Source: Patescibacteria group bacterium
Lineage (GTDB): Bacteria > Patescibacteriota > Microgenomatia > Daviesbacterales > UBA10151
Assembly: GCA_023379125.1 (NCBI GenBank)
Contig: JAMCSY010000004.1
Location: 122,588-186,587 of the forward strand
Length of the DNA stretch: 64,000 nucleotides
Reading direction: 5' to 3'
Part shown: piece after piece, positions 1 through 64,000 of the stretch
How positions within the stretch are numbered: position 1 is the first letter of the stretch
Layout of the letters: every line of letters begins with the position of its first letter
Notes under the pieces: generated by a model
The model's input: the letters and a program-made list of their open reading frames with translations, nothing else
Database searches by the model: none
Told to the model about the DNA's origin: nothing
Made by a program: the position numbers and the translations under genes

Positions 1-1378
1 CGCCGGTTTTAGTATACTACTAGGTCAAAATTGTGTTGGTTATGAGATTAATCCTGACAATACCGTAACACCAAAGCTCTTCTCACAACTACCTAGCGGA
101 GGTGCGCTAGGTGGAGTCAACTCAGCTATGGTAGCCATGTATACCAATCCAGCTGCTTCAACGGGCTATTACTTAGCCTACGTAGGTAATAATCTTGGTT
201 TGGTCAAACCAGCTTATGCAGCAAATGCTAGTGGTATCCCTGGGCAAGGCAGCGATGTTTTATTCCCAGTGCTAAAGCTCTGGGTTTTATCACGAAATAT
301 TGCTTATGCAGCTTTCATCTTAATCTTTGTAATAGTTGGTTTTATGATTATGTTTAGACAAAAAATCAATCCCCAAACAGTTATCACTGCACAACAGGCC
401 CTACCAGGACTAGCGATTGGTTTAGTTTTAGTTACTTTTAGCTACCTAATTGCTTCTGTCTTAGTAGATTTGTCTTTTGTGGTCATGCAAGTCATTGCAG
501 CACTCTTTGACGCTGCTTCAGTAGGAATTACCAATGCTAGTGATCTGGCTCAGAATGGTAACGCGATTGCTATTTTTTGGTCATTTCTATGGTCTGGTGT
601 ACTTGGTAATATATTCACTGGTTTTGCCCAATTATTAACACCCTCACCCCAAGCAGCCCAATTCATTGGCAGCAACGCACTGGGATTTGGGCTTGGACCA
701 GTATTAAACACATTGCTACCAAACTTCACAGAATGGATTGGTACTGTAATTTCTCAAGGAACTGGTTATGTGATTGGTGGCATAGTCACAGTTATAGTAA
801 TAATCGCATTTCTAATACAGATGTTAAGACTTATTTGGGGATTAATTTCCGCCTATATTACTATTCTCGTAATGACTATTCTAGGTCCTGTTATAATTAT
901 GTTTTCTTCAATCCCTGGTAGAAGTGGTGTAATTTCTTTCTGGTGGAAAACAATCTTAGCTAATGTAATGATCTTTCCAGCAGTTTTTGCTGCCTTCCTT
1001 TTTGCTTCATCTATTGTTAGTCAGACGACTACTATCACCACAGCTTTACCGCTCATGGGTGGTTTACCTGCTGTTGGCTCAGTTGACCTACTTAAAGCTG
1101 TTTTAGGATTAGGTATTATGATGGGAACTCCTGCTATTCCTAACATGGTCAAGCAAGCCTTTGGGATTAAAGATGTTCAAGGATTGCCACAAGCAGCAGT
1201 TGCAGGATTCATGGGAGGAATTGCTGCTGGTAGAACAGGTTACGGAGGAATGATGCGTTCAACAGGCTTAGCTGAAGCTCAGGAAGGACTTTCCCGGCAA
1301 AGAATGAGCGATATAGGGACATCATTATCCGGATCTAGAAGAGAAACCATTCTACGCTGGCTGCCCAGGTCCCGCTAA
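1..1378 (+). CDS. Polytopic membrane protein, VirB6/TrbL-like (PrgH/TcpH-type) candidate. It is 5'-partial because the reading frame is open to the window start.
   Basis: Frame 2 has no stop from nt 2 to the listed ATG at 128. There are at least 6 hydrophobic Gly/Ala-rich TM segments and a hydrophilic C-terminal tail. It lies 3 kb upstream of a VirB4 operon. Assignment rests on topology and context only. Confidence 0.4.
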   Translation, partial: AGFSILLGQNCVGYEINPDNTVTPKLFSQLPSGGALGGVNSAMVAMYTNPAASTGYYLAYVGNNLGLVKPAYAANASGIPGQGSDVLFPVLKLWVLSRNIAYAAFILIFVIVGFMIMFRQKINPQTVITAQQALPGLAIGLVLVTFSYLIASVLVDLSFVVMQVIAALFDAASVGITNASDLAQNGNAIAIFWSFLWSGVLGNIFTGFAQLLTPSPQAAQFIGSNALGFGLGPVLNTLLPNFTEWIGTVISQGTGYVIGGIVTVIVIIAFLIQMLRLIWGLISAYITILVMTILGPVIIMFSSIPGRSGVISFWWKTILANVMIFPAVFAAFLFASSIVSQTTTITTALPLMGGLPAVGSVDLLKAVLGLGIMMGTPAIPNMVKQAFGIKDVQGLPQAAVAGFMGGIAAGRTGYGGMMRSTGLAEAQEGLSRQRMSDIGTSLSGSRRETILRWLPRSR

Positions 1379-1441
1379 GTAAAAAATCAGAGAAGTCTTC
1401 TTTAGGATTTAATGCAGTCAGATAAATCTTAGTTGCTTGCC

Positions 1442-3163
1442 TTATTTTAACTTAAGACTTTCTTGCATAATACCTTTAATGAGATTAAGAATAAACGAGA
1501 TAGCTCCTCCGATTGTGCGCCTAGTGTTTATATAAAAATCTGGGCTGATTGATCCTGGAAATCCCAGAACTTTCTTTAGTACATTTTCACGATCACTCGG
1601 GTTGATAAAGGGAGCTCTTTTTTCATCGGATAAGCCTGTTAAGTTGTTAGCCATCGCTACAATTTCCGTAAAACCATACAGACGCTTACCTGTTTCCGTT
1701 TTTCTAGCTGACTTAGCATATTCAATAAAATTAACAAATAACTGTCTTTTTGTTTCCCACTGTTTTTCACTTAAGTAAGAAAAGGTATCTATCAAAGCAT
1801 ATAAGGAATCTGGAGTTGGGTTTCTTAAAAAAGCATCACTTTTACCATACATCGCATCCCTGGCAGCATCAGGTTGAGCCAGTTTTCTGTAGGCCCAAAG
1901 TCCTGCCGGAGGCTCATTACCGATATTAGCAAAATTTTTATTTGCCCAAAAAGAAGCATCTTTGGGAGCAGTTCCATCATGCAAAAACTCTAATTCAGTA
2001 CTACCATTATCTAAAGTTCTTAGTTTGATGAGACCATCTGGATGATCTTTTTTATCATATCCAAACTCGCTGGATCCTGCCAGATCTGTAAGCCAATCTA
2101 CTGCCCCAAGATTAATACCTTTCATTAACCTAATTATAGGCCTGTTAGACTCTGCTTGGGTCAATAAGAAATCGTTAAATTTCAGAATCCTCCTCATCGT
2201 CCAATCTCCTCCACTCATATCACCTGTAAACTCATATTTATTCTTTTTCTCGTTATAGACTGCTTTATCATGAGATGACATTCTTCCACTGAGACGCCAA
2301 AACCGTTCTGCTAGGTTTTGTATCCATGCGTAATCAGTAGCATGATCACTAGCCCAAGCTTTTCTATCTTCTTTTTCATGATGTCCACCGAAAGCATCAG
2401 CTAATTCGTACTGTATCCTTGCTCGGACGGCATTTTTTGCGGTCCCCCCAGTTTGAATGTATTCTTCGGCGTGTTGCTCATAAAGGTTTAGGGCCTTAAT
2501 AAAACCTGGTAATTGGAAAAGAGTATCCAAATATTCTGAATTAAGCCTGCCAAAGGCTGTTTGGATAGTTTTTACATCAAGCGCAGTCTCGTATTCTAAA
2601 AACGATTGGTGAAAAGTAAAACGTGCAATATATTCTTCGTATAATTTTCTTCCTATATCGCGATTTGGGTCTTCCTTATCAGAATGTTTGGCAATATAAT
2701 CTGGGCTATATAACCCAGAGATCATTAGGCCAATTCTTTCAAACTCTTGTTGTAAACCAGGACCTCCACCAGCAGTTCTAGTTTGCTCCACTTTTGCCAA
2801 CACACTCCGAAGCATATTTATTTTATCTTGCGCCTCAGCTGGAACCATAATTACTCGTGGTCCAAGTTGTGTTTCAACCACCAGTCTTTCCATTCCCGGT
2901 GGCATTGTCCCCTCATCTCCTCTTCTTGGAGGCTCACCAACTGCCGAACTTGTTTCTCCACCAGCTTTAATCTTTTCTCCACGGGCTATCCTTGCCAATT
3001 CATCAGAAATCCTTGCAATCGTTTCTGCTTCATCGACACGAATGCGATGTGTTTTTTCTGGATAATGGTGTACTCTACCATGAGTCTCAATCACTCTAGC
3101 ACGAGCTGTTGGTGTGGGTATTTCTGGACGTGAACTTCCTTCTGGCATGAATTCTGCACTCAT
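1442..3163 (-). CDS. Hypothetical 573-aa protein with no recognisable family. It is Trp/Arg/Asp-rich, soluble and embedded in the T4SS-like locus.
   Basis: Long uninterrupted ORF. It is convergent with the VirB6-like gene. Its amino-acid composition is atypical compared with neighbouring proteins. Confidence 0.5.
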   Translation of the reverse strand: MSAEFMPEGSSRPEIPTPTARARVIETHGRVHHYPEKTHRIRVDEAETIARISDELARIARGEKIKAGGETSSAVGEPPRRGDEGTMPPGMERLVVETQLGPRVIMVPAEAQDKINMLRSVLAKVEQTRTAGGGPGLQQEFERIGLMISGLYSPDYIAKHSDKEDPNRDIGRKLYEEYIARFTFHQSFLEYETALDVKTIQTAFGRLNSEYLDTLFQLPGFIKALNLYEQHAEEYIQTGGTAKNAVRARIQYELADAFGGHHEKEDRKAWASDHATDYAWIQNLAERFWRLSGRMSSHDKAVYNEKKNKYEFTGDMSGGDWTMRRILKFNDFLLTQAESNRPIIRLMKGINLGAVDWLTDLAGSSEFGYDKKDHPDGLIKLRTLDNGSTELEFLHDGTAPKDASFWANKNFANIGNEPPAGLWAYRKLAQPDAARDAMYGKSDAFLRNPTPDSLYALIDTFSYLSEKQWETKRQLFVNFIEYAKSARKTETGKRLYGFTEIVAMANNLTGLSDEKRAPFINPSDRENVLKKVLGFPGSISPDFYINTRRTIGGAISFILNLIKGIMQESLKLK

Positions 3164-3263
3164 AAGTTCCCTTTCTTTAATTCAAATAACCGAGTATTGT
3201 ACCACTATAGGAAACTTATTGCAACTCTTAGTGTAGCTTGCTACAAGCTTGTCTGTCAAACTT

Positions 3264-4127
3264 TTAGTCACACTTTTGGAAATCCTCTTTTCTAGCCCCA
3301 CAATGTGGACAGATAGTAACTCCTTTTCCTTTAGGAATAGGTTTACCACAAAGCTTATTAGGGCAATTAAAGTATTGTTTTGAGTGCTCACTCATATAAG
3401 CAAAGGCTGTCCAATTAACCGGGCAACTGGGAGCATTCTCACCCACAGCACCTATCATCGCTAAATGATCGATAAGTAATTCTGTATCCACCTTGCCATA
3501 CATAGTTACTAACTGATCATAATAATCCTGAATTTGTCCCAAAGCTTCTTCTTTAACTTTAATATCCTTACTACTCCTGATCACTGACAAGTCCAAATTA
3601 TCAACTAGTTCCTCAAGTAAATATGTCCAATTTAAGCCTTGGGTTTTTAGTACCAATGGTGTTGCTCTAACTTGATCTAGAGATGATAAAAAGGGTCGAT
3701 CTTCACTAAATTGGGCCAAATCTCGAGCAAACTGCAAACTGTCTTGTTCATCAAGATCAAGCATAATTGCTCGATTATAGAGATACTTAATCCCTGATTG
3801 TTGGTCTAAATTACTAACTATTATTTTGGAAGCTGGGTAAATTCCTGCAGCTGGTGGACTGACCCAAGCAATAACTCCCTGCTGATGATCACTAACCCAA
3901 TCTTCAATTAAATCAAAGACCTGCCCTTCTAATTGACCAACCAAAGAAGTTCTATCAACCTGTTTTTTAATACCAACCCCTGTTTTTGGAGAAAACAGTT
4001 TCCCCTCGGGTGTTGCCACAAAATAATAAAAATCAGGAATTCTTCTTGTTTCAAAGACGTATGAGGAAGCTTCCCAGGCTGCTTGTGTTAGTGAAGGGGT
4101 TTTTTGATCTACTTGAGTTTCTAACAT
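3264..4127 (-). CDS. Hypothetical protein with a C-terminal Cys4 zinc-ribbon (CPNKLCGKP...CPHCG).
   Basis: 287-aa ORF co-oriented with the 1442..3163 gene. A CxxxxC...CxxC cluster sits at the C-terminus. Confidence 0.5.
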   Translation of the reverse strand: MLETQVDQKTPSLTQAAWEASSYVFETRRIPDFYYFVATPEGKLFSPKTGVGIKKQVDRTSLVGQLEGQVFDLIEDWVSDHQQGVIAWVSPPAAGIYPASKIIVSNLDQQSGIKYLYNRAIMLDLDEQDSLQFARDLAQFSEDRPFLSSLDQVRATPLVLKTQGLNWTYLLEELVDNLDLSVIRSSKDIKVKEEALGQIQDYYDQLVTMYGKVDTELLIDHLAMIGAVGENAPSCPVNWTAFAYMSEHSKQYFNCPNKLCGKPIPKGKGVTICPHCGARKEDFQKCD

Positions 4128-4494
4128 ATTGCTCCTGCTACGGGAAAAACCATCCTTGGATGGTGCGGTCGGTCTCCTGGCTTACCTTTTGCAAAAAAAG
4201 GATTACAGTTGCGGCACAGCTTCTGACTTACACAGAATTCCCTTTTGTGCTTTGCTTCAAAAACTGAAGTAGCACACCGCTTAATCCACGCTATCAAAGA
4301 TTAATTCTTGATGTCAAGACTTAAACCATTTGAGCGAGTTAATACCAAAAATACATTGATCAGTTATAAATTGCTGTTGATAAGTTCTCAAATGATCCTT
4401 TTTGAGGCCCTAGACAAGTGTTTTTTCACGCAATAGCATGAAGAATGATTTCCAACCTTTTGACCAAAGAACAAGACCACTCTCTCACCAGAGA

Positions 4495-4527
4495 AGCTTT
4501 GTGTTATCTAAATAATACTGATATAAT
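4495..4527 (+). promoter_or_regulatory. Putative sigma70-type promoter with an extended -10 (TGaTATAAT) for the T4SS-like operon.
   Basis: tgatataat at 4519-4527 with a weak -35-like TTTGTG 17 nt upstream. It is about 70 nt before the ATG at 4599, in a 470-bp divergent intergenic region. Confidence 0.3.
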
Positions 4528-4598
4528 GCTTTGATTTTGCTAACAAATATAAAAATCTAACAAGAAAGGTTAATCAATTTAGGCTATAGTAAAAATAT

Positions 4599-6029
4599 AT
4601 GGAGCCTCATCCAGTACCACAAAACATAACTTCCTTTGAATTTCATTTAGTTGGGGATATGACACTCAAGCAATTTGGCTATCTAGCTACTGGTTTAGGT
4701 ATTGCTTATTTAATTTTTGTCTTACTTTTTAATACAATACCACTTTTAGCAATCACCCTCATTGCTATTTCGGCAGGTTCTGGGTTTGCTTTTGCCTTTC
4801 TGCCTCTTTATGATCGCCCACTATCACACTGGGTCTCAGCTTATTTTCGAGCTATTTATTCTCCCACTAAACGCTATTGGCAAAACCCTTTAAGTCCCAA
4901 CAGCACAGTTTCTGCTGATGATCCAGCTTTTAGAAATAGACTCAAAGACTTTTTAAGTACAATCGTTTCAGCTGAGCCACAGGCACCAACTCCAACCTCT
5001 GCTGAAAACCTAATTATTCAAAATCAACCATCACCAACTCCAGCAAGCCCCAGCACTAATAAGCCTGTAACTCTAGCAGATCAAAACTCAATACCATCTA
5101 ACTCGCAAATAGAGCAACCTCAACCTACGAGCAACTCCTCTCAAGCTTCTTCTATCACAGCTCAAAACAACCAAGAGCCAGTTGTTTCTTTTTCACCTAC
5201 TAACTCCACTCCGAATAACCCAACAGCTGTTAATACTTCCCCATCTCCCCAGCCAATCACCAGCCCCTATTTTGCCTCCACCCAACCCACTCAGCAAACA
5301 ACTTTTAATCAGGTAACCACCACACAGCAGACAATACCTATGATTGGAGTTACTAATCCAGCACCTATAACTCCTCTGCCAGTTGTTCATCCCCCTGCTC
5401 CACCGAGCTCTACTCCCCCATCTCCTCAAGACATGCCCAGGCCAGAAGAGCTAACCGAGCTTGTCAAACTAGCTCAGGAGGCACGTTCTGTACAATCCAA
5501 AGTAGCAGAAACTCAACGGCGGATTAATGAAATCAAAGCTTCAATCTCCACCCAGGGTAGTCAAAGTGCTGATTATACCGAACAGGCTCAGCAAATGTTC
5601 TCTAACCTGCAAAACTTAATCAAAGAAACTGAGGACCTGTCGACTAAAACCTCACAAATTGTTAAAACTAGTCCAAAAGCTAAGGCGCCAAAGGTCGTAG
5701 TTGTTCAACCCACCAAGCGCACACCAACTCAAGTTTTACTAACCTCAACCCCTAATGTGATCAATGGCATCGTAACAGATCCCGAGGGTAACTACTTAGA
5801 TGGCGTCATTGCCATTATCCATAACAAAGATAATTTACCTGTTAGAGCTTTAAAGACTAATAAGTTAGGCCAGTTTGCAGGCGCTACTCCTCTACCTTCC
5901 GGAGTCTATACCTTAACTCTAGAAAAAGACAATTTGGAGTTTGATTCCATTCAAATTACTTTAAACGGTGAGGTTTTGCCACCAATTAATATCTCAGCCA
6001 AGAGAGGAGTGACAGTTTTAAATGATTAA
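4599..6029 (+). CDS. Membrane protein with four parts. They are an N-terminal 2-TM hairpin (VirB3/PrgI-like position and topology), a long P/T/S/Q-rich low-complexity linker, a coiled coil and a C-terminal carboxypeptidase-regulatory-like beta-sandwich domain.
   Basis: Two adjacent hydrophobic helices at residues 25-70. Disordered segment at about 100-270. Coiled-coil heptads at about 275-340. C-terminal motif GIVTDPEGNYLDGVIAII...LPSGVYTLTLEKD is typical of CarboxypepD_reg/Cna-B-like folds. An 8-nt overlap with the next gene suggests an operon. Confidence 0.5.
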   Translation: MEPHPVPQNITSFEFHLVGDMTLKQFGYLATGLGIAYLIFVLLFNTIPLLAITLIAISAGSGFAFAFLPLYDRPLSHWVSAYFRAIYSPTKRYWQNPLSPNSTVSADDPAFRNRLKDFLSTIVSAEPQAPTPTSAENLIIQNQPSPTPASPSTNKPVTLADQNSIPSNSQIEQPQPTSNSSQASSITAQNNQEPVVSFSPTNSTPNNPTAVNTSPSPQPITSPYFASTQPTQQTTFNQVTTTQQTIPMIGVTNPAPITPLPVVHPPAPPSSTPPSPQDMPRPEELTELVKLAQEARSVQSKVAETQRRINEIKASISTQGSQSADYTEQAQQMFSNLQNLIKETEDLSTKTSQIVKTSPKAKAPKVVVVQPTKRTPTQVLLTSTPNVINGIVTDPEGNYLDGVIAIIHNKDNLPVRALKTNKLGQFAGATPLPSGVYTLTLEKDNLEFDSIQITLNGEVLPPINISAKRGVTVLND

Positions 6030-7047
6030 TAGCACTCAAGACCATATCCCTATCGAAGATATCGTTAACAATTTGGTTTTTCTCAAAGATGGTAGTGTTG
6101 CTCTTGTCATTACTACTTCCGCAGTGAACTTTGGTCTACTTTTTGAAACAGAACAAATAGCCATCATAGATGCATTTGCTGGTTTTCTTAATTCTCTATC
6201 CTTTCCTATTCAAGTTACTATTATTTCCCGTCGATTAGATGTTTCCTCGTATCTGGATACCATCGATCGTGCAAGGGCCAGGCAAAAAAATCAAGCTTTG
6301 TTAGCCATGACTGATCATTACCGACAATTTGTGGAAAGTCTAATTAAAGAGAAGAATGTCTTAGAGAAAAAATTTTATGTTACTTTAAATGTTAGCGGTC
6401 CAGAGTTAGGCTTTTTTAAGCGCAGCACCCTCGATCGCTCCCGTAAAGCAATTACTGTACTTAATCCCCGTAAAGACCATGTTCTTCGACAACTCTCGCG
6501 AATCGGCCTTAAAGCTCGACAGTTGTCAACGGAAGAGCTCGTTAAGCTTTATTATGATATTTATAATCCTGAATACAGCGAAAGCGAGATTGCTGTGGCA
6601 GGCTCAGAAGAAGAATCAGCTGAGACTGAACCTACTTCTGAGAACAAACAACCAGGCGCACCAGTTTCACTTTCTGGAATCCTACAATCACTAGTTTCTC
6701 CTCAAAAACAATCAAGCAACCAAGAACTTACTCCTCCCCAGGAAACAGTTGTTCCTAGTCCAGCCACAACAACCCAGGCAAAACCAGAAATATTTACCAC
6801 CCAAAACACAGCTGAGGAAACTCCTCCAACTCAACCCTTGACAGAGCCAATTGCTCCTGCTGAACCTATTACTCCTTCAGTAACCCCACAACCGCAATTA
6901 GCTCAACCTAGTGCCTTACATCCCTTGTTTTTTGATGCCACCCCCCAAACCTCAACTGTGCAACCTACTCAACCTAGCCAAGCCAACCCTAGTAACACTA
7001 ACACACCATTTGTAGTTGAGGAGCTACCAGAAAATGGCCAACAATAA
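6022..7047 (+). CDS. VirB4/TrbE N-terminal domain protein (CagE_TrbE_VirB-like) with a 150-aa P/T/Q-rich disordered tail. It is the N-terminal half of a split VirB4.
   Basis: The motif IPIEDIVNNLVFLKDGSVALVI...EQIAIIDAFAGFLNSLSFPIQVTIISRRLD matches the conserved VirB4 N-terminus (LKDGSL...RR.D). It ends 14 nt after the ATG of the downstream ATPase gene. Confidence 0.6.
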   Translation: MINSTQDHIPIEDIVNNLVFLKDGSVALVITTSAVNFGLLFETEQIAIIDAFAGFLNSLSFPIQVTIISRRLDVSSYLDTIDRARARQKNQALLAMTDHYRQFVESLIKEKNVLEKKFYVTLNVSGPELGFFKRSTLDRSRKAITVLNPRKDHVLRQLSRIGLKARQLSTEELVKLYYDIYNPEYSESEIAVAGSEEESAETEPTSENKQPGAPVSLSGILQSLVSPQKQSSNQELTPPQETVVPSPATTTQAKPEIFTTQNTAEETPPTQPLTEPIAPAEPITPSVTPQPQLAQPSALHPLFFDATPQTSTVQPTQPSQANPSNTNTPFVVEELPENGQQ

Positions 7048-8767
7048 CCAAATCATCAAAATTCAAGATGTCATCGCCCCAAACAGCCTTGAGGTCGATT
7101 TCACTTACGTTCGCATTAATAAATATCTATATCGAACTTTTTTTGTGGCCGGTTACCCCCGTTTTGTTGAGCCAAATTGGTTAGAGCCACTGGTCTCTTT
7201 CGAGCACTCATTGTTAGTTTCTATGTTTATTTATCCCACTGCTTCCTCTGGAACACTCGAGGATCTTAAAAGAAAGATTGCCGAGATGGAGGCTACCATC
7301 CAAACAGATATTGAAAGAGGACGTGTTGTTGATCCATCAGTAGCTGTTGCTTTAGACGATGCTCGCGAACTACAAGAACAACTTGCTAAGGGAGCTGAGA
7401 GATTTTTCCAGTTTGGTTTATATCTTACAGTTCCTTCAATTGATGTCCAAGAACTAGACAATAGCTCTCAAGTCGTGGAATCTACTCTGGGGAGTATTTC
7501 AATCACTGCACATCCCAGTTCTCTGGAAATGGAAGATGGATTCATCACTACCATGCCTTTAGGTAGAGATAATCTCTATCTAACCCATAACATGGATACC
7601 ACTTCACTGGCTACCACTTTTCCCTTTACTTCATCTGAGCTAACTGCTCCTGAGGGAGTAGTATATGGAATCAATGAGCACAATGATTCCCTGATTATCT
7701 TTGACCGTTTCAGTCAAGAAAATGCTAATTCGGTAGTCTTGGCTACTTCTGGTGCTGGAAAATCGTATATGGTTAAACTAGAAACACTTCGGGCTTTAAT
7801 TCTCGGAGCAGAAGTAATCATTATTGACCCCGAAAAAGAATATGAAGAACTGGCTAAGGCAGTTGGTGGTAGCTATATTAACTTTTCCACCTCTTCTCCA
7901 GTTAAACTTAATCCTTTTGATCTACCAGAGGTCAGCGAGGCTGGAGAAAACGAGCTAGGGAGAAAAATCCTTTCCTTAACTGCTTTTTTGAAGCTAGTTT
8001 TAGGTGATTTAACAGCTCAGGAATCAGCTATTTTAGACCGCGCTTTAAATACCACCTACCGCCTGAAAGGAATCACCCAGGATCCCAAAACCCAGACTGA
8101 TCCTAATATTAAACCTCCGCTGATGGAGGATTTATATAAAGTGCTAATTGGCATGGAAGATCAAGTGTCTTCTGAGTTGGCTATTAGACTAGAACGGTTT
8201 ATTAAAGGTTCCTTAACTGGAATTTTCTCTTCTTATTCTAATCTGAAAATTAATAATCAGTTCACTGTCTTTACAGTCAGAGAGCTACCTGATCAACTAA
8301 GACCACTCGCGATGCATCTGATCCTGGATTATATTTGGACCAAAATCAGAGGTGATTTAAAAAAACGATTACTTGTTGTTGATGAAGCTTGGTATATGAT
8401 GCGTTATCCAGATTCTGCTAACTTTTTGGTAGAGATGGTCAAACGGGCGAGAAAATACTATTTAGGCGTAACAACTATTTCCCAAGACGTAGAAGATTTT
8501 ATTGGTCAAGATAGAGGTAAGGAGATTGTTTCTAACTCAGCTATGCAAGTCTTACTAAAACAAGCCCCTGCTTCAATTGAAACCATTGGTAAGGTTTTTA
8601 ATCTGTCTTACGGAGAAAAGAGACTGCTACTTTCAGCTGGAGTTGGTCAAGGGATTTTCTTCGCTGGTAATACTCATGTAGCAATGAGAGTTGTGGCATC
8701 TGAAGAAGAGCACCAACTAATTACTAGTAATCCACAAGAAATCCTCGCCAGAAGAGGTCCTGTTTAG
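7034..8767 (+). CDS. virB4: VirB4-family T4SS ATPase, C-terminal core. This includes the YPRFVEPNWLEPL region and the Walker A and Walker B (DEAW) motifs.
   Basis: Walker A ATSGAGKSY and Walker B LLVVDEAWYMM, the classic VirB4 DEAW. A TISQDVEDF motif is present. GAGGAG SD at 7018-7023 lies 10 nt before the ATG at 7034. The ORF track lists an alternative TTG at 7016. Confidence 0.8.
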   Translation: MANNNQIIKIQDVIAPNSLEVDFTYVRINKYLYRTFFVAGYPRFVEPNWLEPLVSFEHSLLVSMFIYPTASSGTLEDLKRKIAEMEATIQTDIERGRVVDPSVAVALDDARELQEQLAKGAERFFQFGLYLTVPSIDVQELDNSSQVVESTLGSISITAHPSSLEMEDGFITTMPLGRDNLYLTHNMDTTSLATTFPFTSSELTAPEGVVYGINEHNDSLIIFDRFSQENANSVVLATSGAGKSYMVKLETLRALILGAEVIIIDPEKEYEELAKAVGGSYINFSTSSPVKLNPFDLPEVSEAGENELGRKILSLTAFLKLVLGDLTAQESAILDRALNTTYRLKGITQDPKTQTDPNIKPPLMEDLYKVLIGMEDQVSSELAIRLERFIKGSLTGIFSSYSNLKINNQFTVFTVRELPDQLRPLAMHLILDYIWTKIRGDLKKRLLVVDEAWYMMRYPDSANFLVEMVKRARKYYLGVTTISQDVEDFIGQDRGKEIVSNSAMQVLLKQAPASIETIGKVFNLSYGEKRLLLSAGVGQGIFFAGNTHVAMRVVASEEEHQLITSNPQEILARRGPV

Positions 8768-8821
8768 GGTAGCTGGTAACTATTTTAAAATTATGGCAAG
8801 ATGTAAATATAGTGCGCTACC

Positions 8822-10966
8822 ATGGCTGATCAAGATATCAAGCTTTTAAAAGATACTGAGGATTTAATTCGTGCCTACAATACTGATACCTCGTTTCGTC
8901 ATCGTGTTGATGATTTAATTAATTACCCTGGAGCCACTTATAAGAACAGGCCACTGAGACTTTATGTCTTAACAGTGACCCGCTTTGCTCCCCAATATAA
9001 AGAATACGAACGTTCGAGCAAGCAAAATCCACAAAGAATTTCTGATTTGTTTGTAAACTTTTATAGAGATGGTCCTTTTTCTCGCTTTGCCAGAGAAGCT
9101 ACTACTGACAAAATCTATGGCACGAGAGAGAAAGAGGTTTTAAAAAACATCGAGCAAGATACAGCCCATCCTCAAGAGCAATATAGAAGCTACCATCAAT
9201 TCCTCAATGAGCAAGAAAAACAAGATTCCACACCAGATGAATCGGGAACTGTTGCTGCACCCAGTGCCCAACCAGAGCCTCAGCCAACCAAACCTCCAGC
9301 TCCTAACGATACCGAGACTCCAGAAGTCAGTGTGGAAGCTAATCAGGAACCGACAGAGCCTGCACAGACATTCCTTGCAGAAAACACACAATCTCCTGTA
9401 GAGGTTACAACTGCACCATCAGAAATCACAACAGAATCTTCACCGCCGTCTGTTACTGAAGCTACCCCAACTGAGGCAGTGATAGTTGAGCCACTACCCA
9501 CCACTTCAACATCAGCTAAACTTCCCACAACACCCACAATACAAACTCCCAATATTAAAACACCAAATTTCATAAAAAATATTTCTTCAAGAGTACAAAT
9601 TACTATCAAAAAAATCACTGATAAGATCCCAAGTCAGGTAGGAAACCTATTAGCAGAAATTGGTGGAACTATTTTGGGTACTAAAAAACCTGCCACCGCC
9701 ATACCGTCACCCATAGCCTCCAAATTAGGCGAGCAGACAGAACAAACAATTAGTACATTGCAAATTGGAGCCAAAAAAACTGCTAGCAAGCTATTTTCAT
9801 CACAAACCCTCATAAACTTACTAAACGAGGCAAAAAGTTATATTTTAGGTACGAACGCACAACCTAAATCAACCTCACCGACTATTGGACAATCTCCTGC
9901 TGTCAATAAAACTTTCACTGACATCAGGATTTGGACTAAAAAATTCATCACTCGTTATGCCACACCACGAAAAGTCTTTGCCGGAGTAACAGGAACTATC
10001 GGAGCAGCAGTCGGTGGTGGAGCTACTGGAACATGGGAGGGAGCAGTAGTCGGAGCCGGTACCGGCATAGCAATTGGTATGACTGCACCATCAGTACTTA
10101 GAGAAGACAACACTAATTCCATACTAAATACTGGTGGAAGTATCATGGACAAAGGTGCTGGGTTAATAAATCGTGCCTTTACAACTCAGAATAGAGCCAG
10201 AATTCTTCTCCGGACTGGAAAAGCTTTACTTAGCACGCCCCAAGGGCGGATTGCTGTGATTATAGTTACGGTCGTTATTCTTCTGATTATCTGGATGATT
10301 GCTGACTTACCAAGATCTAGCACTCCCTTCACCCCATATCCTTTGAATGAGTCTGGGCCAGAGATCGGCAATGGGACAACCGGACCAGGCGGCGTACCAA
10401 TTACACCCGGCCCTACTCCACCCCCTGGATCAGATTTAAGCAGCGTACTCGCTTGGGCCAGAATGATTAATGATGAATTAGTTTTAGCAGGTAGCAGTTA
10501 TACTGGACTACCCATCGCTATTTCCAATAACGGCTATACTACTGGTGTTTGGGCTTCTGGTTATGTCTGCACTTACCTCGTCATTGATGCCTATAATCTG
10601 GCTGGTTTTACAGGAACTAGTAAAGCTGCTAACGGTGCTGTTGTTAACTTAGAAAGCTTCTGGAAATCTGCTGGTGATCAAGGTTATATCTATGTTGACT
10701 ATCAAGCAAATCATCAAAATCTACAATATGTTAAACCTGGCTATGCTATCTTTGAAGAACAAATACCAGGAGTCTATACTGGTAATGAGCATACGGCCAT
10801 CGTAACTAATGTTTCAATTGATGCTAATGGTAATGGTTCAATTACTACTATTGATGCTAATGGTGGATTTTATAAGGGCTGGACATACACTGTTTCTAAT
10901 TGGAATATAATTAATACATTCACCGGTAAGTATGGTGAAATAATTACTGGTTTTGGAGGACACTAG
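8822..10966 (+). CDS. Membrane-anchored cell-wall hydrolase with a C-terminal CHAP (NlpC/P60-like) domain. It is the functional analogue of PrgK/VirB1. It has an N-terminal cytoplasmic domain of unknown function and a low-complexity linker.
   Basis: Single TM segment (RIAVIIVTVVILLIIWMIADL) followed by a Pro/Gly linker. The C-terminus has WASGYVCTYLV...GNEHTAIVTNV, a Cys...His CHAP-type catalytic pair arrangement. Confidence 0.55.
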   Translation: MADQDIKLLKDTEDLIRAYNTDTSFRHRVDDLINYPGATYKNRPLRLYVLTVTRFAPQYKEYERSSKQNPQRISDLFVNFYRDGPFSRFAREATTDKIYGTREKEVLKNIEQDTAHPQEQYRSYHQFLNEQEKQDSTPDESGTVAAPSAQPEPQPTKPPAPNDTETPEVSVEANQEPTEPAQTFLAENTQSPVEVTTAPSEITTESSPPSVTEATPTEAVIVEPLPTTSTSAKLPTTPTIQTPNIKTPNFIKNISSRVQITIKKITDKIPSQVGNLLAEIGGTILGTKKPATAIPSPIASKLGEQTEQTISTLQIGAKKTASKLFSSQTLINLLNEAKSYILGTNAQPKSTSPTIGQSPAVNKTFTDIRIWTKKFITRYATPRKVFAGVTGTIGAAVGGGATGTWEGAVVGAGTGIAIGMTAPSVLREDNTNSILNTGGSIMDKGAGLINRAFTTQNRARILLRTGKALLSTPQGRIAVIIVTVVILLIIWMIADLPRSSTPFTPYPLNESGPEIGNGTTGPGGVPITPGPTPPPGSDLSSVLAWARMINDELVLAGSSYTGLPIAISNNGYTTGVWASGYVCTYLVIDAYNLAGFTGTSKAANGAVVNLESFWKSAGDQGYIYVDYQANHQNLQYVKPGYAIFEEQIPGVYTGNEHTAIVTNVSIDANGNGSITTIDANGGFYKGWTYTVSNWNIINTFTGKYGEIITGFGGH

Positions 10967-10972
10967 CAGCAA

Positions 10973-11635
10973 ATGAATCGCACAATTGTCAAGTTGGTTG
11001 TCATAATCATAATTTTGGCTATAGCGTTAGTAGGCACAATCCTGTGGTTAAATAGTCACAATCAAATAGCAGCTATCACTCCTACGGATCAATCCACTGA
11101 TGTTAATATACTCTCTCCTATCCAAGTAACTTTTGCCAAACCTTTTGATAGTAATGCTCAAAAGATGGTTACCTTTTGGACATCACCAGATACTAGTGGC
11201 AAAATAACTTGGTCTGATGATGGTAAAACAGTAACCTATACTCCACAACCACCACTTACTAGTAGCCAAAAATATATCGCTAAAGTTACTTATCTTTCTA
11301 ATCAAAATTTTATCTGGAGTTTTTCAACTACTGCTTTTAATCAGCTGACCCCTGAACAACAAACACAAGCTCAACAACAAGCAGATCAAAATGTGGCCAA
11401 CCAAAGAAACGATCTGCTACAAAAATACCCTTGGTTTCTTAAACTGCCAATTCAAAAGCTAAACTACTTTGTCTATTTTGACCCCACCACTGAGGAATTT
11501 ACGGCCAAAATTTATACCAACAATACTCAAGTTTCCAGTGCTGATTTACAAAAACAGGTTCTAATTGAACTACAAACTTTAGGAATTGATACTAATAAAT
11601 ACAAAATTAATTGGGAAATAAACCCTTCATCTTAA
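10973..11635 (+). CDS. N-terminally TM-anchored protein with an Ig-like (SbsA/Big-like) beta domain. Its position corresponds to VirB8/PrgL-type T4SS subunits.
   Basis: Signal-anchor MNRTIVKLVVIIIILAIALVG. The motif ITPTDQSTDVNILSPIQVTFAKPF...TVTYTPQPPL...YIAKVTY fits the P.dg.t.v.....i.v.F...Y.v.v Ig-like pattern. It is tightly packed in the operon. Confidence 0.45.
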   Translation: MNRTIVKLVVIIIILAIALVGTILWLNSHNQIAAITPTDQSTDVNILSPIQVTFAKPFDSNAQKMVTFWTSPDTSGKITWSDDGKTVTYTPQPPLTSSQKYIAKVTYLSNQNFIWSFSTTAFNQLTPEQQTQAQQQADQNVANQRNDLLQKYPWFLKLPIQKLNYFVYFDPTTEEFTAKIYTNNTQVSSADLQKQVLIELQTLGIDTNKYKINWEINPSS

Positions 11636-11644
11636 AGTTAGTTG

Positions 11645-12097
11645 ATGGAAATTTTCAAAAAGAAACTTATTTGGTTAATTTTAGCTTTGGGAGCAGCTTT
11701 GATCGCTCTTTTTAGTCACGGACTTTATACTGCTACACCTGTACAAACCCTACCCTCTCAACAAACACCTACTATTAATTCTGAACCTCAAGTCATAAAG
11801 ACCGATCCAGATCCACTTAATCAGGCCACTATTTTACCCAATCAAACCATCAGTTTAGAATTCAACTACCCTCTGCAAAATAAAGACGAGTTAAAAATTA
11901 AAATTGATCCTAGTACCGAATTTGAAGTAAATTTAAGTTCTGATCGTAAAACGGCACAAATTACCTTTCCTAATCCACTTGATTTGGGTAGGGCCTATTC
12001 TTTAGTCATCGGTCCAGATACAAAATTTGATGGGGCAAAAAATTTAGGTCATGATATCCAATACCAATTTAAAACTATCAACTACCAGGGAGTCTAA
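11645..12097 (+). CDS. Paralog of the 10973 gene. It is TM-anchored with an Ig-like beta domain.
   Basis: Signal-anchor followed by VIKTDPDPLNQATILPNQTISLEFNYPL...AQITFPNPLDLGRAYSLVI, the same motif pattern. The ATG at 11645 lies within the listed 11642 TTG ORF. Its stop is 3 nt from the dnaN stop. Confidence 0.45.
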   Translation: MEIFKKKLIWLILALGAALIALFSHGLYTATPVQTLPSQQTPTINSEPQVIKTDPDPLNQATILPNQTISLEFNYPLQNKDELKIKIDPSTEFEVNLSSDRKTAQITFPNPLDLGRAYSLVIGPDTKFDGAKNLGHDIQYQFKTINYQGV

Positions 12098-12100
12098 TCA

Positions 12101-13201
12101 TTAGCTTAAGTTTACAGGCATAATAATATATTCTAATCCTTCCTCACCCATTGGTTTTATAATTGCTGCAGAAAGATTTCCTGATAACTCCAAGATTACT
12201 TGGGAAGCTGAGGTAGTAGATAAAGCATCTTGTAAAAACTTAGTATTAAAAGCAATTTCAATCTCCTCTCCTTCTGTCTGGGAAGTTACCTCTCTTTGTT
12301 GATGGCCTAATTGTTTAGCCTCAGAATTAAGAGTTAACTTGGAAGCAGAATTAAGTAGCTTGACTATGTTTGTTTCATTTCGAGCAAAGATCGAAGCCAG
12401 TTTAACTGCTTTTAGTAAATCTTCTCTGCCAGTAATAACTCTTGCTTTGCAAGCAGTCGGAATAATTCTCTCCCAAGCCGGAAATTGACCTTCAATCAAA
12501 CGAGAAGAAACCATCGTAGTCCCAAATTTAAAGATAATTTGATTTTGGTTTTCCGAAGTGGAAATCTCTACTAAATCGGCTTCATCTTCATTAATTAGCC
12601 TTAAAACCTCCTCAAAAGTTCTTCTTGGTACCAAAACCCGCAAATTCTCTTCTTCTGCAATGGGAACGATTTTATGAGCCAAGCGGTATCCGTCAGTAGC
12701 CACTAGTTGCAATTTTTTATCCTTAATTTCTGTCAGAATACCAGTTAGAATAGGCCTCCCATCGTCAGCTGCTGAAGCAAAAGCTACTTGAGGCAAAGAA
12801 CTAATTAATATTTGTGGTGAAATTTTTACTGCTGCTTTACCAGATAATGGAATTGTGGGAAATTCCGTAGCAGCAATACCGTTAATTTGGGAGGAAAAAG
12901 AAGGACTGCTAATTTTCAGCTGGTCAGCAGTGCTTTCAAATTCCAACTGCTCTCCTGATAAATTAGCCACAATCTCGACCAGAGTTTTGGCTGGAACAGT
13001 CACTTCCCCTACTTCACTGTTTTCTGCTTTTAATGTTTTAACTACCCCAATCTCTAGATTTGTCGCGGAAAGCTTTAATTTATCTTGATCCGTGGAAATT
13101 AGGATATTACCTAAAACAGGTAGTTGTGCCCTCACTCCTGCTGAACGAGCTACAGATTGTAAACTTGGCCAAAGATCTTGTTGTAAAATTTTAAACCTCA
13201 T
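12101..13201 (-). CDS. dnaN: DNA polymerase III beta sliding clamp.
   Basis: 366 aa. The N-terminus MRFKILQQDL...ATNLEIGV is typical of DnaN. The gene is located downstream of dnaA. Confidence 0.9.
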   Translation of the reverse strand: MRFKILQQDLWPSLQSVARSAGVRAQLPVLGNILISTDQDKLKLSATNLEIGVVKTLKAENSEVGEVTVPAKTLVEIVANLSGEQLEFESTADQLKISSPSFSSQINGIAATEFPTIPLSGKAAVKISPQILISSLPQVAFASAADDGRPILTGILTEIKDKKLQLVATDGYRLAHKIVPIAEEENLRVLVPRRTFEEVLRLINEDEADLVEISTSENQNQIIFKFGTTMVSSRLIEGQFPAWERIIPTACKARVITGREDLLKAVKLASIFARNETNIVKLLNSASKLTLNSEAKQLGHQQREVTSQTEGEEIEIAFNTKFLQDALSTTSASQVILELSGNLSAAIIKPMGEEGLEYIIMPVNLS

Positions 13202-13209
13202 TTGCTGCC

Positions 13210-13668
13210 TTAAGATTCTACCCTTCTTTGAGCAGTGACAAAATGATGAATTTCTTCTTCACTAACTTTAATCAAGCGAAAATTAACTCGGCCATTAGCA
13301 ATTAGGTTTTTAATGTGTTTTTCTTCATCTGTCAAGACTGCTGATTGTCCAGATTTAACTTCAATAAAATCGATTCTGTTGTTATTCTTGATACCAATAA
13401 AGTCAATTGGCCACCCTAAAGGGACAATTCGGTCATAATCATATCTTAGTTCAGCATAGGTCAAAAGTTCAGCCATCTTGCCTTTTTGAGGGTTTATGGA
13501 GCCTTGTATGGTCTGTAAAACTTTAACTGGTAAATCTTGTACACCTTTGTATAGATCAATTAAATCTGTAGGGATTTCTTGTTGTGGTTTGCTATGTAGT
13601 CTACCAATAAGATAAGCAACTATTATGCCTAAAATAATTATTACGATATAGGTAAAATTTATCTCCAT
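13210..13668 (-). CDS. Small membrane-anchored PD-(D/E)xK nuclease-like protein, NERD-like. It sits between dnaA and dnaN.
   Basis: N-terminal TM segment. Motif WPIDFIGIKNNNRIDFIEVKSGQ gives PD ... ExK spacing of about 14 residues. It ends 8 nt before the dnaN start. Confidence 0.4.
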   Translation of the reverse strand: MEINFTYIVIIILGIIVAYLIGRLHSKPQQEIPTDLIDLYKGVQDLPVKVLQTIQGSINPQKGKMAELLTYAELRYDYDRIVPLGWPIDFIGIKNNNRIDFIEVKSGQSAVLTDEEKHIKNLIANGRVNFRLIKVSEEEIHHFVTAQRRVES

Positions 13669-13689
13669 AAATGTTTGTTGATAGTTATC

Positions 13690-13953
13690 CTCAAGTTATC
13701 CACCAACTAGATTGTTAAAACTTTGATATAAATACTCAGTCATAATATTAGTAGTGTCAGTTGATATGTGTATAAAACGTTTAAAATAAGCATATTTAAA
13801 CGGTGGATAACTATAAAAAGTAATTTTTAAGTTGAGAATTTAGTTGCAAGCTAAGAGCTTTGGGCATAAGTTTTCGGATCTTCTTAGTGTGTAAAAAGTA
13901 TAACATAGTTGTGGATATCTTAGTGGATAACTTGCCTGTTATTGTGGATATCT
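13690..13953. promoter_or_regulatory. oriC-type DnaA-box cluster with an AT-rich unwinding stretch in the dnaA-dnaN intergenic region.
   Basis: TTATCCACC at 13696-13704. TGTGGATAA-type boxes at 13802-13810, 13910-13918, 13922-13930 and 13943-13951 (TGTGGATAT, GTGGATAA). AT-rich stretch taaaacgtttaaaataagcatatttaaa at about 13770-13800. Confidence 0.6.
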
Positions 13954-15282
13954 TCATGCTTGTAAAGATTGTTTAATCTCGATTAACATTCGTTGAATTT
14001 CCCGGTCACGATTAACTGATTCACGAATCTTCTCTACCCCATGTAAAACTGTTGTATGATCTCGTCCACCTAAAATATCCCCAATTCGTTCATAAGGCAA
14101 TTTACACTCCTCATATAGTAAATACATTGCTAACTGTCTTGGTAAGACAAGTTCCTTCTTTCTTCTGGGGCCAACTATTTCTGCCATTTTTATATTGAAA
14201 TATTGATTAATCTCGCTAATAACTTTCTTATAATCAATTTTCTGCTCACTAATTCCAGGTTTTCCTAGAATTTTTCTGGCAAAATCTATAGTTAATTCCT
14301 CGCCAGAAAGCTTAGCTGTTTGAATAACTTGTAGTAGTTTGCCTTCTAGCTCACGGGCGTTGGTTGGAAAAACTTCCGCAATTAGGGTCAAGATCTCTTC
14401 AGGAACAATTTCTCCCCTTTCTTCACCCTTAGCTCTTAAGATGGCTACCCTAGTATCAAAATCAGGTTGTTGAATATCAACCATTAAGCCTCCCTGAAAA
14501 CGCGATAATAATCTTGATTCAAGTTTCTGCATCTCTTGGGGTGGACGATCAGAAGTTAAAATAATTTGTGACCCATTGGTATGTAATTCATTGAACGTAT
14601 GGAAAAATTCCTCTTGAGTAGAATCTCGACCAGAAATGAATTGAATATCATCAACTAAGAGCAGATCACACATGCGATACTTACCTCTAAACTCACCGGT
14701 TCGTTTGTTTTGAATACTCTGAATAAAATCATTAGTAAACTTTTCTGAGGAGCAATAAACAATTTTAATTCGGGGGTTTTTTTGAAGCAAAGCATTTCCA
14801 ATACCATGCATGAGATGGGTTTTGCCAACCCCTGTTCCACCGTAGATAAATAAAGGATTATAGCTTAACCCAGGATTTTGAATTACAGCTTGGGCAGCTG
14901 CATAGGCTAGATTATTAGAAAGTCCAACAACAAAGTTTTTCATTGTATGCTTGGTGTTTAAACCATGCTCGTGAGTATTAACAGGTAAATTATTTAATAG
15001 GTCAAGTTCAATTAGGCTATCAGGTGGGTTAATATTTTCCTGAGAAGAATCAATCGTGATTTCAAAGTTGATATTTTGTCCAAAAACTTGGCTAATAGAA
15101 CTTTGTAATAGCTCTTGGTACTTACTACTTAGCTGTTGTTTAATAAAAGCAGAAGGGACACTAATTAATAATTTTTTGGCTGTTTGTTCTTGCAAAAGAC
15201 TTTGGGCAAACCAGGTTCGATAATTAGCAGCTGAGACCTGCTCTTTAATTAGTGTTAGCACTTTGGCCCACTGCTTCTCCAT
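13954..15282 (-). CDS. dnaA: Chromosomal replication initiator DnaA.
   Basis: AAA+ Walker A GGTGVGKTHL and a C-terminal DNA-binding domain. The likely true start MEKQWAKVLTL at 15282 matches the conserved DnaA N-terminus. The ORF track's 15348 start adds 22 non-conserved residues. Confidence 0.9.
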   Translation of the reverse strand: MEKQWAKVLTLIKEQVSAANYRTWFAQSLLQEQTAKKLLISVPSAFIKQQLSSKYQELLQSSISQVFGQNINFEITIDSSQENINPPDSLIELDLLNNLPVNTHEHGLNTKHTMKNFVVGLSNNLAYAAAQAVIQNPGLSYNPLFIYGGTGVGKTHLMHGIGNALLQKNPRIKIVYCSSEKFTNDFIQSIQNKRTGEFRGKYRMCDLLLVDDIQFISGRDSTQEEFFHTFNELHTNGSQIILTSDRPPQEMQKLESRLLSRFQGGLMVDIQQPDFDTRVAILRAKGEERGEIVPEEILTLIAEVFPTNARELEGKLLQVIQTAKLSGEELTIDFARKILGKPGISEQKIDYKKVISEINQYFNIKMAEIVGPRRKKELVLPRQLAMYLLYEECKLPYERIGDILGGRDHTTVLHGVEKIRESVNRDREIQRMLIEIKQSLQA

Positions 15283-15304
15283 GGAAATGATATTAGTGTA
15301 AAAG

Positions 15305-15365
15305 TTATCCACATGACAAGATACAGTAAGTGTTTCGTAATAGATCATCCCCTACCTTGGGATAA
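15305..15365. promoter_or_regulatory. DnaA boxes in the dnaA upstream region. This is an autoregulatory element and the second oriC element.
   Basis: Perfect TTATCCACA at 15305-15313. TTGGGATAA (reverse complement TTATCCCAA) at 15357-15365. Confidence 0.45.
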
Positions 15366-15429
15366 AAAGATTGCAATCTTAACCCAAACTTAGTAAACTA
15401 TTTTCCTGAGAAGTTGAGATGTTTTAATT

Positions 15430-15567
15430 ATGAATATCGGTACATACCAACCAAGCAAAATAAAAAGAAAAAGAAAGCACGGATTTCGTGCCCGACAACA
15501 AACTCATGATGGCCAAAAAGTATTGAAACGAAGAATGGCCAAAGGTCGCAAAAGACTAAGTTTGTAA
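15430..15567 (+). CDS. rpmH: 50S ribosomal protein L34.
   Basis: 45-aa [48 protein letters not shown] not in the ORF track. It is the canonical L34 sequence. Its TAA overlaps the rnpA ATG (TAATG). Confidence 0.88.
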
Positions 15568-15908
15568 TGTTGTCAAAAGATAAACGCCTCAATATTAGTA
15601 GAAGTTTCCAATGGGTTATCAACGGACAAAAGATTGAAGATCAACTACTTAGTCTTTATTTTCGCTTGGGAGATAATGATCAACCAAAAGTAGGAGTGGC
15701 GATCTCCGCTAAAAAAATCAAAACGGCAGTGGCCAGAAATAAAACGAAAAGATTAATTATGCAAAGTTTGTCTGGGCTGTACACTAAATTGTTAAAAAAT
15801 ACTAATATTTTAGTAATGCCCAAAATTGATCTTGCCGGAAAAGATCAAAATAATATTCAAAAAAATATTGAACTACTATTACAAAAAGGCAGGCTGACTA
15901 ATGATTAA
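15567..15908 (+). CDS. rnpA: RNase P protein component.
   Basis: 113-aa basic protein directly after rpmH. RnpA-like KRL...R motifs are present. Confidence 0.8.
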   Translation: MLSKDKRLNISRSFQWVINGQKIEDQLLSLYFRLGDNDQPKVGVAISAKKIKTAVARNKTKRLIMQSLSGLYTKLLKNTNILVMPKIDLAGKDQNNIQKNIELLLQKGRLTND

Positions 15909-16104
15909 AAAAATAGTTATGGAACTAATTAAGTTTTACCAAACATTCTTATCTTTCGATCGAGGTCTATTATCAATTATTGCACCAGGTGGAGCTTGTA
16001 AGTACTCCCCCACTTGCTCAGAATATACCAAACAGCAAGTTGAACGCTTGGGAGTGTTACGCGGGATAATCTTAGGAGGAAGAAGGATTTTGTCATGTCG
16101 ATAG
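15901..16104 (+). CDS. yidD: Membrane protein insertion efficiency factor YidD.
   Basis: 67 aa with the CKYSPTCSEY motif. It sits between rnpA and yidC. Confidence 0.8.
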   Translation: MIKKIVMELIKFYQTFLSFDRGLLSIIAPGGACKYSPTCSEYTKQQVERLGVLRGIILGGRRILSCR

Positions 16105-16952
16105 GAGCAATTTTTAATACGATCTTCTTTGATCCAATTGTTAATTTACTAGTACTGATTTTTCATGGTTTAGAAACAGTGTCTATTCCAGGAGCATTAG
16201 GTTTTTCAATTATTCTCTTAACAATTTTGATTCGAATGTTGGTGTGGCCGTTTATGAATGCTCAACTGCACTCAGCACGCAGAATGGCTGAACTTAAACC
16301 AGAAATAGATAAATTGAAAGAAAAGCATGGTAGTGACAAACAAGCTTTTGCTGCAGCGCAGATGGCTTTATATAAAGAAAGAAATATTAATCCAGCTGGT
16401 GGTTGTTTACCAGCAATTATTCAATTACCAGTAATTTGGGCACTTTACCAAACAATTTATGCATTTTTCTCAGGTAGTGCTGGACTAGAAAGAATTAACA
16501 ACGCTCTTTATGTAGCAAACTGGAAATTAACTCAAACGCCAAACTTGGATTTTTTTGGCTTGAATTTAGCTAATAAACCAGCTGAGTTTGGTCAAATTGG
16601 CATTTTAGTCCTGCTGATTCCCCTACTCACAGCTACACTCACTTTAGTGCAGTCAAAAATGATGACACCTCCTCAGATTAAAGCTTATCCACAGGATACT
16701 AAAAAGGAAAAAGAAGAAAAACAATCAACGGACGAATCGATTGCGGCAATGCAATCTCAAATGACTTATCTGATGCCATTGATGATTGGTTATTTCGCTT
16801 TCCAGTTTCCTATTGGCCTCGCTTTATACTGGAATACTTTTACGATATTAGGTATAATCCAACAATACTTTGTTTCAGGTTGGGGCGGCTTAAAAAGTTG
16901 GCTAAGTTTTTTAAATAGACCTAACTTGAAATTAAATAAAGTTAATAAATAG
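16095..16952 (+). CDS. yidC: Membrane protein insertase YidC (short Gram-positive-type).
   Basis: 285 aa with multiple TM segments and YidC/Oxa1 core motifs. Position in the rnpA-yidC-jag cluster. Confidence 0.85.
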   Translation: MSIGAIFNTIFFDPIVNLLVLIFHGLETVSIPGALGFSIILLTILIRMLVWPFMNAQLHSARRMAELKPEIDKLKEKHGSDKQAFAAAQMALYKERNINPAGGCLPAIIQLPVIWALYQTIYAFFSGSAGLERINNALYVANWKLTQTPNLDFFGLNLANKPAEFGQIGILVLLIPLLTATLTLVQSKMMTPPQIKAYPQDTKKEKEEKQSTDESIAAMQSQMTYLMPLMIGYFAFQFPIGLALYWNTFTILGIIQQYFVSGWGGLKSWLSFLNRPNLKLNKVNK

Positions 16953-17025
16953 TTCAAAGTTATAATAAATAATTTGACACTAAGAACTAATTAAACAACT
17001 ATATAAACTGCCCAATAGATAAATT

Positions 17026-17550
17026 ATGGAAGCTCGAGTATCAGAAATATTAGAAAATATTTTAAGCTTGCTAGGCCTGGAAGGTAGTTTTGAGGTGGTT
17101 GAAGGTCCAGAAGAAGTAGCTGTTTCAATAGAAACAGAAGATCCAGGCAGGTTAATTGGTTTTCGTGGTGAAACTTTAGATGCACTACAGCTAATTGTCA
17201 ACCAAATCCTCGGCAAGCAGCTTTCTTCTCAAGAAGACTCTAAAGAGCAATTTAAAAGAGTGGTAATTGATGTAGCTGATTGGCGGAAAAATAAGGAGGG
17301 AGATTTAGAAAGAAGGGCCAGATCCTGGGCTCAAGAGGTACAGGAAAAAGGCTCACCAATTGAACTTGATCCCATGCCTTCTTGGCAAAGACGCATTATT
17401 CATATGATTATTAGTGAGATAGGTGGAGTTTCCTCAGAAAGTGTTGGTGAAGGTAAAGATAGACATTTAATTATTAGTCCCGCAGATGAAAAAGCAGCTG
17501 GGCAACCTGGAGAATCTACAGAAGACATTCCAACCACAACTGAAGACTAA
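17026..17550 (+). CDS. jag: Jag/SpoIIIJ-associated KH-R3H RNA-binding protein.
   Basis: The C-terminal R3H-like region (RRIIHMIISEI) is recognisable. The position after yidC is canonical. Confidence 0.75.
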   Translation: MEARVSEILENILSLLGLEGSFEVVEGPEEVAVSIETEDPGRLIGFRGETLDALQLIVNQILGKQLSSQEDSKEQFKRVVIDVADWRKNKEGDLERRARSWAQEVQEKGSPIELDPMPSWQRRIIHMIISEIGGVSSESVGEGKDRHLIISPADEKAAGQPGESTEDIPTTTED

Positions 17551-17599
17551 AATCTTTTCTACTTTTCTTTCATCCATCAGATCCTTTACAATTTAAGCT

Positions 17600-18838
17600 G
17601 TGGAAATAATTAAAAAGGTTATTCAACAAACCTCTTGGCAACTAATTGGTAAGCTTGCTACAGCACTCTCCACTTTTGTCATTTTAGGAATCATTGCTCG
17701 TTTCTATGGAGAAACCGGGGTGGGTATCTATACGCTCGCCCTAGCCTATCTAGCCTTTTTTTACTTAGCGACTGATTTAGGTCTTAACTCTTATCTACTT
17801 CCAAAAATAAACTTACAAGACTCGTTGCTAAACTCTTTGTTTAAGTTGAGGATATTTTGGGCAATTATTTTACTAGCCCCTACTCTACTGCTTGTTTTTG
17901 TATTACCTATTGGGGATAGTGACTTTCGCAAAGCAGTTATTGTAGGTTTGCCAACGATAGTGACGAGTGCGATTTTGTTCACCACTAGCTTAATTTTCCA
18001 AAAGGCTTTACATTTTGAAAAAGTAGCAATTGCTTCTTTAATTGGCAGTGTTGCCTCTTTGAGTATTGTTTTTCTACTTGCTGGCCGAGCTCAGGTCTAT
18101 CTGCTGTTGTTGGGTCCGGTATTGGCGGCAATATGCTCGGTAGCAGTGAGCTTAAGTTCGGCACAGAAATATTATCGACTTAACCTCTGGCATCAGATCA
18201 AACTGCCACTCTCCCCTTTTGCTAAGGCCTGGCCTATTTCTTTGGCTTTGGTAGTAAACACAGTTTATTTTCGTGTAGATAGTTTTATCCTTTCCCATTA
18301 TTATTCTTTAGCAGAAGTTGGTGTATATAATATTGCCTATCAAATTTTTCAGACAATCCTGGTTATCCCGACATTTATCATGAACTCTTTTTATCCTTTA
18401 ATTGCTAGTGATTTTTATAGTTCACTGGTATCTTTCCAAAAGAGACTAAACAGGGCTGGATTACTATTACTTCTTATTTCTCTCAGTGGTGTTGTCTTAA
18501 CCTGGTTGCTTAGCCCCTTGATCATTGAGTTAATTAGTGGACAAGGTTTCCAGGGATCCATTGTGGCTCTACGTGTGCTGTCTTTGAGTTTTCCTGCATT
18601 TTTTATTACCTCACTACTAATGGCCGCGCTGATAATTTTAAACAAAAGTAAATCAGTAGCCTTAATTTATAGCTTGGGTCTGATAATGAATTTAGTACTT
18701 AATTTTGTTTTTATCCCTCGTTACTCCTATTTAGCAGCTGCTTGGGTAACTGTTGTTGGCGAGTACTTGATTTTGGTTTGTCAACTAATCATACTAATTT
18801 GGTCACTAAAAAACTTCACAGTTAATGGAAGAAAATAA
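17600..18838 (+). CDS. Polysaccharide biosynthesis/flippase family membrane protein (PST/Wzx/MurJ-like).
   Basis: About 12 TM helices. GTG start at 17600. The N-terminal motif is typical of MOP flippases. Confidence 0.6.
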   Translation: MEIIKKVIQQTSWQLIGKLATALSTFVILGIIARFYGETGVGIYTLALAYLAFFYLATDLGLNSYLLPKINLQDSLLNSLFKLRIFWAIILLAPTLLLVFVLPIGDSDFRKAVIVGLPTIVTSAILFTTSLIFQKALHFEKVAIASLIGSVASLSIVFLLAGRAQVYLLLLGPVLAAICSVAVSLSSAQKYYRLNLWHQIKLPLSPFAKAWPISLALVVNTVYFRVDSFILSHYYSLAEVGVYNIAYQIFQTILVIPTFIMNSFYPLIASDFYSSLVSFQKRLNRAGLLLLLISLSGVVLTWLLSPLIIELISGQGFQGSIVALRVLSLSFPAFFITSLLMAALIILNKSKSVALIYSLGLIMNLVLNFVFIPRYSYLAAAWVTVVGEYLILVCQLIILIWSLKNFTVNGRK

Positions 18839-19256
18839 ATACCACTTTATAATTAACACGGATGGTGCTTCCAGACAGAATCCTGGTTTTGCAGCAGCTG
18901 CCTTTATTGTGAAAGACCCAGCAGGCAAAGTATTACTACAAGAAGGAAAATATTTAGGTATTGCCACTAATAATGAGGCGGAATATCGAGCAGTAATTAA
19001 TGCACTTGCTGCTCTACTACTTTATGAAGATGCTAATCTGCCAACGAAGGTACTTGTTAAAGCGGACTCTCTTTTAGTAATTCAGCAATTAAGAGGTATT
19101 TATAAAATTAAAAGCTTGTCGTTAAAAAATTTATTTGAGCAAGTCAAACAACTTGAGCAACAAATTGGACTCGTTGACTATGTACATATTAAACGCTCAG
19201 AAAATTCGGAAGCAGACTTGCTAGGTAATATTGCTCTTGATCAAACTCTAAACTAA
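18825..19256 (+). CDS. RNase H type-1-like protein.
   Basis: NTDGASRQNPG (Asp), NNEAEYRA (Glu), KADS and SEAD residues match the RNase HI DEDD catalytic arrangement. Confidence 0.7.
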   Translation: MEENKYHFIINTDGASRQNPGFAAAAFIVKDPAGKVLLQEGKYLGIATNNEAEYRAVINALAALLLYEDANLPTKVLVKADSLLVIQQLRGIYKIKSLSLKNLFEQVKQLEQQIGLVDYVHIKRSENSEADLLGNIALDQTLN

Positions 19257-19498
19257 ACTATTAACACGTTTTAGTCATATCATTCTCCGCATTTGTCGCA
19301 ATATCTGAAAGGTTACGTAGTGCGTACTCAACATTTGTAGTTTTATAATTAGTAACAATTAAAAATCATGTTTAGCAATTATTTAACTAAGAGCATTTTG
19401 CGTGATTTACTAATATACCTTAAAGATATCTTGAAAATTCCTATTATAAAAGGTAGAGTAACGTGAAATAGATTTAACTATCTATCATTTAAATTGCT

Positions 19499-22400
19499 AT
19501 GAAAACACTTTCGCGAAACTCGCCCGTCGCAATAGTTGTTGGGGCTGCCGGATTTATAGGATCAAATTTAGTTGATAATTTATTGCAAAAAGGTGTTCAA
19601 GTAATTGGTGTTGATAATTTATCCAAAGGTCGTGTAATTAACTTAGATGCTGCCAGTAAACATCATAATTTTTCTCTAATTATTGAAAATTTTTCCAGAA
19701 CGACTTTTTATGATTTAGCCAGGCTTGACTATTTATTTATCGCTTTACCGGAGAATTTAGCGGAAAAAGAGCTAAATCAGGGTCTTTTAAATTTTGCTAG
19801 TTATCTACAACAACTAAAAACAAAAGTTCTTTTTATTTCTTCAACCGATATTTACAGTGCACAGTCTAATCAGCAAAATTTAGTTAATTTAGAAAAAGCA
19901 GTAGCCAATATTACCCTGCAGAAGAAACTTAATGCCCGAATTATTAGGACTGGTGTAATATTTGGGCCAAGAATGAGTTTTGTGCACCAAGATCCTCTGA
20001 CTAAGCTACTGTATAAAGCTTTAACCGATCAAACAATTAATCTAAGTTATGATACTCTAGATTTTGCAACTGCGGCTGTTTATATCAATGATTTAGTAAA
20101 TTTATTACTAAAGGCGGTGATTAAAAGCAATACTGCCTCGGAAGTTTATGATTGTGTCAATAATCAGCCAGTGGCTCTGACTGAAATTAAACAAATCTTA
20201 CTTGATCCTATTTGGCATGAAAAAAACAATTTTAAACCTACTCCACAAAAGATTCAGTCTACCCCAAACTTGGAAAAAACTGAAAAATCTCTAACTTGGC
20301 AGCCTCAGACTGATATTGTAGTAGCGCTTAAGCAAACGATGCAGTATTTCCAAAATCACAGAGAGATTTTGGGGGAACAAATTAACCTCAGTAATCAATT
20401 AGAGCAAAAAGTGCAAAATTTTAGCCAAAATATTGAGCAATTAACAACTCCGTTATTACACGAAATAGAAGAAAAATTACCAGCGCCAGTCCTACCAATT
20501 ATGCAGGTTCAAAACAATGCGGAAGAAAATCTAGCTAAAATGAAACCTCAGGTAGAAAAAAGCCTAGGAAAAACAATTCTAGATAAAGATGAGTTTAAAG
20601 ATGATAGCATTACTAACCATCTGAGATTACCCAGGGTAAAATTTTCTATTAATCCTCATCATTGGCCTGATCGAAAGCTTATTAAGCGAAGTAAAAATAT
20701 ATTATTGTTTAGCCTGGGGTTAGCGATTATTCTATGGGCGGTAATTTATCCAATTGGCAATGTTTGTTATCAAGCGGTGACTTATAATCAGCATCTGCAA
20801 AATAGTAGCTTAGCTTTGTCTCAGGGTGATTTTACCAAGGCCCAGTTAGAAAATCAGCAAGCAAAGCAGGGGATTGAGGCAATTAGTAAAATTGAATCTT
20901 CGTTGGTTATTCTACGCAATATTAATGCCTTTAATCAGTATTTTGAATCAGCTGATTTGATGATTCAGTTGGGTCAACAGGTCAACGATGGACTAGCACA
21001 TGCAATCACTGGAAGTCAGGCTTTTTATCAGGCAATGAAGGTGGTGTCTGGTGAAGATGATGGTGATTTATCAGCGCTAATAGCAACTTCTCAGACTCAA
21101 ACTGAAACAGCGGATCAAATTTTTGGCAGCCTGTCAGCCAGAATGTCGGATCCTGTTTTTACTCAAAGCGTTCCTACTCTGATTTATCCACAGATAGAAG
21201 AAATAAAGACGAGCGTTATCGCTTATCATCAGGTAGCTAGTTGGGGTAGGGTAGTCATGCAGGTTTTTCCGCTTGTTATAGACTCACAGAGTAATAAAAA
21301 CTATCTTGTTGTACTGACTAATAACGCTAGCCTAACTCCAGCTGGAGGAAGAGTAGTTGACTATGCTCAGATTAATTTTGATCATGGAAAGGTAAAGTTA
21401 GGTGAAGCTGGTGATGTTTTTCAATTAGACCAAAAACAACAACTTGCTATTAATCCACCAGCAGATCTTAAAAAAGACCTTCATTTAGACAGTTGGAGCT
21501 TGCAGTATGCGGGGACTGATCCGGACTTTGCAGAAAGTGCACGTAATATGGTCAGCTTGTACTCTCAGGAGAGCGGACAACAGGTTGCTGGGGTGTTAGC
21601 TTTGGATATCAATGGTTTGCATAGTTTGGTACAGGCGGTTGGCTCTGTCAATCTACCCAATAATCAAACAGCACTAACTAATGCCAACTTTGACCAAATT
21701 ATTTTGCACTCAGAAGATCGCTCGATACAACAAGAAGCCCTACAAGCATCATTAAATAAGTTGATTTTTTTGAATTCACAAAATTGGTTACGGATTTTTT
21801 CCTTGTTATCAGCCACTACTAGTCAAAAACACATTCAAGCCTTTGTTGCTGATCCTAGCGGAGAAGTGATTTTACAAGATGCTGGTTGGGCAGGGAGTTT
21901 TCCCCAGCAAACTAAAGATCAACCTGGCCAAAGAAATAATATTGTGGGTTTATCAGAAAATAATTTATTAGGTAATCAAGCAAATTTGAAAATCCATCGT
22001 CAGATTAGTTTAAAAAGTGATCTTTCTACAGATGGACAAGTGAGTCATCAATTGGCAATTGCTTTTGCCAATCAAAACCAGGCAGAAGCCACAACAACAG
22101 GAAACTACAATTTTAGGCTCAATTTGTATCTTTCTTCAGCTACTAAATTAATGAGTGCCGCGTGGGGGAGTCAAGATGTTACAAAACAGATGGAAGCATT
22201 AACAGACTATGGTCGGGCAGGTTATTCAGTAGTTTTGTCATTACCTGAAAACTCTAGTCAGACACTGACAGTAACTTATCAGGACTACCAGCCAGTTAGT
22301 TTAAATGGTGGAAATTTAACATATAGTCAGCAGTTTATTAAACAACCTGGAACCAGTGGGGATGAAGTGACTTATCAACTTAGTTTCCCTACAAATTGGC

Positions 22401-22516
22401 GCGTTGTCTCAGCATTTGGTTTTACAGATAATCAAAAATTACAAGACAAAAGTAGCTTTACTACAGATAAAACTTATCAAGTGCTTTTTGGACAACAATC
22501 ACTGACTGGGGTTTAA
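19499..22516 (+). CDS. 1005-aa fusion protein. It joins an N-terminal NAD(P)-binding epimerase/dehydratase-like Rossmann domain, a TM segment and a large extracytoplasmic domain of unknown function (DUF4012-like).
   Basis: VVGAAGFIGSNLV Rossmann motif. TM at about residue 395 (ILLFSLGLAIILWAVIY). About 600-aa C-terminal domain. Confidence 0.55.
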   Translation: MKTLSRNSPVAIVVGAAGFIGSNLVDNLLQKGVQVIGVDNLSKGRVINLDAASKHHNFSLIIENFSRTTFYDLARLDYLFIALPENLAEKELNQGLLNFASYLQQLKTKVLFISSTDIYSAQSNQQNLVNLEKAVANITLQKKLNARIIRTGVIFGPRMSFVHQDPLTKLLYKALTDQTINLSYDTLDFATAAVYINDLVNLLLKAVIKSNTASEVYDCVNNQPVALTEIKQILLDPIWHEKNNFKPTPQKIQSTPNLEKTEKSLTWQPQTDIVVALKQTMQYFQNHREILGEQINLSNQLEQKVQNFSQNIEQLTTPLLHEIEEKLPAPVLPIMQVQNNAEENLAKMKPQVEKSLGKTILDKDEFKDDSITNHLRLPRVKFSINPHHWPDRKLIKRSKNILLFSLGLAIILWAVIYPIGNVCYQAVTYNQHLQNSSLALSQGDFTKAQLENQQAKQGIEAISKIESSLVILRNINAFNQYFESADLMIQLGQQVNDGLAHAITGSQAFYQAMKVVSGEDDGDLSALIATSQTQTETADQIFGSLSARMSDPVFTQSVPTLIYPQIEEIKTSVIAYHQVASWGRVVMQVFPLVIDSQSNKNYLVVLTNNASLTPAGGRVVDYAQINFDHGKVKLGEAGDVFQLDQKQQLAINPPADLKKDLHLDSWSLQYAGTDPDFAESARNMVSLYSQESGQQVAGVLALDINGLHSLVQAVGSVNLPNNQTALTNANFDQIILHSEDRSIQQEALQASLNKLIFLNSQNWLRIFSLLSATTSQKHIQAFVADPSGEVILQDAGWAGSFPQQTKDQPGQRNNIVGLSENNLLGNQANLKIHRQISLKSDLSTDGQVSHQLAIAFANQNQAEATTTGNYNFRLNLYLSSATKLMSAAWGSQDVTKQMEALTDYGRAGYSVVLSLPENSSQTLTVTYQDYQPVSLNGGNLTYSQQFIKQPGTSGDEVTYQLSFPTNWRVVSAFGFTDNQKLQDKSSFTTDKTYQVLFGQQSLTGV

Positions 22517-22835
22517 TAAGCACATTTTCTTCTGTTGAGCTTAAGTTGTATTGCAGCAAACCACGAGATATGGTAAATTACTCACATTGTTTTATTGTTC
22601 GAACAGAAAATCACGATACATCTTGGATATGGATGAAGACTAAAACAGTCGACCTGCGAGAATGAGCTGCTGATGCGTTTCTTTCGTTACAAAGAGAAGA
22701 TACGCATTATACGAAGAGGGATGGGGAAATTTATATTTCTGGCTGATTGTAGAATAGGCAAGTGAAGAAAAGTATGCTGTCAACAATTATAGTTTTAGGA
22801 TAAGATAATAACAGAGAATAGGAGAATATAAGAAG

Positions 22836-23588
22836 ATGGATAAGATATCTTTAAAAGCAACAGAAAGAACGGTTTTGGGTAAAAAAGTCAAAGCCTTAAG
22901 AAGAGAGGGTTTGGTGCCTGGACATGTTTTTGGCAATAAGGTTGAGAATGAGCAGGTCTCAGTTAAAGAGACTGATTTTTTGAAAGTTTTTCAGCAAGCA
23001 GGGGAGACAGGGGTAATCGATTTAAAAATCGGAGCGGAAAAGATTAGACCTGTAATGATTAAAAATATTCAGGTTGATGCTGTTAAAGGCACGCCCTTGC
23101 ATGTTGATTTTTTACAAGTTGACCTCACCAAAACTGTTACAGTACCTGTTCCTTTGGAATTAATTGGTGAAGAGCCGGAGTTAGTGCATACTGGTGAAGC
23201 GGTAGTTATTCAGCCAGTTAATGAGGTTGAGGTTGAAGCTTTGCCGGCGGATTTGCCAGAAAAAATTGAAGTTGATATCTCTTCTTTGCAACAGATTGAT
23301 GATGCCATTACTGTGGCTGATTTGAAAATAGGGGAAGGTATTACTATATTGGCTGAACAAGAAACAGTCGTGGCTAAGTTAGATAATGCTATTACAGAAG
23401 AAATGCAAAAATTAATGGAGGAACAGGCAGCAGAGACTGCTGAAGCAGCAGCCGCTGAAGCAGAAGCAGAGGCTGAAGAGGGTGAAAAAGCTGAAGGTGA
23501 GCAGGAGAACGAAGCTGAAGAGTCTAAAAAAGAAGCTAGTAGTGAAGAAGCTGAAGAGACTAATCAATCAGAAAAGCTTACAGAGTAA
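22836..23588 (+). CDS. rplY: 50S ribosomal protein L25/general stress protein Ctc, with an acidic C-terminal tail.
   Basis: The N-terminus LKATERTVLGKKVKALRREGLVPGHVFG matches the L25 family. The C-terminus is Glu/Ala-rich. Confidence 0.8.
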   Translation: MDKISLKATERTVLGKKVKALRREGLVPGHVFGNKVENEQVSVKETDFLKVFQQAGETGVIDLKIGAEKIRPVMIKNIQVDAVKGTPLHVDFLQVDLTKTVTVPVPLELIGEEPELVHTGEAVVIQPVNEVEVEALPADLPEKIEVDISSLQQIDDAITVADLKIGEGITILAEQETVVAKLDNAITEEMQKLMEEQAAETAEAAAAEAEAEAEEGEKAEGEQENEAEESKKEASSEEAEETNQSEKLTE

Positions 23589-23695
23589 CTTCGTACTATC
23601 AAACACTGCGGTGAATCTGCGCTTTTTTTGCGGTAAATAATTCCTATTTTGAGGCTAAGAGTGTTGTACGACTAAAGATACTAGCTTTTGTTTTG

Positions 23696-25852
23696 CTATA
23701 TTTTGTGTGTAAAGGGTAGATTTTCCTGTTTTAAAGATTCTGGCCAGTCCTCTTGGATGATCGATTTGGCTTGAGGATAAACTTGGTGCCAAAGATCTTC
23801 ACTAGTAAAAGGCATAAACGGATGAAGCAGTTTTAAGCAAGTTGTAAAGATATACTCTAGGCAAGGCTGGGCATCAGTCCTTCTTTTTTTAGACAATTCC
23901 AAGTAGCTATCAGCCAACTTGTGCCAAATAAAATCATAAAGTGATTCGGTAGCTAAATGTAGCTGATAATTTTCCAGATGATTTGTAACTTGGTCAATTA
24001 AACCGTTCAGGTGTTGGATAATTTCAATATCTTCATCATGAGAAAAATCACTTTCAAACAAAGCCTCAGCTGGTTTTAGTTCATAAATAAAACGGTAGAT
24101 ATTTTTTAATTTGGTAGCAAAATTACGATAGTTTTTACATCTTTCGTCCATTAACTGCTGTGAAGTGCGAGCATCTCGGCCGGGAGCAGAGTAGCTGAAA
24201 AGCGCCATTCGAGTAGGATCAACATCCCATTTCTGAACCAAATTATAAGGACTAATACCATTACCCAAAGATTTAGAAAACTTCTGGCCATGAATATCTC
24301 TTAACGTGCCATGAAAGAACATGTTTTTAAAAGGAATTTGCTCAGTAAACCAAATAGCAATCATAATTTGTCGAGCAATCCAGAGATATTTGATTTCCGG
24401 AGCTGTTAGCTCAAAATCCCAGGGAAAATACTTGCTCAACTGTTGTGTTTTTTCCGGCCAGCCCAATGTGGCCAGTGGCCAAAGTCCTGACGAAAACCAG
24501 GTATCCAAAACAGCTTCCTCTTGGACCCAAACTGTTTGTCCACAAGTTTGGCATGTTTGTTCTGGTGTAGATAAAGCAACAACCATATCTTTATCCTTGC
24601 CTACTTGATGAGTAGGATTACAAGTTTGGCAATACCAAACTGGGATACGGTGTCCCCACCAAAGATTGCGCGAGATAGACCAATCGTGAATTTCCTTCAT
24701 CCAAGTAGCTAAGATTTTCTGGTAGTTTTTAGGTAGAAAGTTAATCTGTGATAGCTTGGATAAGGCCTTTTGGGCAATTGGTTGCATTTTGACAAACCAC
24801 TCTTCAGAAATAAGTGGTTCAATCACAGTTTTGCAGCGTTCGCAAACTGGCACGGCATGTGTGTAGTCTTCAACTTTTTCCACAGCTGGACCTAATTTTT
24901 GGATAGTTAGTTGACGTGCCTCTTCGATTTTTAAACCGGATAAGTCCTCTGTTAACTCAGTCATTCGGCCAGTTTTATCAACAGCATGCAGAATTGGTAA
25001 GTTGTTATCTTGTCCAATGGCAAAATCTAATGGATCATGGCCGGGGGTAATTTTTAAAGCTCCTGTACCAAAATCTTCCTGGACACGCTTGTCCTCAATG
25101 ATGGGTATTTCATTACCAGTTAGGGGATTGATTGCTTTCTGACCAAGATATTTTTTATATTGAGGATGATTAGGGTAAACAGCAATTGCCACATCAGCAA
25201 AAATTGTTTCAGGACGCGCAGTGGCCACGGTAATAAACTCAGTTGGCTGATCAGAGATTTGGTATTTAACAAAGTAGAGTTTTTCTTTCTTTTGCTCATA
25301 TTCCATCTCCACATCTTCAATGGCTGTACCATCTTTAGGGCACCATTGGACAATGTAGGCTCCTTTATAAAGTAAATCTTGTTCCCAAAAGCTTTTAAAT
25401 TCCTCAAAAACAGCTTTTTGGACAGGTGGGTCTAGGGTAAATACTTCCTTGTCCCAATCTGCAGAGATGCCCAAAAAGTCCCAGGTTTGATGAAAAGAGT
25501 GATAAACCTCTTCTTTAAATTGCCATGCTTGTTTTAGCCACTCCTCGTGGCCTAGCTTTTGTTTAGATAAACCCTTTTTAGCCAGTTCCTTATTAAAAGT
25601 TGATTCAAAAATAATCCCAGCATGATCAACTCCTGGCAAAAGTAAGACGTCAAACCCCTGCATCCTTTTAAAACGGGCGAGAGCGTCCATGATTGATTGC
25701 TGCATGGCATGGCCTAGATGTAGCTCACCATTAACATTGGGAGGGGGCATTAAAATAGAGTATGGTTTTTTAGCAGAGTTTGGGTCAGCTGCAAAAAGCT
25801 TATGTCTGAGCCAATAATTATACCAATCTTTTTCTGCTGTTGGTTTGTCCAT
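23696..25852 (-). CDS. valS: Valyl-tRNA synthetase (short form).
   Basis: HIGH motif PPPNVNGELHLGHA and KMSKS motif KFSKSLGN. ValS-like PGVDHAGI. Confidence 0.85.
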   Translation of the reverse strand: MDKPTAEKDWYNYWLRHKLFAADPNSAKKPYSILMPPPNVNGELHLGHAMQQSIMDALARFKRMQGFDVLLLPGVDHAGIIFESTFNKELAKKGLSKQKLGHEEWLKQAWQFKEEVYHSFHQTWDFLGISADWDKEVFTLDPPVQKAVFEEFKSFWEQDLLYKGAYIVQWCPKDGTAIEDVEMEYEQKKEKLYFVKYQISDQPTEFITVATARPETIFADVAIAVYPNHPQYKKYLGQKAINPLTGNEIPIIEDKRVQEDFGTGALKITPGHDPLDFAIGQDNNLPILHAVDKTGRMTELTEDLSGLKIEEARQLTIQKLGPAVEKVEDYTHAVPVCERCKTVIEPLISEEWFVKMQPIAQKALSKLSQINFLPKNYQKILATWMKEIHDWSISRNLWWGHRIPVWYCQTCNPTHQVGKDKDMVVALSTPEQTCQTCGQTVWVQEEAVLDTWFSSGLWPLATLGWPEKTQQLSKYFPWDFELTAPEIKYLWIARQIMIAIWFTEQIPFKNMFFHGTLRDIHGQKFSKSLGNGISPYNLVQKWDVDPTRMALFSYSAPGRDARTSQQLMDERCKNYRNFATKLKNIYRFIYELKPAEALFESDFSHDEDIEIIQHLNGLIDQVTNHLENYQLHLATESLYDFIWHKLADSYLELSKKRRTDAQPCLEYIFTTCLKLLHPFMPFTSEDLWHQVYPQAKSIIQEDWPESLKQENLPFTHKI

Positions 25853-25932
25853 ATAGGCTCAAGTATAGCTGGATTGAAAGTGAGGGTCAATCGAAAAGAT
25901 TACTGGTGGATTATACAAAAGGGTTAACAGGA

Positions 25933-26217
25933 TTAGCAGTTTTCCTCGGGTGTTAAGAGAGCGACTAGCTCTTTGCTGGGGGAAAAACTACTATCTAAAA
26001 TGGTGAAACCTATCGCTGCTGCCAGAGAATTTTCTAGTTCTGTTGGGGAATCAATTACTGGATCTTGTCCTCTCCAATCCTGTTCCCATATATGGCACGC
26101 CGATTCAAAAACAGTATCAATGTCACATCCAGCAGATAACGAAAGAGCAATATGCACTGAAACCCGAGAGTGTATTTCTGCTAATGCTTTTGATGATAGT
26201 TCTGACTCAGTGATCAT
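25933..26217 (-). CDS. Hypothetical acidic 94-aa protein. The call is uncertain because an alternative + strand ORF overlaps it.
   Basis: It is co-oriented with the flanking tsaD and valS genes. No motif is recognised. Confidence 0.3.
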   Translation of the reverse strand: MITESELSSKALAEIHSRVSVHIALSLSAGCDIDTVFESACHIWEQDWRGQDPVIDSPTELENSLAAAIGFTILDSSFSPSKELVALLTPEENC

Positions 26218-26261
26218 CTTTTAGCTCGACAATTAACTATTAAATAGTATAACTCTTTTGT

Positions 26262-27338
26262 CTAGATTAAATTAAGTCCGGGGTTTGCCTGCAAGCTGAT
26301 TGATTCAACTACAATTGGATTAAAGTAGGCGGCCGCTGCAATCATAGCGGCGTTATCGGTACAAAATTGCAGTTTTGGGAAATGTATGGCCACACGTGGT
26401 AATTGCTGCCGGAAAGTCTCCGAAAGTTTTGTTTTTAAGTGGTGATTGGCTGCCACTCCACCAGCAATCATAACTTGTTCAGCACCAAGACTTTGGGAGG
26501 CAGCAACAAGCTTAGCGATTAGTACCTGACTAATGGTTTCCTGAATAGAAGCAGCCAAATCTGCTTGTTGTTGTGATGTTAAAGTCTTGTTTCCACCCTT
26601 TATTTTATTAGTGAGATTGAGGATGGCTGTCTTAAGTCCAGAAAAAGAAAAATCAAAATCAGTACTATTTAACATCGGTTTGGGTAAAGAATAAACTTGA
26701 GGATTGCCATTTTGGGCTGCTTGGGCAATCGCTGGGCCACCAGGATAAGGTAAATCAATTAAGCGAGCCCCTTTGTCAAAACACTCTCCAGCAGCATCAT
26801 CTCTTGTCCCACTAATATATTCAAACTGATGATGATCTTTCATTAAGACTAAATCAGTATGCCCACCAGAAATTAGTAAACCCAAACAGGGAAATTTTGG
26901 TGGGGTAGGATTATCCAGCCAATGGGCATAAAAATGACCAACTAAGTGATTAACTGGAATTAATGGTTTTTGCCAGACTAAACTTAATGTTTTGGCTGTT
27001 TCTACTCCAACCAACAAAGAACCAATTAAACCAGGTCCAACTGTGACTGCGATTGCTTCGATTTGTTCAGGTTTTAGCTTGGCCAGAAAGAGGGATTCTT
27101 TGATAACCGGAATGATAGCTTTAAGTTGTTCACGAGCTGCAAATTCTGGAATAACTCCACCGTATTTAGATTGCAATGATGCTGAAGAACTGACAATATT
27201 GGATAACAAAGTTACCCTTTTGTGATCACCTCGGATAATTGCGGCCGAAGTCTCGTCGCAGCTAGTTTCGATCGCTAGGATGGTTTTAAAAGTTTGTTGC
27301 ATAGTTGGTATTGTACATTCTTGAATTAAAAACTCCAA
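26262..27338 (-). CDS. tsaD: tRNA N6-adenosine threonylcarbamoyltransferase (Kae1/Gcp family).
   Basis: ILAIETSCDETSAAI motif and metal-binding His residues. The start may be the internal Met at MQQTFKT. Confidence 0.88.
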   Translation of the reverse strand: MEFLIQECTIPTMQQTFKTILAIETSCDETSAAIIRGDHKRVTLLSNIVSSSASLQSKYGGVIPEFAAREQLKAIIPVIKESLFLAKLKPEQIEAIAVTVGPGLIGSLLVGVETAKTLSLVWQKPLIPVNHLVGHFYAHWLDNPTPPKFPCLGLLISGGHTDLVLMKDHHQFEYISGTRDDAAGECFDKGARLIDLPYPGGPAIAQAAQNGNPQVYSLPKPMLNSTDFDFSFSGLKTAILNLTNKIKGGNKTLTSQQQADLAASIQETISQVLIAKLVAASQSLGAEQVMIAGGVAANHHLKTKLSETFRQQLPRVAIHFPKLQFCTDNAAMIAAAAYFNPIVVESISLQANPGLNLI

Positions 27339-27369
27339 TTATTGCTGTATAATTAGGACACTTTTTAAG

Positions 27370-28332
27370 ATGATGTCAGCTAGCAAACAATCCCTACCTT
27401 TTATTGCCCCAACTCCTGGTAAGCCAGCTTATCAATATCGAGACGACATTCCGCGAGTTCGTAGTTTCTCTTTAGGTGATTTTCATGATTTTGACCGTTG
27501 TGTCTTTCGATTTTTTGTTAACCACCACTTAGAAAAGAAGTATGAATTGGCAGAGGGTAATGTTAACCAAGCAATCGGTAGCTTGCTTGATTTGGCAATC
27601 AAAAAAGTTCACCAGACCAAAGCCTATGATCAACCAATTGAATATTTAGAAAACCTAGTTAAGGCTGCTGAAACAGAGATGAGAACTGATGTTTTGCAGC
27701 GCGGTAGAAATTCCTTTTATGGAGCGCAAATTGATTTTTTAACTGAAGAAACATCTCAAAAAGCCAAGGAAGTTTTTAAAAAGTATTATCAAGGCCTCAT
27801 AGGTAAATACCAACCTTTGGTTTTAACCCCCACTACCAAAAAACTTAGACCTTTTTGGAAAGTGGTGATAAAGGAAGAAAAGCCAGTCCAGCTATGGGGT
27901 GGTCCAGATGCTATTGAACGTGGGGGAGATGGCATACCAGAAGTGGTGGATTATAAATATATGGAAGATTTACAAAAAGGAGTGGGAAATTTAGATATGG
28001 ATTTAATGCCCAAAATCTACATTTTACTGACAGCTCAGGAGTTGCTTGAGGTAGGTTTTGCTAAAGCCCGTTTTGTAGTTCGATTGTGGCAAGACCCGGG
28101 TAACAATTCTTACTATGAAGAATTTAATTTAAATAATAAGCAATTTTTAGAAGACTTTTTTCAGGAAAAAATCGATAAAATTTTACGCACAACCTCTTTG
28201 ACCTTTTGTGATAAAGATTTTTGTCCAGCCTGTAAATCACCACATCGTCAACAATGGATTGCCCAGTTAAAATTAAAGGGTTGGATTACAGATAGTGGTG
28301 AGGAAGAAGCTAGCGAAGATCTGCCTTTTTAG
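27370..28332 (+). CDS. Cas4/RecB-family (DUF83-like) PD-(D/E)xK exonuclease with a 4-Cys Fe-S cluster. It is stand-alone, with no cas genes nearby.
   Basis: Motifs GGPDAIE ... EVVDYKY (motifs II and III). There is an N-terminal Cys (DRCVF) plus C-terminal CDKDFCPAC (Cx4Cx2C). Confidence 0.55.
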   Translation: MMSASKQSLPFIAPTPGKPAYQYRDDIPRVRSFSLGDFHDFDRCVFRFFVNHHLEKKYELAEGNVNQAIGSLLDLAIKKVHQTKAYDQPIEYLENLVKAAETEMRTDVLQRGRNSFYGAQIDFLTEETSQKAKEVFKKYYQGLIGKYQPLVLTPTTKKLRPFWKVVIKEEKPVQLWGGPDAIERGGDGIPEVVDYKYMEDLQKGVGNLDMDLMPKIYILLTAQELLEVGFAKARFVVRLWQDPGNNSYYEEFNLNNKQFLEDFFQEKIDKILRTTSLTFCDKDFCPACKSPHRQQWIAQLKLKGWITDSGEEEASEDLPF

Positions 28333-28900
28333 ACTCACTATGAACAAGAGGTACTTCAGCTAGGGTATTATGACGATGGAAACCTTCTTCTGGGATTGAT
28401 TCAAACAATTTAATGGCATCAATTTGAATTGGCTCAAATTCTTCCATCATCATTTTTTGAAATTCACCTTCCTGCACCTCGTTAAGATGATAGTTACTAT
28501 TTAGTTTGGCGACAGCAATATGTGGAATATAACGCCTTTCATCAACCTCCAATCCTAAATCAACTAACCCATCTTTGACTCTTTCTCTGACTACAAACAG
28601 TTTATCGATGTCACCTTTAACTCCTACCCAAATAGTGTGAGGGTGATGCAAGTTAGGAAAACCATCTAGATAAGCTGGAGTTACTTCGAAGGGAGGGATA
28701 TCTTGGACTGACTTTTTGATTACTTCTACCAAACTAGATTGCATCTTATCAGCTTGTTCTCCGACAAAAGCAATGGTGAGGTGTAATTTTTCTGGGTCAG
28801 TCAAACGGGCCTCAGGTGCTAACTTTTTGATTTCTGATTGCACCACTTGGAGTTGCTTTTGGGAATACTCGGGAATTTCTAAGGCAATGAAGAAACGCAT
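28310..28900 (-). CDS. 2H phosphoesterase (LigT/ThpR-like 2'-5' RNA ligase family).
   Basis: Two HxT/SxH-type motifs, LHLTIAF and PHIAVAKL, in a protein of about 190 aa. Confidence 0.55.
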   Translation of the reverse strand: MRFFIALEIPEYSQKQLQVVQSEIKKLAPEARLTDPEKLHLTIAFVGEQADKMQSSLVEVIKKSVQDIPPFEVTPAYLDGFPNLHHPHTIWVGVKGDIDKLFVVRERVKDGLVDLGLEVDERRYIPHIAVAKLNSNYHLNEVQEGEFQKMMMEEFEPIQIDAIKLFESIPEEGFHRHNTLAEVPLVHSESKKADLR

Positions 28901-28923
28901 CTAGGTTAAATTATACAACGTCA

Positions 28924-30786
28924 CTATTTTGTGCCAACTAGATAAACAGCTTGCCAGGGACGATAGTTGGATTTCCAGGTTTCTGAAATAAGTGTATCGC
29001 CATTTCTGGTGACTGTACGCGAGAAAGAAACATTGGCTCCCCAAGCAGCCCAATCAACCTGTTTAACCTCTCCTACAGGCAATGTTGGGTCATCTTGTCG
29101 CAGATCTGGAGGAGGAGGGGTTTGATTGGTGATTTTGGGTTTAGTCATGCTTACTTGGCGTCCATCGGCAGTCCCATACAAATCAAAATAGAGTGTATGG
29201 CCAACAACACGAGATTGGATGAGAATATAAGCAGCAGTATCGTTTTTAAATTTTAAATCAACAGTGGGGGCAAAGACAGTAGCGTCTAATCCGGGAGGAA
29301 AACCTTGTTCGTAATAACCGACTCGGTAAGCATGAGCAGTGCGGTCTGTAATGGGTAATCCAGCATTAAGTAAAGCGCGGAAAAGTGTGGTAGAAACCTG
29401 ACAAACTCCACCACCATCATCTAAAACAGTTCGCCCTGACTTGATGACATAAGCAGGTTTATAGCCCGTGCTGCCATCGATTTCACCAACTGTTTGGTTA
29501 AAAGAAAAAGTGTCACCTGGAGCAACTAAAACTCCATTAACCCGACTAGCTGCTAGAGTTAAGTTATAAATACGATTAGTAATTGATCCAGCAAAATTAG
29601 AAACGCCTTCTCCTAGGAGATCTTTAATACCTAAATCATTCACACTGGCAGTGGTAACTTTTGGTGGGCTGACTTTAACTGGTAAGTTGATGTTGCTATT
29701 CTCACCAGTGGTTAAAGCTTGCATGATTAAATTGGCAGTTTGGTCAATATCTAGCTGATGCCCTTCTTGAGCTGCTTGAAATTCAGTAGCTCTGCCAGTT
29801 GCTGGATCATAAGTAAATTTAGCATCTTTGGCAGGTTGGTTAATCTGAGTAGAGACTTTTTGTAGGTAGGTAGCAAGTTTGCTTTTATCTAGACTAGTGG
29901 TTTGGTTGTTTAAAGTGTTATTGCCAGTATTAGCTTGTTCAATAGTAAAAATTTGTGAGCCAATGGTGATAGTAGCTAGAACTGGAGGTTTGCCTGATAA
30001 ATCAAGTAAAGAATAGAGGGTTGGTTGATCAATAGTCCAAGTACTATTTTGGTAATGGAGTTTGATGGGTTTATCCTTAACCTCAGTTAAGATTTGGCGA
30101 TAACTTTCAGCTTTGGCAGTAGAAATGTTTGGTTGGGCTATTTTAGTAGGTAAAGTTTCTGGGGTAGTCTGTTGTAGGGTTAAATAATTACTAATTTGCC
30201 GCAGCAGCAGAGGCTGGTCTAATTCTGAGCCTGTCTGAGAGGGAATAATCTGCATTTGGTCTTGATCAAACTTGATAATAGCATCAACGGGATCAGTTTT
30301 AATCGCTTGATTAATAGTTGTTAGCTGGTCAATTAATTTTTGCTGATTAGCAAAAATTATGTTTGGTTGGAAATTATATTGTCCTTCTAGAGCCTTGAAA
30401 GTTTCGATTAAATCAAGAAAATAGTTGCCTGTTCGGCCAATCTGAAAAGCCTGGTCTACTTGTGATGATAAATCCCAGGATGGAGAGGCTTCGTAGGTGT
30501 TAATCTTGATGCTAAAAGAGTCACTGCTTGTATGGTAATTAAGCTCTAATGGTTGATTAACTCGATTAGTAAACTGTTGATCTAAAAGGCTAATTGCTTG
30601 GTTAGGAGTTTGTCCACCTAGGTTTTGGCCAGCTACTTTCACACCAGGATAGATTTGGCCATGGTAATAGGCTAAACCAAGAGTATATAAAAAGATTAAC
30701 AAGATTAAAAAAAGCAGGCTAGAAATAAGTAAAATTCGCGCAAGCAACCAAGATTGATGTTTGTGGTGGGTTTTTGCTTTAGCCAT
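28924..30786 (-). CDS. VanW-domain membrane-anchored protein.
   Basis: N-terminal TM segment. C-terminal VanW signature DGGGVCQVSTTLFRALLNAGL. Confidence 0.7.
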   Translation of the reverse strand: MAKAKTHHKHQSWLLARILLISSLLFLILLIFLYTLGLAYYHGQIYPGVKVAGQNLGGQTPNQAISLLDQQFTNRVNQPLELNYHTSSDSFSIKINTYEASPSWDLSSQVDQAFQIGRTGNYFLDLIETFKALEGQYNFQPNIIFANQQKLIDQLTTINQAIKTDPVDAIIKFDQDQMQIIPSQTGSELDQPLLLRQISNYLTLQQTTPETLPTKIAQPNISTAKAESYRQILTEVKDKPIKLHYQNSTWTIDQPTLYSLLDLSGKPPVLATITIGSQIFTIEQANTGNNTLNNQTTSLDKSKLATYLQKVSTQINQPAKDAKFTYDPATGRATEFQAAQEGHQLDIDQTANLIMQALTTGENSNINLPVKVSPPKVTTASVNDLGIKDLLGEGVSNFAGSITNRIYNLTLAASRVNGVLVAPGDTFSFNQTVGEIDGSTGYKPAYVIKSGRTVLDDGGGVCQVSTTLFRALLNAGLPITDRTAHAYRVGYYEQGFPPGLDATVFAPTVDLKFKNDTAAYILIQSRVVGHTLYFDLYGTADGRQVSMTKPKITNQTPPPPDLRQDDPTLPVGEVKQVDWAAWGANVSFSRTVTRNGDTLISETWKSNYRPWQAVYLVGTK

Positions 30787-30877
30787 AATAATTGATTGAG
30801 CTAATTGTAAACAGTTTGTCTTATGCTAGCAAGGTTTCTTGCTGGTTTATGATGTTGAAAACTAAACGGCAATCTGT

Positions 30878-32164
30878 TTATCGATTAACCAGCGGTAGTC
30901 TAGTTTTGTAACTTGGGCTACATATCCATGTTTGGTTTGACCATTGAGCGGTATGGTTTTGATCATAATAGCTTCCTCCAAACCTCATTACCTCGCCGGT
31001 GAGGGAATTCATTGCTGCTGCTGGACGCCCCATCGCTTGTGGGTTAGCAGCTGAAGCTATTTTGAGCCACATTTGGGAATCCTCGTCATACTCAACAGAT
31101 TCGTTGTAGGGAGGATAGAGGATGAATGTAGGCTCTCCTGAGTGTAACACTAACTGTCTTCTCTTAATGTCGTAACCACCTCTAACTGCCCCCGCATAAT
31201 CGACTCTGGGGTTACTGGATAGCGTGCTTATAATATTGGTTTCATCAAGATGGATTTGCCATAACTCATTTGAGTAAATACCGCTACCATCTCCCCGATC
31301 GTAACCTTCACCCCCATAGAGGTAAATATTTTGATCTTCCGGTTTCACATAAGCCAGAGGTTCAAAAACAGCGCGATAGGTTTCACCATTACTATAGCCT
31401 CGGCCAAGAATGTACCAATTTTTGCTGTAGTAATTATTAGGAAGTAACAGACAGTAAGTATTATTCCCTAAAGTCACATCTTTGCCAAATGCCCCGCCGA
31501 ATATCCAAACTGATTTTGTTTCCGGATGGTAAGTCATACCTATACCCTGCAAAGCTGGTTTGTCCTGAGGATAGTAACAGTCGGGTATAATTTCCTGCCA
31601 ATGGTTTGTTTTGTTATCAAAGAGATAAAACTTATCTGAAATATCAAAGTCACCCTTAGGTTGTAGGATCACTCCGCCGTAGATTAATAACCCCAAAGGA
31701 GTTTCGACCATTTTATGGCCATGTAAACTCAAAGTCGATCCTTCTTCAAGTTGCTGCCAATGATTTTCTTTAAATTCCCAAGTTTGGCTGTGGTTTGCTC
31801 CATATGCATAACCTCCATGTAAAATAAAGCTCCCTCTTTCCTGGCTGAAACAACAAGCTGAGCGATAGGCGGGAGGAGGTGCGCAGGGGGTTTCTACCTG
31901 ACGCCAAAAACGGCTATCGGTAGTTTTTTCTGGTAAGTGACCAAACTCGGTAACACTTTCCGTCTGAGGATTAGTAGCATCTTTTTTAATTATCAAATCT
32001 CCAGGAAAAACAATTGGCGAAGCAGTTGACTCTGGAGAGTGAATAGAAAATGGCTGTGGCATAAATATACTGCCAGCAGCAAGACCAGCTGTTTTGACAA
32101 AACTTCTTCGGCTAATTTTTGGAATCTCTTTGTCAACGCGGTCTTCGCTCATTAAGTTTATCAA
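30878..32164 (-). CDS. Secreted Kelch-repeat beta-propeller protein with a Tat-like signal.
   Basis: The N-terminus ISRRSFVKTAGLAAG resembles the S/T-RRxFLK Tat motif. Repeated GG/Y..GG Kelch-like blades. Confidence 0.55.
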   Translation of the reverse strand: MINLMSEDRVDKEIPKISRRSFVKTAGLAAGSIFMPQPFSIHSPESTASPIVFPGDLIIKKDATNPQTESVTEFGHLPEKTTDSRFWRQVETPCAPPPAYRSACCFSQERGSFILHGGYAYGANHSQTWEFKENHWQQLEEGSTLSLHGHKMVETPLGLLIYGGVILQPKGDFDISDKFYLFDNKTNHWQEIIPDCYYPQDKPALQGIGMTYHPETKSVWIFGGAFGKDVTLGNNTYCLLLPNNYYSKNWYILGRGYSNGETYRAVFEPLAYVKPEDQNIYLYGGEGYDRGDGSGIYSNELWQIHLDETNIISTLSSNPRVDYAGAVRGGYDIKRRQLVLHSGEPTFILYPPYNESVEYDEDSQMWLKIASAANPQAMGRPAAAMNSLTGEVMRFGGSYYDQNHTAQWSNQTWICSPSYKTRLPLVNR

Positions 32165-33123
32165 TAAGGAACGCAGTTGTAGTAATTTTCATTAGGAATA
32201 AGGGGTAAATTCATGTTAACTGAGGATTGTACGTTGTTTAGAGTAATAGTATGAGTATTGTAGCTTTCGTGAATTTTATAACCAGACAAAGCAGTATAAC
32301 TTGGTGTAATGGTTAAACCTACTTGGGGGTCAATAACTTTAGTCAAACTATAGTGACCGTTGCTGTCAGTAGTGACTGTGGCATAGTTATAAATGTTTCC
32401 GGGGTCCTTTTCAAAACTAACAGGTACACCGGCGATACCTTGCTCATTTGGTTCTTGCACATCATTACAATTATAATCTTTAAAAACCTGCCCGCTGATT
32501 GTTACCACTGTCCCCATTGGTACAGTAACTGTTTTGGAGCATGTTGGGGTAAGGGTTCCGTCGGACAATTTTAGTTGGAGCTTAGTGCTGAAGTTGCCGT
32601 TACTGGGATAGGTGTGAGCAATGTTGGTATTGGAAAGGGACATCTCGGTATCCCAGGTGCCGTTGCCGTCAAAATCCCATTGTGCGCCAGTCACATATTG
32701 GTTGTTATGAGTAGCGGCAGAATAGACTAACTCGATAGTCAAAGGGTTGTCAAAATTGGAATTGGTGTCCATTGGCGTAGCTAATGTGTTGATGGTACAG
32801 GTGGCGCTGGGAGTTGGAGTGGGAGTCAAAGTCGGAGTGGCTTTGGGTGTAGGTGTGGCAGTGGGCTTTTTAATTGTGGTAGGAGTAGGCTGTTGGGTAG
32901 GTAAAAGGGTTTTTGGCAAAGTAGGGCTTGGTGACAAGATTGCTAAATTTAGGCTCTCCTGAGTAGCATCTGAAACAGCCTCCAAATTATTGCTCAGAGT
33001 TGATTGGTGATAAAAATAATACCCTAATCCTCCTCCGACAAAAATAACCACAGTGCTAACTAATAGCAGTAATAGTGGTGCAAAACCAAGTTGTCTCATC
33101 GAATTTCTTAATTTATCTAGCAA
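32161..33123 (-). CDS. Secreted protein with a PT-rich linker and Cna-B/SdrD-B-like beta domains.
   Basis: Signal anchor, (PT)n linker, and motif GQVFKDYNCNDVQEPNEQGIAGVPVSF...TDSNGHYSL. A 4-nt overlap with the Kelch gene suggests an operon. Confidence 0.5.
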   Translation of the reverse strand: MLDKLRNSMRQLGFAPLLLLLVSTVVIFVGGGLGYYFYHQSTLSNNLEAVSDATQESLNLAILSPSPTLPKTLLPTQQPTPTTIKKPTATPTPKATPTLTPTPTPSATCTINTLATPMDTNSNFDNPLTIELVYSAATHNNQYVTGAQWDFDGNGTWDTEMSLSNTNIAHTYPSNGNFSTKLQLKLSDGTLTPTCSKTVTVPMGTVVTISGQVFKDYNCNDVQEPNEQGIAGVPVSFEKDPGNIYNYATVTTDSNGHYSLTKVIDPQVGLTITPSYTALSGYKIHESYNTHTITLNNVQSSVNMNLPLIPNENYYNCVPY

Positions 33124-33137
33124 TAATAGTGTAGCAA

Positions 33138-34499
33138 TTGTCCTGCATTACCTCAAGTTGGTATATAATTAAAATTGTGGGAAAGATTGTGGCCATTGTT
33201 ATAATAGTAGCTGTTGCCTTAGGGGTGGTTTTTTGGAAGTTTGGCTGGCCCTATTTAACAGGCGCAAGTCAGCCCAAGGAAGTAACTTTAACTTATTGGG
33301 GTTTGTATGACGATGAGGCAATCGTCAAACCGCTACTTGATGATTATCATCTGTCCCATCCTAATGTGCGAGTCAATTATGTTAAACAATCACTGACTAA
33401 CTATCGCTCCAGGTTACAAACTCAATTACAGGCAGGAACTGGGCCAGATTTATTTTGGACCAATAATGCTTGGTTACCAATGATGATTTATGATAGTGCG
33501 CCTCTTCCCAGTAGTGTGATGTCTCTGGGGGATTTTAGTAAAACTTTCTATCCTGCAGCTAAAGCGAGCTTAACTAATCAAAATCAAATTTATGGTTTAC
33601 CTTTAGAGATTGATGGGTTGGCACTATACTACAATGAGGATTTGCTAAAAGGGGTGAATGTATCTCCTCCCACTTCTTGGACAGATTTTGTTAATGATGC
33701 TAAAAAGATGACAGTGCCAGATCAATATGGTCAAATTCAAACTTCTGGGGCAGCGATGGGAACAGCCACTAATGTTGCTCATTGGTCAGAAATTGTGGCG
33801 ATGCTTTTTATGCAGCAACCCTCGGCTGATTTAAGCAAACCAGATAATAGTTATGGTGGAGATGTGCTGAGGTTTTATACTAATTTTGTGACTAATCCTC
33901 AAGATAAGACTTGGGATGTCACACTTCCTTCATCCTTACAGATGTTTGAGCAAGGCAGGTTAGCTTTTTATTTTGGAACTGCCAGGGAAGCAACAATGAT
34001 CAAACAAGCCAATCCTAATCTACATTTTAAGGTGGCTACTGTACCTGTTCTACCTCAGAGTAAACAAGTCTCATATGCTGACTTTTGGGCAGTTGCTGTT
34101 TCTAACCGCTCAGCCAACCAGGCAGCTGCTTGGGATTTTGCCAATTATTTAACCTCACCGCGTGCTCAACAGTTACTAGCTCAAGAAAAAACTCAAGCTG
34201 GTGGATTTGGACAACCCTATCCACGAGTAGACATGGCAGGTTTACTAGCAAGTGACCCATTTTTGAACCCCTTTGTTGTGCAGGGACCAAACTATCAAAG
34301 TTGGTATTTAAATTCAGATACCCAAGACGCTGCGATTAATGATGAGATTGTGGCACTTTATGCCAAAGCTGTGCAAAGTGTTTTAGGTGGTGGTAATCCA
34401 CAAGATAGTCTGCACAATATTAGCGGAGATTTAACTAAAACAATCGATAAATATTTCCATCTTGGAGTGACTCCTGTGGAAAGTAATACTATATTCTAA
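33138..34499 (+). CDS. ABC transporter substrate-binding protein (family 1, sugar-type). No permease or ATPase gene is adjacent.
   Basis: Signal anchor, then TLTYWGLYDDEAI and SBP_bac_1-like motifs. The start is uncertain: TTG at 33138 or GTG at 33177. Confidence 0.65.
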   Translation: MSCITSSWYIIKIVGKIVAIVIIVAVALGVVFWKFGWPYLTGASQPKEVTLTYWGLYDDEAIVKPLLDDYHLSHPNVRVNYVKQSLTNYRSRLQTQLQAGTGPDLFWTNNAWLPMMIYDSAPLPSSVMSLGDFSKTFYPAAKASLTNQNQIYGLPLEIDGLALYYNEDLLKGVNVSPPTSWTDFVNDAKKMTVPDQYGQIQTSGAAMGTATNVAHWSEIVAMLFMQQPSADLSKPDNSYGGDVLRFYTNFVTNPQDKTWDVTLPSSLQMFEQGRLAFYFGTAREATMIKQANPNLHFKVATVPVLPQSKQVSYADFWAVAVSNRSANQAAAWDFANYLTSPRAQQLLAQEKTQAGGFGQPYPRVDMAGLLASDPFLNPFVVQGPNYQSWYLNSDTQDAAINDEIVALYAKAVQSVLGGGNPQDSLHNISGDLTKTIDKYFHLGVTPVESNTIF

Positions 34500-35427
34500 G
34501 CGCTGGTAAGTTTACCAGTTGCACTTCTGGCTCAAGTTTAATACCAAATTTGTCCCATACTTTTTGCTGAGCAAGTTGGGCTAATTGATAAAAATCAAAG
34601 GCACTCCCGTTTCCTAAATTGATAAATAAATTAGCGTGGTTAGGAGAGACCTGGATTTGGCCAACTTGAGCTTCTTTTAAACCAGCTGTTTCTAGTAGAA
34701 AACCGGCAGGAATTTTGCCAAAAGTTATTTTTTCTGAAGGGATTTTTCTAAGAATAGTTGGATCTAAATCCTGAGCGATAACATTTTTGAAAAAACTGCC
34801 AGGGCATTTAAGGGTTGGCGGATATTTTGCGAGTCTTAAAGCCAATGTTTCTGCAGCCTCTTTTTTAAGAATTGAGGCATCAGCAGTGGGAAGTTGGAAA
34901 ACTGCTTCTAAGATAATTAAAGATTGATGTTTAAAAGCACTATCACGATAACCAAACTTACATCTTTTTGTATCCCAGGTCTCTTGCTTATTCGTTTTGC
35001 TATTAAAAAAGGTCACTTCTACTAAGTAATCTGAGATGGTTTGCCCATATGCACCAGCATTACCATAAATGGCTCCGCCAACAGTGCCAGGGATACCTGT
35101 CATTTTCTGTAAACCAGCAACCCCCTGTTTGATAGTAAAATCAATTAGCTCTTGTAAAGCAGTGCCGCTTTGGACAAGTATCTTTTTTTGCTGATTTTTG
35201 ATGCCAGATAAGGCATTTTTAATAATTAGTCCGGGATAACCCTCATCGGCAATTAGCAGGTTACTTCCGCCGCCAACTACTAAAAATGAAATTTTTTGAT
35301 CCTTAGTTGATCTGATGGCGTTGGTTAACTCCTGAGCAGTCTTGGCCACGAAGAAATATTGAGCAGATCCACCAATCTGTAAGGTGGTAAAGTTTTTTAA
35401 AGGAATATTCTTTTGCCAGTTACTCAT
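34489..35427 (-). CDS. murB: UDP-N-acetylenolpyruvoylglucosamine reductase.
   Basis: FAD-binding N-terminus FTTLQIGGSAQYF...VVGGGSNLL and a MurB C-terminal domain. Confidence 0.85.
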   Translation of the reverse strand: MSNWQKNIPLKNFTTLQIGGSAQYFFVAKTAQELTNAIRSTKDQKISFLVVGGGSNLLIADEGYPGLIIKNALSGIKNQQKKILVQSGTALQELIDFTIKQGVAGLQKMTGIPGTVGGAIYGNAGAYGQTISDYLVEVTFFNSKTNKQETWDTKRCKFGYRDSAFKHQSLIILEAVFQLPTADASILKKEAAETLALRLAKYPPTLKCPGSFFKNVIAQDLDPTILRKIPSEKITFGKIPAGFLLETAGLKEAQVGQIQVSPNHANLFINLGNGSAFDFYQLAQLAQQKVWDKFGIKLEPEVQLVNLPALRI

Positions 35428-35445
35428 TGAGAAAATTATACGCTC

Positions 35446-35475
35446 TTGACAAGAAGCTAGAAATATTCTTAAAAT
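35446..35475 (+). promoter_or_regulatory. Putative sigma70 promoter for the groES operon.
   Basis: TTGACA at 35446-35451, an 18-nt spacer, then TAAAAT at 35470-35475. No CIRCE element is present here. Confidence 0.35.
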
Positions 35476-35520
35476 AGCAAACGTTAAAGCTTACTGCCAG
35501 AAACTGCTTCAGAAAAAAAT

Positions 35521-35859
35521 ATGCCAAGACCGAAAAAAATTGCTACCAATAAACCAACTGCTACTTCCAAGCTTTCTATTAGACCATTAATGGGCTATTG
35601 CTTAATTGATCCTGCGAGTGCTGAAGAGACAACAGCTTCTGGGATTATCTTGCCAGAGTCTGCTCAGGAAAAACCAGCAATGGGGACTGTTATCTCGGTG
35701 GGTGATGACCAAGTGCTGGAAAATGGCAAAGTAGTCAAAGCTCCGGTTAAAATTGGTGATAAAGTTTATTTTAAAAAATGGGGCGGAGATGAGATAAAAG
35801 TAGCAGGCAGGGAATTAAAATTAGTCAAATTTGATGATTTAATGGCAATTGTGGAGTAA
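35521..35859 (+). CDS. groES: Co-chaperonin GroES.
   Basis: IRPLMGYCLIDPASAEETTASGIILPESA matches the GroES core. An N-terminal basic extension is possible, or the start is internal. Confidence 0.85.
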   Translation: MPRPKKIATNKPTATSKLSIRPLMGYCLIDPASAEETTASGIILPESAQEKPAMGTVISVGDDQVLENGKVVKAPVKIGDKVYFKKWGGDEIKVAGRELKLVKFDDLMAIVE

Positions 35860-35861
35860 AA

Positions 35862-36170
35862 ATGAAATTGGATTGGGTACCAGTGGTAGGATCGCTGCTG
35901 GCCGGAACGAATAACATTGAAGGAAAATTAGCTGTTTTATATGATGAGCGGGAACTACTATGGGATGAGATTTATGATGCAGCTAGAAGGCAAGTGGCTG
36001 GTAGGCGTGTGGGAAAAAGTTTTGCCAGACGTTTGAATGTTGAGTATCTAGGAGTCTTGAAACTAATTGCAGATTTGGAAGGCAATGATGGAGAAATATT
36101 TTATCTAAGAGGGTTGGAAAGAGTTCTTAATGAAGGGGTAACGAAAGCTCCTTTCCGAGAAAGAGAATAA
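35862..36170 (+). CDS. Hypothetical 102-aa protein inserted between groES and groEL.
   Basis: It starts 2 nt after the groES stop, which suggests translational coupling. No family is recognised. It is Arg/Glu/Gly-rich. Confidence 0.5.
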   Translation: MKLDWVPVVGSLLAGTNNIEGKLAVLYDERELLWDEIYDAARRQVAGRRVGKSFARRLNVEYLGVLKLIADLEGNDGEIFYLRGLERVLNEGVTKAPFRERE

Positions 36171-36222
36171 TCTGCTTGATTTTTAAGAAAAATTAGGATA
36201 TATAGTTAAAACTAAAAAATAT

Positions 36223-36567
36223 ATGTCAAAAGAACAAGAGCAATTTCGACCAAGAGAAGAAACCGATAGAGTGGTGAGAGCTGCTCAGAATTATTTAGCA
36301 TTCTCAGAAATTTTTAGTGGTGGACGATTACGTGTTAATCGTATTCGACAGGCACAGGATCCGACCACGATGATTGGAGAGCTGATGAGCGGAGATGGAA
36401 GTGATCGAGCTGATTTGGTAGTAGCAGCTGGTTTTGCTTTCAGCTTAGGTGTGCTTGAAGCAATAAAGTATACTCAGGGTAAAGATAGCTCAATTGTGGA
36501 AGGATATTTGGAAAGAGGAAGAGAAATAGTCAGAATAGCAGAAGAAATTATGAGGAGGGATATCTAA
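36223..36567 (+). CDS. Hypothetical 114-aa protein inserted between groES and groEL.
   Basis: Second orphan ORF in the groES-groEL gap. No family is recognised. Confidence 0.5.
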   Translation: MSKEQEQFRPREETDRVVRAAQNYLAFSEIFSGGRLRVNRIRQAQDPTTMIGELMSGDGSDRADLVVAAGFAFSLGVLEAIKYTQGKDSSIVEGYLERGREIVRIAEEIMRRDI

Positions 36568-36631
36568 AGTGTCAAAAATTTTAAGCAAAGCTTGAAATTT
36601 TTATCAAAAAAGTTGATATAAGGAAAATTGT

Positions 36632-38257
36632 ATGTCAAAAATTTTAGAATTTGATGGTAAAGCCAGAGAAAAATTATTAAAAGGAATTAATACCTTAACA
36701 GAGGCTGTGGCTTCCACTTTGGGCCCTAAAGGGAGAAATGTGGCTTTAGATAAAAAATGGGGGGCTCCAAGTGTAGTTCATGATGGGGTAACTGTAGCTA
36801 AAGAAATTGAATTAGAAGATCCTTTTGAGAATATGGGAGCACAGCTAATCAAGGAAGCAGCTTCTAAAACTAATGATGTAGCTGGAGATGGAACAACCAC
36901 AGCTACTATTTTGGCTCAAGCAATTGTTTCAGAGGGACTAAAAAACATCCAGGCTGGAGCTAATCCAATGATTTTAAGACAAGGTATTGAAGCAGCTGTA
37001 GAAAAATTAGTAGACACTCTGCAAAAGATGAGCAAGAAAATCACCACCAAAGAAGAAATTACTCAGGTAGCCACTATTTCTGCTCAAGATCCAGTTATTG
37101 GTGAGAAAATTTCTGAAGCGATTAGCAGAGTGGGCAAAGATGGAGTGGTGACTGTAGAAGAGGGTAAAACCATGGAAATGTCTGTTGATTATAAAGAAGG
37201 CATGGAGTTTGATAAGGGTTTTGCCTCACCTTATTTTGTAACAGATACTGACCGCATGGAAGCTTCTTTAGAAGATGCTTATATTTTGATTACAGATAAA
37301 AAAATCTCCAGTATGCAGGAACTATTACCCTTCCTAGAAAAGTTTATTCAAGTTTCCAAAAATTTGGTAATCATTGCTGATGATATTGAAGGTGAAGCTT
37401 TAGCTACTTTGATTGTGAACAAACTAAAAAATATCTTTAATGTTTTGCCAGTGCAAGCACCTGGCTTTGGTGATCGTCGTAAAGCGATGTTGGAAGATAT
37501 CGCTATTTTGACTGGGGGAATGGTTATTTCTGATGAAACTGGACGAAAGTTTGAGTCAGTGGAGATTACTGATTTAGGCAGAGCTGGACGGGTGACCTCC
37601 ACCAAGGACACAACTTTAATTGTTGATGGCAAAGGTTCAAAGTCTGCCATTGATGGCAGAATTGCCCAAATTAGAAAAGAATTAGCTAAAACTGATTCTG
37701 ATTTTGATAAGGAAAAATTAAATGAAAGATTAGCCAAACTAACTGGTGGGGTAGCAGTGATCAACGTTGGAGCAGCCACGGAAGTGGAAATGAAGGAGAA
37801 AAAGGAACGGGTGATTGATGCGGTGGCCGCGACTCAAGCAGCTATTGAGGAAGGCATTGTCCCAGGTGGAGAGATTGCTTTAATCAGAGCTGCCAAATCT
37901 TTAAGCCAGGTTAAACTAAATAACACTGAGGCACAATTAGGAGTAGAAATTGTTAAGAAAGCTTTAGATATTCCTTTTAGAAAGTTAGTGCAAAATGCTG
38001 GTATGGATGATGGAGTGGCTTTGGCTAAAGTGCTAGATTCAGATGGTGATAAAGGAGTAGATGTACTTGATGGTCAGGTTAAGGATATGGTGAAGGCAGG
38101 TGTTATTGATCCTGTTAAGGTGACTAGATCAGCATTGCAAAATGGGGCTTCTATTGCTGTCATGGTAATGACTACTCAAGTTTTGATCACTGACAAACCT
38201 GAACCGACTCCACCTCCGCCACCAATGCCTGCTGGTGCAGGTATGGGAGAATATTAA
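36632..38257 (+). CDS. groEL: Chaperonin GroEL.
   Basis: 541 aa. ATP-site motifs AGDGTTTAT and GGVAVI, and a C-terminal GGM-like tail. AAGGAAA SD upstream. Confidence 0.95.
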
Positions 38258-38408
38258 GCCTGAGCAAGGCTGAATACCTCTAAATATCCTAGAAGCAAAG
38301 GTTTACGTGCTGGATTGTCATGTAATAAAGTATTGGGAAGTTTATGCTGGCAGAAAACCGTAGACTCTTAGTGCACGGAAGCTTATACTAGAGTTAAACA
38401 GTTTCTTT

Positions 38409-39005
38409 ATGGCTAAACTTCATTATCATGAGGCGATTTCCGAAAAAGACAAACAGGTTTTTGCCAGATTTCTAGCAGAAGATGAAGAGCTGATTTTGGC
38501 TACTGGTTTTGGTAAAACTTACTTACGCTCTCGTTTTATAGTAGCTTTGGGCTGGCCTGGATTTGTCTTTATTGCTTTTGGGTTGGGCTTGAGCTATTTA
38601 TTACAGTTTAATCCGGCTTATGGTTTACTTGGAGGTTTAATAATAGCTGCAGTAGCTGCTTTGCTGCGCACAATTCATCTTTACCATGCTAATCGTTATC
38701 TGCTAACTACCAGAAGAGTGATTATTAAAAAAGGTGTTTTTGCAGTTCAGGTTACCTCAGCTTTGTATGACAAAATTACTCACATTGAAGTTGATCAATC
38801 ATTTGTAGATAAGGTTTTTTATCACCATGGGACAATTATTGTGAACACTGCTGGAATGAATAAAGGTGAGATCACGATTACTTTTATTGATTATCCCATC
38901 GAGTTTAAAAATTTACTAGAAAGATTAATTAATCGCGAACGTGAACAATATGGTTTTCACTCAGGCCCAGTTTTAACTGTTGAGGGAGAAGTGGTAGAGG
39001 ATTAG
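38409..39005 (+). CDS. Bacterial PH-domain (bPH_2, YdbS/YdbT-like) membrane protein.
   Basis: Two TM helices followed by the LLTTRRVIIKKGVFAVQVTSALYDKITHIEVDQS bPH_2 pattern. Confidence 0.65.
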   Translation: MAKLHYHEAISEKDKQVFARFLAEDEELILATGFGKTYLRSRFIVALGWPGFVFIAFGLGLSYLLQFNPAYGLLGGLIIAAVAALLRTIHLYHANRYLLTTRRVIIKKGVFAVQVTSALYDKITHIEVDQSFVDKVFYHHGTIIVNTAGMNKGEITITFIDYPIEFKNLLERLINREREQYGFHSGPVLTVEGEVVED

Positions 39006-39106
39006 TTTACGGCACACTTCGATTGAGTCGTGGATTTTAGTCTATGGATGAATTGTAGCTAAGGATATCTTCTTTTGGCAGGACACAGGGGATTTATCTT
39101 TGTGTT

Positions 39107-39799
39107 TTACTTACCACCAACTGCAGCACTTGAGGAAGCAACTGCATAATAAGGCAGAGGCAAAATTGCAGGTAAGAGAGTTTGTGGATCAATATACTTT
39201 TCGTTATGGGTAATTTCCAAATGTGTGTGCGGGCCTGTGGTGTGTCCAGTTAGACCAACTTCACCAATAATGGAATCAGGAGTCACTTCGTCACCAACTT
39301 TGACAAAAACTCGGCCCATGTGCCCATAAGTTGATTGAAAACCTTGGTCATGCTCAATGACAACATGGTGACCTAGACCGAATAGGTCATAATAAACAGC
39401 TGACACAGTTCCTTTAGCTATTGGATGAATAGGCATGCCTAGACCAGTGGCAATATCGATACCCGGATGCCAAGCAGAAAATTTAGTGGTTAAATAGCCT
39501 GGATGTGGTAATAAAAAAGGTTCAGATAGAGAAGCAGCAGAGATGTTCTGTTCTTGCACAAAACTTGCTTGGACAACTGATTTCTGAATTGGAGGAAAAG
39601 CCAGGCTTGGTTGATAACCCATAAAATAAAGGGCCAAAGAGACCCCCAAAGCTGTTTTGGTTACAAGTGGGATGTTTGGTATAGTTAGCTTTCGTAAACC
39701 CCTCGACCTTGAAAGCTGATGTTGGGTAGCTAGTGTTTTTAGGGCAACCCTGTCCACTAACCCCTTAGGCAGCAGGTTTTTCGATATGTTAAAAACCAT
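39107..39799 (-). CDS. M23 family metallopeptidase (LytM-like).
   Basis: HxxxD ... HxH motifs: GIDIATGLGMPIHP and GHTTGPHTHLEI. Confidence 0.8.
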   Translation of the reverse strand: MVFNISKNLLPKGLVDRVALKTLATQHQLSRSRGLRKLTIPNIPLVTKTALGVSLALYFMGYQPSLAFPPIQKSVVQASFVQEQNISAASLSEPFLLPHPGYLTTKFSAWHPGIDIATGLGMPIHPIAKGTVSAVYYDLFGLGHHVVIEHDQGFQSTYGHMGRVFVKVGDEVTPDSIIGEVGLTGHTTGPHTHLEITHNEKYIDPQTLLPAILPLPYYAVASSSAAVGGK

Positions 39800-39875
39800 A
39801 TTTTTGTCGGCTCTTTAGCTCTAGAGCAAACAAAAAACACCTTTTAAAGTTCTTAGCCTTAATTGGCTAGAAAAA

Positions 39876-39894
39876 GCCCGCTTTTTGGGCGGGG
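39876..39894 (-). terminator. Second, weaker terminator-like GC hairpin.
   Basis: cccgc/gcggg stem with a T-rich loop. On the minus strand it is followed by CTTTTTCT. Confidence 0.2.
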
Positions 39895-39920
39895 CAAGTA
39901 AAAAGTATAACAGGAAGATA

Positions 39921-39957
39921 GTAAAAAAGCAAAACCCTCCCTAGATACTAGGGAGGG
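39921..39957 (-). terminator. Rho-independent terminator of hsp20.
   Basis: Perfect 10-bp stem ccctccctag/ctagggaggg at 39935-39957. It is followed on the minus strand by TTTTGCTTTTTT. It lies 23 nt after the hsp20 stop. Confidence 0.55.
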
Positions 39958-39979
39958 TGGCTTGTTTTAAAAATACCAA

Positions 39980-40408
39980 TTATTTTTTATTGGTTACCTT
40001 GACTGTGATTTTTTTGGGTGGTCTTTGCTCTGCTTTGGCAAACTTTAATCTTAAGACCCCATTATCAAAAACTGCTTCAGGTTCTTTGTCAGAAACTACC
40101 CCATCTGGTAATCGGAAAGAGTAGTTAAAGTTTTGAGACATTGAACTCATAAAATAGCGTCTTTTATTCTTTTCTTCCTCGTCTTGCTTGCTAGCTCCGG
40201 AGATTCTGACCACTCCGTCATCTCCAACGGTTACATCAATTTGATCTTCACTCAGACCAGGTAAAGCTGCTTCAGCGGTAATAGCATCCTCTGTTTCGTA
40301 GATGTTTAAGCCCTGACCTAAACGATTAAAAATTGGTAAAGTTGGAACATCAAAATCATCATCCAGTAAAGAAGATAGATTCCAAGGATTCCATCTGACT
40401 ATTGCCAT
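39980..40408 (-). CDS. Hsp20/alpha-crystallin small heat-shock protein.
   Basis: ACD-domain motifs. C-terminal GVLRLKFAKA, similar to the IXI-type tail. Strong SD AAGGAGGTG upstream. Confidence 0.85.
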   Translation of the reverse strand: MAIVRWNPWNLSSLLDDDFDVPTLPIFNRLGQGLNIYETEDAITAEAALPGLSEDQIDVTVGDDGVVRISGASKQDEEEKNKRRYFMSSMSQNFNYSFRLPDGVVSDKEPEAVFDNGVLRLKFAKAEQRPPKKITVKVTNKK

Positions 40409-40685
40409 TTATCTCACCTCCTTTTTGAGTTGGACAGATTTGGACTTATCTTGTTACTGCCTAATTAGTCTGCAAAGCCAAATCGTCCAGTTCTTACGAG
40501 TACTGTTTTAAAAGTAGTGTTATTCATCTAATCTTAAAAACTTTTGACAAGATATAGCTGCTATCAAATTGCCTCCTGTTTACCCCTGCTGTTATTGGAA
40601 TAACAAGCGAAATTTAGTACAGGACTCTTCCGTGTTTTCAGTAAATACCAGTAGAGGACATGGCCGGAAAAGTTTTTAACTTCCA

Positions 40686-40712
40686 TTAGCAGTAATATAG
40701 CGAGAGTGCTAA
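40686..40712. promoter_or_regulatory. CIRCE-like inverted repeat, a possible HrcA operator.
   Basis: TTAGCAGTA-N9-GAGTGCTAA compared with the CIRCE consensus TTAGCACTC-N9-GAGTGCTAA. The right arm is perfect and the left arm matches 7 of 9. It lies about 275-280 nt from both flanking divergent starts. Confidence 0.3.
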
Positions 40713-40930
40713 TTATTGTCAAGTGGGTACTTCGCTTAGGTAGGTAGTTTGGTTTTGTCTAGCTTAATAACAGGCTTGTACCTTCCATCATGGATAGGTA
40801 TATAATAGAAAATCAATGAACTAAAGTTCTTATCAGCTAAAGCAAAAAACCATATTCGTTAGAACATGGATGAATGCTTGTAGACAGCACAACTTTTAGT
40901 TGTGAAGCTGAGGAGATGCCACAGTTGTGG

Positions 40931-41002
40931 TATCTTCATTTCACAATGAGCGAAGGCTCTTATTTCATAATGAATTAAAGTTCTTGTTTCACAATGAAGC
41001 GC
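40931..41002 (+). repeat. Three tandem 24-nt-phased repeats (TCTTnnTTTCAyAATGA) ending on the start codon of the downstream gene.
   Basis: Core tttcacaatga at 40939-40949, tttcataatga at 40963-40973 and tttcacaatga at 40987-40997. The spacing is exactly 24 nt. The third ATG is the start at 40994. Confidence 0.6.
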
Positions 41003-41806
41003 AACTTCTTTCTGTTTTTAGTGCTATTAAGTTTGATTATTTTACTGGTTCGTTTTTCTTCTGAGAATTTCATGGATATGCTAGGTAAGGAACAGAAAGC
41101 GGGGATCAAGGTGACCTCTCTACCAAGTGGAGCAAAAGTTTTACTTGATGGGCTGGAAGTAGGGCAAACTCCCTATCAAAACGAAAGCTTAGAACCAGGT
41201 GAACATAATTTACAACTGGTGGCGACAAGTGGCGCTTGGCTTAATAGAGTTAATTTGAACGGGGGGACTCTGACTGTAGTCAATCGAGAGTTGGGAGGTG
41301 GTGAAGCCTCTTCCTCAGGTGAAGTCTTAACTTTAGTCAAAGGCTCAGGTGTGGTAATAACTTCTCAACCAAGTGGAGCTGATGTGCAAATTGATGGGAA
41401 ATTATCTGGTCAGACTCCTTTATCCGTTGCTTCTCTGATTCCGGGTGAACACATTTTCTTGCTAAGCCATGACAACTACTTAAAAAGAAGTATTAGAGCT
41501 CTCATACCTAATAAGATGACATTAAATATTGATGTAGATTTGGCTATGAGCGAACTAACGCTGGCACAAACTGCTGCTAAAATTGCTCCCACGACTGTAG
41601 TATCTGCCAAATTAGTAGTAGGTCCTACACCAAATGGTTTTTTGCGGGTTAGAGATCAGCCCTCAACTTCGGGTAAAGAGATTGCTCGGGCTAAAACTGG
41701 TGATAGTTTGGTCATGTTGGCTGAAGATCAGGGTTGGTATAAAGTGCGTTTGGCTGATGGGACTGAAGGGTATGTTTCAGCGGATTATGTGCAGAAAAGT
41801 TCTTAG
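40994..41806 (+). CDS. Secreted or membrane-anchored protein with two PEGA domains and a C-terminal bacterial SH3 (SH3b) domain.
   Basis: SLPSGAKVLLDGLEVGQTP and SQPSGADVQIDGKLSGQTP PEGA motifs. C-terminal SH3_3-like GYVSADYV. Confidence 0.6.
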   Translation: MKRNFFLFLVLLSLIILLVRFSSENFMDMLGKEQKAGIKVTSLPSGAKVLLDGLEVGQTPYQNESLEPGEHNLQLVATSGAWLNRVNLNGGTLTVVNRELGGGEASSSGEVLTLVKGSGVVITSQPSGADVQIDGKLSGQTPLSVASLIPGEHIFLLSHDNYLKRSIRALIPNKMTLNIDVDLAMSELTLAQTAAKIAPTTVVSAKLVVGPTPNGFLRVRDQPSTSGKEIARAKTGDSLVMLAEDQGWYKVRLADGTEGYVSADYVQKSS

Positions 41807-41845
41807 CCACCTAGATAATGAATCTACCGAGTAGCTTCTTTCTCT

Positions 41846-42781
41846 TTAACCACCTAGATAATAAACGATGAAGATCACCATGGTGAGCCATAAAACTGCT
41901 GAAATTAACAGTGGTAGGTCTGTTAATATGACCTTTTCTGGAGATTCACCCTCTCTTTTCTCATAAATAATATAGAGGTATCTCATCACTCCATAGATAG
42001 CTACTGGAACTGTGGCCATCAGGTACTTTACTCCAGGATCATAAGGGCTTGGTGTTCTAAAAAATAAATCAAGTATGGTGCTTCTTAATAGAATAGGGGG
42101 TTGTTGAAAAGCAAAGAGTGCATAAGTTAGCCAAGTCGAATTAGCAAACATCGCCGTTAAGATATCTAGTAAATTTTCTGGGTAATGCAACAGGGTTTCT
42201 CGGTGTTTACCAGCGGCTTGGTTAGTTAGTAAAGTTAGCTCTGATCTTCTTTTACCAATGGCCAAAAAGAGAGAGAAAGTAATGATTGTGAGCAAAAACC
42301 AAACATTAAGATGGGCATCAATAGCCCAAATTCCAGCATACACCCTGAGCACAAATCCTGCTGCGATGACCATTACATCCAGTAGAATAACTGACTTTAG
42401 GTAAGCGGAATAGAAAATTTGCAAGACTAAATAAGCCAAGGTAGCATAAAATAGAGCGGGCGAGAGGATGTAAGCCAGTGGTAAAGCAGCTAAAATTAAC
42501 AAAAAGGCGAGCCCGACTGCTAACTTGGGGGAAACGATCCCGGCCGCAATCGGACGCAGGCTTTTAAAAGGGTGCTGTTTATCACGGTCGATATCAAAGA
42601 CATCGTTAAGTAGATAGATGGCAGAAGCTACTCCGGAAAAAATAATAAAAGCTCCACAAACTATGAGAAAGGCGCTAATACTATCTAGCTTGCCAGAGAA
42701 AATTAATCCTGCAAAAAGCGCGAAATTTTTAATCCATTGTCGGGGTCTGAGTGCACGAATGATGCCCCATAAAAGTTTCAT
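41846..42781 (-). CDS. UbiA-family prenyltransferase (decaprenyl-phosphate phosphoribosyltransferase-like).
   Basis: NDVFDIDRDKQHP...KSLRPIAAG Asp-rich motif. 8-9 TM helices. Confidence 0.65.
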   Translation of the reverse strand: MKLLWGIIRALRPRQWIKNFALFAGLIFSGKLDSISAFLIVCGAFIIFSGVASAIYLLNDVFDIDRDKQHPFKSLRPIAAGIVSPKLAVGLAFLLILAALPLAYILSPALFYATLAYLVLQIFYSAYLKSVILLDVMVIAAGFVLRVYAGIWAIDAHLNVWFLLTIITFSLFLAIGKRRSELTLLTNQAAGKHRETLLHYPENLLDILTAMFANSTWLTYALFAFQQPPILLRSTILDLFFRTPSPYDPGVKYLMATVPVAIYGVMRYLYIIYEKREGESPEKVILTDLPLLISAVLWLTMVIFIVYYLGG

Positions 42782-42782
42782 C

Positions 42783-43883
42783 CTAATTAGTTTTCCTTTG
42801 CGAAAAAGAATTTAACCACAATATAAATAAACAAAAAACTACAGCTAAGCCAAGAATAATAAATATTTTGCTGCTAGTATCCACAAAGAGCGCGATTGAT
42901 CCTAAAATAGCAGATCCTAAGATATAAAACAAGCTAATTTGTTGATGGGACCAGCCCAGATCGAGTAAGCGATGATGAAAATGGCCTCTATCTCCCCAAA
43001 CAGGTGAGCGTCCATTTAATACTCTTCTGAAGAATGTATAAGCAAAATCGATAATTGGGATTGCTAAAACTAACATAGCTGTAGCTAGTTTTGCTCCAGC
43101 TAAAATAGACAAAACTGCCAAAAGATATGCCAAAATTGTTGATCCAGAAAAACCAGGTAGAATCTTAGAAGGATGCCAATTAAAAACCAAGAGCCCCAAA
43201 GAGGCCCCCGCTGTAATAAAGGAAAGCTTGGCGATATTTAGTTGATTAGGGTCTCCCTCATAAAATAATTTCAGAGAGAATAAGCCTAGGGTAATTGCTG
43301 CCACTAAAGTAATACCTGGCATTTGACCATCAACACCCTTAGCCCAATTAATTACCTGAGTTAGGGTCATAATCCAAAGCAGGGCAAGTAAATCAGCAAT
43401 CAAAATAATTTTATGTGCCCCTAATAGATTAAAGGGGATAATAAGTGAATCTAAGTGAATAATCGACTGAGTTGGATCAAGTAAAGGATTGGTGATTTGA
43501 TAGAGTGGATTACTAATAAAAGAAATACCGATGCCTGCAGCCACAGCACACAAAGCGGCAATTAATAATAGTCCCAGACGCCAATAAGGGCTAAACTCGC
43601 GGATCTTATCGTCAATTAATCCAACGGCTAATAAAACGCTCATCCCAAGAAAGATTCCCACCAAGTGTTTTTCAATTGGTAAAAAAAGCAAAGCTGAGAT
43701 TAAAACCCCAACAAAGATTGGCAATCCACCGGCTCGGGGAATAATTCTGCCCTGGACATGAGCTGGATGATCACGTTTTTGTGGATTGTCTACTAACCCA
43801 TAATGTTTGGCTAGTTTGATGGTAAGAGGAATGCTGCCGGCAGTGATCAAAAAAGCAACCAGAGCGACAACTACTTCTTGCAT
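42783..43883 (-). CDS. Polyprenyl-phosphate sugar-1-phosphate transferase (MraY/WecA GT4 family).
   Basis: LIDDKIRE (DDxxD), GVDGQ and HHRLLDLG motifs. About 10 TM helices. Confidence 0.65.
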   Translation of the reverse strand: MQEVVVALVAFLITAGSIPLTIKLAKHYGLVDNPQKRDHPAHVQGRIIPRAGGLPIFVGVLISALLFLPIEKHLVGIFLGMSVLLAVGLIDDKIREFSPYWRLGLLLIAALCAVAAGIGISFISNPLYQITNPLLDPTQSIIHLDSLIIPFNLLGAHKIILIADLLALLWIMTLTQVINWAKGVDGQMPGITLVAAITLGLFSLKLFYEGDPNQLNIAKLSFITAGASLGLLVFNWHPSKILPGFSGSTILAYLLAVLSILAGAKLATAMLVLAIPIIDFAYTFFRRVLNGRSPVWGDRGHFHHRLLDLGWSHQQISLFYILGSAILGSIALFVDTSSKIFIILGLAVVFCLFILWLNSFSQRKTN

Positions 43884-43887
43884 AATT

Positions 43888-44244
43888 TTAATAATAAATA
43901 GTCATAATTTTAATCGCGGTGACTAAGATGATAATGTTAACAAAGACAGAAGAAGTAATCAGGATCCTCTTTAAAACTAGTTGGTTTTGAGGTAACTGAG
44001 AGGCCACAAAGAAATTTACTAGCGAAATTAGACTCACCACCGTTGGCAAAATTAAAAATTGTAATTTGGAAACTAGTTGAGACTCTCCCCAGGAAGTAGA
44101 GTAAAAAAGAGGAATTTGCTCTGGTAAATGTTTAAAGGATAAGGTAAAAATTGTGCCTATAAAAAAAACGGTTAACACAGCAAAAGCAAAAGGCAAAGAA
44201 TAAAAACTATCTAAAGCTAAAAAATAGTTTAAAAATTTTCTCAT
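43888..44244 (-). CDS. Small hydrophobic membrane protein (3-4 TM) within the glycan operon.
   Basis: It is co-oriented with the flanking glycosyltransferase genes, with 4-10 nt gaps. Confidence 0.4.
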   Translation of the reverse strand: MRKFLNYFLALDSFYSLPFAFAVLTVFFIGTIFTLSFKHLPEQIPLFYSTSWGESQLVSKLQFLILPTVVSLISLVNFFVASQLPQNQLVLKRILITSSVFVNIIILVTAIKIMTIYY

Positions 44245-44254
44245 TGATTAGTCT

Positions 44255-46072
44255 TTAAGCTGCGACTGCCTCTGTTTCAGACTGTCTACTTTTGTTAGTT
44301 ACTCTAAATTCTAAATAATGGCCAAGCATTAAGGAAGTCTGAGCATCAACAGCAGGAATAGTGGAAATAGTTACTAGGACCAGTGGTACCAAAAGCCACT
44401 GGATATAGGACCAGAATTTTTTAAAAATGGACCAAGAGACAGGTCTTGGTGGAGCAGTTTTTTCATGCACAAAAATGGTGGAAAACATACCGATAAAAGC
44501 CAGAGTTAAGACCCAAGAAGAAACGACAGGTAAATTATAAGCGACTACAGATTCAGTGTAGTGTGGGTTAACTAAAGGGATAATTTGACTGGCAAAAGTG
44601 ATAAATAAAGCCAGTGTGCCCCATTTTAAATAACCCCAAAGAGCAAAAAATAGACGATCTGTTTTATCCCAAAAACTCATATCGCGATTTTTAAAGTACT
44701 GCCTAACAATGTAGGGTACATGCTCGACTCCATAAGCCCAGCGCTTTTGTTGTAAGTATTGATTCTGGAAAGTTTTAATTAAATTAACATCCTGCACCGC
44801 ATCTCCTGTAATTGGTAGATAGTGAGGGATCACCTTGTAATCACCCTTAAAATGGAAATAGGCTTTCCAGAAAAAGCCAGAGTCGTCGTTTACTTTGTTG
44901 GGTATCCATAAACCAATATCAAGCAAAGATCTCATGTTAATAGAAAGAGAGGAGAAGTTCATATATTTGTCTGAACCATACATTTCAGCCAGTTGCCAAA
45001 GAGCAGTTCCCACGGCAATTAAGCGCATAGGAGTGGGGGTTTGCCAGTAGTTATTGTAGTACAAAAATGAACCGGTAAAGCTTCGTTTATCACGAATATT
45101 AGCAGGAGTATCTAGATATTTATGTAATGCTCCGGCTAAGAATTGGGGATGAATGATAAAATCAGCATCCAAGGTTGTTACGAGCACTTCTTGTGGCTTG
45201 ATATGTTTTTGCTGAAACTCTTTGACGGTATGGGTAATCATCCAGTTGCGATTAGTGCCTGGTCCAGGTACCTCTCCAGGCAGACCGAAAGGATGGATAG
45301 TACAAAAAACTCCCCCAATTTTTTTGTCTAGTTTTTTCAAGTAGGCAATTGTTTGATCAATTTTCTCCGGGTCTTTTTGATACTCTCTTTCTTCAAAACC
45401 CACGGCCAAAAAGATTTTTTCTTTGGGATAATCTGAATTGGCTACCCCTTCAAAGGCAGGAACCAAGACATCCAAGCCCTCTTTGTAGGTTGGCAAAACT
45501 AATAGGTGATAATAGTTATCCCACTGATCAGGAAAGTCTATTTTGAGCTTTTGTAACCAGTTTTGTTTTTTTGCCTCTTCTAACTTTTTCCAACCCAAAA
45601 AAGTAAAAGCAGCAATGCGCAGTGAGTTAATTAACCAATATACATCAGCAATAATTATTAAGTAAGCGACGGCAAAAGGTAGAGTGAAGGACAACCAGAT
45701 AGGGGATGTCAAAGCAATCCAAGTCAGTGCTCCGGGTAAAATTTCCAAAAACCTTTCAAAGGCATTTTCATGTCTTCTGACAAAGTTATGTTCAATCCTC
45801 TCGGAAAAAAAGTAGGTTTCTGAAAGTAAATGATGAACCACTAGTCCAGCTCCCAAACCCATCATAAAGTAGGCTAGGATTAGCTGAGTAGCATTAGAGC
45901 TACTAGTTAAACCAGAGACTAAACCTAGTAGTAAAATTAAAATTCCTGGTAGGCTGTGATGAATTGGAATGATTTTTTTCAAGAAGGGGAATTTCTGGCC
46001 TAAATAATACAGAAACTGCCCCAAGAAAAATCCAGAAAAAAGTCCAATTAATAATGATGCTAGTATCCTCAT
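44255..46072 (-). CDS. Integral-membrane processive family-2 glycosyltransferase-like synthase (CesA/PgaC-like).
   Basis: TLDADF (DxD) and QQKRWAYG (QxxRW) motifs between N- and C-terminal TM bundles. Confidence 0.5.
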   Translation of the reverse strand: MRILASLLIGLFSGFFLGQFLYYLGQKFPFLKKIIPIHHSLPGILILLLGLVSGLTSSSNATQLILAYFMMGLGAGLVVHHLLSETYFFSERIEHNFVRRHENAFERFLEILPGALTWIALTSPIWLSFTLPFAVAYLIIIADVYWLINSLRIAAFTFLGWKKLEEAKKQNWLQKLKIDFPDQWDNYYHLLVLPTYKEGLDVLVPAFEGVANSDYPKEKIFLAVGFEEREYQKDPEKIDQTIAYLKKLDKKIGGVFCTIHPFGLPGEVPGPGTNRNWMITHTVKEFQQKHIKPQEVLVTTLDADFIIHPQFLAGALHKYLDTPANIRDKRSFTGSFLYYNNYWQTPTPMRLIAVGTALWQLAEMYGSDKYMNFSSLSINMRSLLDIGLWIPNKVNDDSGFFWKAYFHFKGDYKVIPHYLPITGDAVQDVNLIKTFQNQYLQQKRWAYGVEHVPYIVRQYFKNRDMSFWDKTDRLFFALWGYLKWGTLALFITFASQIIPLVNPHYTESVVAYNLPVVSSWVLTLAFIGMFSTIFVHEKTAPPRPVSWSIFKKFWSYIQWLLVPLVLVTISTIPAVDAQTSLMLGHYLEFRVTNKSRQSETEAVAA

Positions 46073-46245
46073 AATTTCTTAATGAGTCTTCGCAGACTCG
46101 CTTCTTGTTTATGACAATTAGAAGCACAATAGTGATTCATAGTTCAAAAGGGGATTGTATCATAATTATATAACTTAAACACTAAAAATGTTGGGAAGTT
46201 TATAACAGATAAACCTAATGAAAACTGAGAGTATATGATTGAAGA

Positions 46246-46743
46246 TTAAAGGTGGGGGTCAAAGAGATTCATCAGTCTTTCTCGATAGTACCTAATAGCA
46301 TCTTTGTGAAGATTTTCTAATACTAGCTGCTGTGTCTGTGTTTCTTGTAAGAACCAGATTTCTAAGTGTTGAGTTAACCGAGTCAAGACTGGCTCACTGT
46401 TTTCACCCAAAACTGCCTGAGCCCAAACTTCAGCCTCTGGTGTGGCTATTAGCTCGTGTTGAGGGACTTTAGCCAACAGCCCAGCTTCAACTAGTTCTTC
46501 AAGGTGCTGAGCTAATTCCTCACTGTATATAAATCCTCTTTGCGGGTTAATCACTTCGAAAGTATAGCGACTAGTAATAAGCTTCTCAGTACTTGCTTTA
46601 TAAATGGTCTGGTGGATTAGGTAGTGAGGCAAAAAGCCCTCCTGGGTGCGATTGGCAGCTGTCAGAATTAAAAGCGCACGTCCGCGATCAGCAAACTGTT
46701 TTTGATTTAAGACTTTGGCAATCTCAAGTTCTCGCTGGCCCAT
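46246..46743 (-). CDS. Hypothetical 165-aa protein.
   Basis: ORF is co-oriented with tatD. No family is recognised. Confidence 0.45.
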   Translation of the reverse strand: MGQRELEIAKVLNQKQFADRGRALLILTAANRTQEGFLPHYLIHQTIYKASTEKLITSRYTFEVINPQRGFIYSEELAQHLEELVEAGLLAKVPQHELIATPEAEVWAQAVLGENSEPVLTRLTQHLEIWFLQETQTQQLVLENLHKDAIRYYRERLMNLFDPHL

Positions 46744-46790
46744 AAATTAAAATTTAACGAGCTCATGCTAATATAGCCACTTACTGGCTG

Positions 46791-47609
46791 TCAACTATTG
46801 CCTAAGCTAAATAACCTTTGCGCATTTTGATAGGTGATTTGGGCAATCTCTTGAATAGACTGATTTTTGATTTGTGAGATTGTTTTAACAACCTCAACAA
46901 CATTAGCTGGTTCATTTCTTTGGCCTCTTTTACCCTGGGGTGGCAAGAAAGGACAATCAGTTTCTGCTAATATTTTATCTGCTGGCATATATTTGATTAC
47001 TTCTAATAATCGCTCATTTTTAGGATAAGTAACAATACAAGAAAAACCTAAATCAAAGCCTAAGTTGAGTGCCTTTCTCGCTATTTCTAAATCAGCAGTA
47101 AAGCTATGGAAGACACCTGTTACACCTTGATAATTAAAGTCAAAAATATCTTGCCAGGCATCACGGCAATGGATAACTAGGGGTAGTTTTAACTTTTTAG
47201 CAAAGTCTATTTGAGCCTGGAAAAGCTCTTTTTGCAGTTTGGTGATTTGGGTTTCAGATAGGGCAAGGGGAGTAAAACCCGGGTTTTGCTGGAAGAAATA
47301 ATCCAAACCACACTCACCGATACCAATAATTTTCCCTGTATTATTTTGATATAGTTGCGCTAGCTTCCCTATGCTTTGATGTATGGATACACTTGAGGAG
47401 AAATTGTTAGCTTCATGAGGATGTAAACCAATAGTGGCAAAAAACGTAATATGATCGGATTGTAGCTCAACTGCTTTTTGACTAGTTTTTAAGTCTGAGC
47501 CGATATTTATCACAGCAGTTAAGCCATTATTACAAGCATTGTTAATAACCTGAGGTAGATCTTCCCGGAATTGTGCAAAATGAAGATGCGCGTGAGTATC
47601 AATTATCAT
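46791..47609 (-). CDS. tatD: TatD-family metal-dependent DNase/hydrolase.
   Basis: The N-terminus MIIDTHAHLHF and conserved His/Glu/Asp metal ligands. Confidence 0.85.
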   Translation of the reverse strand: MIIDTHAHLHFAQFREDLPQVINNACNNGLTAVINIGSDLKTSQKAVELQSDHITFFATIGLHPHEANNFSSSVSIHQSIGKLAQLYQNNTGKIIGIGECGLDYFFQQNPGFTPLALSETQITKLQKELFQAQIDFAKKLKLPLVIHCRDAWQDIFDFNYQGVTGVFHSFTADLEIARKALNLGFDLGFSCIVTYPKNERLLEVIKYMPADKILAETDCPFLPPQGKRGQRNEPANVVEVVKTISQIKNQSIQEIAQITYQNAQRLFSLGNS

Positions 47610-48161
47610 TTAAATTAATTTCACAATCTCTCCATTTTGAATGACTGGTGTTTGCAGGGCTTGTTCCCAAGTTTGTTGATTAACAACTGCCTGGAGCATT
47701 TTGCCAATATCATTATGAGCAACTAACAATACATTATTCTGGGCATACTGAGTTTGTGCGAGTTGAATTACGTTTTTGGCTCGTTGATAGACAGAAAGAA
47801 AACTCTCTACTCCAGGTCCATCAAGCATATAAATGTTTTCCGAAGTGATTATTACATTATTAGTAAATTGTGCAATATCACTTTCTGGATGCCCGGCCAA
47901 CCCCCCAAAATCTCTTTCGATTAAATCATTGTTGATCAATAACTGATTAGCTTTAAGTTGTTGGTTAATAATTTGGGCTGTCTGAACAGTCCGTTTGAGC
48001 GGTGAAGTCAAGATAACACTGATTTGCTTATCTTGGAGTTGCTTGGTAGCTTGCTTGATTTGCTCAACCCCAAGTTTGGTCAAATCGTTATCCCTTCTAC
48101 CATTAAGTAGTCCTAGGGCATTATCAGTATCTTGTCCGTGTCTAATTAAATAGATATGCAT
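47610..48161 (-). CDS. Histidine phosphatase family protein (phosphoglycerate-mutase-like).
   Basis: LIRHGQ catalytic RHG motif at the N-terminus. Confidence 0.75.
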   Translation of the reverse strand: MHIYLIRHGQDTDNALGLLNGRRDNDLTKLGVEQIKQATKQLQDKQISVILTSPLKRTVQTAQIINQQLKANQLLINNDLIERDFGGLAGHPESDIAQFTNNVIITSENIYMLDGPGVESFLSVYQRAKNVIQLAQTQYAQNNVLLVAHNDIGKMLQAVVNQQTWEQALQTPVIQNGEIVKLI

Positions 48162-48164
48162 AAA

Positions 48165-49586
48165 CTAAATTCTGGGAAAAAGGGCTTGACCAGATTTAAC
48201 AGAACCATGAAACTGGTCTAAAATTTTCTGAGCAGTTTGAGGTAAAAAAGGCTGCAAGTTATAAGCAATAGCTAGGATTTCTGAAATCAGCTCGGTAAGA
48301 ATGTGAGCAAGTTGCTGCTCATCTTCTACTTGCCAGGGCTTTTCTTCATTAATTCTTTTATCAACTGCAGAAATTTTCCCCCAAACAAAAGCTAAAGCCT
48401 CGTTAAATTTAAATTGTTCTAAATCTTGAGTTGCTTCTGGATAAAAAGATAACTGGTGTAAGCTAGTCTCAAAATGAATTTTCTCACCAAGCTTTGCGAC
48501 TCTGGCTACTAGATTACCCAAACCATTAGCCAAATCAGCGTTATAAACCTCCACAAACTTCTCTTCAGCAAAATCACCATCAGCAAAAGGTGAAACTTTA
48601 GCTAATAAGTAATAACGGAGAGCATCAGCTCCAAATTTATCAATTAGCGGTAATGGATCGAGAACATTACCCGTACTTTTAGACATTTTTTGTCCCTCAA
48701 CCGTGATATAGTCATGAACAAATAATTTTTTTGGTAGTTTTAGACCGGCTGATAATAAAAAAGCTGGCCAGTAGACAGCATGAAAGCGAATAATGCCTTT
48801 GCCGATTACATGAATATCAGCAGGCCACCATTGTTGGTATTTTTGTTCATCCCACCCAAAACCCACACCAGATTGATAGATGTTTAAAGCATCAAACCAC
48901 ACATAAATGCGTTGAGTAGGATCATCAGGAACAGGCACTCCCCAGTTTTTAGCTCTTTCATTTGTGCGTGAAATGCTCAAATCAGTTAGCCCTGATTTCA
49001 GGAATTGAATCATCTCATTTTTGCGTGATTGGGGCACAATTTGATATTGATCAGATTCTATTAACTCGATAATTTGCTTTTGGTATTTTGATAATTTGAA
49101 AAAATAATTAGTTTCTTCAATTTCCTCTAATTTTTTTCCAGGATGTTCAAAACACTCGCCATTTTCATCTAGCTCGTCAGGAGTGTAAAAGGCCTCACAC
49201 CCCACGCAATAAAGACCTCTATATGATTTTTTATAGATATCACCATTGTCTTGGCAAAGCTGCCAAAGTTTTTGACTAGCTGGGAAATGATGTTTTTGGT
49301 CACTCCCCTTTTGAAAAACATCAAACGATACATTTAGTTTTTTGGCTAAATCTTGAAAATTTTGTGTGTTTTTATCGACAAATGCCTGGACCTCTTCGCC
49401 AGCAGCCTGAGCAGCCTGTACATTTTTCAGGGCATTTTCGTCCCCTCCGGAAAGTAGTAACACATCTTCCCCTAGCATTTTATGATATCTGGCTAGCACA
49501 TCCCCTTGAATAAACTCTAAGGCATGACCGATATGTGGTTTAGCATTTACATAAGGGATAGCAGTTGTGATGTAGTATTTTTTCAT
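48165..49586 (-). CDS. metG: Methionyl-tRNA synthetase (minimal form).
   Basis: HIGH motif PYVNAKPHIGHA and KMSKS motif KMSKSTGN. CxxC zinc knuckle. Confidence 0.88.
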   Translation of the reverse strand: MKKYYITTAIPYVNAKPHIGHALEFIQGDVLARYHKMLGEDVLLLSGGDENALKNVQAAQAAGEEVQAFVDKNTQNFQDLAKKLNVSFDVFQKGSDQKHHFPASQKLWQLCQDNGDIYKKSYRGLYCVGCEAFYTPDELDENGECFEHPGKKLEEIEETNYFFKLSKYQKQIIELIESDQYQIVPQSRKNEMIQFLKSGLTDLSISRTNERAKNWGVPVPDDPTQRIYVWFDALNIYQSGVGFGWDEQKYQQWWPADIHVIGKGIIRFHAVYWPAFLLSAGLKLPKKLFVHDYITVEGQKMSKSTGNVLDPLPLIDKFGADALRYYLLAKVSPFADGDFAEEKFVEVYNADLANGLGNLVARVAKLGEKIHFETSLHQLSFYPEATQDLEQFKFNEALAFVWGKISAVDKRINEEKPWQVEDEQQLAHILTELISEILAIAYNLQPFLPQTAQKILDQFHGSVKSGQALFPRI

Positions 49587-49679
49587 TACCGTATAAGAGT
49601 TTCAGCTCATTGTAAGACAAGAGCTTCAGCATATCTTCGCTTGCTGATGGACAGATTTTAGTCTGTTCCTAAAAAGCTG

Positions 49680-50048
49680 TCAATTAAACTTGTGAGCAAG
49701 TTTATGAATTGGCTTTACTTTTCTTTTGGGAACTAGATGCTTGGAATGATTAATGATCCTTAGAGCAAATAGCAAACACAGAATAGTTAAGATAGCCAGC
49801 AGTGGATTAAATAAATTTAAGCCAAGTAGTACTAAGTTGATAATTACAGCAAAACTGATTAATACTCCAGTTACAAAAGAAGCTAGTAATAAGTTAATCA
49901 ACAGGGTGATTGTGCCTGCAATTAAAATTAAAAAGAAGGTAATTTTGCTCCAGGAATTAAGTGAAAAACTATCAGGTGGTTGGATAAAAAATATTACCAA
50001 AATCAGCAAAATACCACAAATAATGGTGGGCAGGATCCTTTTAACCAT
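49680..50048 (-). CDS. Small membrane protein (3-4 TM).
   Basis: Highly hydrophobic 122-aa ORF. I chose it over the overlapping + strand ORF because of its TM periodicity. Confidence 0.4.
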   Translation of the reverse strand: MVKRILPTIICGILLILVIFFIQPPDSFSLNSWSKITFFLILIAGTITLLINLLLASFVTGVLISFAVIINLVLLGLNLFNPLLAILTILCLLFALRIINHSKHLVPKRKVKPIHKLAHKFN

Positions 50049-50161
50049 CTTGATAGATATTTTAAACTGCCCAAGGGTAAAATACCATCTTCTCTAAACC
50101 CCTTTACATTCCATAAGAATCTCGATTAAATAATATATAGGAATCAATTCTTGTCAGAAAG

Positions 50162-50413
50162 GTGGTGAATCAAATGAAATCTAAAAAGCGCCGTGTGGCT
50201 CGTTCGTCACGCAAACAATCCAGCTTTCTGTCCTTAGATTTCTTAAAACACCATAAAACTCCTTTCCATGGGGCAACGTTAGGTTTGGGACTAATTGTCC
50301 TTGGATCGTTGGTGGCCATTGGCATTGTCACCATCATTGGGATTATTGTATTTGTGCCTTCCATGGGAGCAATGATTATTAAATTTGTCAGGACAAGATT
50401 AGTCAAAATTTAA
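50162..50413 (+). CDS. Small single-TM protein with a basic N-terminus.
   Basis: 83-aa ORF with one clear TM helix. Confidence 0.35.
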   Translation: MVNQMKSKKRRVARSSRKQSSFLSLDFLKHHKTPFHGATLGLGLIVLGSLVAIGIVTIIGIIVFVPSMGAMIIKFVRTRLVKI

Positions 50414-50486
50414 TACCTCTTGTACGGTAAGTTTTCTATTATTAAAGTAAGTGAATACTTTCCATTTGTGGAATTTTCTAACTTAG

Positions 50487-51095
50487 TTGCAAAGATCACT
50501 ATTAGGCGCTAGACTACTGGCCAAGATGGGTTTGTCTAAGCTAGAAAGATTTGTGTCAATTAATATCACCACAGAACAAATGAATTGCTTATCTGTGGCT
50601 ATGGCAGAGTTAGAGCAGATGAGACAGGTGGTTACTGCTGAGAGAACAGCTATTGAAGATAAGCGGATTTTGGCTGAACAGCCGCTAAGCGGATCAGAAA
50701 TTACCTTTGGGCTAATGATGACTGACTTATGTGGGCATCTTGGGCTACTACAAAAATTTTTCCAGGCAATGCAAAGAATAGGTTATGTCGATGTTATAGC
50801 TCATTTGGAAAGATCTGAGTCTGGCGACTATAAATATATTACGGGCTATCATTTCAGATTTTCTGGCTATCAGTCAGATTATGAAAATATTATCGATCGT
50901 CCATGGTGCCTGAGTTTATTTGATAGCCTATTTGCGAGTGAAAATGCCACAGGTGATAGAGTCAAGGCAGACAAAAGCTCCGACTTTCCCTTCCTAATGC
51001 AAAATGGCCGAAAAGTTAGATTTAAATATTTACCTACCTTGATTCGACGTCAACGAGACTTAGTAACCGGTGAGATAATAGATTATCAAATTTAA
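50487..51095 (+). CDS. Hypothetical 202-aa soluble protein.
   Basis: ORF convergent with sbcC, overlapping its stop by 4 nt. No family is recognised. Confidence 0.45.
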   Translation: MQRSLLGARLLAKMGLSKLERFVSINITTEQMNCLSVAMAELEQMRQVVTAERTAIEDKRILAEQPLSGSEITFGLMMTDLCGHLGLLQKFFQAMQRIGYVDVIAHLERSESGDYKYITGYHFRFSGYQSDYENIIDRPWCLSLFDSLFASENATGDRVKADKSSDFPFLMQNGRKVRFKYLPTLIRRQRDLVTGEIIDYQI

Positions 51096-53251
51096 ACTCC
51101 CACCACTTCAAAAGTTGAACCACTTGGGCCTTTGCTAACCTCAATTCTGACTGGGAACTCTTCTTTGAGCTCTTCCAAATGAGTTATCACCAAAATTTTG
51201 GCAAAATCATTTTTAATCACATCGAGGGCTTCCACAATTCTTGATCTACCTTGAGCATCTTGGGTACCAAACCCTTCATCAATCACCAAAAACTGTAATT
51301 TAGAACCAGCCCGATGGGTAAGTAGTTTTGATAAAGCTAATCTGATAGCTAAGTTAACTCGGAATTGCTCACCCCCAGAATAAGCCTCATAAGATCTTTC
51401 ACCCATCTCATCAGAGATAACGATATCTAGAGTTTCCACTAAGCCTTTTTCTCCACCTGCTGTTTTTGTTTTAGTTTCTCGCTGAGTTTCCAGATGGATT
51501 TTCATTCTTCCCTCAGTTAACCGATCCAAAAGACTATTAGCTTCTTCTTCAATTTCTGGAATGGCATTTTCAATAATCATGGCTTGAATACCTTTTTTAC
51601 CAAAAGCTTGAGCTAATTCCTCATAGGCTTCCTTATCTTGTTGCAGTTTAACTTTATCTTCATTTTTTTGTGCCTGCACTTTTTCCATTTGCGCGGTGCG
51701 AGAGATTAATTCTGTAACTTGACCCAAGACTGCCCTGGCGTCTTTTTCTTCGCTACGTAAGCTTTCTAGTTGCTTTTCCTGATTGTGTAATTGTTGATTG
51801 GCTTCAATGAGCTTTGCTGACTGATTGGGCAACTTAACAAGTTCCTGCTGTAGTTTTTCTACCTGATTATTCTTATTCTGGAACAAACTCCTCATCTCCA
51901 GTACCACTTTTTTTTCTGATTCCAAAGTAGCCTGTTTTTCAATTTTGGCCTCTTTTTGTTGTTGAAATTTCTCTAGTTGCTTGAGAGCATCAAGTACTTC
52001 AAGATATTCAGTGGCATTAAAACTCAACTTAGCCAGCTCTTTTTCTAGCTGGGATACTTCTTTTTCCTCGGTGGTTAGATCAATCTCTTTTAACTGTTTG
52101 TTTAGATTGGTTTGGTCGAAAGTTAGTGTTTGCTGAGCATGGGCTTTTTCATTGTGGCCCATTTCTTGTCCACAGGTGGGACACTTGGCGCCTGTTTTTT
52201 GGGAGTTGCTTAATTTTGCTTCAACCTCTGCTAAACGTTGTTGCAATTGCTGTTGACGTTCTTTTTTTGAGGAAATCTGCGAGTTGATTTGCGCCAGCTG
52301 TTTTTCTAGTTCTAATTTTTGTTGCCTAACCTGATCGAGTTTTTCCTTACGGATTTGCAAGTCCTTTAATTGAGCAATTTTTTCATCAACTGTTGCCAAT
52401 TGCGCTAACTCTTCCTCGAGTTTAGCAATATTGACTCGTCTTCTCTTGCCTTGTTCAATAATTTCGGTAAGCTCTTGTTTATTTTGTTGATAATTCTGCT
52501 CAAGTTTTTGTCTTTGTTCTACGATTAAACTTAAGCTTTCCCTTTCTTCACGTAATATTTTCAGTAAAGCTTCACTTTCTCTAATCGCAGCTTCTAATCG
52601 CACTACCTTTTCTTCGGCAATTTTTTTCTTTTCTGTCCGTTCTTCTTTTTGCGACAATTCAGCTTCAATCTCAAGCAATTGATAGCCTAAGAGTTGTAGA
52701 CTAGTTTGAATTTCTTTTACCTTCTCTTTAGCCTTTTCTTCTAATTGATCATAATGACCGAGGCTAAGAATGTCGGCTAAGATCCTTTTTCGCTCAGTTG
52801 GACCCTTGGTAGTAAATTCATCAGCATGACCTTGTCTAATAAAAGCAGAGTTAACAAAAGTTTCAAAACTCAGGTGCAGAAGATCAATAATCTTTTGTTG
52901 AGTAGCTTTAATTGTTCCTTCAGTTAGGTTATGAGTACCAGACCAAAGTTCCAAGGTTGTAGTGCCACCAGATTTGATAATACGCTGGCGTTTGACTGTA
53001 TATAAGTGTTTGTCTAATTCAAAACTAACCTCTACAGACATTTCAGTTTGCCCAAGTCTAATTAGCTGGTCAGCGGAGTCTCCCACACGAGAAGTTCCCC
53101 ATAAACACCAAGTAATTGAATCAAGCAAAGAAGATTTACCGGCACCATTTTGGCCAGAAATTGCTGCCATATTAAAATCTGTCAGATTTAATTCTGGTAC
53201 GCTGGTGCCATAAGAAGTGAAATTACTTAATTTAAGTTTGGTTGGTATCAT
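51092..53251 (-). CDS. sbcC: SbcC/Rad50-like DNA repair ATPase.
   Basis: Walker A GQNGAGKSS, long coiled coils, zinc-hook CPTCGQ and C-terminal signature/Walker B. The start is revised to MIPTKLKLSNFTSYG at 53251, an ATGA overlap with the NUDIX stop. The ORF track starts at 53341. Confidence 0.85.
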   Translation of the reverse strand: MIPTKLKLSNFTSYGTSVPELNLTDFNMAAISGQNGAGKSSLLDSITWCLWGTSRVGDSADQLIRLGQTEMSVEVSFELDKHLYTVKRQRIIKSGGTTTLELWSGTHNLTEGTIKATQQKIIDLLHLSFETFVNSAFIRQGHADEFTTKGPTERKRILADILSLGHYDQLEEKAKEKVKEIQTSLQLLGYQLLEIEAELSQKEERTEKKKIAEEKVVRLEAAIRESEALLKILREERESLSLIVEQRQKLEQNYQQNKQELTEIIEQGKRRRVNIAKLEEELAQLATVDEKIAQLKDLQIRKEKLDQVRQQKLELEKQLAQINSQISSKKERQQQLQQRLAEVEAKLSNSQKTGAKCPTCGQEMGHNEKAHAQQTLTFDQTNLNKQLKEIDLTTEEKEVSQLEKELAKLSFNATEYLEVLDALKQLEKFQQQKEAKIEKQATLESEKKVVLEMRSLFQNKNNQVEKLQQELVKLPNQSAKLIEANQQLHNQEKQLESLRSEEKDARAVLGQVTELISRTAQMEKVQAQKNEDKVKLQQDKEAYEELAQAFGKKGIQAMIIENAIPEIEEEANSLLDRLTEGRMKIHLETQRETKTKTAGGEKGLVETLDIVISDEMGERSYEAYSGGEQFRVNLAIRLALSKLLTHRAGSKLQFLVIDEGFGTQDAQGRSRIVEALDVIKNDFAKILVITHLEELKEEFPVRIEVSKGPSGSTFEVVGV

Positions 53252-53673
53252 AGATTTTGCAAATGGCGAGCTAACTCCTGAGCAATTTTCTTCATTGATA
53301 GCACAGAAGATTTTTCTTTTAACTGCTGAATACTTGTCCAATAAACAGGATTACCTTGGTCTAAAATTTGAGAAGGAATTTCTCCTTGCCACTGCGAAAT
53401 TACAAATAGTTGTAATAAGCGCCCACCTTCACCATATATAACAGTATTTAAATGCTTTGCTTGCTCAACCCTCAGCCCTAACTCTTCTAAAACTTCGCGC
53501 TGCAGAGCTAAAAAAGGTCTAGCTATTTCTGTTGCTTCGATCTTTCCTCCGGGAAAAATCTCTTCCCCAGGCATAAAGCTACTACTTTCAGCTCTTTTTT
53601 CCACTAAAACATTTTCCCTTGTGTGGTCAACAATTAAGGCAATCACTGTTTGATTAGTATCAACTTTTTCCAT
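53248..53673 (-). CDS. NUDIX hydrolase.
   Basis: Nudix box GGKIEATEIARPFLALQREVLEELGL. Confidence 0.75.
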   Translation of the reverse strand: MEKVDTNQTVIALIVDHTRENVLVEKRAESSSFMPGEEIFPGGKIEATEIARPFLALQREVLEELGLRVEQAKHLNTVIYGEGGRLLQLFVISQWQGEIPSQILDQGNPVYWTSIQQLKEKSSVLSMKKIAQELARHLQNL

Positions 53674-53676
53674 TAA

Positions 53677-54834
53677 TTAACTAAGTATTTCCGCAGCAAA
53701 CTTTTCTAGTTTTTTGATTTTTTCTGGAGAGTATTTTTTACTAAGAAAATATTTTTGCAGAGCTTCAACTGGAGTAAGTCTTTCTACACCAGTTTGGTCA
53801 GTCAAGAGCTCTCTTTCTACTCGTTCAACATTGCGTGAGATGCCAGCAATATAAAAAACAGGCGAGAGCGTTTTTTTAATTTGGTCCATCGCTAGCTCTT
53901 TGTTGACAGAGGCGGGAATATCAATACTAAGTCTCACAACTGCATCTTTAATTTGCTCTTCCTTAATTGCTTGCAGTACTGTTTGTGTAGGATTAGGGTC
54001 ATTTTCTTGCAGTTTGACTCTAATTGTTAAAAACTTTCTCACGGGAGTAGGTATAAAAATGAAACTGGCTTGAGCAGGTCTTAAATCAGCCAAGATAAAA
54101 CCTTTCTCTTCTTTTTCCTCACCAAAATCGATGCGATCAGGTGAGCCAGGATAAATAACTAAGGGCTCCTTATTTAAAACTTGGTGTTTGTGGATATGGC
54201 CTAGAGCAACATAGGACAATCTACGGTCAGTTAATAAAGATAAAGGAATAGTGACATCATTAATAATTGCTAGCCCCTTTTCACTACCAAAAGCTGCGCC
54301 TTCAACTTCGAGGTGTCCAACCAAAATTGCTGGAGTGTCAGGATTAATTTGTTGATACATCGCTGGTAGTAAATCACCTAGAGACTTGAAATCATGACGA
54401 TGTAACCAAGGGGCAGTAATCACCTGTAAAATCCCAGCTTTAGTCGGAATTTGTAAGAACTCTGGTCTGCGGGAAACATAAACCTTCTCCATTTCCAAAG
54501 CAGAATAAATATCTAAAGTATTGGCTTTGCCTTCTGCATTAGGGGTATCATGATTGCCAACTACCATCACTACGGGAATACCTGCTTTAACTATTTTTCT
54601 GATCCTCTCACCAAAACCTCTTTGCTGAGTAGGAGAAGGATCTCTGGTTTTATAGGCATCACCAGCAAAAATAAAGGCGTCTACCTGCTCCTTGATAGCT
54701 TGCTCAATAATAAAATCAAAGGTTTGGAAAAAATCTAGGAGCCTACTTTCTAGACCTGTTTCCGGATCAAGTTTAGAATAATTAGTCATCCCAATGTGAA
54801 TATCAGCAGTGTGGACAATCTTCATCTTGGGCAT
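53677..54834 (-). CDS. sbcD: SbcD/Mre11-like nuclease.
   Basis: Calcineurin-like phosphoesterase motifs: HTADIHIG, GDAYK and GNHD. Confidence 0.85.
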   Translation of the reverse strand: MPKMKIVHTADIHIGMTNYSKLDPETGLESRLLDFFQTFDFIIEQAIKEQVDAFIFAGDAYKTRDPSPTQQRGFGERIRKIVKAGIPVVMVVGNHDTPNAEGKANTLDIYSALEMEKVYVSRRPEFLQIPTKAGILQVITAPWLHRHDFKSLGDLLPAMYQQINPDTPAILVGHLEVEGAAFGSEKGLAIINDVTIPLSLLTDRRLSYVALGHIHKHQVLNKEPLVIYPGSPDRIDFGEEKEEKGFILADLRPAQASFIFIPTPVRKFLTIRVKLQENDPNPTQTVLQAIKEEQIKDAVVRLSIDIPASVNKELAMDQIKKTLSPVFYIAGISRNVERVERELLTDQTGVERLTPVEALQKYFLSKKYSPEKIKKLEKFAAEILS

Positions 54835-55130
54835 TATACCGAAATTAAGCTAAGCTTGAAAATATCTTTGGTTGACAAAGTAGGTGATTGACGGAACTAG
54901 TTTGATCTTCTTAATATGAAGATATGTCCAAACAGTGTGGGTTTACTCCACTATATATTTTAATTGGAGTAATCATGCTACTCTCGCTGCTTTTTACAGC
55001 CTTTTCTGTTAAAGTTTATGCTGGATCAGATAAATATAGTTTAATTGAACAAAACAACTCCCCAATTAAATACTCAGCGCCAACTAATCTACAATCCTTG
55101 CTTCTGCAATAACTACTTTTTTATTATAAT

Positions 55131-55571
55131 TTGCAGGTGATGGACAAAATGTTTACTTGTTGCTTTTGTGGGCAAAGGGTTTTGGCTAAAACAAGATTGC
55201 ATCAGCATCAGCGGAATCATTGCCCAAACTGCCTGTGGTCTAAGCATCTGGATCAATCAGTGGGAGATCGTCAAGCAAAATGTGGAGGCTGTATGGAACC
55301 CATTGGTTTAACCTTTAAAAATGAGGGTTTGGATAAATATGGCAAAGCTCGGGCTGGAGAGCTAATGATTATTCATTACTGCAGTAAATGTGGCAAGATT
55401 TCCCTTAACCGAATTGCCTCTGATGATGATGAACAAGAAATATTGGATATCTTGGCAAAATCTGCTTCTTTGGATCAGACAATGATAGATCAACTGGAAC
55501 AATCTCAGATAGCAGTTATTAAAAATTCTCAGCTTGAAGAAGTAAAAACATTGCTTTTTGGTAAAACTTAA
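55131..55571 (+). CDS. RNHCP-domain zinc-binding protein.
   Basis: Eponymous RNHCPNC motif plus further Cys pairs: CCFCG, CGGC and CSKCG. Confidence 0.55.
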   Translation: MQVMDKMFTCCFCGQRVLAKTRLHQHQRNHCPNCLWSKHLDQSVGDRQAKCGGCMEPIGLTFKNEGLDKYGKARAGELMIIHYCSKCGKISLNRIASDDDEQEILDILAKSASLDQTMIDQLEQSQIAVIKNSQLEEVKTLLFGKT

Positions 55572-56332
55572 TTTTTTCTTCTTTTTTGTTGAGCTGTGAT
55601 AACAAAATTACGAAAACCGCGAGGATCGATGATGTCCACAACCGCAGTTTTTTTAAACAGTATTTTAAGGGATTTTTCTAATTGGTAACCATCCTGGCGG
55701 ACACTTTCTAAGTGTGCAGGGCGGTTAAAAATAATCATGCCATCATCTCTTAGCCAAGCACAAACTTGTTCAATAAAATTTGGTTGATTACTTTGCAAGG
55801 AAACATAAGGAGGTTTGCCAGTAAAAACATCAACGATAATTACAGCAAATTTATGGGAAAAGTAGTGTTTGTCCTTAGCTATTTTGTAAACATCTGCCGG
55901 CACAACTGCTAGATTAGGAGTTTGTTGTAAATTAAAAAATTGTTGACAAGCTCGAATAATAGTTGGATCAAATTCCACCACAGTTTGCTGAAGAGAGGAA
56001 TTTTTCTGAGCAATCAAAGCAGAGATAGTATTTGCACCTAAGCCAAGCATTAAAATTTGCTTTTTATTGATGTCTTGACAATGATCAAGAGCAAGTTGAG
56101 CAATCTTATACCAGTAACTTTGGATAATACTTTTATTTTGTATGGATACACCTTGCACATAATTATTAATAGTCAACATTTTCTCATGATTATATTTTTC
56201 CCACACCTCTACTCTACCCAATAGCGATGATTGGTATTTGGCTAAGCGTTTTAATCTAAGCCGCCAATAAGTAACCAGTAGTATTGGAATTAGCAATAAA
56301 CTAACTAATATTTGGTAAAAATCGTGTTGCAT
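55568..56332 (-). CDS. Class I SAM-dependent methyltransferase-fold protein, spermidine-synthase-like.
   Basis: ILMLGLGANT glycine-rich loop and an acidic VVEFD. N-terminal TM segment. Confidence 0.5.
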   Translation of the reverse strand: MQHDFYQILVSLLLIPILLVTYWRLRLKRLAKYQSSLLGRVEVWEKYNHEKMLTINNYVQGVSIQNKSIIQSYWYKIAQLALDHCQDINKKQILMLGLGANTISALIAQKNSSLQQTVVEFDPTIIRACQQFFNLQQTPNLAVVPADVYKIAKDKHYFSHKFAVIIVDVFTGKPPYVSLQSNQPNFIEQVCAWLRDDGMIIFNRPAHLESVRQDGYQLEKSLKILFKKTAVVDIIDPRGFRNFVITAQQKRRKN

Positions 56333-57216
56333 AAGTAAAAGAGCTTAAACCAAAAGTTATAAAATTTAATCCAGGCAATTGGGTATTGTACGAGTTGACC
56401 ATGAAATTTTTTTTTAAACTGAGTAAAACCCTGCCACCTTTGTCGCAAAGTGGGGAACCTTGGATCATATATCCCTTCAAAATCAAAAACTTCCATACCT
56501 TGCTCCTTTGCTAATTTGAGCGCTTCCCAAACTAGTAGATAATTTGCCAATAATTTATAGCCTTGATCAGAAATACCAATATGCATATACACAGCGGTTT
56601 TATTAAAAAAACCCAGCCATAGTGCAGCAATCGGTAAAACTTGTCCCTTTTGAAAAGCAAAAATTAAAGCTGAAGAGTCTTTAAAGGCCAACATTTTTTT
56701 GAAAAATTCATCATAACCGGGGACATAAAACTTACGAACTTTGGTGACATTTTTAAGTAATTTATAAAACTGCTGGAAGGTTTGATCATCAGGAGTATTT
56801 TTGAGAAAGACCGTTTTGATCTGTAAATCGTGAGTCTGTGCCTTCTTAATATTACGACGGGCGTTTTCAGAAAAATCTTGATAGATTTTATCAATCGGTT
56901 TAGTAAGAGCGATTTCTATTGTGGCAGTATGAGAGAGGGACATATTTAGCGTTTTTTTATAACCATGAGCAACTAATTCTTGCTCATTGTAGTTGTTGGT
57001 TTGGGGTTCAATTACTACCATTAAAGCATGATTTTTCTTAGCTAGCTGATCAATTTCTGTCCAAGGCAGGGGGTTAAAAGGACGTTGAATTTTAATCATT
57101 GAGCAATTTATTAATGGTAATTTTTTTAAATACGCTTGGCTTTTTCCTATTTTTATTACCTGCCAACCAATTTGTGATAGAAAATTTCCCCACTGAGGTG
57201 ATTGTCTTAAGTCCAT
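56305..57216 (-). CDS. FemAB-family peptidoglycan interpeptide-bridge aminoacyltransferase, short paralog.
   Basis: C-terminal FemAB core: YMHIGISDQGY...FDFEGIYDP...GFTQFKKKF. Confidence 0.6.
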   Translation of the reverse strand: MDLRQSPQWGNFLSQIGWQVIKIGKSQAYLKKLPLINCSMIKIQRPFNPLPWTEIDQLAKKNHALMVVIEPQTNNYNEQELVAHGYKKTLNMSLSHTATIEIALTKPIDKIYQDFSENARRNIKKAQTHDLQIKTVFLKNTPDDQTFQQFYKLLKNVTKVRKFYVPGYDEFFKKMLAFKDSSALIFAFQKGQVLPIAALWLGFFNKTAVYMHIGISDQGYKLLANYLLVWEALKLAKEQGMEVFDFEGIYDPRFPTLRQRWQGFTQFKKKFHGQLVQYPIAWIKFYNFWFKLFYLCNTIFTKY

Positions 57217-57219
57217 GAT

Positions 57220-58245
57220 TTATTTCCCAGTTATTTTAAGAAGTAATGATTTTAATTTAGTAGCTCGATCAATAAGTGTAAAAGCTTGATAAACAGGTTG
57301 GTTAAAAACCAGATCAAAACTACCAATATATTCAACTAAATTTGCTCCTAAGTTGGCTTTGAATCTGGTAAAACCAAACCAAGGATCATTAGGTGGAGCA
57401 TCAGGTGGTGCTGCTCCCCACAGATCAAATGTTTTTAACTTCATTTTTTTACCATAACGGATTGCTTCCCAGGCCAACAGAGTGGGGGCCATGACATGTT
57501 TATATTCAGCTGAGGATCCTCCATAGGGATAATACAAAGTGTCTTGAAAGTTAAGCAGCATCCAAGAGGCTAGTGGTATGGGTGGAAGAAGTTTATTAGG
57601 TTGATAAAAGGCAATGAGGATTTTGGCCATACCAGCTTTAGCTAAAGTTTCCCAACAAAGACGATGATAAGTTTCATTATGTCCTAAATAGCCTTGTCTG
57701 TGTGTTGTTTCAAAGTATAATTTTAAGTGGATTTCTAAAGCAGCGGGATCGTCACGTTCTTCCACCCAGACTTTATGCTTTTTAGCTACCTTGATGTTAT
57801 AACGAGTTTTCGCGTGCATCTTTATTAAGAGTTGCTCCTCACTTAGTTTTAAATCAATTAAATAATTATTCTTAGTGAAATATGGTTTGCTCGAAGGATG
57901 AAATGACTTATCAATTTTGCCATGAACCTCGTTTTTTAATGCCATTGGTTCAACTTTAATGGCTGCGCAGCTATATTGCTGGCCAATTTGTCTAAGTGCT
58001 AAAGCGAGTTGTTGATTAGGAAAAGGCCCCTTAGGTAAATAGCCTATATTTTGTTGGAGATAGGGTATTTGATGTAAATCTAACTGAAAAGCAGTTTGTA
58101 ACTTACGATGATCAAATATACCATAACGCAACACCGTTAAACCTAGTCTTTGCCTAAACTCTCCCCATTCCCAAGATTGAATAACATGAGAAACAAGTTG
58201 ATTATATTGCTTTTTATCTTGGCTGGTGATTTGTTTTAAATCCAT
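57220..58245 (-). CDS. FemAB-family peptidoglycan interpeptide-bridge aminoacyltransferase.
   Basis: WEWGEF N-terminal motif and C-terminal YPYGGSS...FDLWGAAP...GFTRFKANLG. Confidence 0.7.
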   Translation of the reverse strand: MDLKQITSQDKKQYNQLVSHVIQSWEWGEFRQRLGLTVLRYGIFDHRKLQTAFQLDLHQIPYLQQNIGYLPKGPFPNQQLALALRQIGQQYSCAAIKVEPMALKNEVHGKIDKSFHPSSKPYFTKNNYLIDLKLSEEQLLIKMHAKTRYNIKVAKKHKVWVEERDDPAALEIHLKLYFETTHRQGYLGHNETYHRLCWETLAKAGMAKILIAFYQPNKLLPPIPLASWMLLNFQDTLYYPYGGSSAEYKHVMAPTLLAWEAIRYGKKMKLKTFDLWGAAPPDAPPNDPWFGFTRFKANLGANLVEYIGSFDLVFNQPVYQAFTLIDRATKLKSLLLKITGK

Positions 58246-58337
58246 CAGCTATAATTTTAGCTTATATTCAGACTTTACTCAAAACCTAGATTTGAAATAT
58301 TGCTTAAATTGTGAGAGAATAGCCGATAGAAAAATAT

Positions 58338-59012
58338 ATGGATCAAAGAACTCGACAAATTATGGTTGGAGCCTTAGCTGTTTTTATTGTGGTGGTGATT
58401 GCTGCGATTATTTACTATTTAACCAAGACAACACTACCTGGTTCGTCTACACAAACTGCCGCAGTGGTAACTCCGCCACCTTTTTATGTCACACCGAGCC
58501 CCTTTGCTAATTTGGGAACAACTTCTAATATTGCCAGTAATGGAGCAACCTTACCAAGTGGTTCAACTAATACTACTGCTCCCCTCCAGGGTACAGGTAG
58601 TTTAGCGGGCACAAAAATATATAATAGAGATAACTTTACTATTTATTATCCTGAGACTTGGGGACTACTAACATGTTCTAATTCCAAAAATATTGAATTT
58701 GATCCCACTTCTAATCAAGATTTACCACAAGTTGTCTGTAACATCGCTGTCAAACCAATCACTGTTTTAGTGTCTTCGCAATTATCTTGTTCCGGCACTA
58801 CGACAAAAATAGGTGGTTATACAGTAGTAAAATCCTCAGTCACAAAAGATGATGGTATCACCACTAACCGTTGGTGTGTTGATTTAGGGGTGACCAAATT
58901 GGATATTACCGATCGAGTAGCTGCGACTGGTGCCCGGGCAACTGCAACTCAAGATTATAGTAGTCAAATTGAACAGCTGATTCAGAACATTAAAGTTGCT
59001 GGTGCTTCTTAA
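58338..59012 (+). CDS. Secreted or membrane-anchored hypothetical protein with a Ser/Thr-rich region.
   Basis: N-terminal signal anchor then low complexity. 224 aa. Confidence 0.45.
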   Translation: MDQRTRQIMVGALAVFIVVVIAAIIYYLTKTTLPGSSTQTAAVVTPPPFYVTPSPFANLGTTSNIASNGATLPSGSTNTTAPLQGTGSLAGTKIYNRDNFTIYYPETWGLLTCSNSKNIEFDPTSNQDLPQVVCNIAVKPITVLVSSQLSCSGTTTKIGGYTVVKSSVTKDDGITTNRWCVDLGVTKLDITDRVAATGARATATQDYSSQIEQLIQNIKVAGAS

Positions 59013-59070
59013 TTGCTCCTTTTAAATTCGACAATTGTGCTTAGATCTTCTCTGTGCATAAAATTAGCTG

Positions 59071-60309
59071 GTGGCCAAATTATTACCAATACACAGACCA
59101 AAAAGCATCTTAAAGGAAAAATTTTTATTAGCAGGAATTTTACTGTTTTGTCTAGTCTTTAGTTTTTTAATTTGGCAAAAACTATTTTTTATTCAGCAGA
59201 GTCATTTTACTGATTTAGCTGCTGCCTTACTGCAAGGCAAACTAGCCTTGGTGCCTCCTGTTAAATATAGTGCTTGGCAAGATACTGCCTTTTTTCAGGG
59301 TAAATACTATGTTTATTTTGGTCCCATTCCAGCTTTGTTATTACTACCATGTGTTGCCTTGTTTGGTTCAGGCTTTAATCAGCAAGTTTTGAGCATTCTA
59401 TTAGTAGCAGTTAATTTTTATTTGTTATTTAGATTGGCTAAAAAACTTGGCTTGTCTACTTTAGATGCTTGCTGGCTTAGCATTGCTTTGGTTTTTGGCT
59501 CAGTCTTAACCTTTGTAAGTTTGGTTAATATTTCTGCCTATTTAGTACAAGTAGTTGGCTTTACTTTATTACTTCTGGCTGTATATGAGTTTTTGAACCA
59601 AAAACGGTATTGGCTAGTTGGGATTTTGTTAGCTCTTGCTGGCATGACGAGACCCAGTTTGTATTTTGGGGCTAGTTTTTTTATTTTGACAATTGCATTT
59701 TCTCAACAATCAGGTAAAACACTGAAATTAATGAGCTTTTTGTTACCAGTTATATTTAGTTTAGGAATCTTAGGTGGTTATAATTTTGCCCGCTTTGGCG
59801 ATATTTTAAATGGTGGTTACTCTTATAACACCACTTGGCCTCCAGGAATGAAAGAGGCTGTAGAATTTGGGCTATTCTCACCCAGACATATTCTAGGTAA
59901 TCTTTATTTCCTCTTCTTTAAAGGTCCGGATCCAGTCAGAATTTCTGACTTAAGTTATGTTTTAAAAGCTCCGTTTTTGAAAGCTAGTGAATGGGGCATG
60001 GGAATTTTTTACACCTCACCTATTTTTTTGTACCTGGCTCAGCTAAAAATCAAAGATCGACTTGTGCAGTACTTGCTTGCTGGTGTAGTTATTGGACTGC
60101 TACCAGCCTTAACTTATGCTGGAATTGGTTTGTGGCAGTATGGTTACCGTTACGCAGTTGATATCTACCCATTTCTTTTGGTGTTATTGTGTTTGGTGTT
60201 TAAGGAACGAGGGGTGCCAAATTTAGCCAAAGTGCTGATTGTTTATTCCTTAATTTTCAATTTCTATTTAATGGGGAGTCCTTGGGGAGTATATCCAGTT
60301 AACTTCTGA
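59071..60309 (+). CDS. Polytopic membrane protein, putative GT-C-fold glycosyltransferase (ArnT/PMT-like).
   Basis: About 11 TM helices. The N-terminal loop has GKYYVYFGPIPALLLLP. Confidence 0.4.
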   Translation: MAKLLPIHRPKSILKEKFLLAGILLFCLVFSFLIWQKLFFIQQSHFTDLAAALLQGKLALVPPVKYSAWQDTAFFQGKYYVYFGPIPALLLLPCVALFGSGFNQQVLSILLVAVNFYLLFRLAKKLGLSTLDACWLSIALVFGSVLTFVSLVNISAYLVQVVGFTLLLLAVYEFLNQKRYWLVGILLALAGMTRPSLYFGASFFILTIAFSQQSGKTLKLMSFLLPVIFSLGILGGYNFARFGDILNGGYSYNTTWPPGMKEAVEFGLFSPRHILGNLYFLFFKGPDPVRISDLSYVLKAPFLKASEWGMGIFYTSPIFLYLAQLKIKDRLVQYLLAGVVIGLLPALTYAGIGLWQYGYRYAVDIYPFLLVLLCLVFKERGVPNLAKVLIVYSLIFNFYLMGSPWGVYPVNF

Positions 60310-60999
60310 TTAGAAAATCTTCACGTTAGCTTGTTGTTTGAGGGTTTGGAATTTGTCTGAAAAAACTTGCTGCAACTTTTGTTGTTGCAAAGCATCTTTT
60401 GCTTCTTGCTGTTGTTGAGCTGAATCAGAGGAGCTAAATTGTCCTTGGTTATTTTTTATGTATTGATTAATTTCATCTGCGGAAACTGTTGCCTCATTAG
60501 AGTAAAGTTTTTCAATAATTAGGTTAATTTTTACTTGGTCTCTGAGAGATTGTCTGTCTTGCCCTTGTTGAGAGAGTAGCGAATCCAAAGTGGATGCTCC
60601 ACCAACACTTTGTTCGATTTGTGTAATTCTGTTATCAATATCAGCATTTGTTACAACCACGCCTTGTTTTTGGGCCTCGTCTGTTAGGATCTTCTCATTG
60701 ATTAATTGGTTAAGTACTTGTGATCGATATTGTTGATTTAAAGCATTTTGTAGCTCTAGGTTGGTAATTGGGGCTCCGTCAACGGTAGCTGCAATAAACC
60801 AACTTTTCTTGTAATAGGCTAGGGCTAATAAAACAACAAAAATTAAGACGATAATCAATCCTTTGGAAAAACGAAAACCTCGTAGAGGGTTTGATGGTAA
60901 AACTAAAGTTCGCTGAGCCTTGCGCGGACTAGTAATAGATGACTGCTCCGCCTCCTCAGATTGTGTGGTTGCTTTATGTGCCTTGCTAGATCTGGGCAT
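60310..60999 (-). CDS. Membrane-anchored SurA-N/PrsA-like chaperone domain protein.
   Basis: TM anchor, then AATVDGAPITNLELQNAL...LINEKILTDEAQKQG, a SurA N-terminal domain pattern. No PPIase domain. Confidence 0.5.
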   Translation of the reverse strand: MPRSSKAHKATTQSEEAEQSSITSPRKAQRTLVLPSNPLRGFRFSKGLIIVLIFVVLLALAYYKKSWFIAATVDGAPITNLELQNALNQQYRSQVLNQLINEKILTDEAQKQGVVVTNADIDNRITQIEQSVGGASTLDSLLSQQGQDRQSLRDQVKINLIIEKLYSNEATVSADEINQYIKNNQGQFSSSDSAQQQQEAKDALQQQKLQQVFSDKFQTLKQQANVKIF

Positions 61000-61066
61000 G
61001 AGGTGATGTTAGCAGATGAGTTTATTTTTGACAATAGGCCAATCTTAGAGGACAATCAAAGAAGAA

Positions 61067-61756
61067 ATGAAAAAAAGTGGGCAAGAGCGAGGTTTAGCAG
61101 GTTTAATGGTGGTTTTGGGGATGATTCTCCTGGCTGGCATGCTGACTGGTGCCTATGTGATGACTCATTATGGGTTATATAACTCGGATGGATCACGCAT
61201 GTCAGCTGGTGATGCTTTCGACTATACTTTTTTAGACAAACCACCTACCCCAACACCGGATTTAACTCGCGACTGGATGACCTATCCTAGCAAAATCAAT
61301 CACTATGTCATTCGGGTGCCACAAGGTTGGCGGGTTGATGATTCGGTAGGGAGTTTTATTAATTCTTCTGGTGAGGTTGTGTTTACTCCACCTGCTGGTT
61401 TAAGTCTTGATAGAACGACAGCCAAAGTAACAGTGGTAGCCTTAACTTCTCCTAACACCCGATACCCGCTAAACAGCCGAGATCAATTTACTCAGTGGTT
61501 AAATGAACCAGCTTCGCCTAGTGCCAGCGAAAGAATATTTAAGTTAGCCAATGCTCAATTGGATGGGCTAGAGGCAGTGGAATATGTCAGTCGTAGCTTA
61601 CCCACAGATAATGGCGCGCAGTATTACAATATTGTAACTTGGCTGCAAAAGGATTCAATTAATTATTATATTGAACTTAGTGGAACACTAGATCAAGTTA
61701 ATCAGATTCGTGATACTTATGAGCAAATTTTAACTACCTTCCGTTTTGCTAATTAA
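61067..61756 (+). CDS. Membrane-anchored hypothetical protein.
   Basis: 229-aa ORF with a signal anchor. Confidence 0.45.
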   Translation: MKKSGQERGLAGLMVVLGMILLAGMLTGAYVMTHYGLYNSDGSRMSAGDAFDYTFLDKPPTPTPDLTRDWMTYPSKINHYVIRVPQGWRVDDSVGSFINSSGEVVFTPPAGLSLDRTTAKVTVVALTSPNTRYPLNSRDQFTQWLNEPASPSASERIFKLANAQLDGLEAVEYVSRSLPTDNGAQYYNIVTWLQKDSINYYIELSGTLDQVNQIRDTYEQILTTFRFAN

Positions 61757-62474
61757 GTATATAAATATCCACAAAGTGAGCATACCAACCTGCGGTGTGG
61801 GCATCAGGAAAACCTAGATCGATAATGTTACCTTTTATTGCTCCTCCAGTATCCCCAGCAATAGCGGGGCCATATCCCGGTACATAAACTTTCGAACCCA
61901 ATTTTATGATAGTTGGATCAACAGCGATTACTCCCTTGCCTTGTGGCAGACCTGTTGCTGTCCAGGCACTACAGCCTAGACAGTGTGAATCATAGTGAGT
62001 GGCCCAAACATGAAGTTTTTTCCAGTAACGAATTTGGCCATCTGGTGTATCTAGGGTTCGCCAAACAATCTTAGTGCCGCGTGAGATAATTTTATCCTGG
62101 GGTGGAATAATCTCTGTCCCCACAATTTCGCGGCTATATTCACGCCCTTCGTAATAAGTAATTTTAGTAATTATAGTTTTGCTTCCGTCCTTACCCTCAT
62201 TTAATGTAGTGTCTATACCTGCCTCGGTATTAGGATCGTCTTTATAAACAGTTTGCCGAGGGATGGCGATAGTATTATCGATTAAGCTGTCAGAGAATAA
62301 GGAATTGGTTTTGATTGGTTGTAGGTTAGCAGGTGTGGGTGAGATTGGCGGTGGATCAGCAGGTGGCTGGAAAACGCTAGCTCCTAAAATCACAGGCTGT
62401 TTGGCAAAAAATAGTGCTGCTATCAAGATGATCAGGCCACCAATTAGTGCTTGCATCTTAAAAGATAATATCAA
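61749..62474 (-). CDS. 3D-domain (MltA/RlpA-like) cell-wall-binding protein with a G5-like segment.
   Basis: C-terminal DPTIIKLGSKVYVPGYGPAIAGDTGGAIKGNIIDLGF 3D signature. Signal anchor. Confidence 0.7.
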   Translation of the reverse strand: MILSFKMQALIGGLIILIAALFFAKQPVILGASVFQPPADPPPISPTPANLQPIKTNSLFSDSLIDNTIAIPRQTVYKDDPNTEAGIDTTLNEGKDGSKTIITKITYYEGREYSREIVGTEIIPPQDKIISRGTKIVWRTLDTPDGQIRYWKKLHVWATHYDSHCLGCSAWTATGLPQGKGVIAVDPTIIKLGSKVYVPGYGPAIAGDTGGAIKGNIIDLGFPDAHTAGWYAHFVDIYILN

Positions 62475-62494
62475 ATTCCCAAAAAGCTGTTAAA

Positions 62495-64000
62495 CTAGTC
62501 GTTGAGCCAATCGTCCTGATCTCGAGATTGAAAAACATCCTCATTAGTGTCTTCAAGATCTTGATAATTAATATTACTCTGAGTGAGCTCTTCTGGAATA
62601 TCCATGATAAAGCGTGAAACTAGATTATTTGATCTAGTCCCAAAAAATAACCGTTGCCTAGTGTAGGTGAGAAACAAAAACTGTTTAGCACGGGTGATTC
62701 CTACATAACACAACCTTCTTTCTTCTTCCATTTCTTGAGGGTCAAGTAAGCAGCGTGAGTGAGGGAATAATCCTTCTTCCATACCCACCATAAACACTAC
62801 TGGCCATTCTAAACCTTTGGCTTGATGCAAGGTTGTAAGAGTTACCCGTTCTGATTTATTGTTTTTTTGTTTCTCATCTGATGAATACTCGCTTTCTACC
62901 AGAGCTACATTTTCTAAAAAATCAGTGAGGTTGGGGAACTGTTCTGCTACTGAACCGAGTTCTTTAACATTTTCCACCCGAGCCTTACCAGTTTCTGTTT
63001 GATCGTCAATGTAGTCTAGGTAGCCAGTGTGGGTGAGAATCAGATCCATAATTTCTAAAGTGGAATAGTTAACTAAATTGGTGTAGATTTCTTGGTATAA
63101 ATTATCAAACTTGGCTAGTCGGCCTTTGCCAATTTTTTCTGCTCTGGAACGGCTGACAGAATCAGTAGGATTAATCATCAATTTTAAATAAGCCAAGATG
63201 TCTTTAATCTCTTTGCGCTCATAGAATCTTGTTCCGCCGACTAAAATATAAGGCAGTCCGCTTTTTAGAAACACTTCTTCTAGGCTTCGTGATTGGGCAT
63301 TAGTGCGATAAAGTACGGCATAGCTAGATAGTGGTAAATGCAGCTCGTTGATCTGTTTGGCTAAAAACATCGCTTCTTCTGTCTCATTGCGCAATTGCAC
63401 TATTTGTATTTTTGAACCAGCTTCGTTTCTGGTCCAGAGTTTCAGAATTGGATGGGAACGATTTTTAGAAATAACTGCATAAGCAGTATCTAAAATGTTT
63501 TGAGTTGAACGATAATTTTGTTCTAAATTAAAGATTTTGGCCTGAGGGTAATCTCTTTCGAAATTAACAATGTTACGAAAGTCTGCCCCTCTGAACATAT
63601 AAATTGATTGCGAGGCATCACCTACCACACAAATATTTTTATGACGCCTGGCTAGTAATTTAGAGAGTAAATATTGGACAGGGTTTGTATCTTGATATTC
63701 ATCAATTAAGATATATTGGAATTGGATTTGATATCTTTGTAGAACTTCTGGATAGTTTTGAAAGAGTTTAACTGTTAGCAACATTAAATCATCAAAATCT
63801 ACTGCCTGATTTTTGTCCAAAATTTCTTGATACTTTAAGTAAACTTTAGCCACAGTTTCCTGAAAAAAGCCTCGAGCATATTGAGGATATTCCGTGGCAG
63901 AAAGCATCTCATTTTTAGCTTGAGAAATCGTGTTCTTGATAGATGTGGGTGAGTTCTTTTGAGAAGATAAATCAAGGGTGACCATTGCCTGCTTGACAGC
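62495..64000 (-). CDS. UvrD/PcrA-family DNA helicase. It is partial, with the N-terminus beyond the window end.
   Basis: Motifs ILIDEYQDTN, VGDASQSIYMFRGA, NYRS and GTRFYERKEIKD. The ORF is open to nt 64000. Confidence 0.8.
   Translation of the reverse strand, partial: AVKQAMVTLDLSSQKNSPTSIKNTISQAKNEMLSATEYPQYARGFFQETVAKVYLKYQEILDKNQAVDFDDLMLLTVKLFQNYPEVLQRYQIQFQYILIDEYQDTNPVQYLLSKLLARRHKNICVVGDASQSIYMFRGADFRNIVNFERDYPQAKIFNLEQNYRSTQNILDTAYAVISKNRSHPILKLWTRNEAGSKIQIVQLRNETEEAMFLAKQINELHLPLSSYAVLYRTNAQSRSLEEVFLKSGLPYILVGGTRFYERKEIKDILAYLKLMINPTDSVSRSRAEKIGKGRLAKFDNLYQEIYTNLVNYSTLEIMDLILTHTGYLDYIDDQTETGKARVENVKELGSVAEQFPNLTDFLENVALVESEYSSDEKQKNNKSERVTLTTLHQAKGLEWPVVFMVGMEEGLFPHSRCLLDPQEMEEERRLCYVGITRAKQFLFLTYTRQRLFFGTRSNNLVSRFIMDIPEELTQSNINYQDLEDTNEDVFQSRDQDDWLND

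Follow-up and report, generated by a model that had tools for sequence, protein, structure and literature searches.

The window, i.e., the entire stretch of 64,000 nucleotides analyzed here, contains the two chaperonin genes groES and groEL on the plus strand, and two small genes, X and Y, lie between them; the order is groES, X, Y, groEL, downstream of a single sigma70-like promoter (Table 1). The 102-aa and 114-aa ORFs had been noticed in a first-pass annotation of the DNA alone, and we recovered all of the elements described there at the same positions. GroES begins with a basic extension of some 19 residues, and GroEL has a Pro-rich C-terminal tail.

Table 1. Features of the groES-groEL locus (positions in the window)
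Feature	Position	Strand	Description
sigma70-like promoter	35446-35475	+	TTGACA, 18-nt spacer, TAAAAT; 11/12 consensus positions
groES	35521-35859	+	112 aa; Cpn10, E=5e-27
X	35862-36170	+	102-aa orphan; ATG 2 nt past the groES TAA
X-Y spacer	36171-36222	+	52 nt, AU-rich; weak hairpin at about 36175-36197 (z=-1.5)
Y	36223-36567	+	114-aa orphan; start ATG TCA AAA, as in groEL here
Y-groEL spacer	36568-36631	+	64 nt; mini-ORF, hairpin and Shine-Dalgarno sequence
groEL	36632-38257	+	Cpn60, 541 aa, intact; TIGR02348, 755.8 bits (cutoff 582)

The promoter upstream of groES, already listed in the first-pass annotation, is presumed to drive all four genes of the operon; it is a consensus match, and promoter-like sites overall are not above shuffle expectation. 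A CIRCE/HrcA operator upstream of groESL is typical of many non-proteobacterial lineages. In agreement with the earlier annotation, and unlike canonical groESL, no CIRCE is present upstream of groES here; the sole CIRCE-like site in the 64 kb (40686-40712, two mismatches) adjoins hsp20. Because no convincing internal promoter or terminator separates X and Y from groES and groEL (such sites occur at chance level in the window), co-transcription of groES-X-Y-groEL is plausible; the first-pass annotation had taken it as given, while we infer it from sequence only. An Rfam scan of positions 35000-39000 gave nothing near the gathering score.

The translation signals differ between the genes. As previously noticed, groEL has its own AAGGAAA Shine-Dalgarno (SD) sequence (36620-36626), which is located 5 nt upstream of the ATG. 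For X, a GGAG motif (35853-35856) lies within the final groES codons, 5 nt upstream of the ATG. The final codons of Y contain an AGGAGG (36553-36558), and the start of Y has no SD in the preceding 15 nt.

The same groES-X-Y-groEL arrangement is found in three assemblies (that of the window, GCA_023485375.1 and Logan SRR10278331), and because it recurs in these assemblies, it is not an assembly artefact. A second strain, 99.74% identical, carries intact copies of X and Y; there are two substitutions in X, both non-synonymous, and none in Y, and these are too few for dN/dS. Based on Pfam matches, the genes within +/-6 kb encode LigT, VanW, SBP, MurB, Cpn10 and Cpn60 as well as bPH_2, M23, HSP20, PEGA/SH3 and UbiA proteins, and no integrase or mobile-element genes are among them.

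Coding potential, composition and relatives of X and Y

Codon statistics indicate that X and Y are real genes and not spurious ORFs. The codon signal of both is present only in frame. A codon model trained on the window gave scores of 0.135 for X and 0.147 for Y, the 5th percentile of real genes being 0.114, and a clade-trained model gave 0.285 and 0.260, respectively. Moreover, 89% of the 772-nt spacer between groES and groEL is covered by stop-free same-strand frames compared with about 14% in shuffles. The GC content of the insert is 0.378 versus 0.39-0.40 for groES and groEL, and Arg codon usage in X and Y is that of groEL. A foreign origin of X and Y was rejected because both measures are native.

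The earlier impression that the two proteins are rich in Arg, Gly and Glu holds. X contains 10.8% R, 10.8% E, 9.8% G and 4.9% K (pI 5.6), and Y contains 12.3% R, 10.5% E, 8.8% G and 2.6% K (pI 5.3). Of the 64 ORFs in the window, these two deviate most strongly in Arg, with R/K ratios of 2.0 (X) and 4.0 (Y) compared with 0.2-1.0 in typical window ORFs. Single-sequence AF2 modeling predicts three long helices and a short N-terminal helix for X (pLDDT 76.6) and, with low confidence, an all-helical Y (pLDDT 54); however, a fold search of the X model against the PDB returned no match at E<1, only generic helical bundles. Neither protein has a signal peptide or a recognizable toxin fold.

X and Y are family-less, as previously proposed. 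They have no match at E<=1 in Pfam, NCBIfam or PADLOC, none in PHROGs, and none to the 23S rRNA intervening sequence (IVS) protein/Avd family HMM (PF05635). A search of 5.8 billion proteins returned only near-identical copies from the same species; for X, which was searched by a word-indexed tool only, the sole relative found was a 98%-identical copy. For Y, exhaustive HMMER over 1.84 billion representatives returned only Y itself and an artefact of repeat summation: the apparent match to P0005 (E=7.7e-9) is to a perfect 11x tandem-repeat protein, in which one weak 37-residue match is summed eleven times. Literature searches on genes located between groES and groEL, and on the chaperonins of Daviesbacteria, found nothing relevant.

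The groES-groEL junction in related loci

As in canonical groESL, the Cpn10 gene here lies 5' of the Cpn60 gene on the same strand behind one upstream sigma70-like promoter, and both genes are intact. In contrast, the junction here spans 772 nt with two extra genes, while 74 species-representative loci across phyla have groES-groEL spacers of 6-228 nt. Among 64 unique Daviesbacteria-like metagenome loci, 24 have spacers of <=15 nt, 5 of 16-149 nt and 35 of 150-2763 nt; these loci (55% occupied) stem from the best 80 GroES matches in one metagenome collection and are not an unbiased survey. The 35 unique long gaps hold one to about five small ORFs each, and with the exception of L118 (34/35), the main ORFs share the strand of the operon. 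Open frames cover 95% of these gaps on the same strand, 56% on the antisense strand and 15% in shuffles. We refer to the inserted ORFs as cassettes. They are nearly all mutually unrelated, range from 52 to 187 aa and number from zero to about five per locus. With the clade-trained codon model, 49/49 cassettes score best in frame and none falls under the real-gene 5th percentile, and their codon scores resemble those of highly expressed genes. The contigs that carry the related loci measure 0.5-1.1 Mb, the flanks are housekeeping genes, and GroES and GroEL are equally conserved in filled and empty loci.

The boundaries of the inserts are precise. In alignments of filled versus empty loci, the cassette begins at the ATG that belongs to groEL in the empty loci and ends at the next stop followed by an A-rich stretch and an ATG; likewise, the start of X corresponds to the position of the groEL start in empty-slot relatives. 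Across the 49 cassettes, the junctions are very short and consist of stop + A-rich/SD + ATG, and the SD of the next gene is often encoded by the cassette C-terminus. The junctions of L110 and L130 are 107-120 nt long and contain a palindromic repeat and no ORF.

The content of the junction changes rapidly. Among the closest relatives with murB-groES-groEL-bPH synteny, L005 has no insert (3 nt) and L004 has an unrelated 68-aa ORF. At 93.3% GroEL identity, a cassette is common to L100 and L146 but not to L098 and L100; L149 and L159 (GroEL 91.7%) have no cassette in common, and occupancy differs between L094 and L097 (GroEL 97%) and between L114 and L134 (94.6%). X and Y themselves have no homologs beyond their own species.

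While unrelated in sequence, the cassettes have features in common. An M[AT]E start (ATG-RCA-GAA) is present in 25/49 cassettes versus 1/140 size-matched controls (p=1e-16), and codon 2 is GCA or ACA in 30/32 Ala/Thr cases versus a genome usage of about 29%. As a class, they are Arg/Glu-rich, Lys-poor, acidic, hydrophilic and low in hydrophobic residues (mean Arg 8.6% versus 4.4% and mean Lys 4.9% versus 8.5% in controls; median pI 5.5 versus 6.7). X and Y fit this class in being Arg/Glu-rich, Lys-poor, acidic and encoded by same-strand ORFs that lie precisely in the interval bounded by the groES stop and the groEL start. Their starts, ATG AAA TTG (MKL) in X and ATG TCA AAA GAA (MSKE) in Y, fall outside the M[AT]E pattern. 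The idea that the cassettes form one hyper-diverged superfamily was rejected: phmmer --max with profile iteration gave families of only two to four members, and X and Y stayed singletons. An enrichment of SD-like motifs within cassettes, which would have fitted an idea of ribosome loading, was also rejected (observed/expected 1.15, the same as in groEL). We note that a common function could underlie the common composition and N-terminus and that a pure hitchhiker model predicts no such function.

Altogether, these comparisons suggest that the groES-groEL junction is a recurrent, lineage-wide slot for zero to about five fast-changing orphan genes, and that X and Y are probably one instance of this rapidly turning-over cassette slot. 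Of the possibilities raised in the first-pass annotation, a small insertion into a highly expressed operon thus comes closest; it had been pictured as a single landing event, whereas the slot appears to be recurrent. The same annotation would have regarded the ORFs as spurious if they were not conserved and lacked a ribosome binding site. X and Y are indeed not conserved, yet the arrangement is conserved as a class; Y has no SD within 15 nt, while X has its GGAG and a strong coding signal.

Repeats and relics at the junction hint at how cassettes may arise. In the window, the X-Y spacer together with the first three Y codons aligns colinearly with the Y-groEL spacer and the first three groEL codons. 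This leader duplication is of only moderate significance in shuffles (p 0.005-0.06); compared with 232 AT-rich genomic controls, its score was reached by none under two of three scoring schemes and by 0.9% under the third. The duplicated leader is accompanied by ATGTCAAAA. A possible relic of a groEL start, GTG TCA AAA ATT TTA (36569-36583), opens an 8-codon mini-ORF that ends at 36595; the exact 14-nt repeat of groEL codons 1-5 in this spacer is not significant by itself (p about 0.15-0.25). The spacer can also form a 13-bp, AU-rich hairpin (36574-36602; -13.3 kcal/mol, z=-3.1). The AU-rich hairpins of the window spacers were not found in relatives, and no relic groEL starts above chance were detected in the gaps of the relatives. 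Other relics are a second groES 3' end in L086, a relic junction in L101 and a 24-codon stump of the L124 cassette in L123. Two other origins were considered and rejected. The 63 nt upstream of groEL are not a tandem duplicate of its first 63 nt (shuffle p=0.56; identity beyond the first 15 nt is 16/48). Similarly, blastn and tblastx gave no support for a derivation of the cassettes from groES, groEL or the flanking DNA by out-of-frame or antisense copying; against 0.49 Mb of related sequence, they found only junction relics and cassette homologs at other loci.

Explanations for X and Y

We consider it reasonably probable that X and Y, in a cassette slot of Daviesbacteria-like Patescibacteria, are genuine accessory genes that are translated and evolve fast, and that they most likely hitchhike on the operon and are not conserved co-chaperones. 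According to this model, the groES promoter would transcribe groES-X-Y-groEL as a single mRNA. X would be translationally coupled to groES by way of the GGAG in the final groES codons and the 2-nt spacer, and Y and groEL would each be preceded by a copy of the AU-rich leader. Comparison of the loci shows an exact slot, which opens at the groES stop and closes at the groEL start; in relatives, it takes up zero to about five co-oriented, tightly packed small ORFs, and its occupancy shifts between genomes at 93-97% GroEL identity. Based on the relics, we propose that cassettes are gained by events that duplicate the junction, i.e., the translation-initiation region and the first codons, that they are lost by deletion, and that exchange proceeds by recombination with the conserved groES and groEL flanks as anchors. 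The products would be small helical proteins of the cytoplasm, soluble, acidic and rich in Arg and Glu, and the chaperonin would not depend on them; as operon hitchhikers, the cassettes would gain strong, stress-linked expression, and any benefit would be lineage-specific.

It is conceivable, albeit on the unlikely side, that the junction is a dedicated gene-innovation locus, that is, a cassette array that lacks an integrase, is templated by the junction and resides in an essential chaperonin operon. The mechanism by which new proteins are born or captured there would write the ATG-RCA-GAA start and duplicate the region of translation initiation, and the proteins would at once be co-expressed with a chaperonin able to buffer their folding. 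Diversification and replacement would be rapid, with X and Y as two young examples.

We regard it as unlikely that the cassettes are bridge ORFs without a protein function. In such a model, junction DNA would be tolerated only if open and translated, so that coupling brings ribosomes to the start of the essential groEL and transcriptional polarity is avoided. The same-strand open frames in 95% of the gap sequence, the very short A-rich/SD junctions and the cassette C-termini that often encode the next SD (as does the AGGAGG in Y) would follow from it; however, the window itself has long untranslated spacers of 52 and 64 nt, and the L110 and L130 junctions lack an ORF altogether. The amino acid sequence would matter only in being soluble and non-toxic, in line with near-universally orphan cassettes that are hydrophilic, acidic and poor in hydrophobic residues. 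Selection gives a mixed picture. The cassette pair of L098 and L111 is near-neutral overall (omega 0.80, not significant), and because of this, some cassette sequence may be unconstrained; the same pair retains a well-conserved core of about 40 residues. In contrast, the cassette pair of L100 and L146 has an omega of 0.29 (Fisher p=4e-4) and an in-frame indel, and family A is still recognizable at 29% identity across a GroEL identity of 78%. The bridge model also leaves unexplained why insertion is frequent in this lineage only.

A chaperonin-linked function is doubtful. The first-pass annotation had suggested a co-chaperone or client-adaptor role, which is unlikely given that X and Y have no homolog beyond their own species. 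A broader version would be a single hyper-diverged functional class, e.g., of GroEL/GroES modulators, adaptors or obligate clients, whose synthesis must match that of the chaperonin in stoichiometry. The invariant, same-strand position within the operon, the composition and M[AT]E-(R) N-terminus shared by unrelated cassettes, the purifying selection in one cassette pair and the codon scores typical of highly expressed genes are all consistent with this idea. It is difficult to reconcile with a copy number of zero to about five and lengths of 52-187 aa, with profile iteration that yields no superfamily and with the absence of a fold match for X. Moreover, the slot is empty in 24/64 loci, including the close relative L005, which speaks against a conserved co-chaperone, and GroES and GroEL are as conserved with a filled slot as with an empty one.

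A conflict module, i.e., a toxin-antitoxin, anti-phage or host-interaction system with an arms race as the cause of the hypervariability, is improbable. X and Y do form a pair of small adjacent genes, but many loci have a single cassette; the extreme diversity and rapid turnover resemble those of defence and counter-defence loci, and one relative has an Avd/23S-IVS-type four-helix-bundle gene in the slot, but PADLOC, Pfam and PHROGs gave no matches, signal peptides and recognizable toxin folds are lacking, and mobile-element genes are absent within +/-6 kb. Finally, it is hardly credible that X and Y are spurious ORFs in an expanded non-coding spacer, as might be read from the lack of homologs and, for Y, of a nearby SD and a confident AF2 model, given the in-frame-only codon signal, the open-frame coverage (89% in the window and 95% in the 35 gaps versus 15% in shuffles), the purifying selection and in-frame indel in a homologous cassette pair and the intact X and Y in the second strain.

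Comparison with other variable loci

groES-groEL is a textbook case of an almost invariant gene pair, and in this lineage the adjacency is broken in over half of the genomes sampled, in every case at one and the same junction, precise to the nucleotide. The orphans inserted there look native and have start-codon context and amino acid composition, but not sequence, in common. Annotations of Patescibacteria genomes list the cassette ORFs as "hypothetical protein", and nothing in them points to a positional class. If the slot is real, it would provide a well-delimited natural system, flanked by conserved anchors and replicated independently many times, for studying the origin, persistence and replacement of bacterial orphan genes, and it could show how an essential downstream gene stays translated despite changing upstream cargo.

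The slot resembles integron cassette arrays in having a variable number of mostly orphan, small ORFs that, as judged from sequence, are promoterless and co-oriented under one upstream promoter, and in its very diverse content and fast turnover. Unlike in integrons, there is no intI or other integrase gene within +/-6 kb, there are no attC-like sites (the junctions are stop + A-rich/SD + ATG), composition and codon usage are native, and the slot lies inside an essential operon in which translation must be passed on to groEL. Phage morons are likewise small accessory ORFs that are present or absent between two conserved genes and hitchhike on the surrounding transcription unit; in contrast, the cassettes here lie in cellular chromosomes, on contigs of up to 1.1 Mb with housekeeping flanks, and have neither their own promoter and terminator nor a deviant composition.

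Variable islets between conserved core genes are exchanged by flank-anchored recombination. They share with the slot the conserved flanks and the replaceable middle, and the duplicated groES 3' end in L086 fits one-sided homologous anchoring. The slot differs in its size of 0.2-2.8 kb, its location within a single operon, its single-junction precision and the common start signature of its cassettes. X and Y differ from type II toxin-antitoxin systems in that they have no recognizable toxin or antitoxin domain and do not form a conserved pair in other species. The genes for 23S rRNA IVS proteins and Avd-like four-helix bundles (PF05635, PF22296) are, similarly to X and Y, genes for small helical proteins inside a highly transcribed, conserved locus, but X and Y match no such family; only the L143 slot gene does (four-helix bundle, E=1.6e-29), and this gene has neither the cassette junction nor the M[AT]E signature.

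The groESL operon of the window and its two additional ORFs

The first-pass annotation described the groES-X-Y-groEL arrangement correctly in every particular, i.e., the coordinates, the gap of 2 nt between the groES TAA and the ATG of X, the AAGGAAA SD of groEL, the sigma70-like promoter site, and the lack of a CIRCE element upstream of groES, for which the 64-kb window was scanned. In addition, GGAG is located within the last groES codons, 5 nt before the ATG of X, the groEL SD likewise precedes its ATG by 5 nt, and there are no promoter- or terminator-like sites above shuffle expectation within the operon region. Judged from these signals, the groES promoter would cotranscribe the downstream genes, and the translation of X would be coupled to that of groES. 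The same four-gene order is present in a Logan assembly with exactly the window's sequence and in GCA_023485375.1 (99.74% identical to the window); because of this recurrence, we rejected an assembly error. The 0.26% divergence of the latter includes two nonsynonymous changes in X and none in Y.

The sole CIRCE-like inverted repeat in the window has two mismatches (chance expectation, 0.03) and sits in the hsp20-PEGA intergenic region. Because it adjoins hsp20 and not groES, HrcA-type control may act on hsp20, rather than on groESL, in this organism. GroES in this lineage has a basic N-terminal extension, which reads MPKVKKxxS... in relatives, and the Cpn10 domain starts at residue 20. The C-terminus of the window's GroEL is a Pro-rich tail, unlike the Gly-Gly-Met repeats at the end of many GroELs.

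Features of the window and of related groES-groEL loci (L handles; L001 is a 99.7%-identical strain)
Sequence	Feature	Position	Strand	Description
Window	Variable segment	~30853-33231		Non-homologous to L001 2081-3370
Window	Kelch-repeat beta-propeller protein	30878-32164	-	Part of the ~2.4-kb variable segment
Window	PKD/SdrD-B-like protein	32161-33123	-	Part of the ~2.4-kb variable segment
Window	sigma70-like promoter site	35446-35475		TTGACA-18-TAAAAT
Window	groES	35521-35859	+	112 aa; Cpn10, E=5e-27
Window	GroES N-terminal extension	35521-35577		Residues 1-19 (~19 residues), MPRPKKIATNKPTATSKLS
Window	X	35862-36170	+	102 aa
Window	Y	36223-36567	+	114 aa
Window	Mini-ORF	36569-36595	+	8 codons; GTG TCA AAA ATT TTA AGC AAA GCT TGA
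Window	Hairpin	36574-36602		13 bp, AU-rich; z=-3.1
Window	Motif (T)AAGCAAAGCTTG	36583-36596		Just past a stop codon
Window	groEL	36632-38257	+	541 aa; TIGR02348, 755.8 bits
Window	GroEL C-terminal tail	38195-38254		Pro-rich
Window	hsp20	39980-40408	-	
Window	CIRCE-like repeat	40686-40712	+	TTAGCAGTA-N9-GAGTGCTAA
Window	Small ORF outside the groESL operon	46246-46743	-	165 aa; R/K 1.5, E 12%; starts MGQRELE
L086	Perfect 12-bp hairpin	448-500		With half of the palindromic motif GTCATCCTGAGGGCGAAGCCCGAAGGATCT...TTCACTTCGTTCAGAATGAC
L099	Motif (T)AAGCAAAGCTTG	4322-4356		Just past a stop codon
L110	Palindromic dispersed-repeat-like element	4322-4428		GTCATCCTGAGGGCGAAGCCCGAAGGATCT...TTCACTTCGTTCAGAATGAC; instead of an ORF
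L111	Motif (T)AAGCAAAGCTTG	4310-4342		Just past a stop codon
L130	Palindromic dispersed-repeat-like element	4310-4429		GTCATCCTGAGGGCGAAGCCCGAAGGATCT...TTCACTTCGTTCAGAATGAC; instead of an ORF
L143	23S-rRNA-IVS/Avd-type four-helix-bundle gene	930-1286		In the junction; PF05635, E=1.6e-29
L147	Largest array	4293-7046		2763 nt; about five same-strand ORFs
L147	Antisense ORFs only	~4680-5400		

A recurrent slot with precise limits and variable content

In a cross-phylum sample (the best 80 GroEL loci, one genome per species), groES and groEL are 6 to 228 nt apart in all 74 loci having groES. The window's two closest relatives, L004 and L005, keep the murB-groES-groEL-bPH synteny; the spacer is 3 nt in L005 (a Candidatus Daviesbacteria MAG; GroEL, 77% identical) and 221 nt in L004 (GroEL, 78% identical), where it is filled by one unrelated 68-aa ORF that begins at the position equivalent to the start of X. 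A family-level sample, the best 80 GroES matches from one metagenome collection, had GroES 59 to 75% and GroEL ~72 to 82% identical to those of the window. Among the 64 unique loci with both genes (including L004, L005, and the window), the spacer is ≤15 nt in 24, 16 to 149 nt in 5, and 150 to 2763 nt in 35; this occupancy of 55% describes the best 80 matches of a single collection and should not be taken as unbiased. Nine further contigs stop within an ORF starting just after groES. The lineage name "Daviesbacteria" rests on L005 and the source of a cassette (a small ORF in the junction) in L147; the window's MAGs are named "Patescibacteria group bacterium."

The boundaries are exact. In empty loci, the groES end ...GCAATTTTGGAGTAAAAAT is followed directly by the groEL ATG GCA AAG, and in filled loci, the ATG of the first cassette takes the position of this groEL ATG. 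Later junctions consist of a stop codon, an A-rich/SD stretch, and ATG, with the SD often encoded by the final codons of the preceding cassette. The content changes quickly: the pairs L094/L097 (GroEL, 97% identical) and L114/L134 (94.6%) each comprise a filled and an empty locus, L149/L159 (91.7%) have two and three cassettes with none in common, the cassettes of L098/L100 (93.3%) are unrelated, and L100/L146 (93.3%) have one in common with 67% identity. A recognizable cassette family, family A, is still detectable in L120/L147 (78%) at 29% identity. Altogether, X and Y sit at a junction that in this lineage serves repeatedly as a slot, with exact limits and quickly changing content.

The L100/L146 cassette has an omega of 0.29 (Fisher p=4e-4) compared with 0.04 for groEL and contains an in-frame 11-codon indel. 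In the L098/L111 cassette, omega is 0.80 (not significant), the ends diverge around a conserved core of ~40 residues, and, at a dS equal to that of groES, dN is ten times as high. Based on these comparisons, the cassettes are protein-coding, and their nonsynonymous evolution is 3 to 10 times that of the chaperonin genes. Replacement and rapid in situ divergence both contribute to their orphan status. Separately, 2.4 kb upstream of groES, the variable segment of the window has as its counterpart in L001 ~1.3 kb with a 108-aa ORF without family; this segment is a strain-variable surface-protein islet.

Cassettes as a class and the place of X and Y

Same-strand ORFs, 52 to 187 aa in length, number from one to about five per long spacer. 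The 52 gap ORFs form 47 blastp clusters, and sensitive phmmer searches with profile iteration gave families of two to four members at most, with X and Y remaining singletons. The cassette of Candidatus Daviesbacteria RIFOXYD1_FULL_41_10 is also an orphan in the 5.8-billion-protein database. Only the L143 slot gene belongs to a Pfam family; it has neither the usual cassette junction nor an M[AT]E start (ATG-RCA-GAA). This start is present in 25 of 49 cassettes versus 2 of 257 long ORFs (p=6e-21) and, among small ORFs of matched size, 1 of 140 (p=1e-16) from the same loci, background starts being the first ATG of each ORF. Of the 32 cassettes with Ala or Thr at codon 2, 30 use GCA or ACA there, compared with ~29% usage genome-wide, and codon 3 is GAA in 27 cassettes; in groEL, codon 2 is GCA in 29, GCT in 15, and GCG in 8 cases. 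Because codon choice is so skewed, the signature is nucleotide-level. Relative to size-matched controls, cassettes are rich in Arg (8.6 versus 4.4%) and Glu (9.6 versus 6.9%), poor in Lys (4.9 versus 8.5%) and hydrophobic residues, and have a lower median pI (5.5 versus 6.7); their Arg codon usage equals that of groEL, and their GC (0.384) that of groES (0.382). X and Y have this class composition without the M[AT]E start: with 11 to 12% Arg and R/K ratios of 2.0 and 4.0, they are more extreme in Arg than any other of the 64 window ORFs, in line with the Arg richness noted in the first-pass annotation. The sole other small window ORF of such composition (46246-46743) has no Pfam match.

We favor, with moderate confidence, that X and Y are accessory genes that hitchhike on the operon and occupy a cassette slot specific to the lineage. 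The cassettes could instead be translated bridge ORFs, kept open solely to safeguard groEL expression, in keeping with same-strand stop-free frames that span 95% of long spacers compared with 15% after shuffling and 56% for the antisense strand; given the constraint on the L100/L146 protein, we consider this unlikely. The best frame in a clade codon model is the annotated one in 49 of 49 unique cassettes. A chaperonin-linked functional class would fit the shared composition and operon; since 24 of the 64 relatives have an empty slot, we infer that the cassettes are dispensable for chaperonin function, and we regard such a class as rather improbable. That X and Y form a conflict or toxin-antitoxin module, as two adjacent orphans might, is very doubtful: as previously claimed, they are family-less, neither matching Pfam, NCBIfam, PHROGs, or PADLOC. 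Word-indexed searches of 5.8 billion proteins returned only one copy of each, 98% identical for X and 100% identical for Y; both belong to MAGs labelled "Patescibacteria group bacterium." Exhaustive HMMER of 1.84 billion representatives, for Y only, returned Y and one artefact, a protein of perfect 11x tandem repeats, which was rejected because its E-value adds one weak match eleven times. In AlphaFold2 models built without alignments, X has three long helices and a short N-terminal helix (pLDDT 76.6; no PDB match below E=1), and Y is all-helical with low confidence (pLDDT 54).

With a codon model trained on 42 long window ORFs, X and Y score 0.135 and 0.147 in frame and negative in the other five frames (real-gene chunks: mean 0.23, 5th percentile 0.114; mean of shadow ORFs: -0.10); with one trained on the flanking genes (n = 129) at related loci, they score 0.285 and 0.260, both above the real-gene mean of 0.186. 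Their GC matches the flanks. X and Y are coding sequences of native appearance, have no detectable relatives, and are hardly credible as spurious ORFs.

The operon has groESL gene content without the adjacency of groES and groEL. Like an integron cassette array, the slot array holds promoterless, co-oriented, diverse cassettes in variable number; however, it lacks attC sites and an integrase within +/-6 kb. The logic resembles that of phage morons, but the array is chromosomal, compositionally native, and without its own promoter and terminator. In the searchable literature, we found neither such a slot nor any genes described as lying between groES and groEL. According to PMC5406781, groESL is normally bicistronic, and in 770 of 4,861 genomes a groEL has no groES next to it; the latter is a different phenomenon.

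Possible traces of gain, loss, and exchange

In the window, the X-Y spacer with Y's ATG TCA AAA is colinear with the Y-groEL spacer with groEL's ATG TCA AAA (shuffle p 0.005 to 0.06, varying with scoring); among 232 AT-rich genomic controls, none reached the score in two of three schemes and 0.9% in the third. L086 has a full groES, a 12-bp hairpin, and a relic second groES 3' end (RIDDLMAILEE plus stop) that runs into its MAE cassette; in L101, a relic TTTAGAATAAAAATATGGCAGAA junction precedes the second cassette, and the 84-nt spacer of L123 is a 24-codon stump homologous to a 65-aa cassette of L124. Based on these relics, we infer that gain would come with a duplicated junction, loss would occur by deletion, and exchange would involve recombination anchored in the conserved flanks. 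Cassettes can also duplicate within an array, since L147 holds two paralogs with the common C-terminus IG(D/G)R(R/K)IP(L/V)NVAD(D/S)FKGLK(L/P)PVIGRGDFNI.

The mini-ORF starts 1 nt past the Y stop and 10 nt past AGGAGG in Y's last codons, overlaps the AU-rich hairpin, and copies groEL's first five codons in its own first five, the 14-nt repeat being not significant by itself; it may represent a former start of groEL that was displaced, or encode a leader peptide. The elements in L110, L130, and L086 indicate that the junction draws noncoding repeats, too. The motif (T)AAGCAAAGCTTG occurs at the junction of three loci that otherwise differ, as part of small hairpins in the window and L099, though not in L111.
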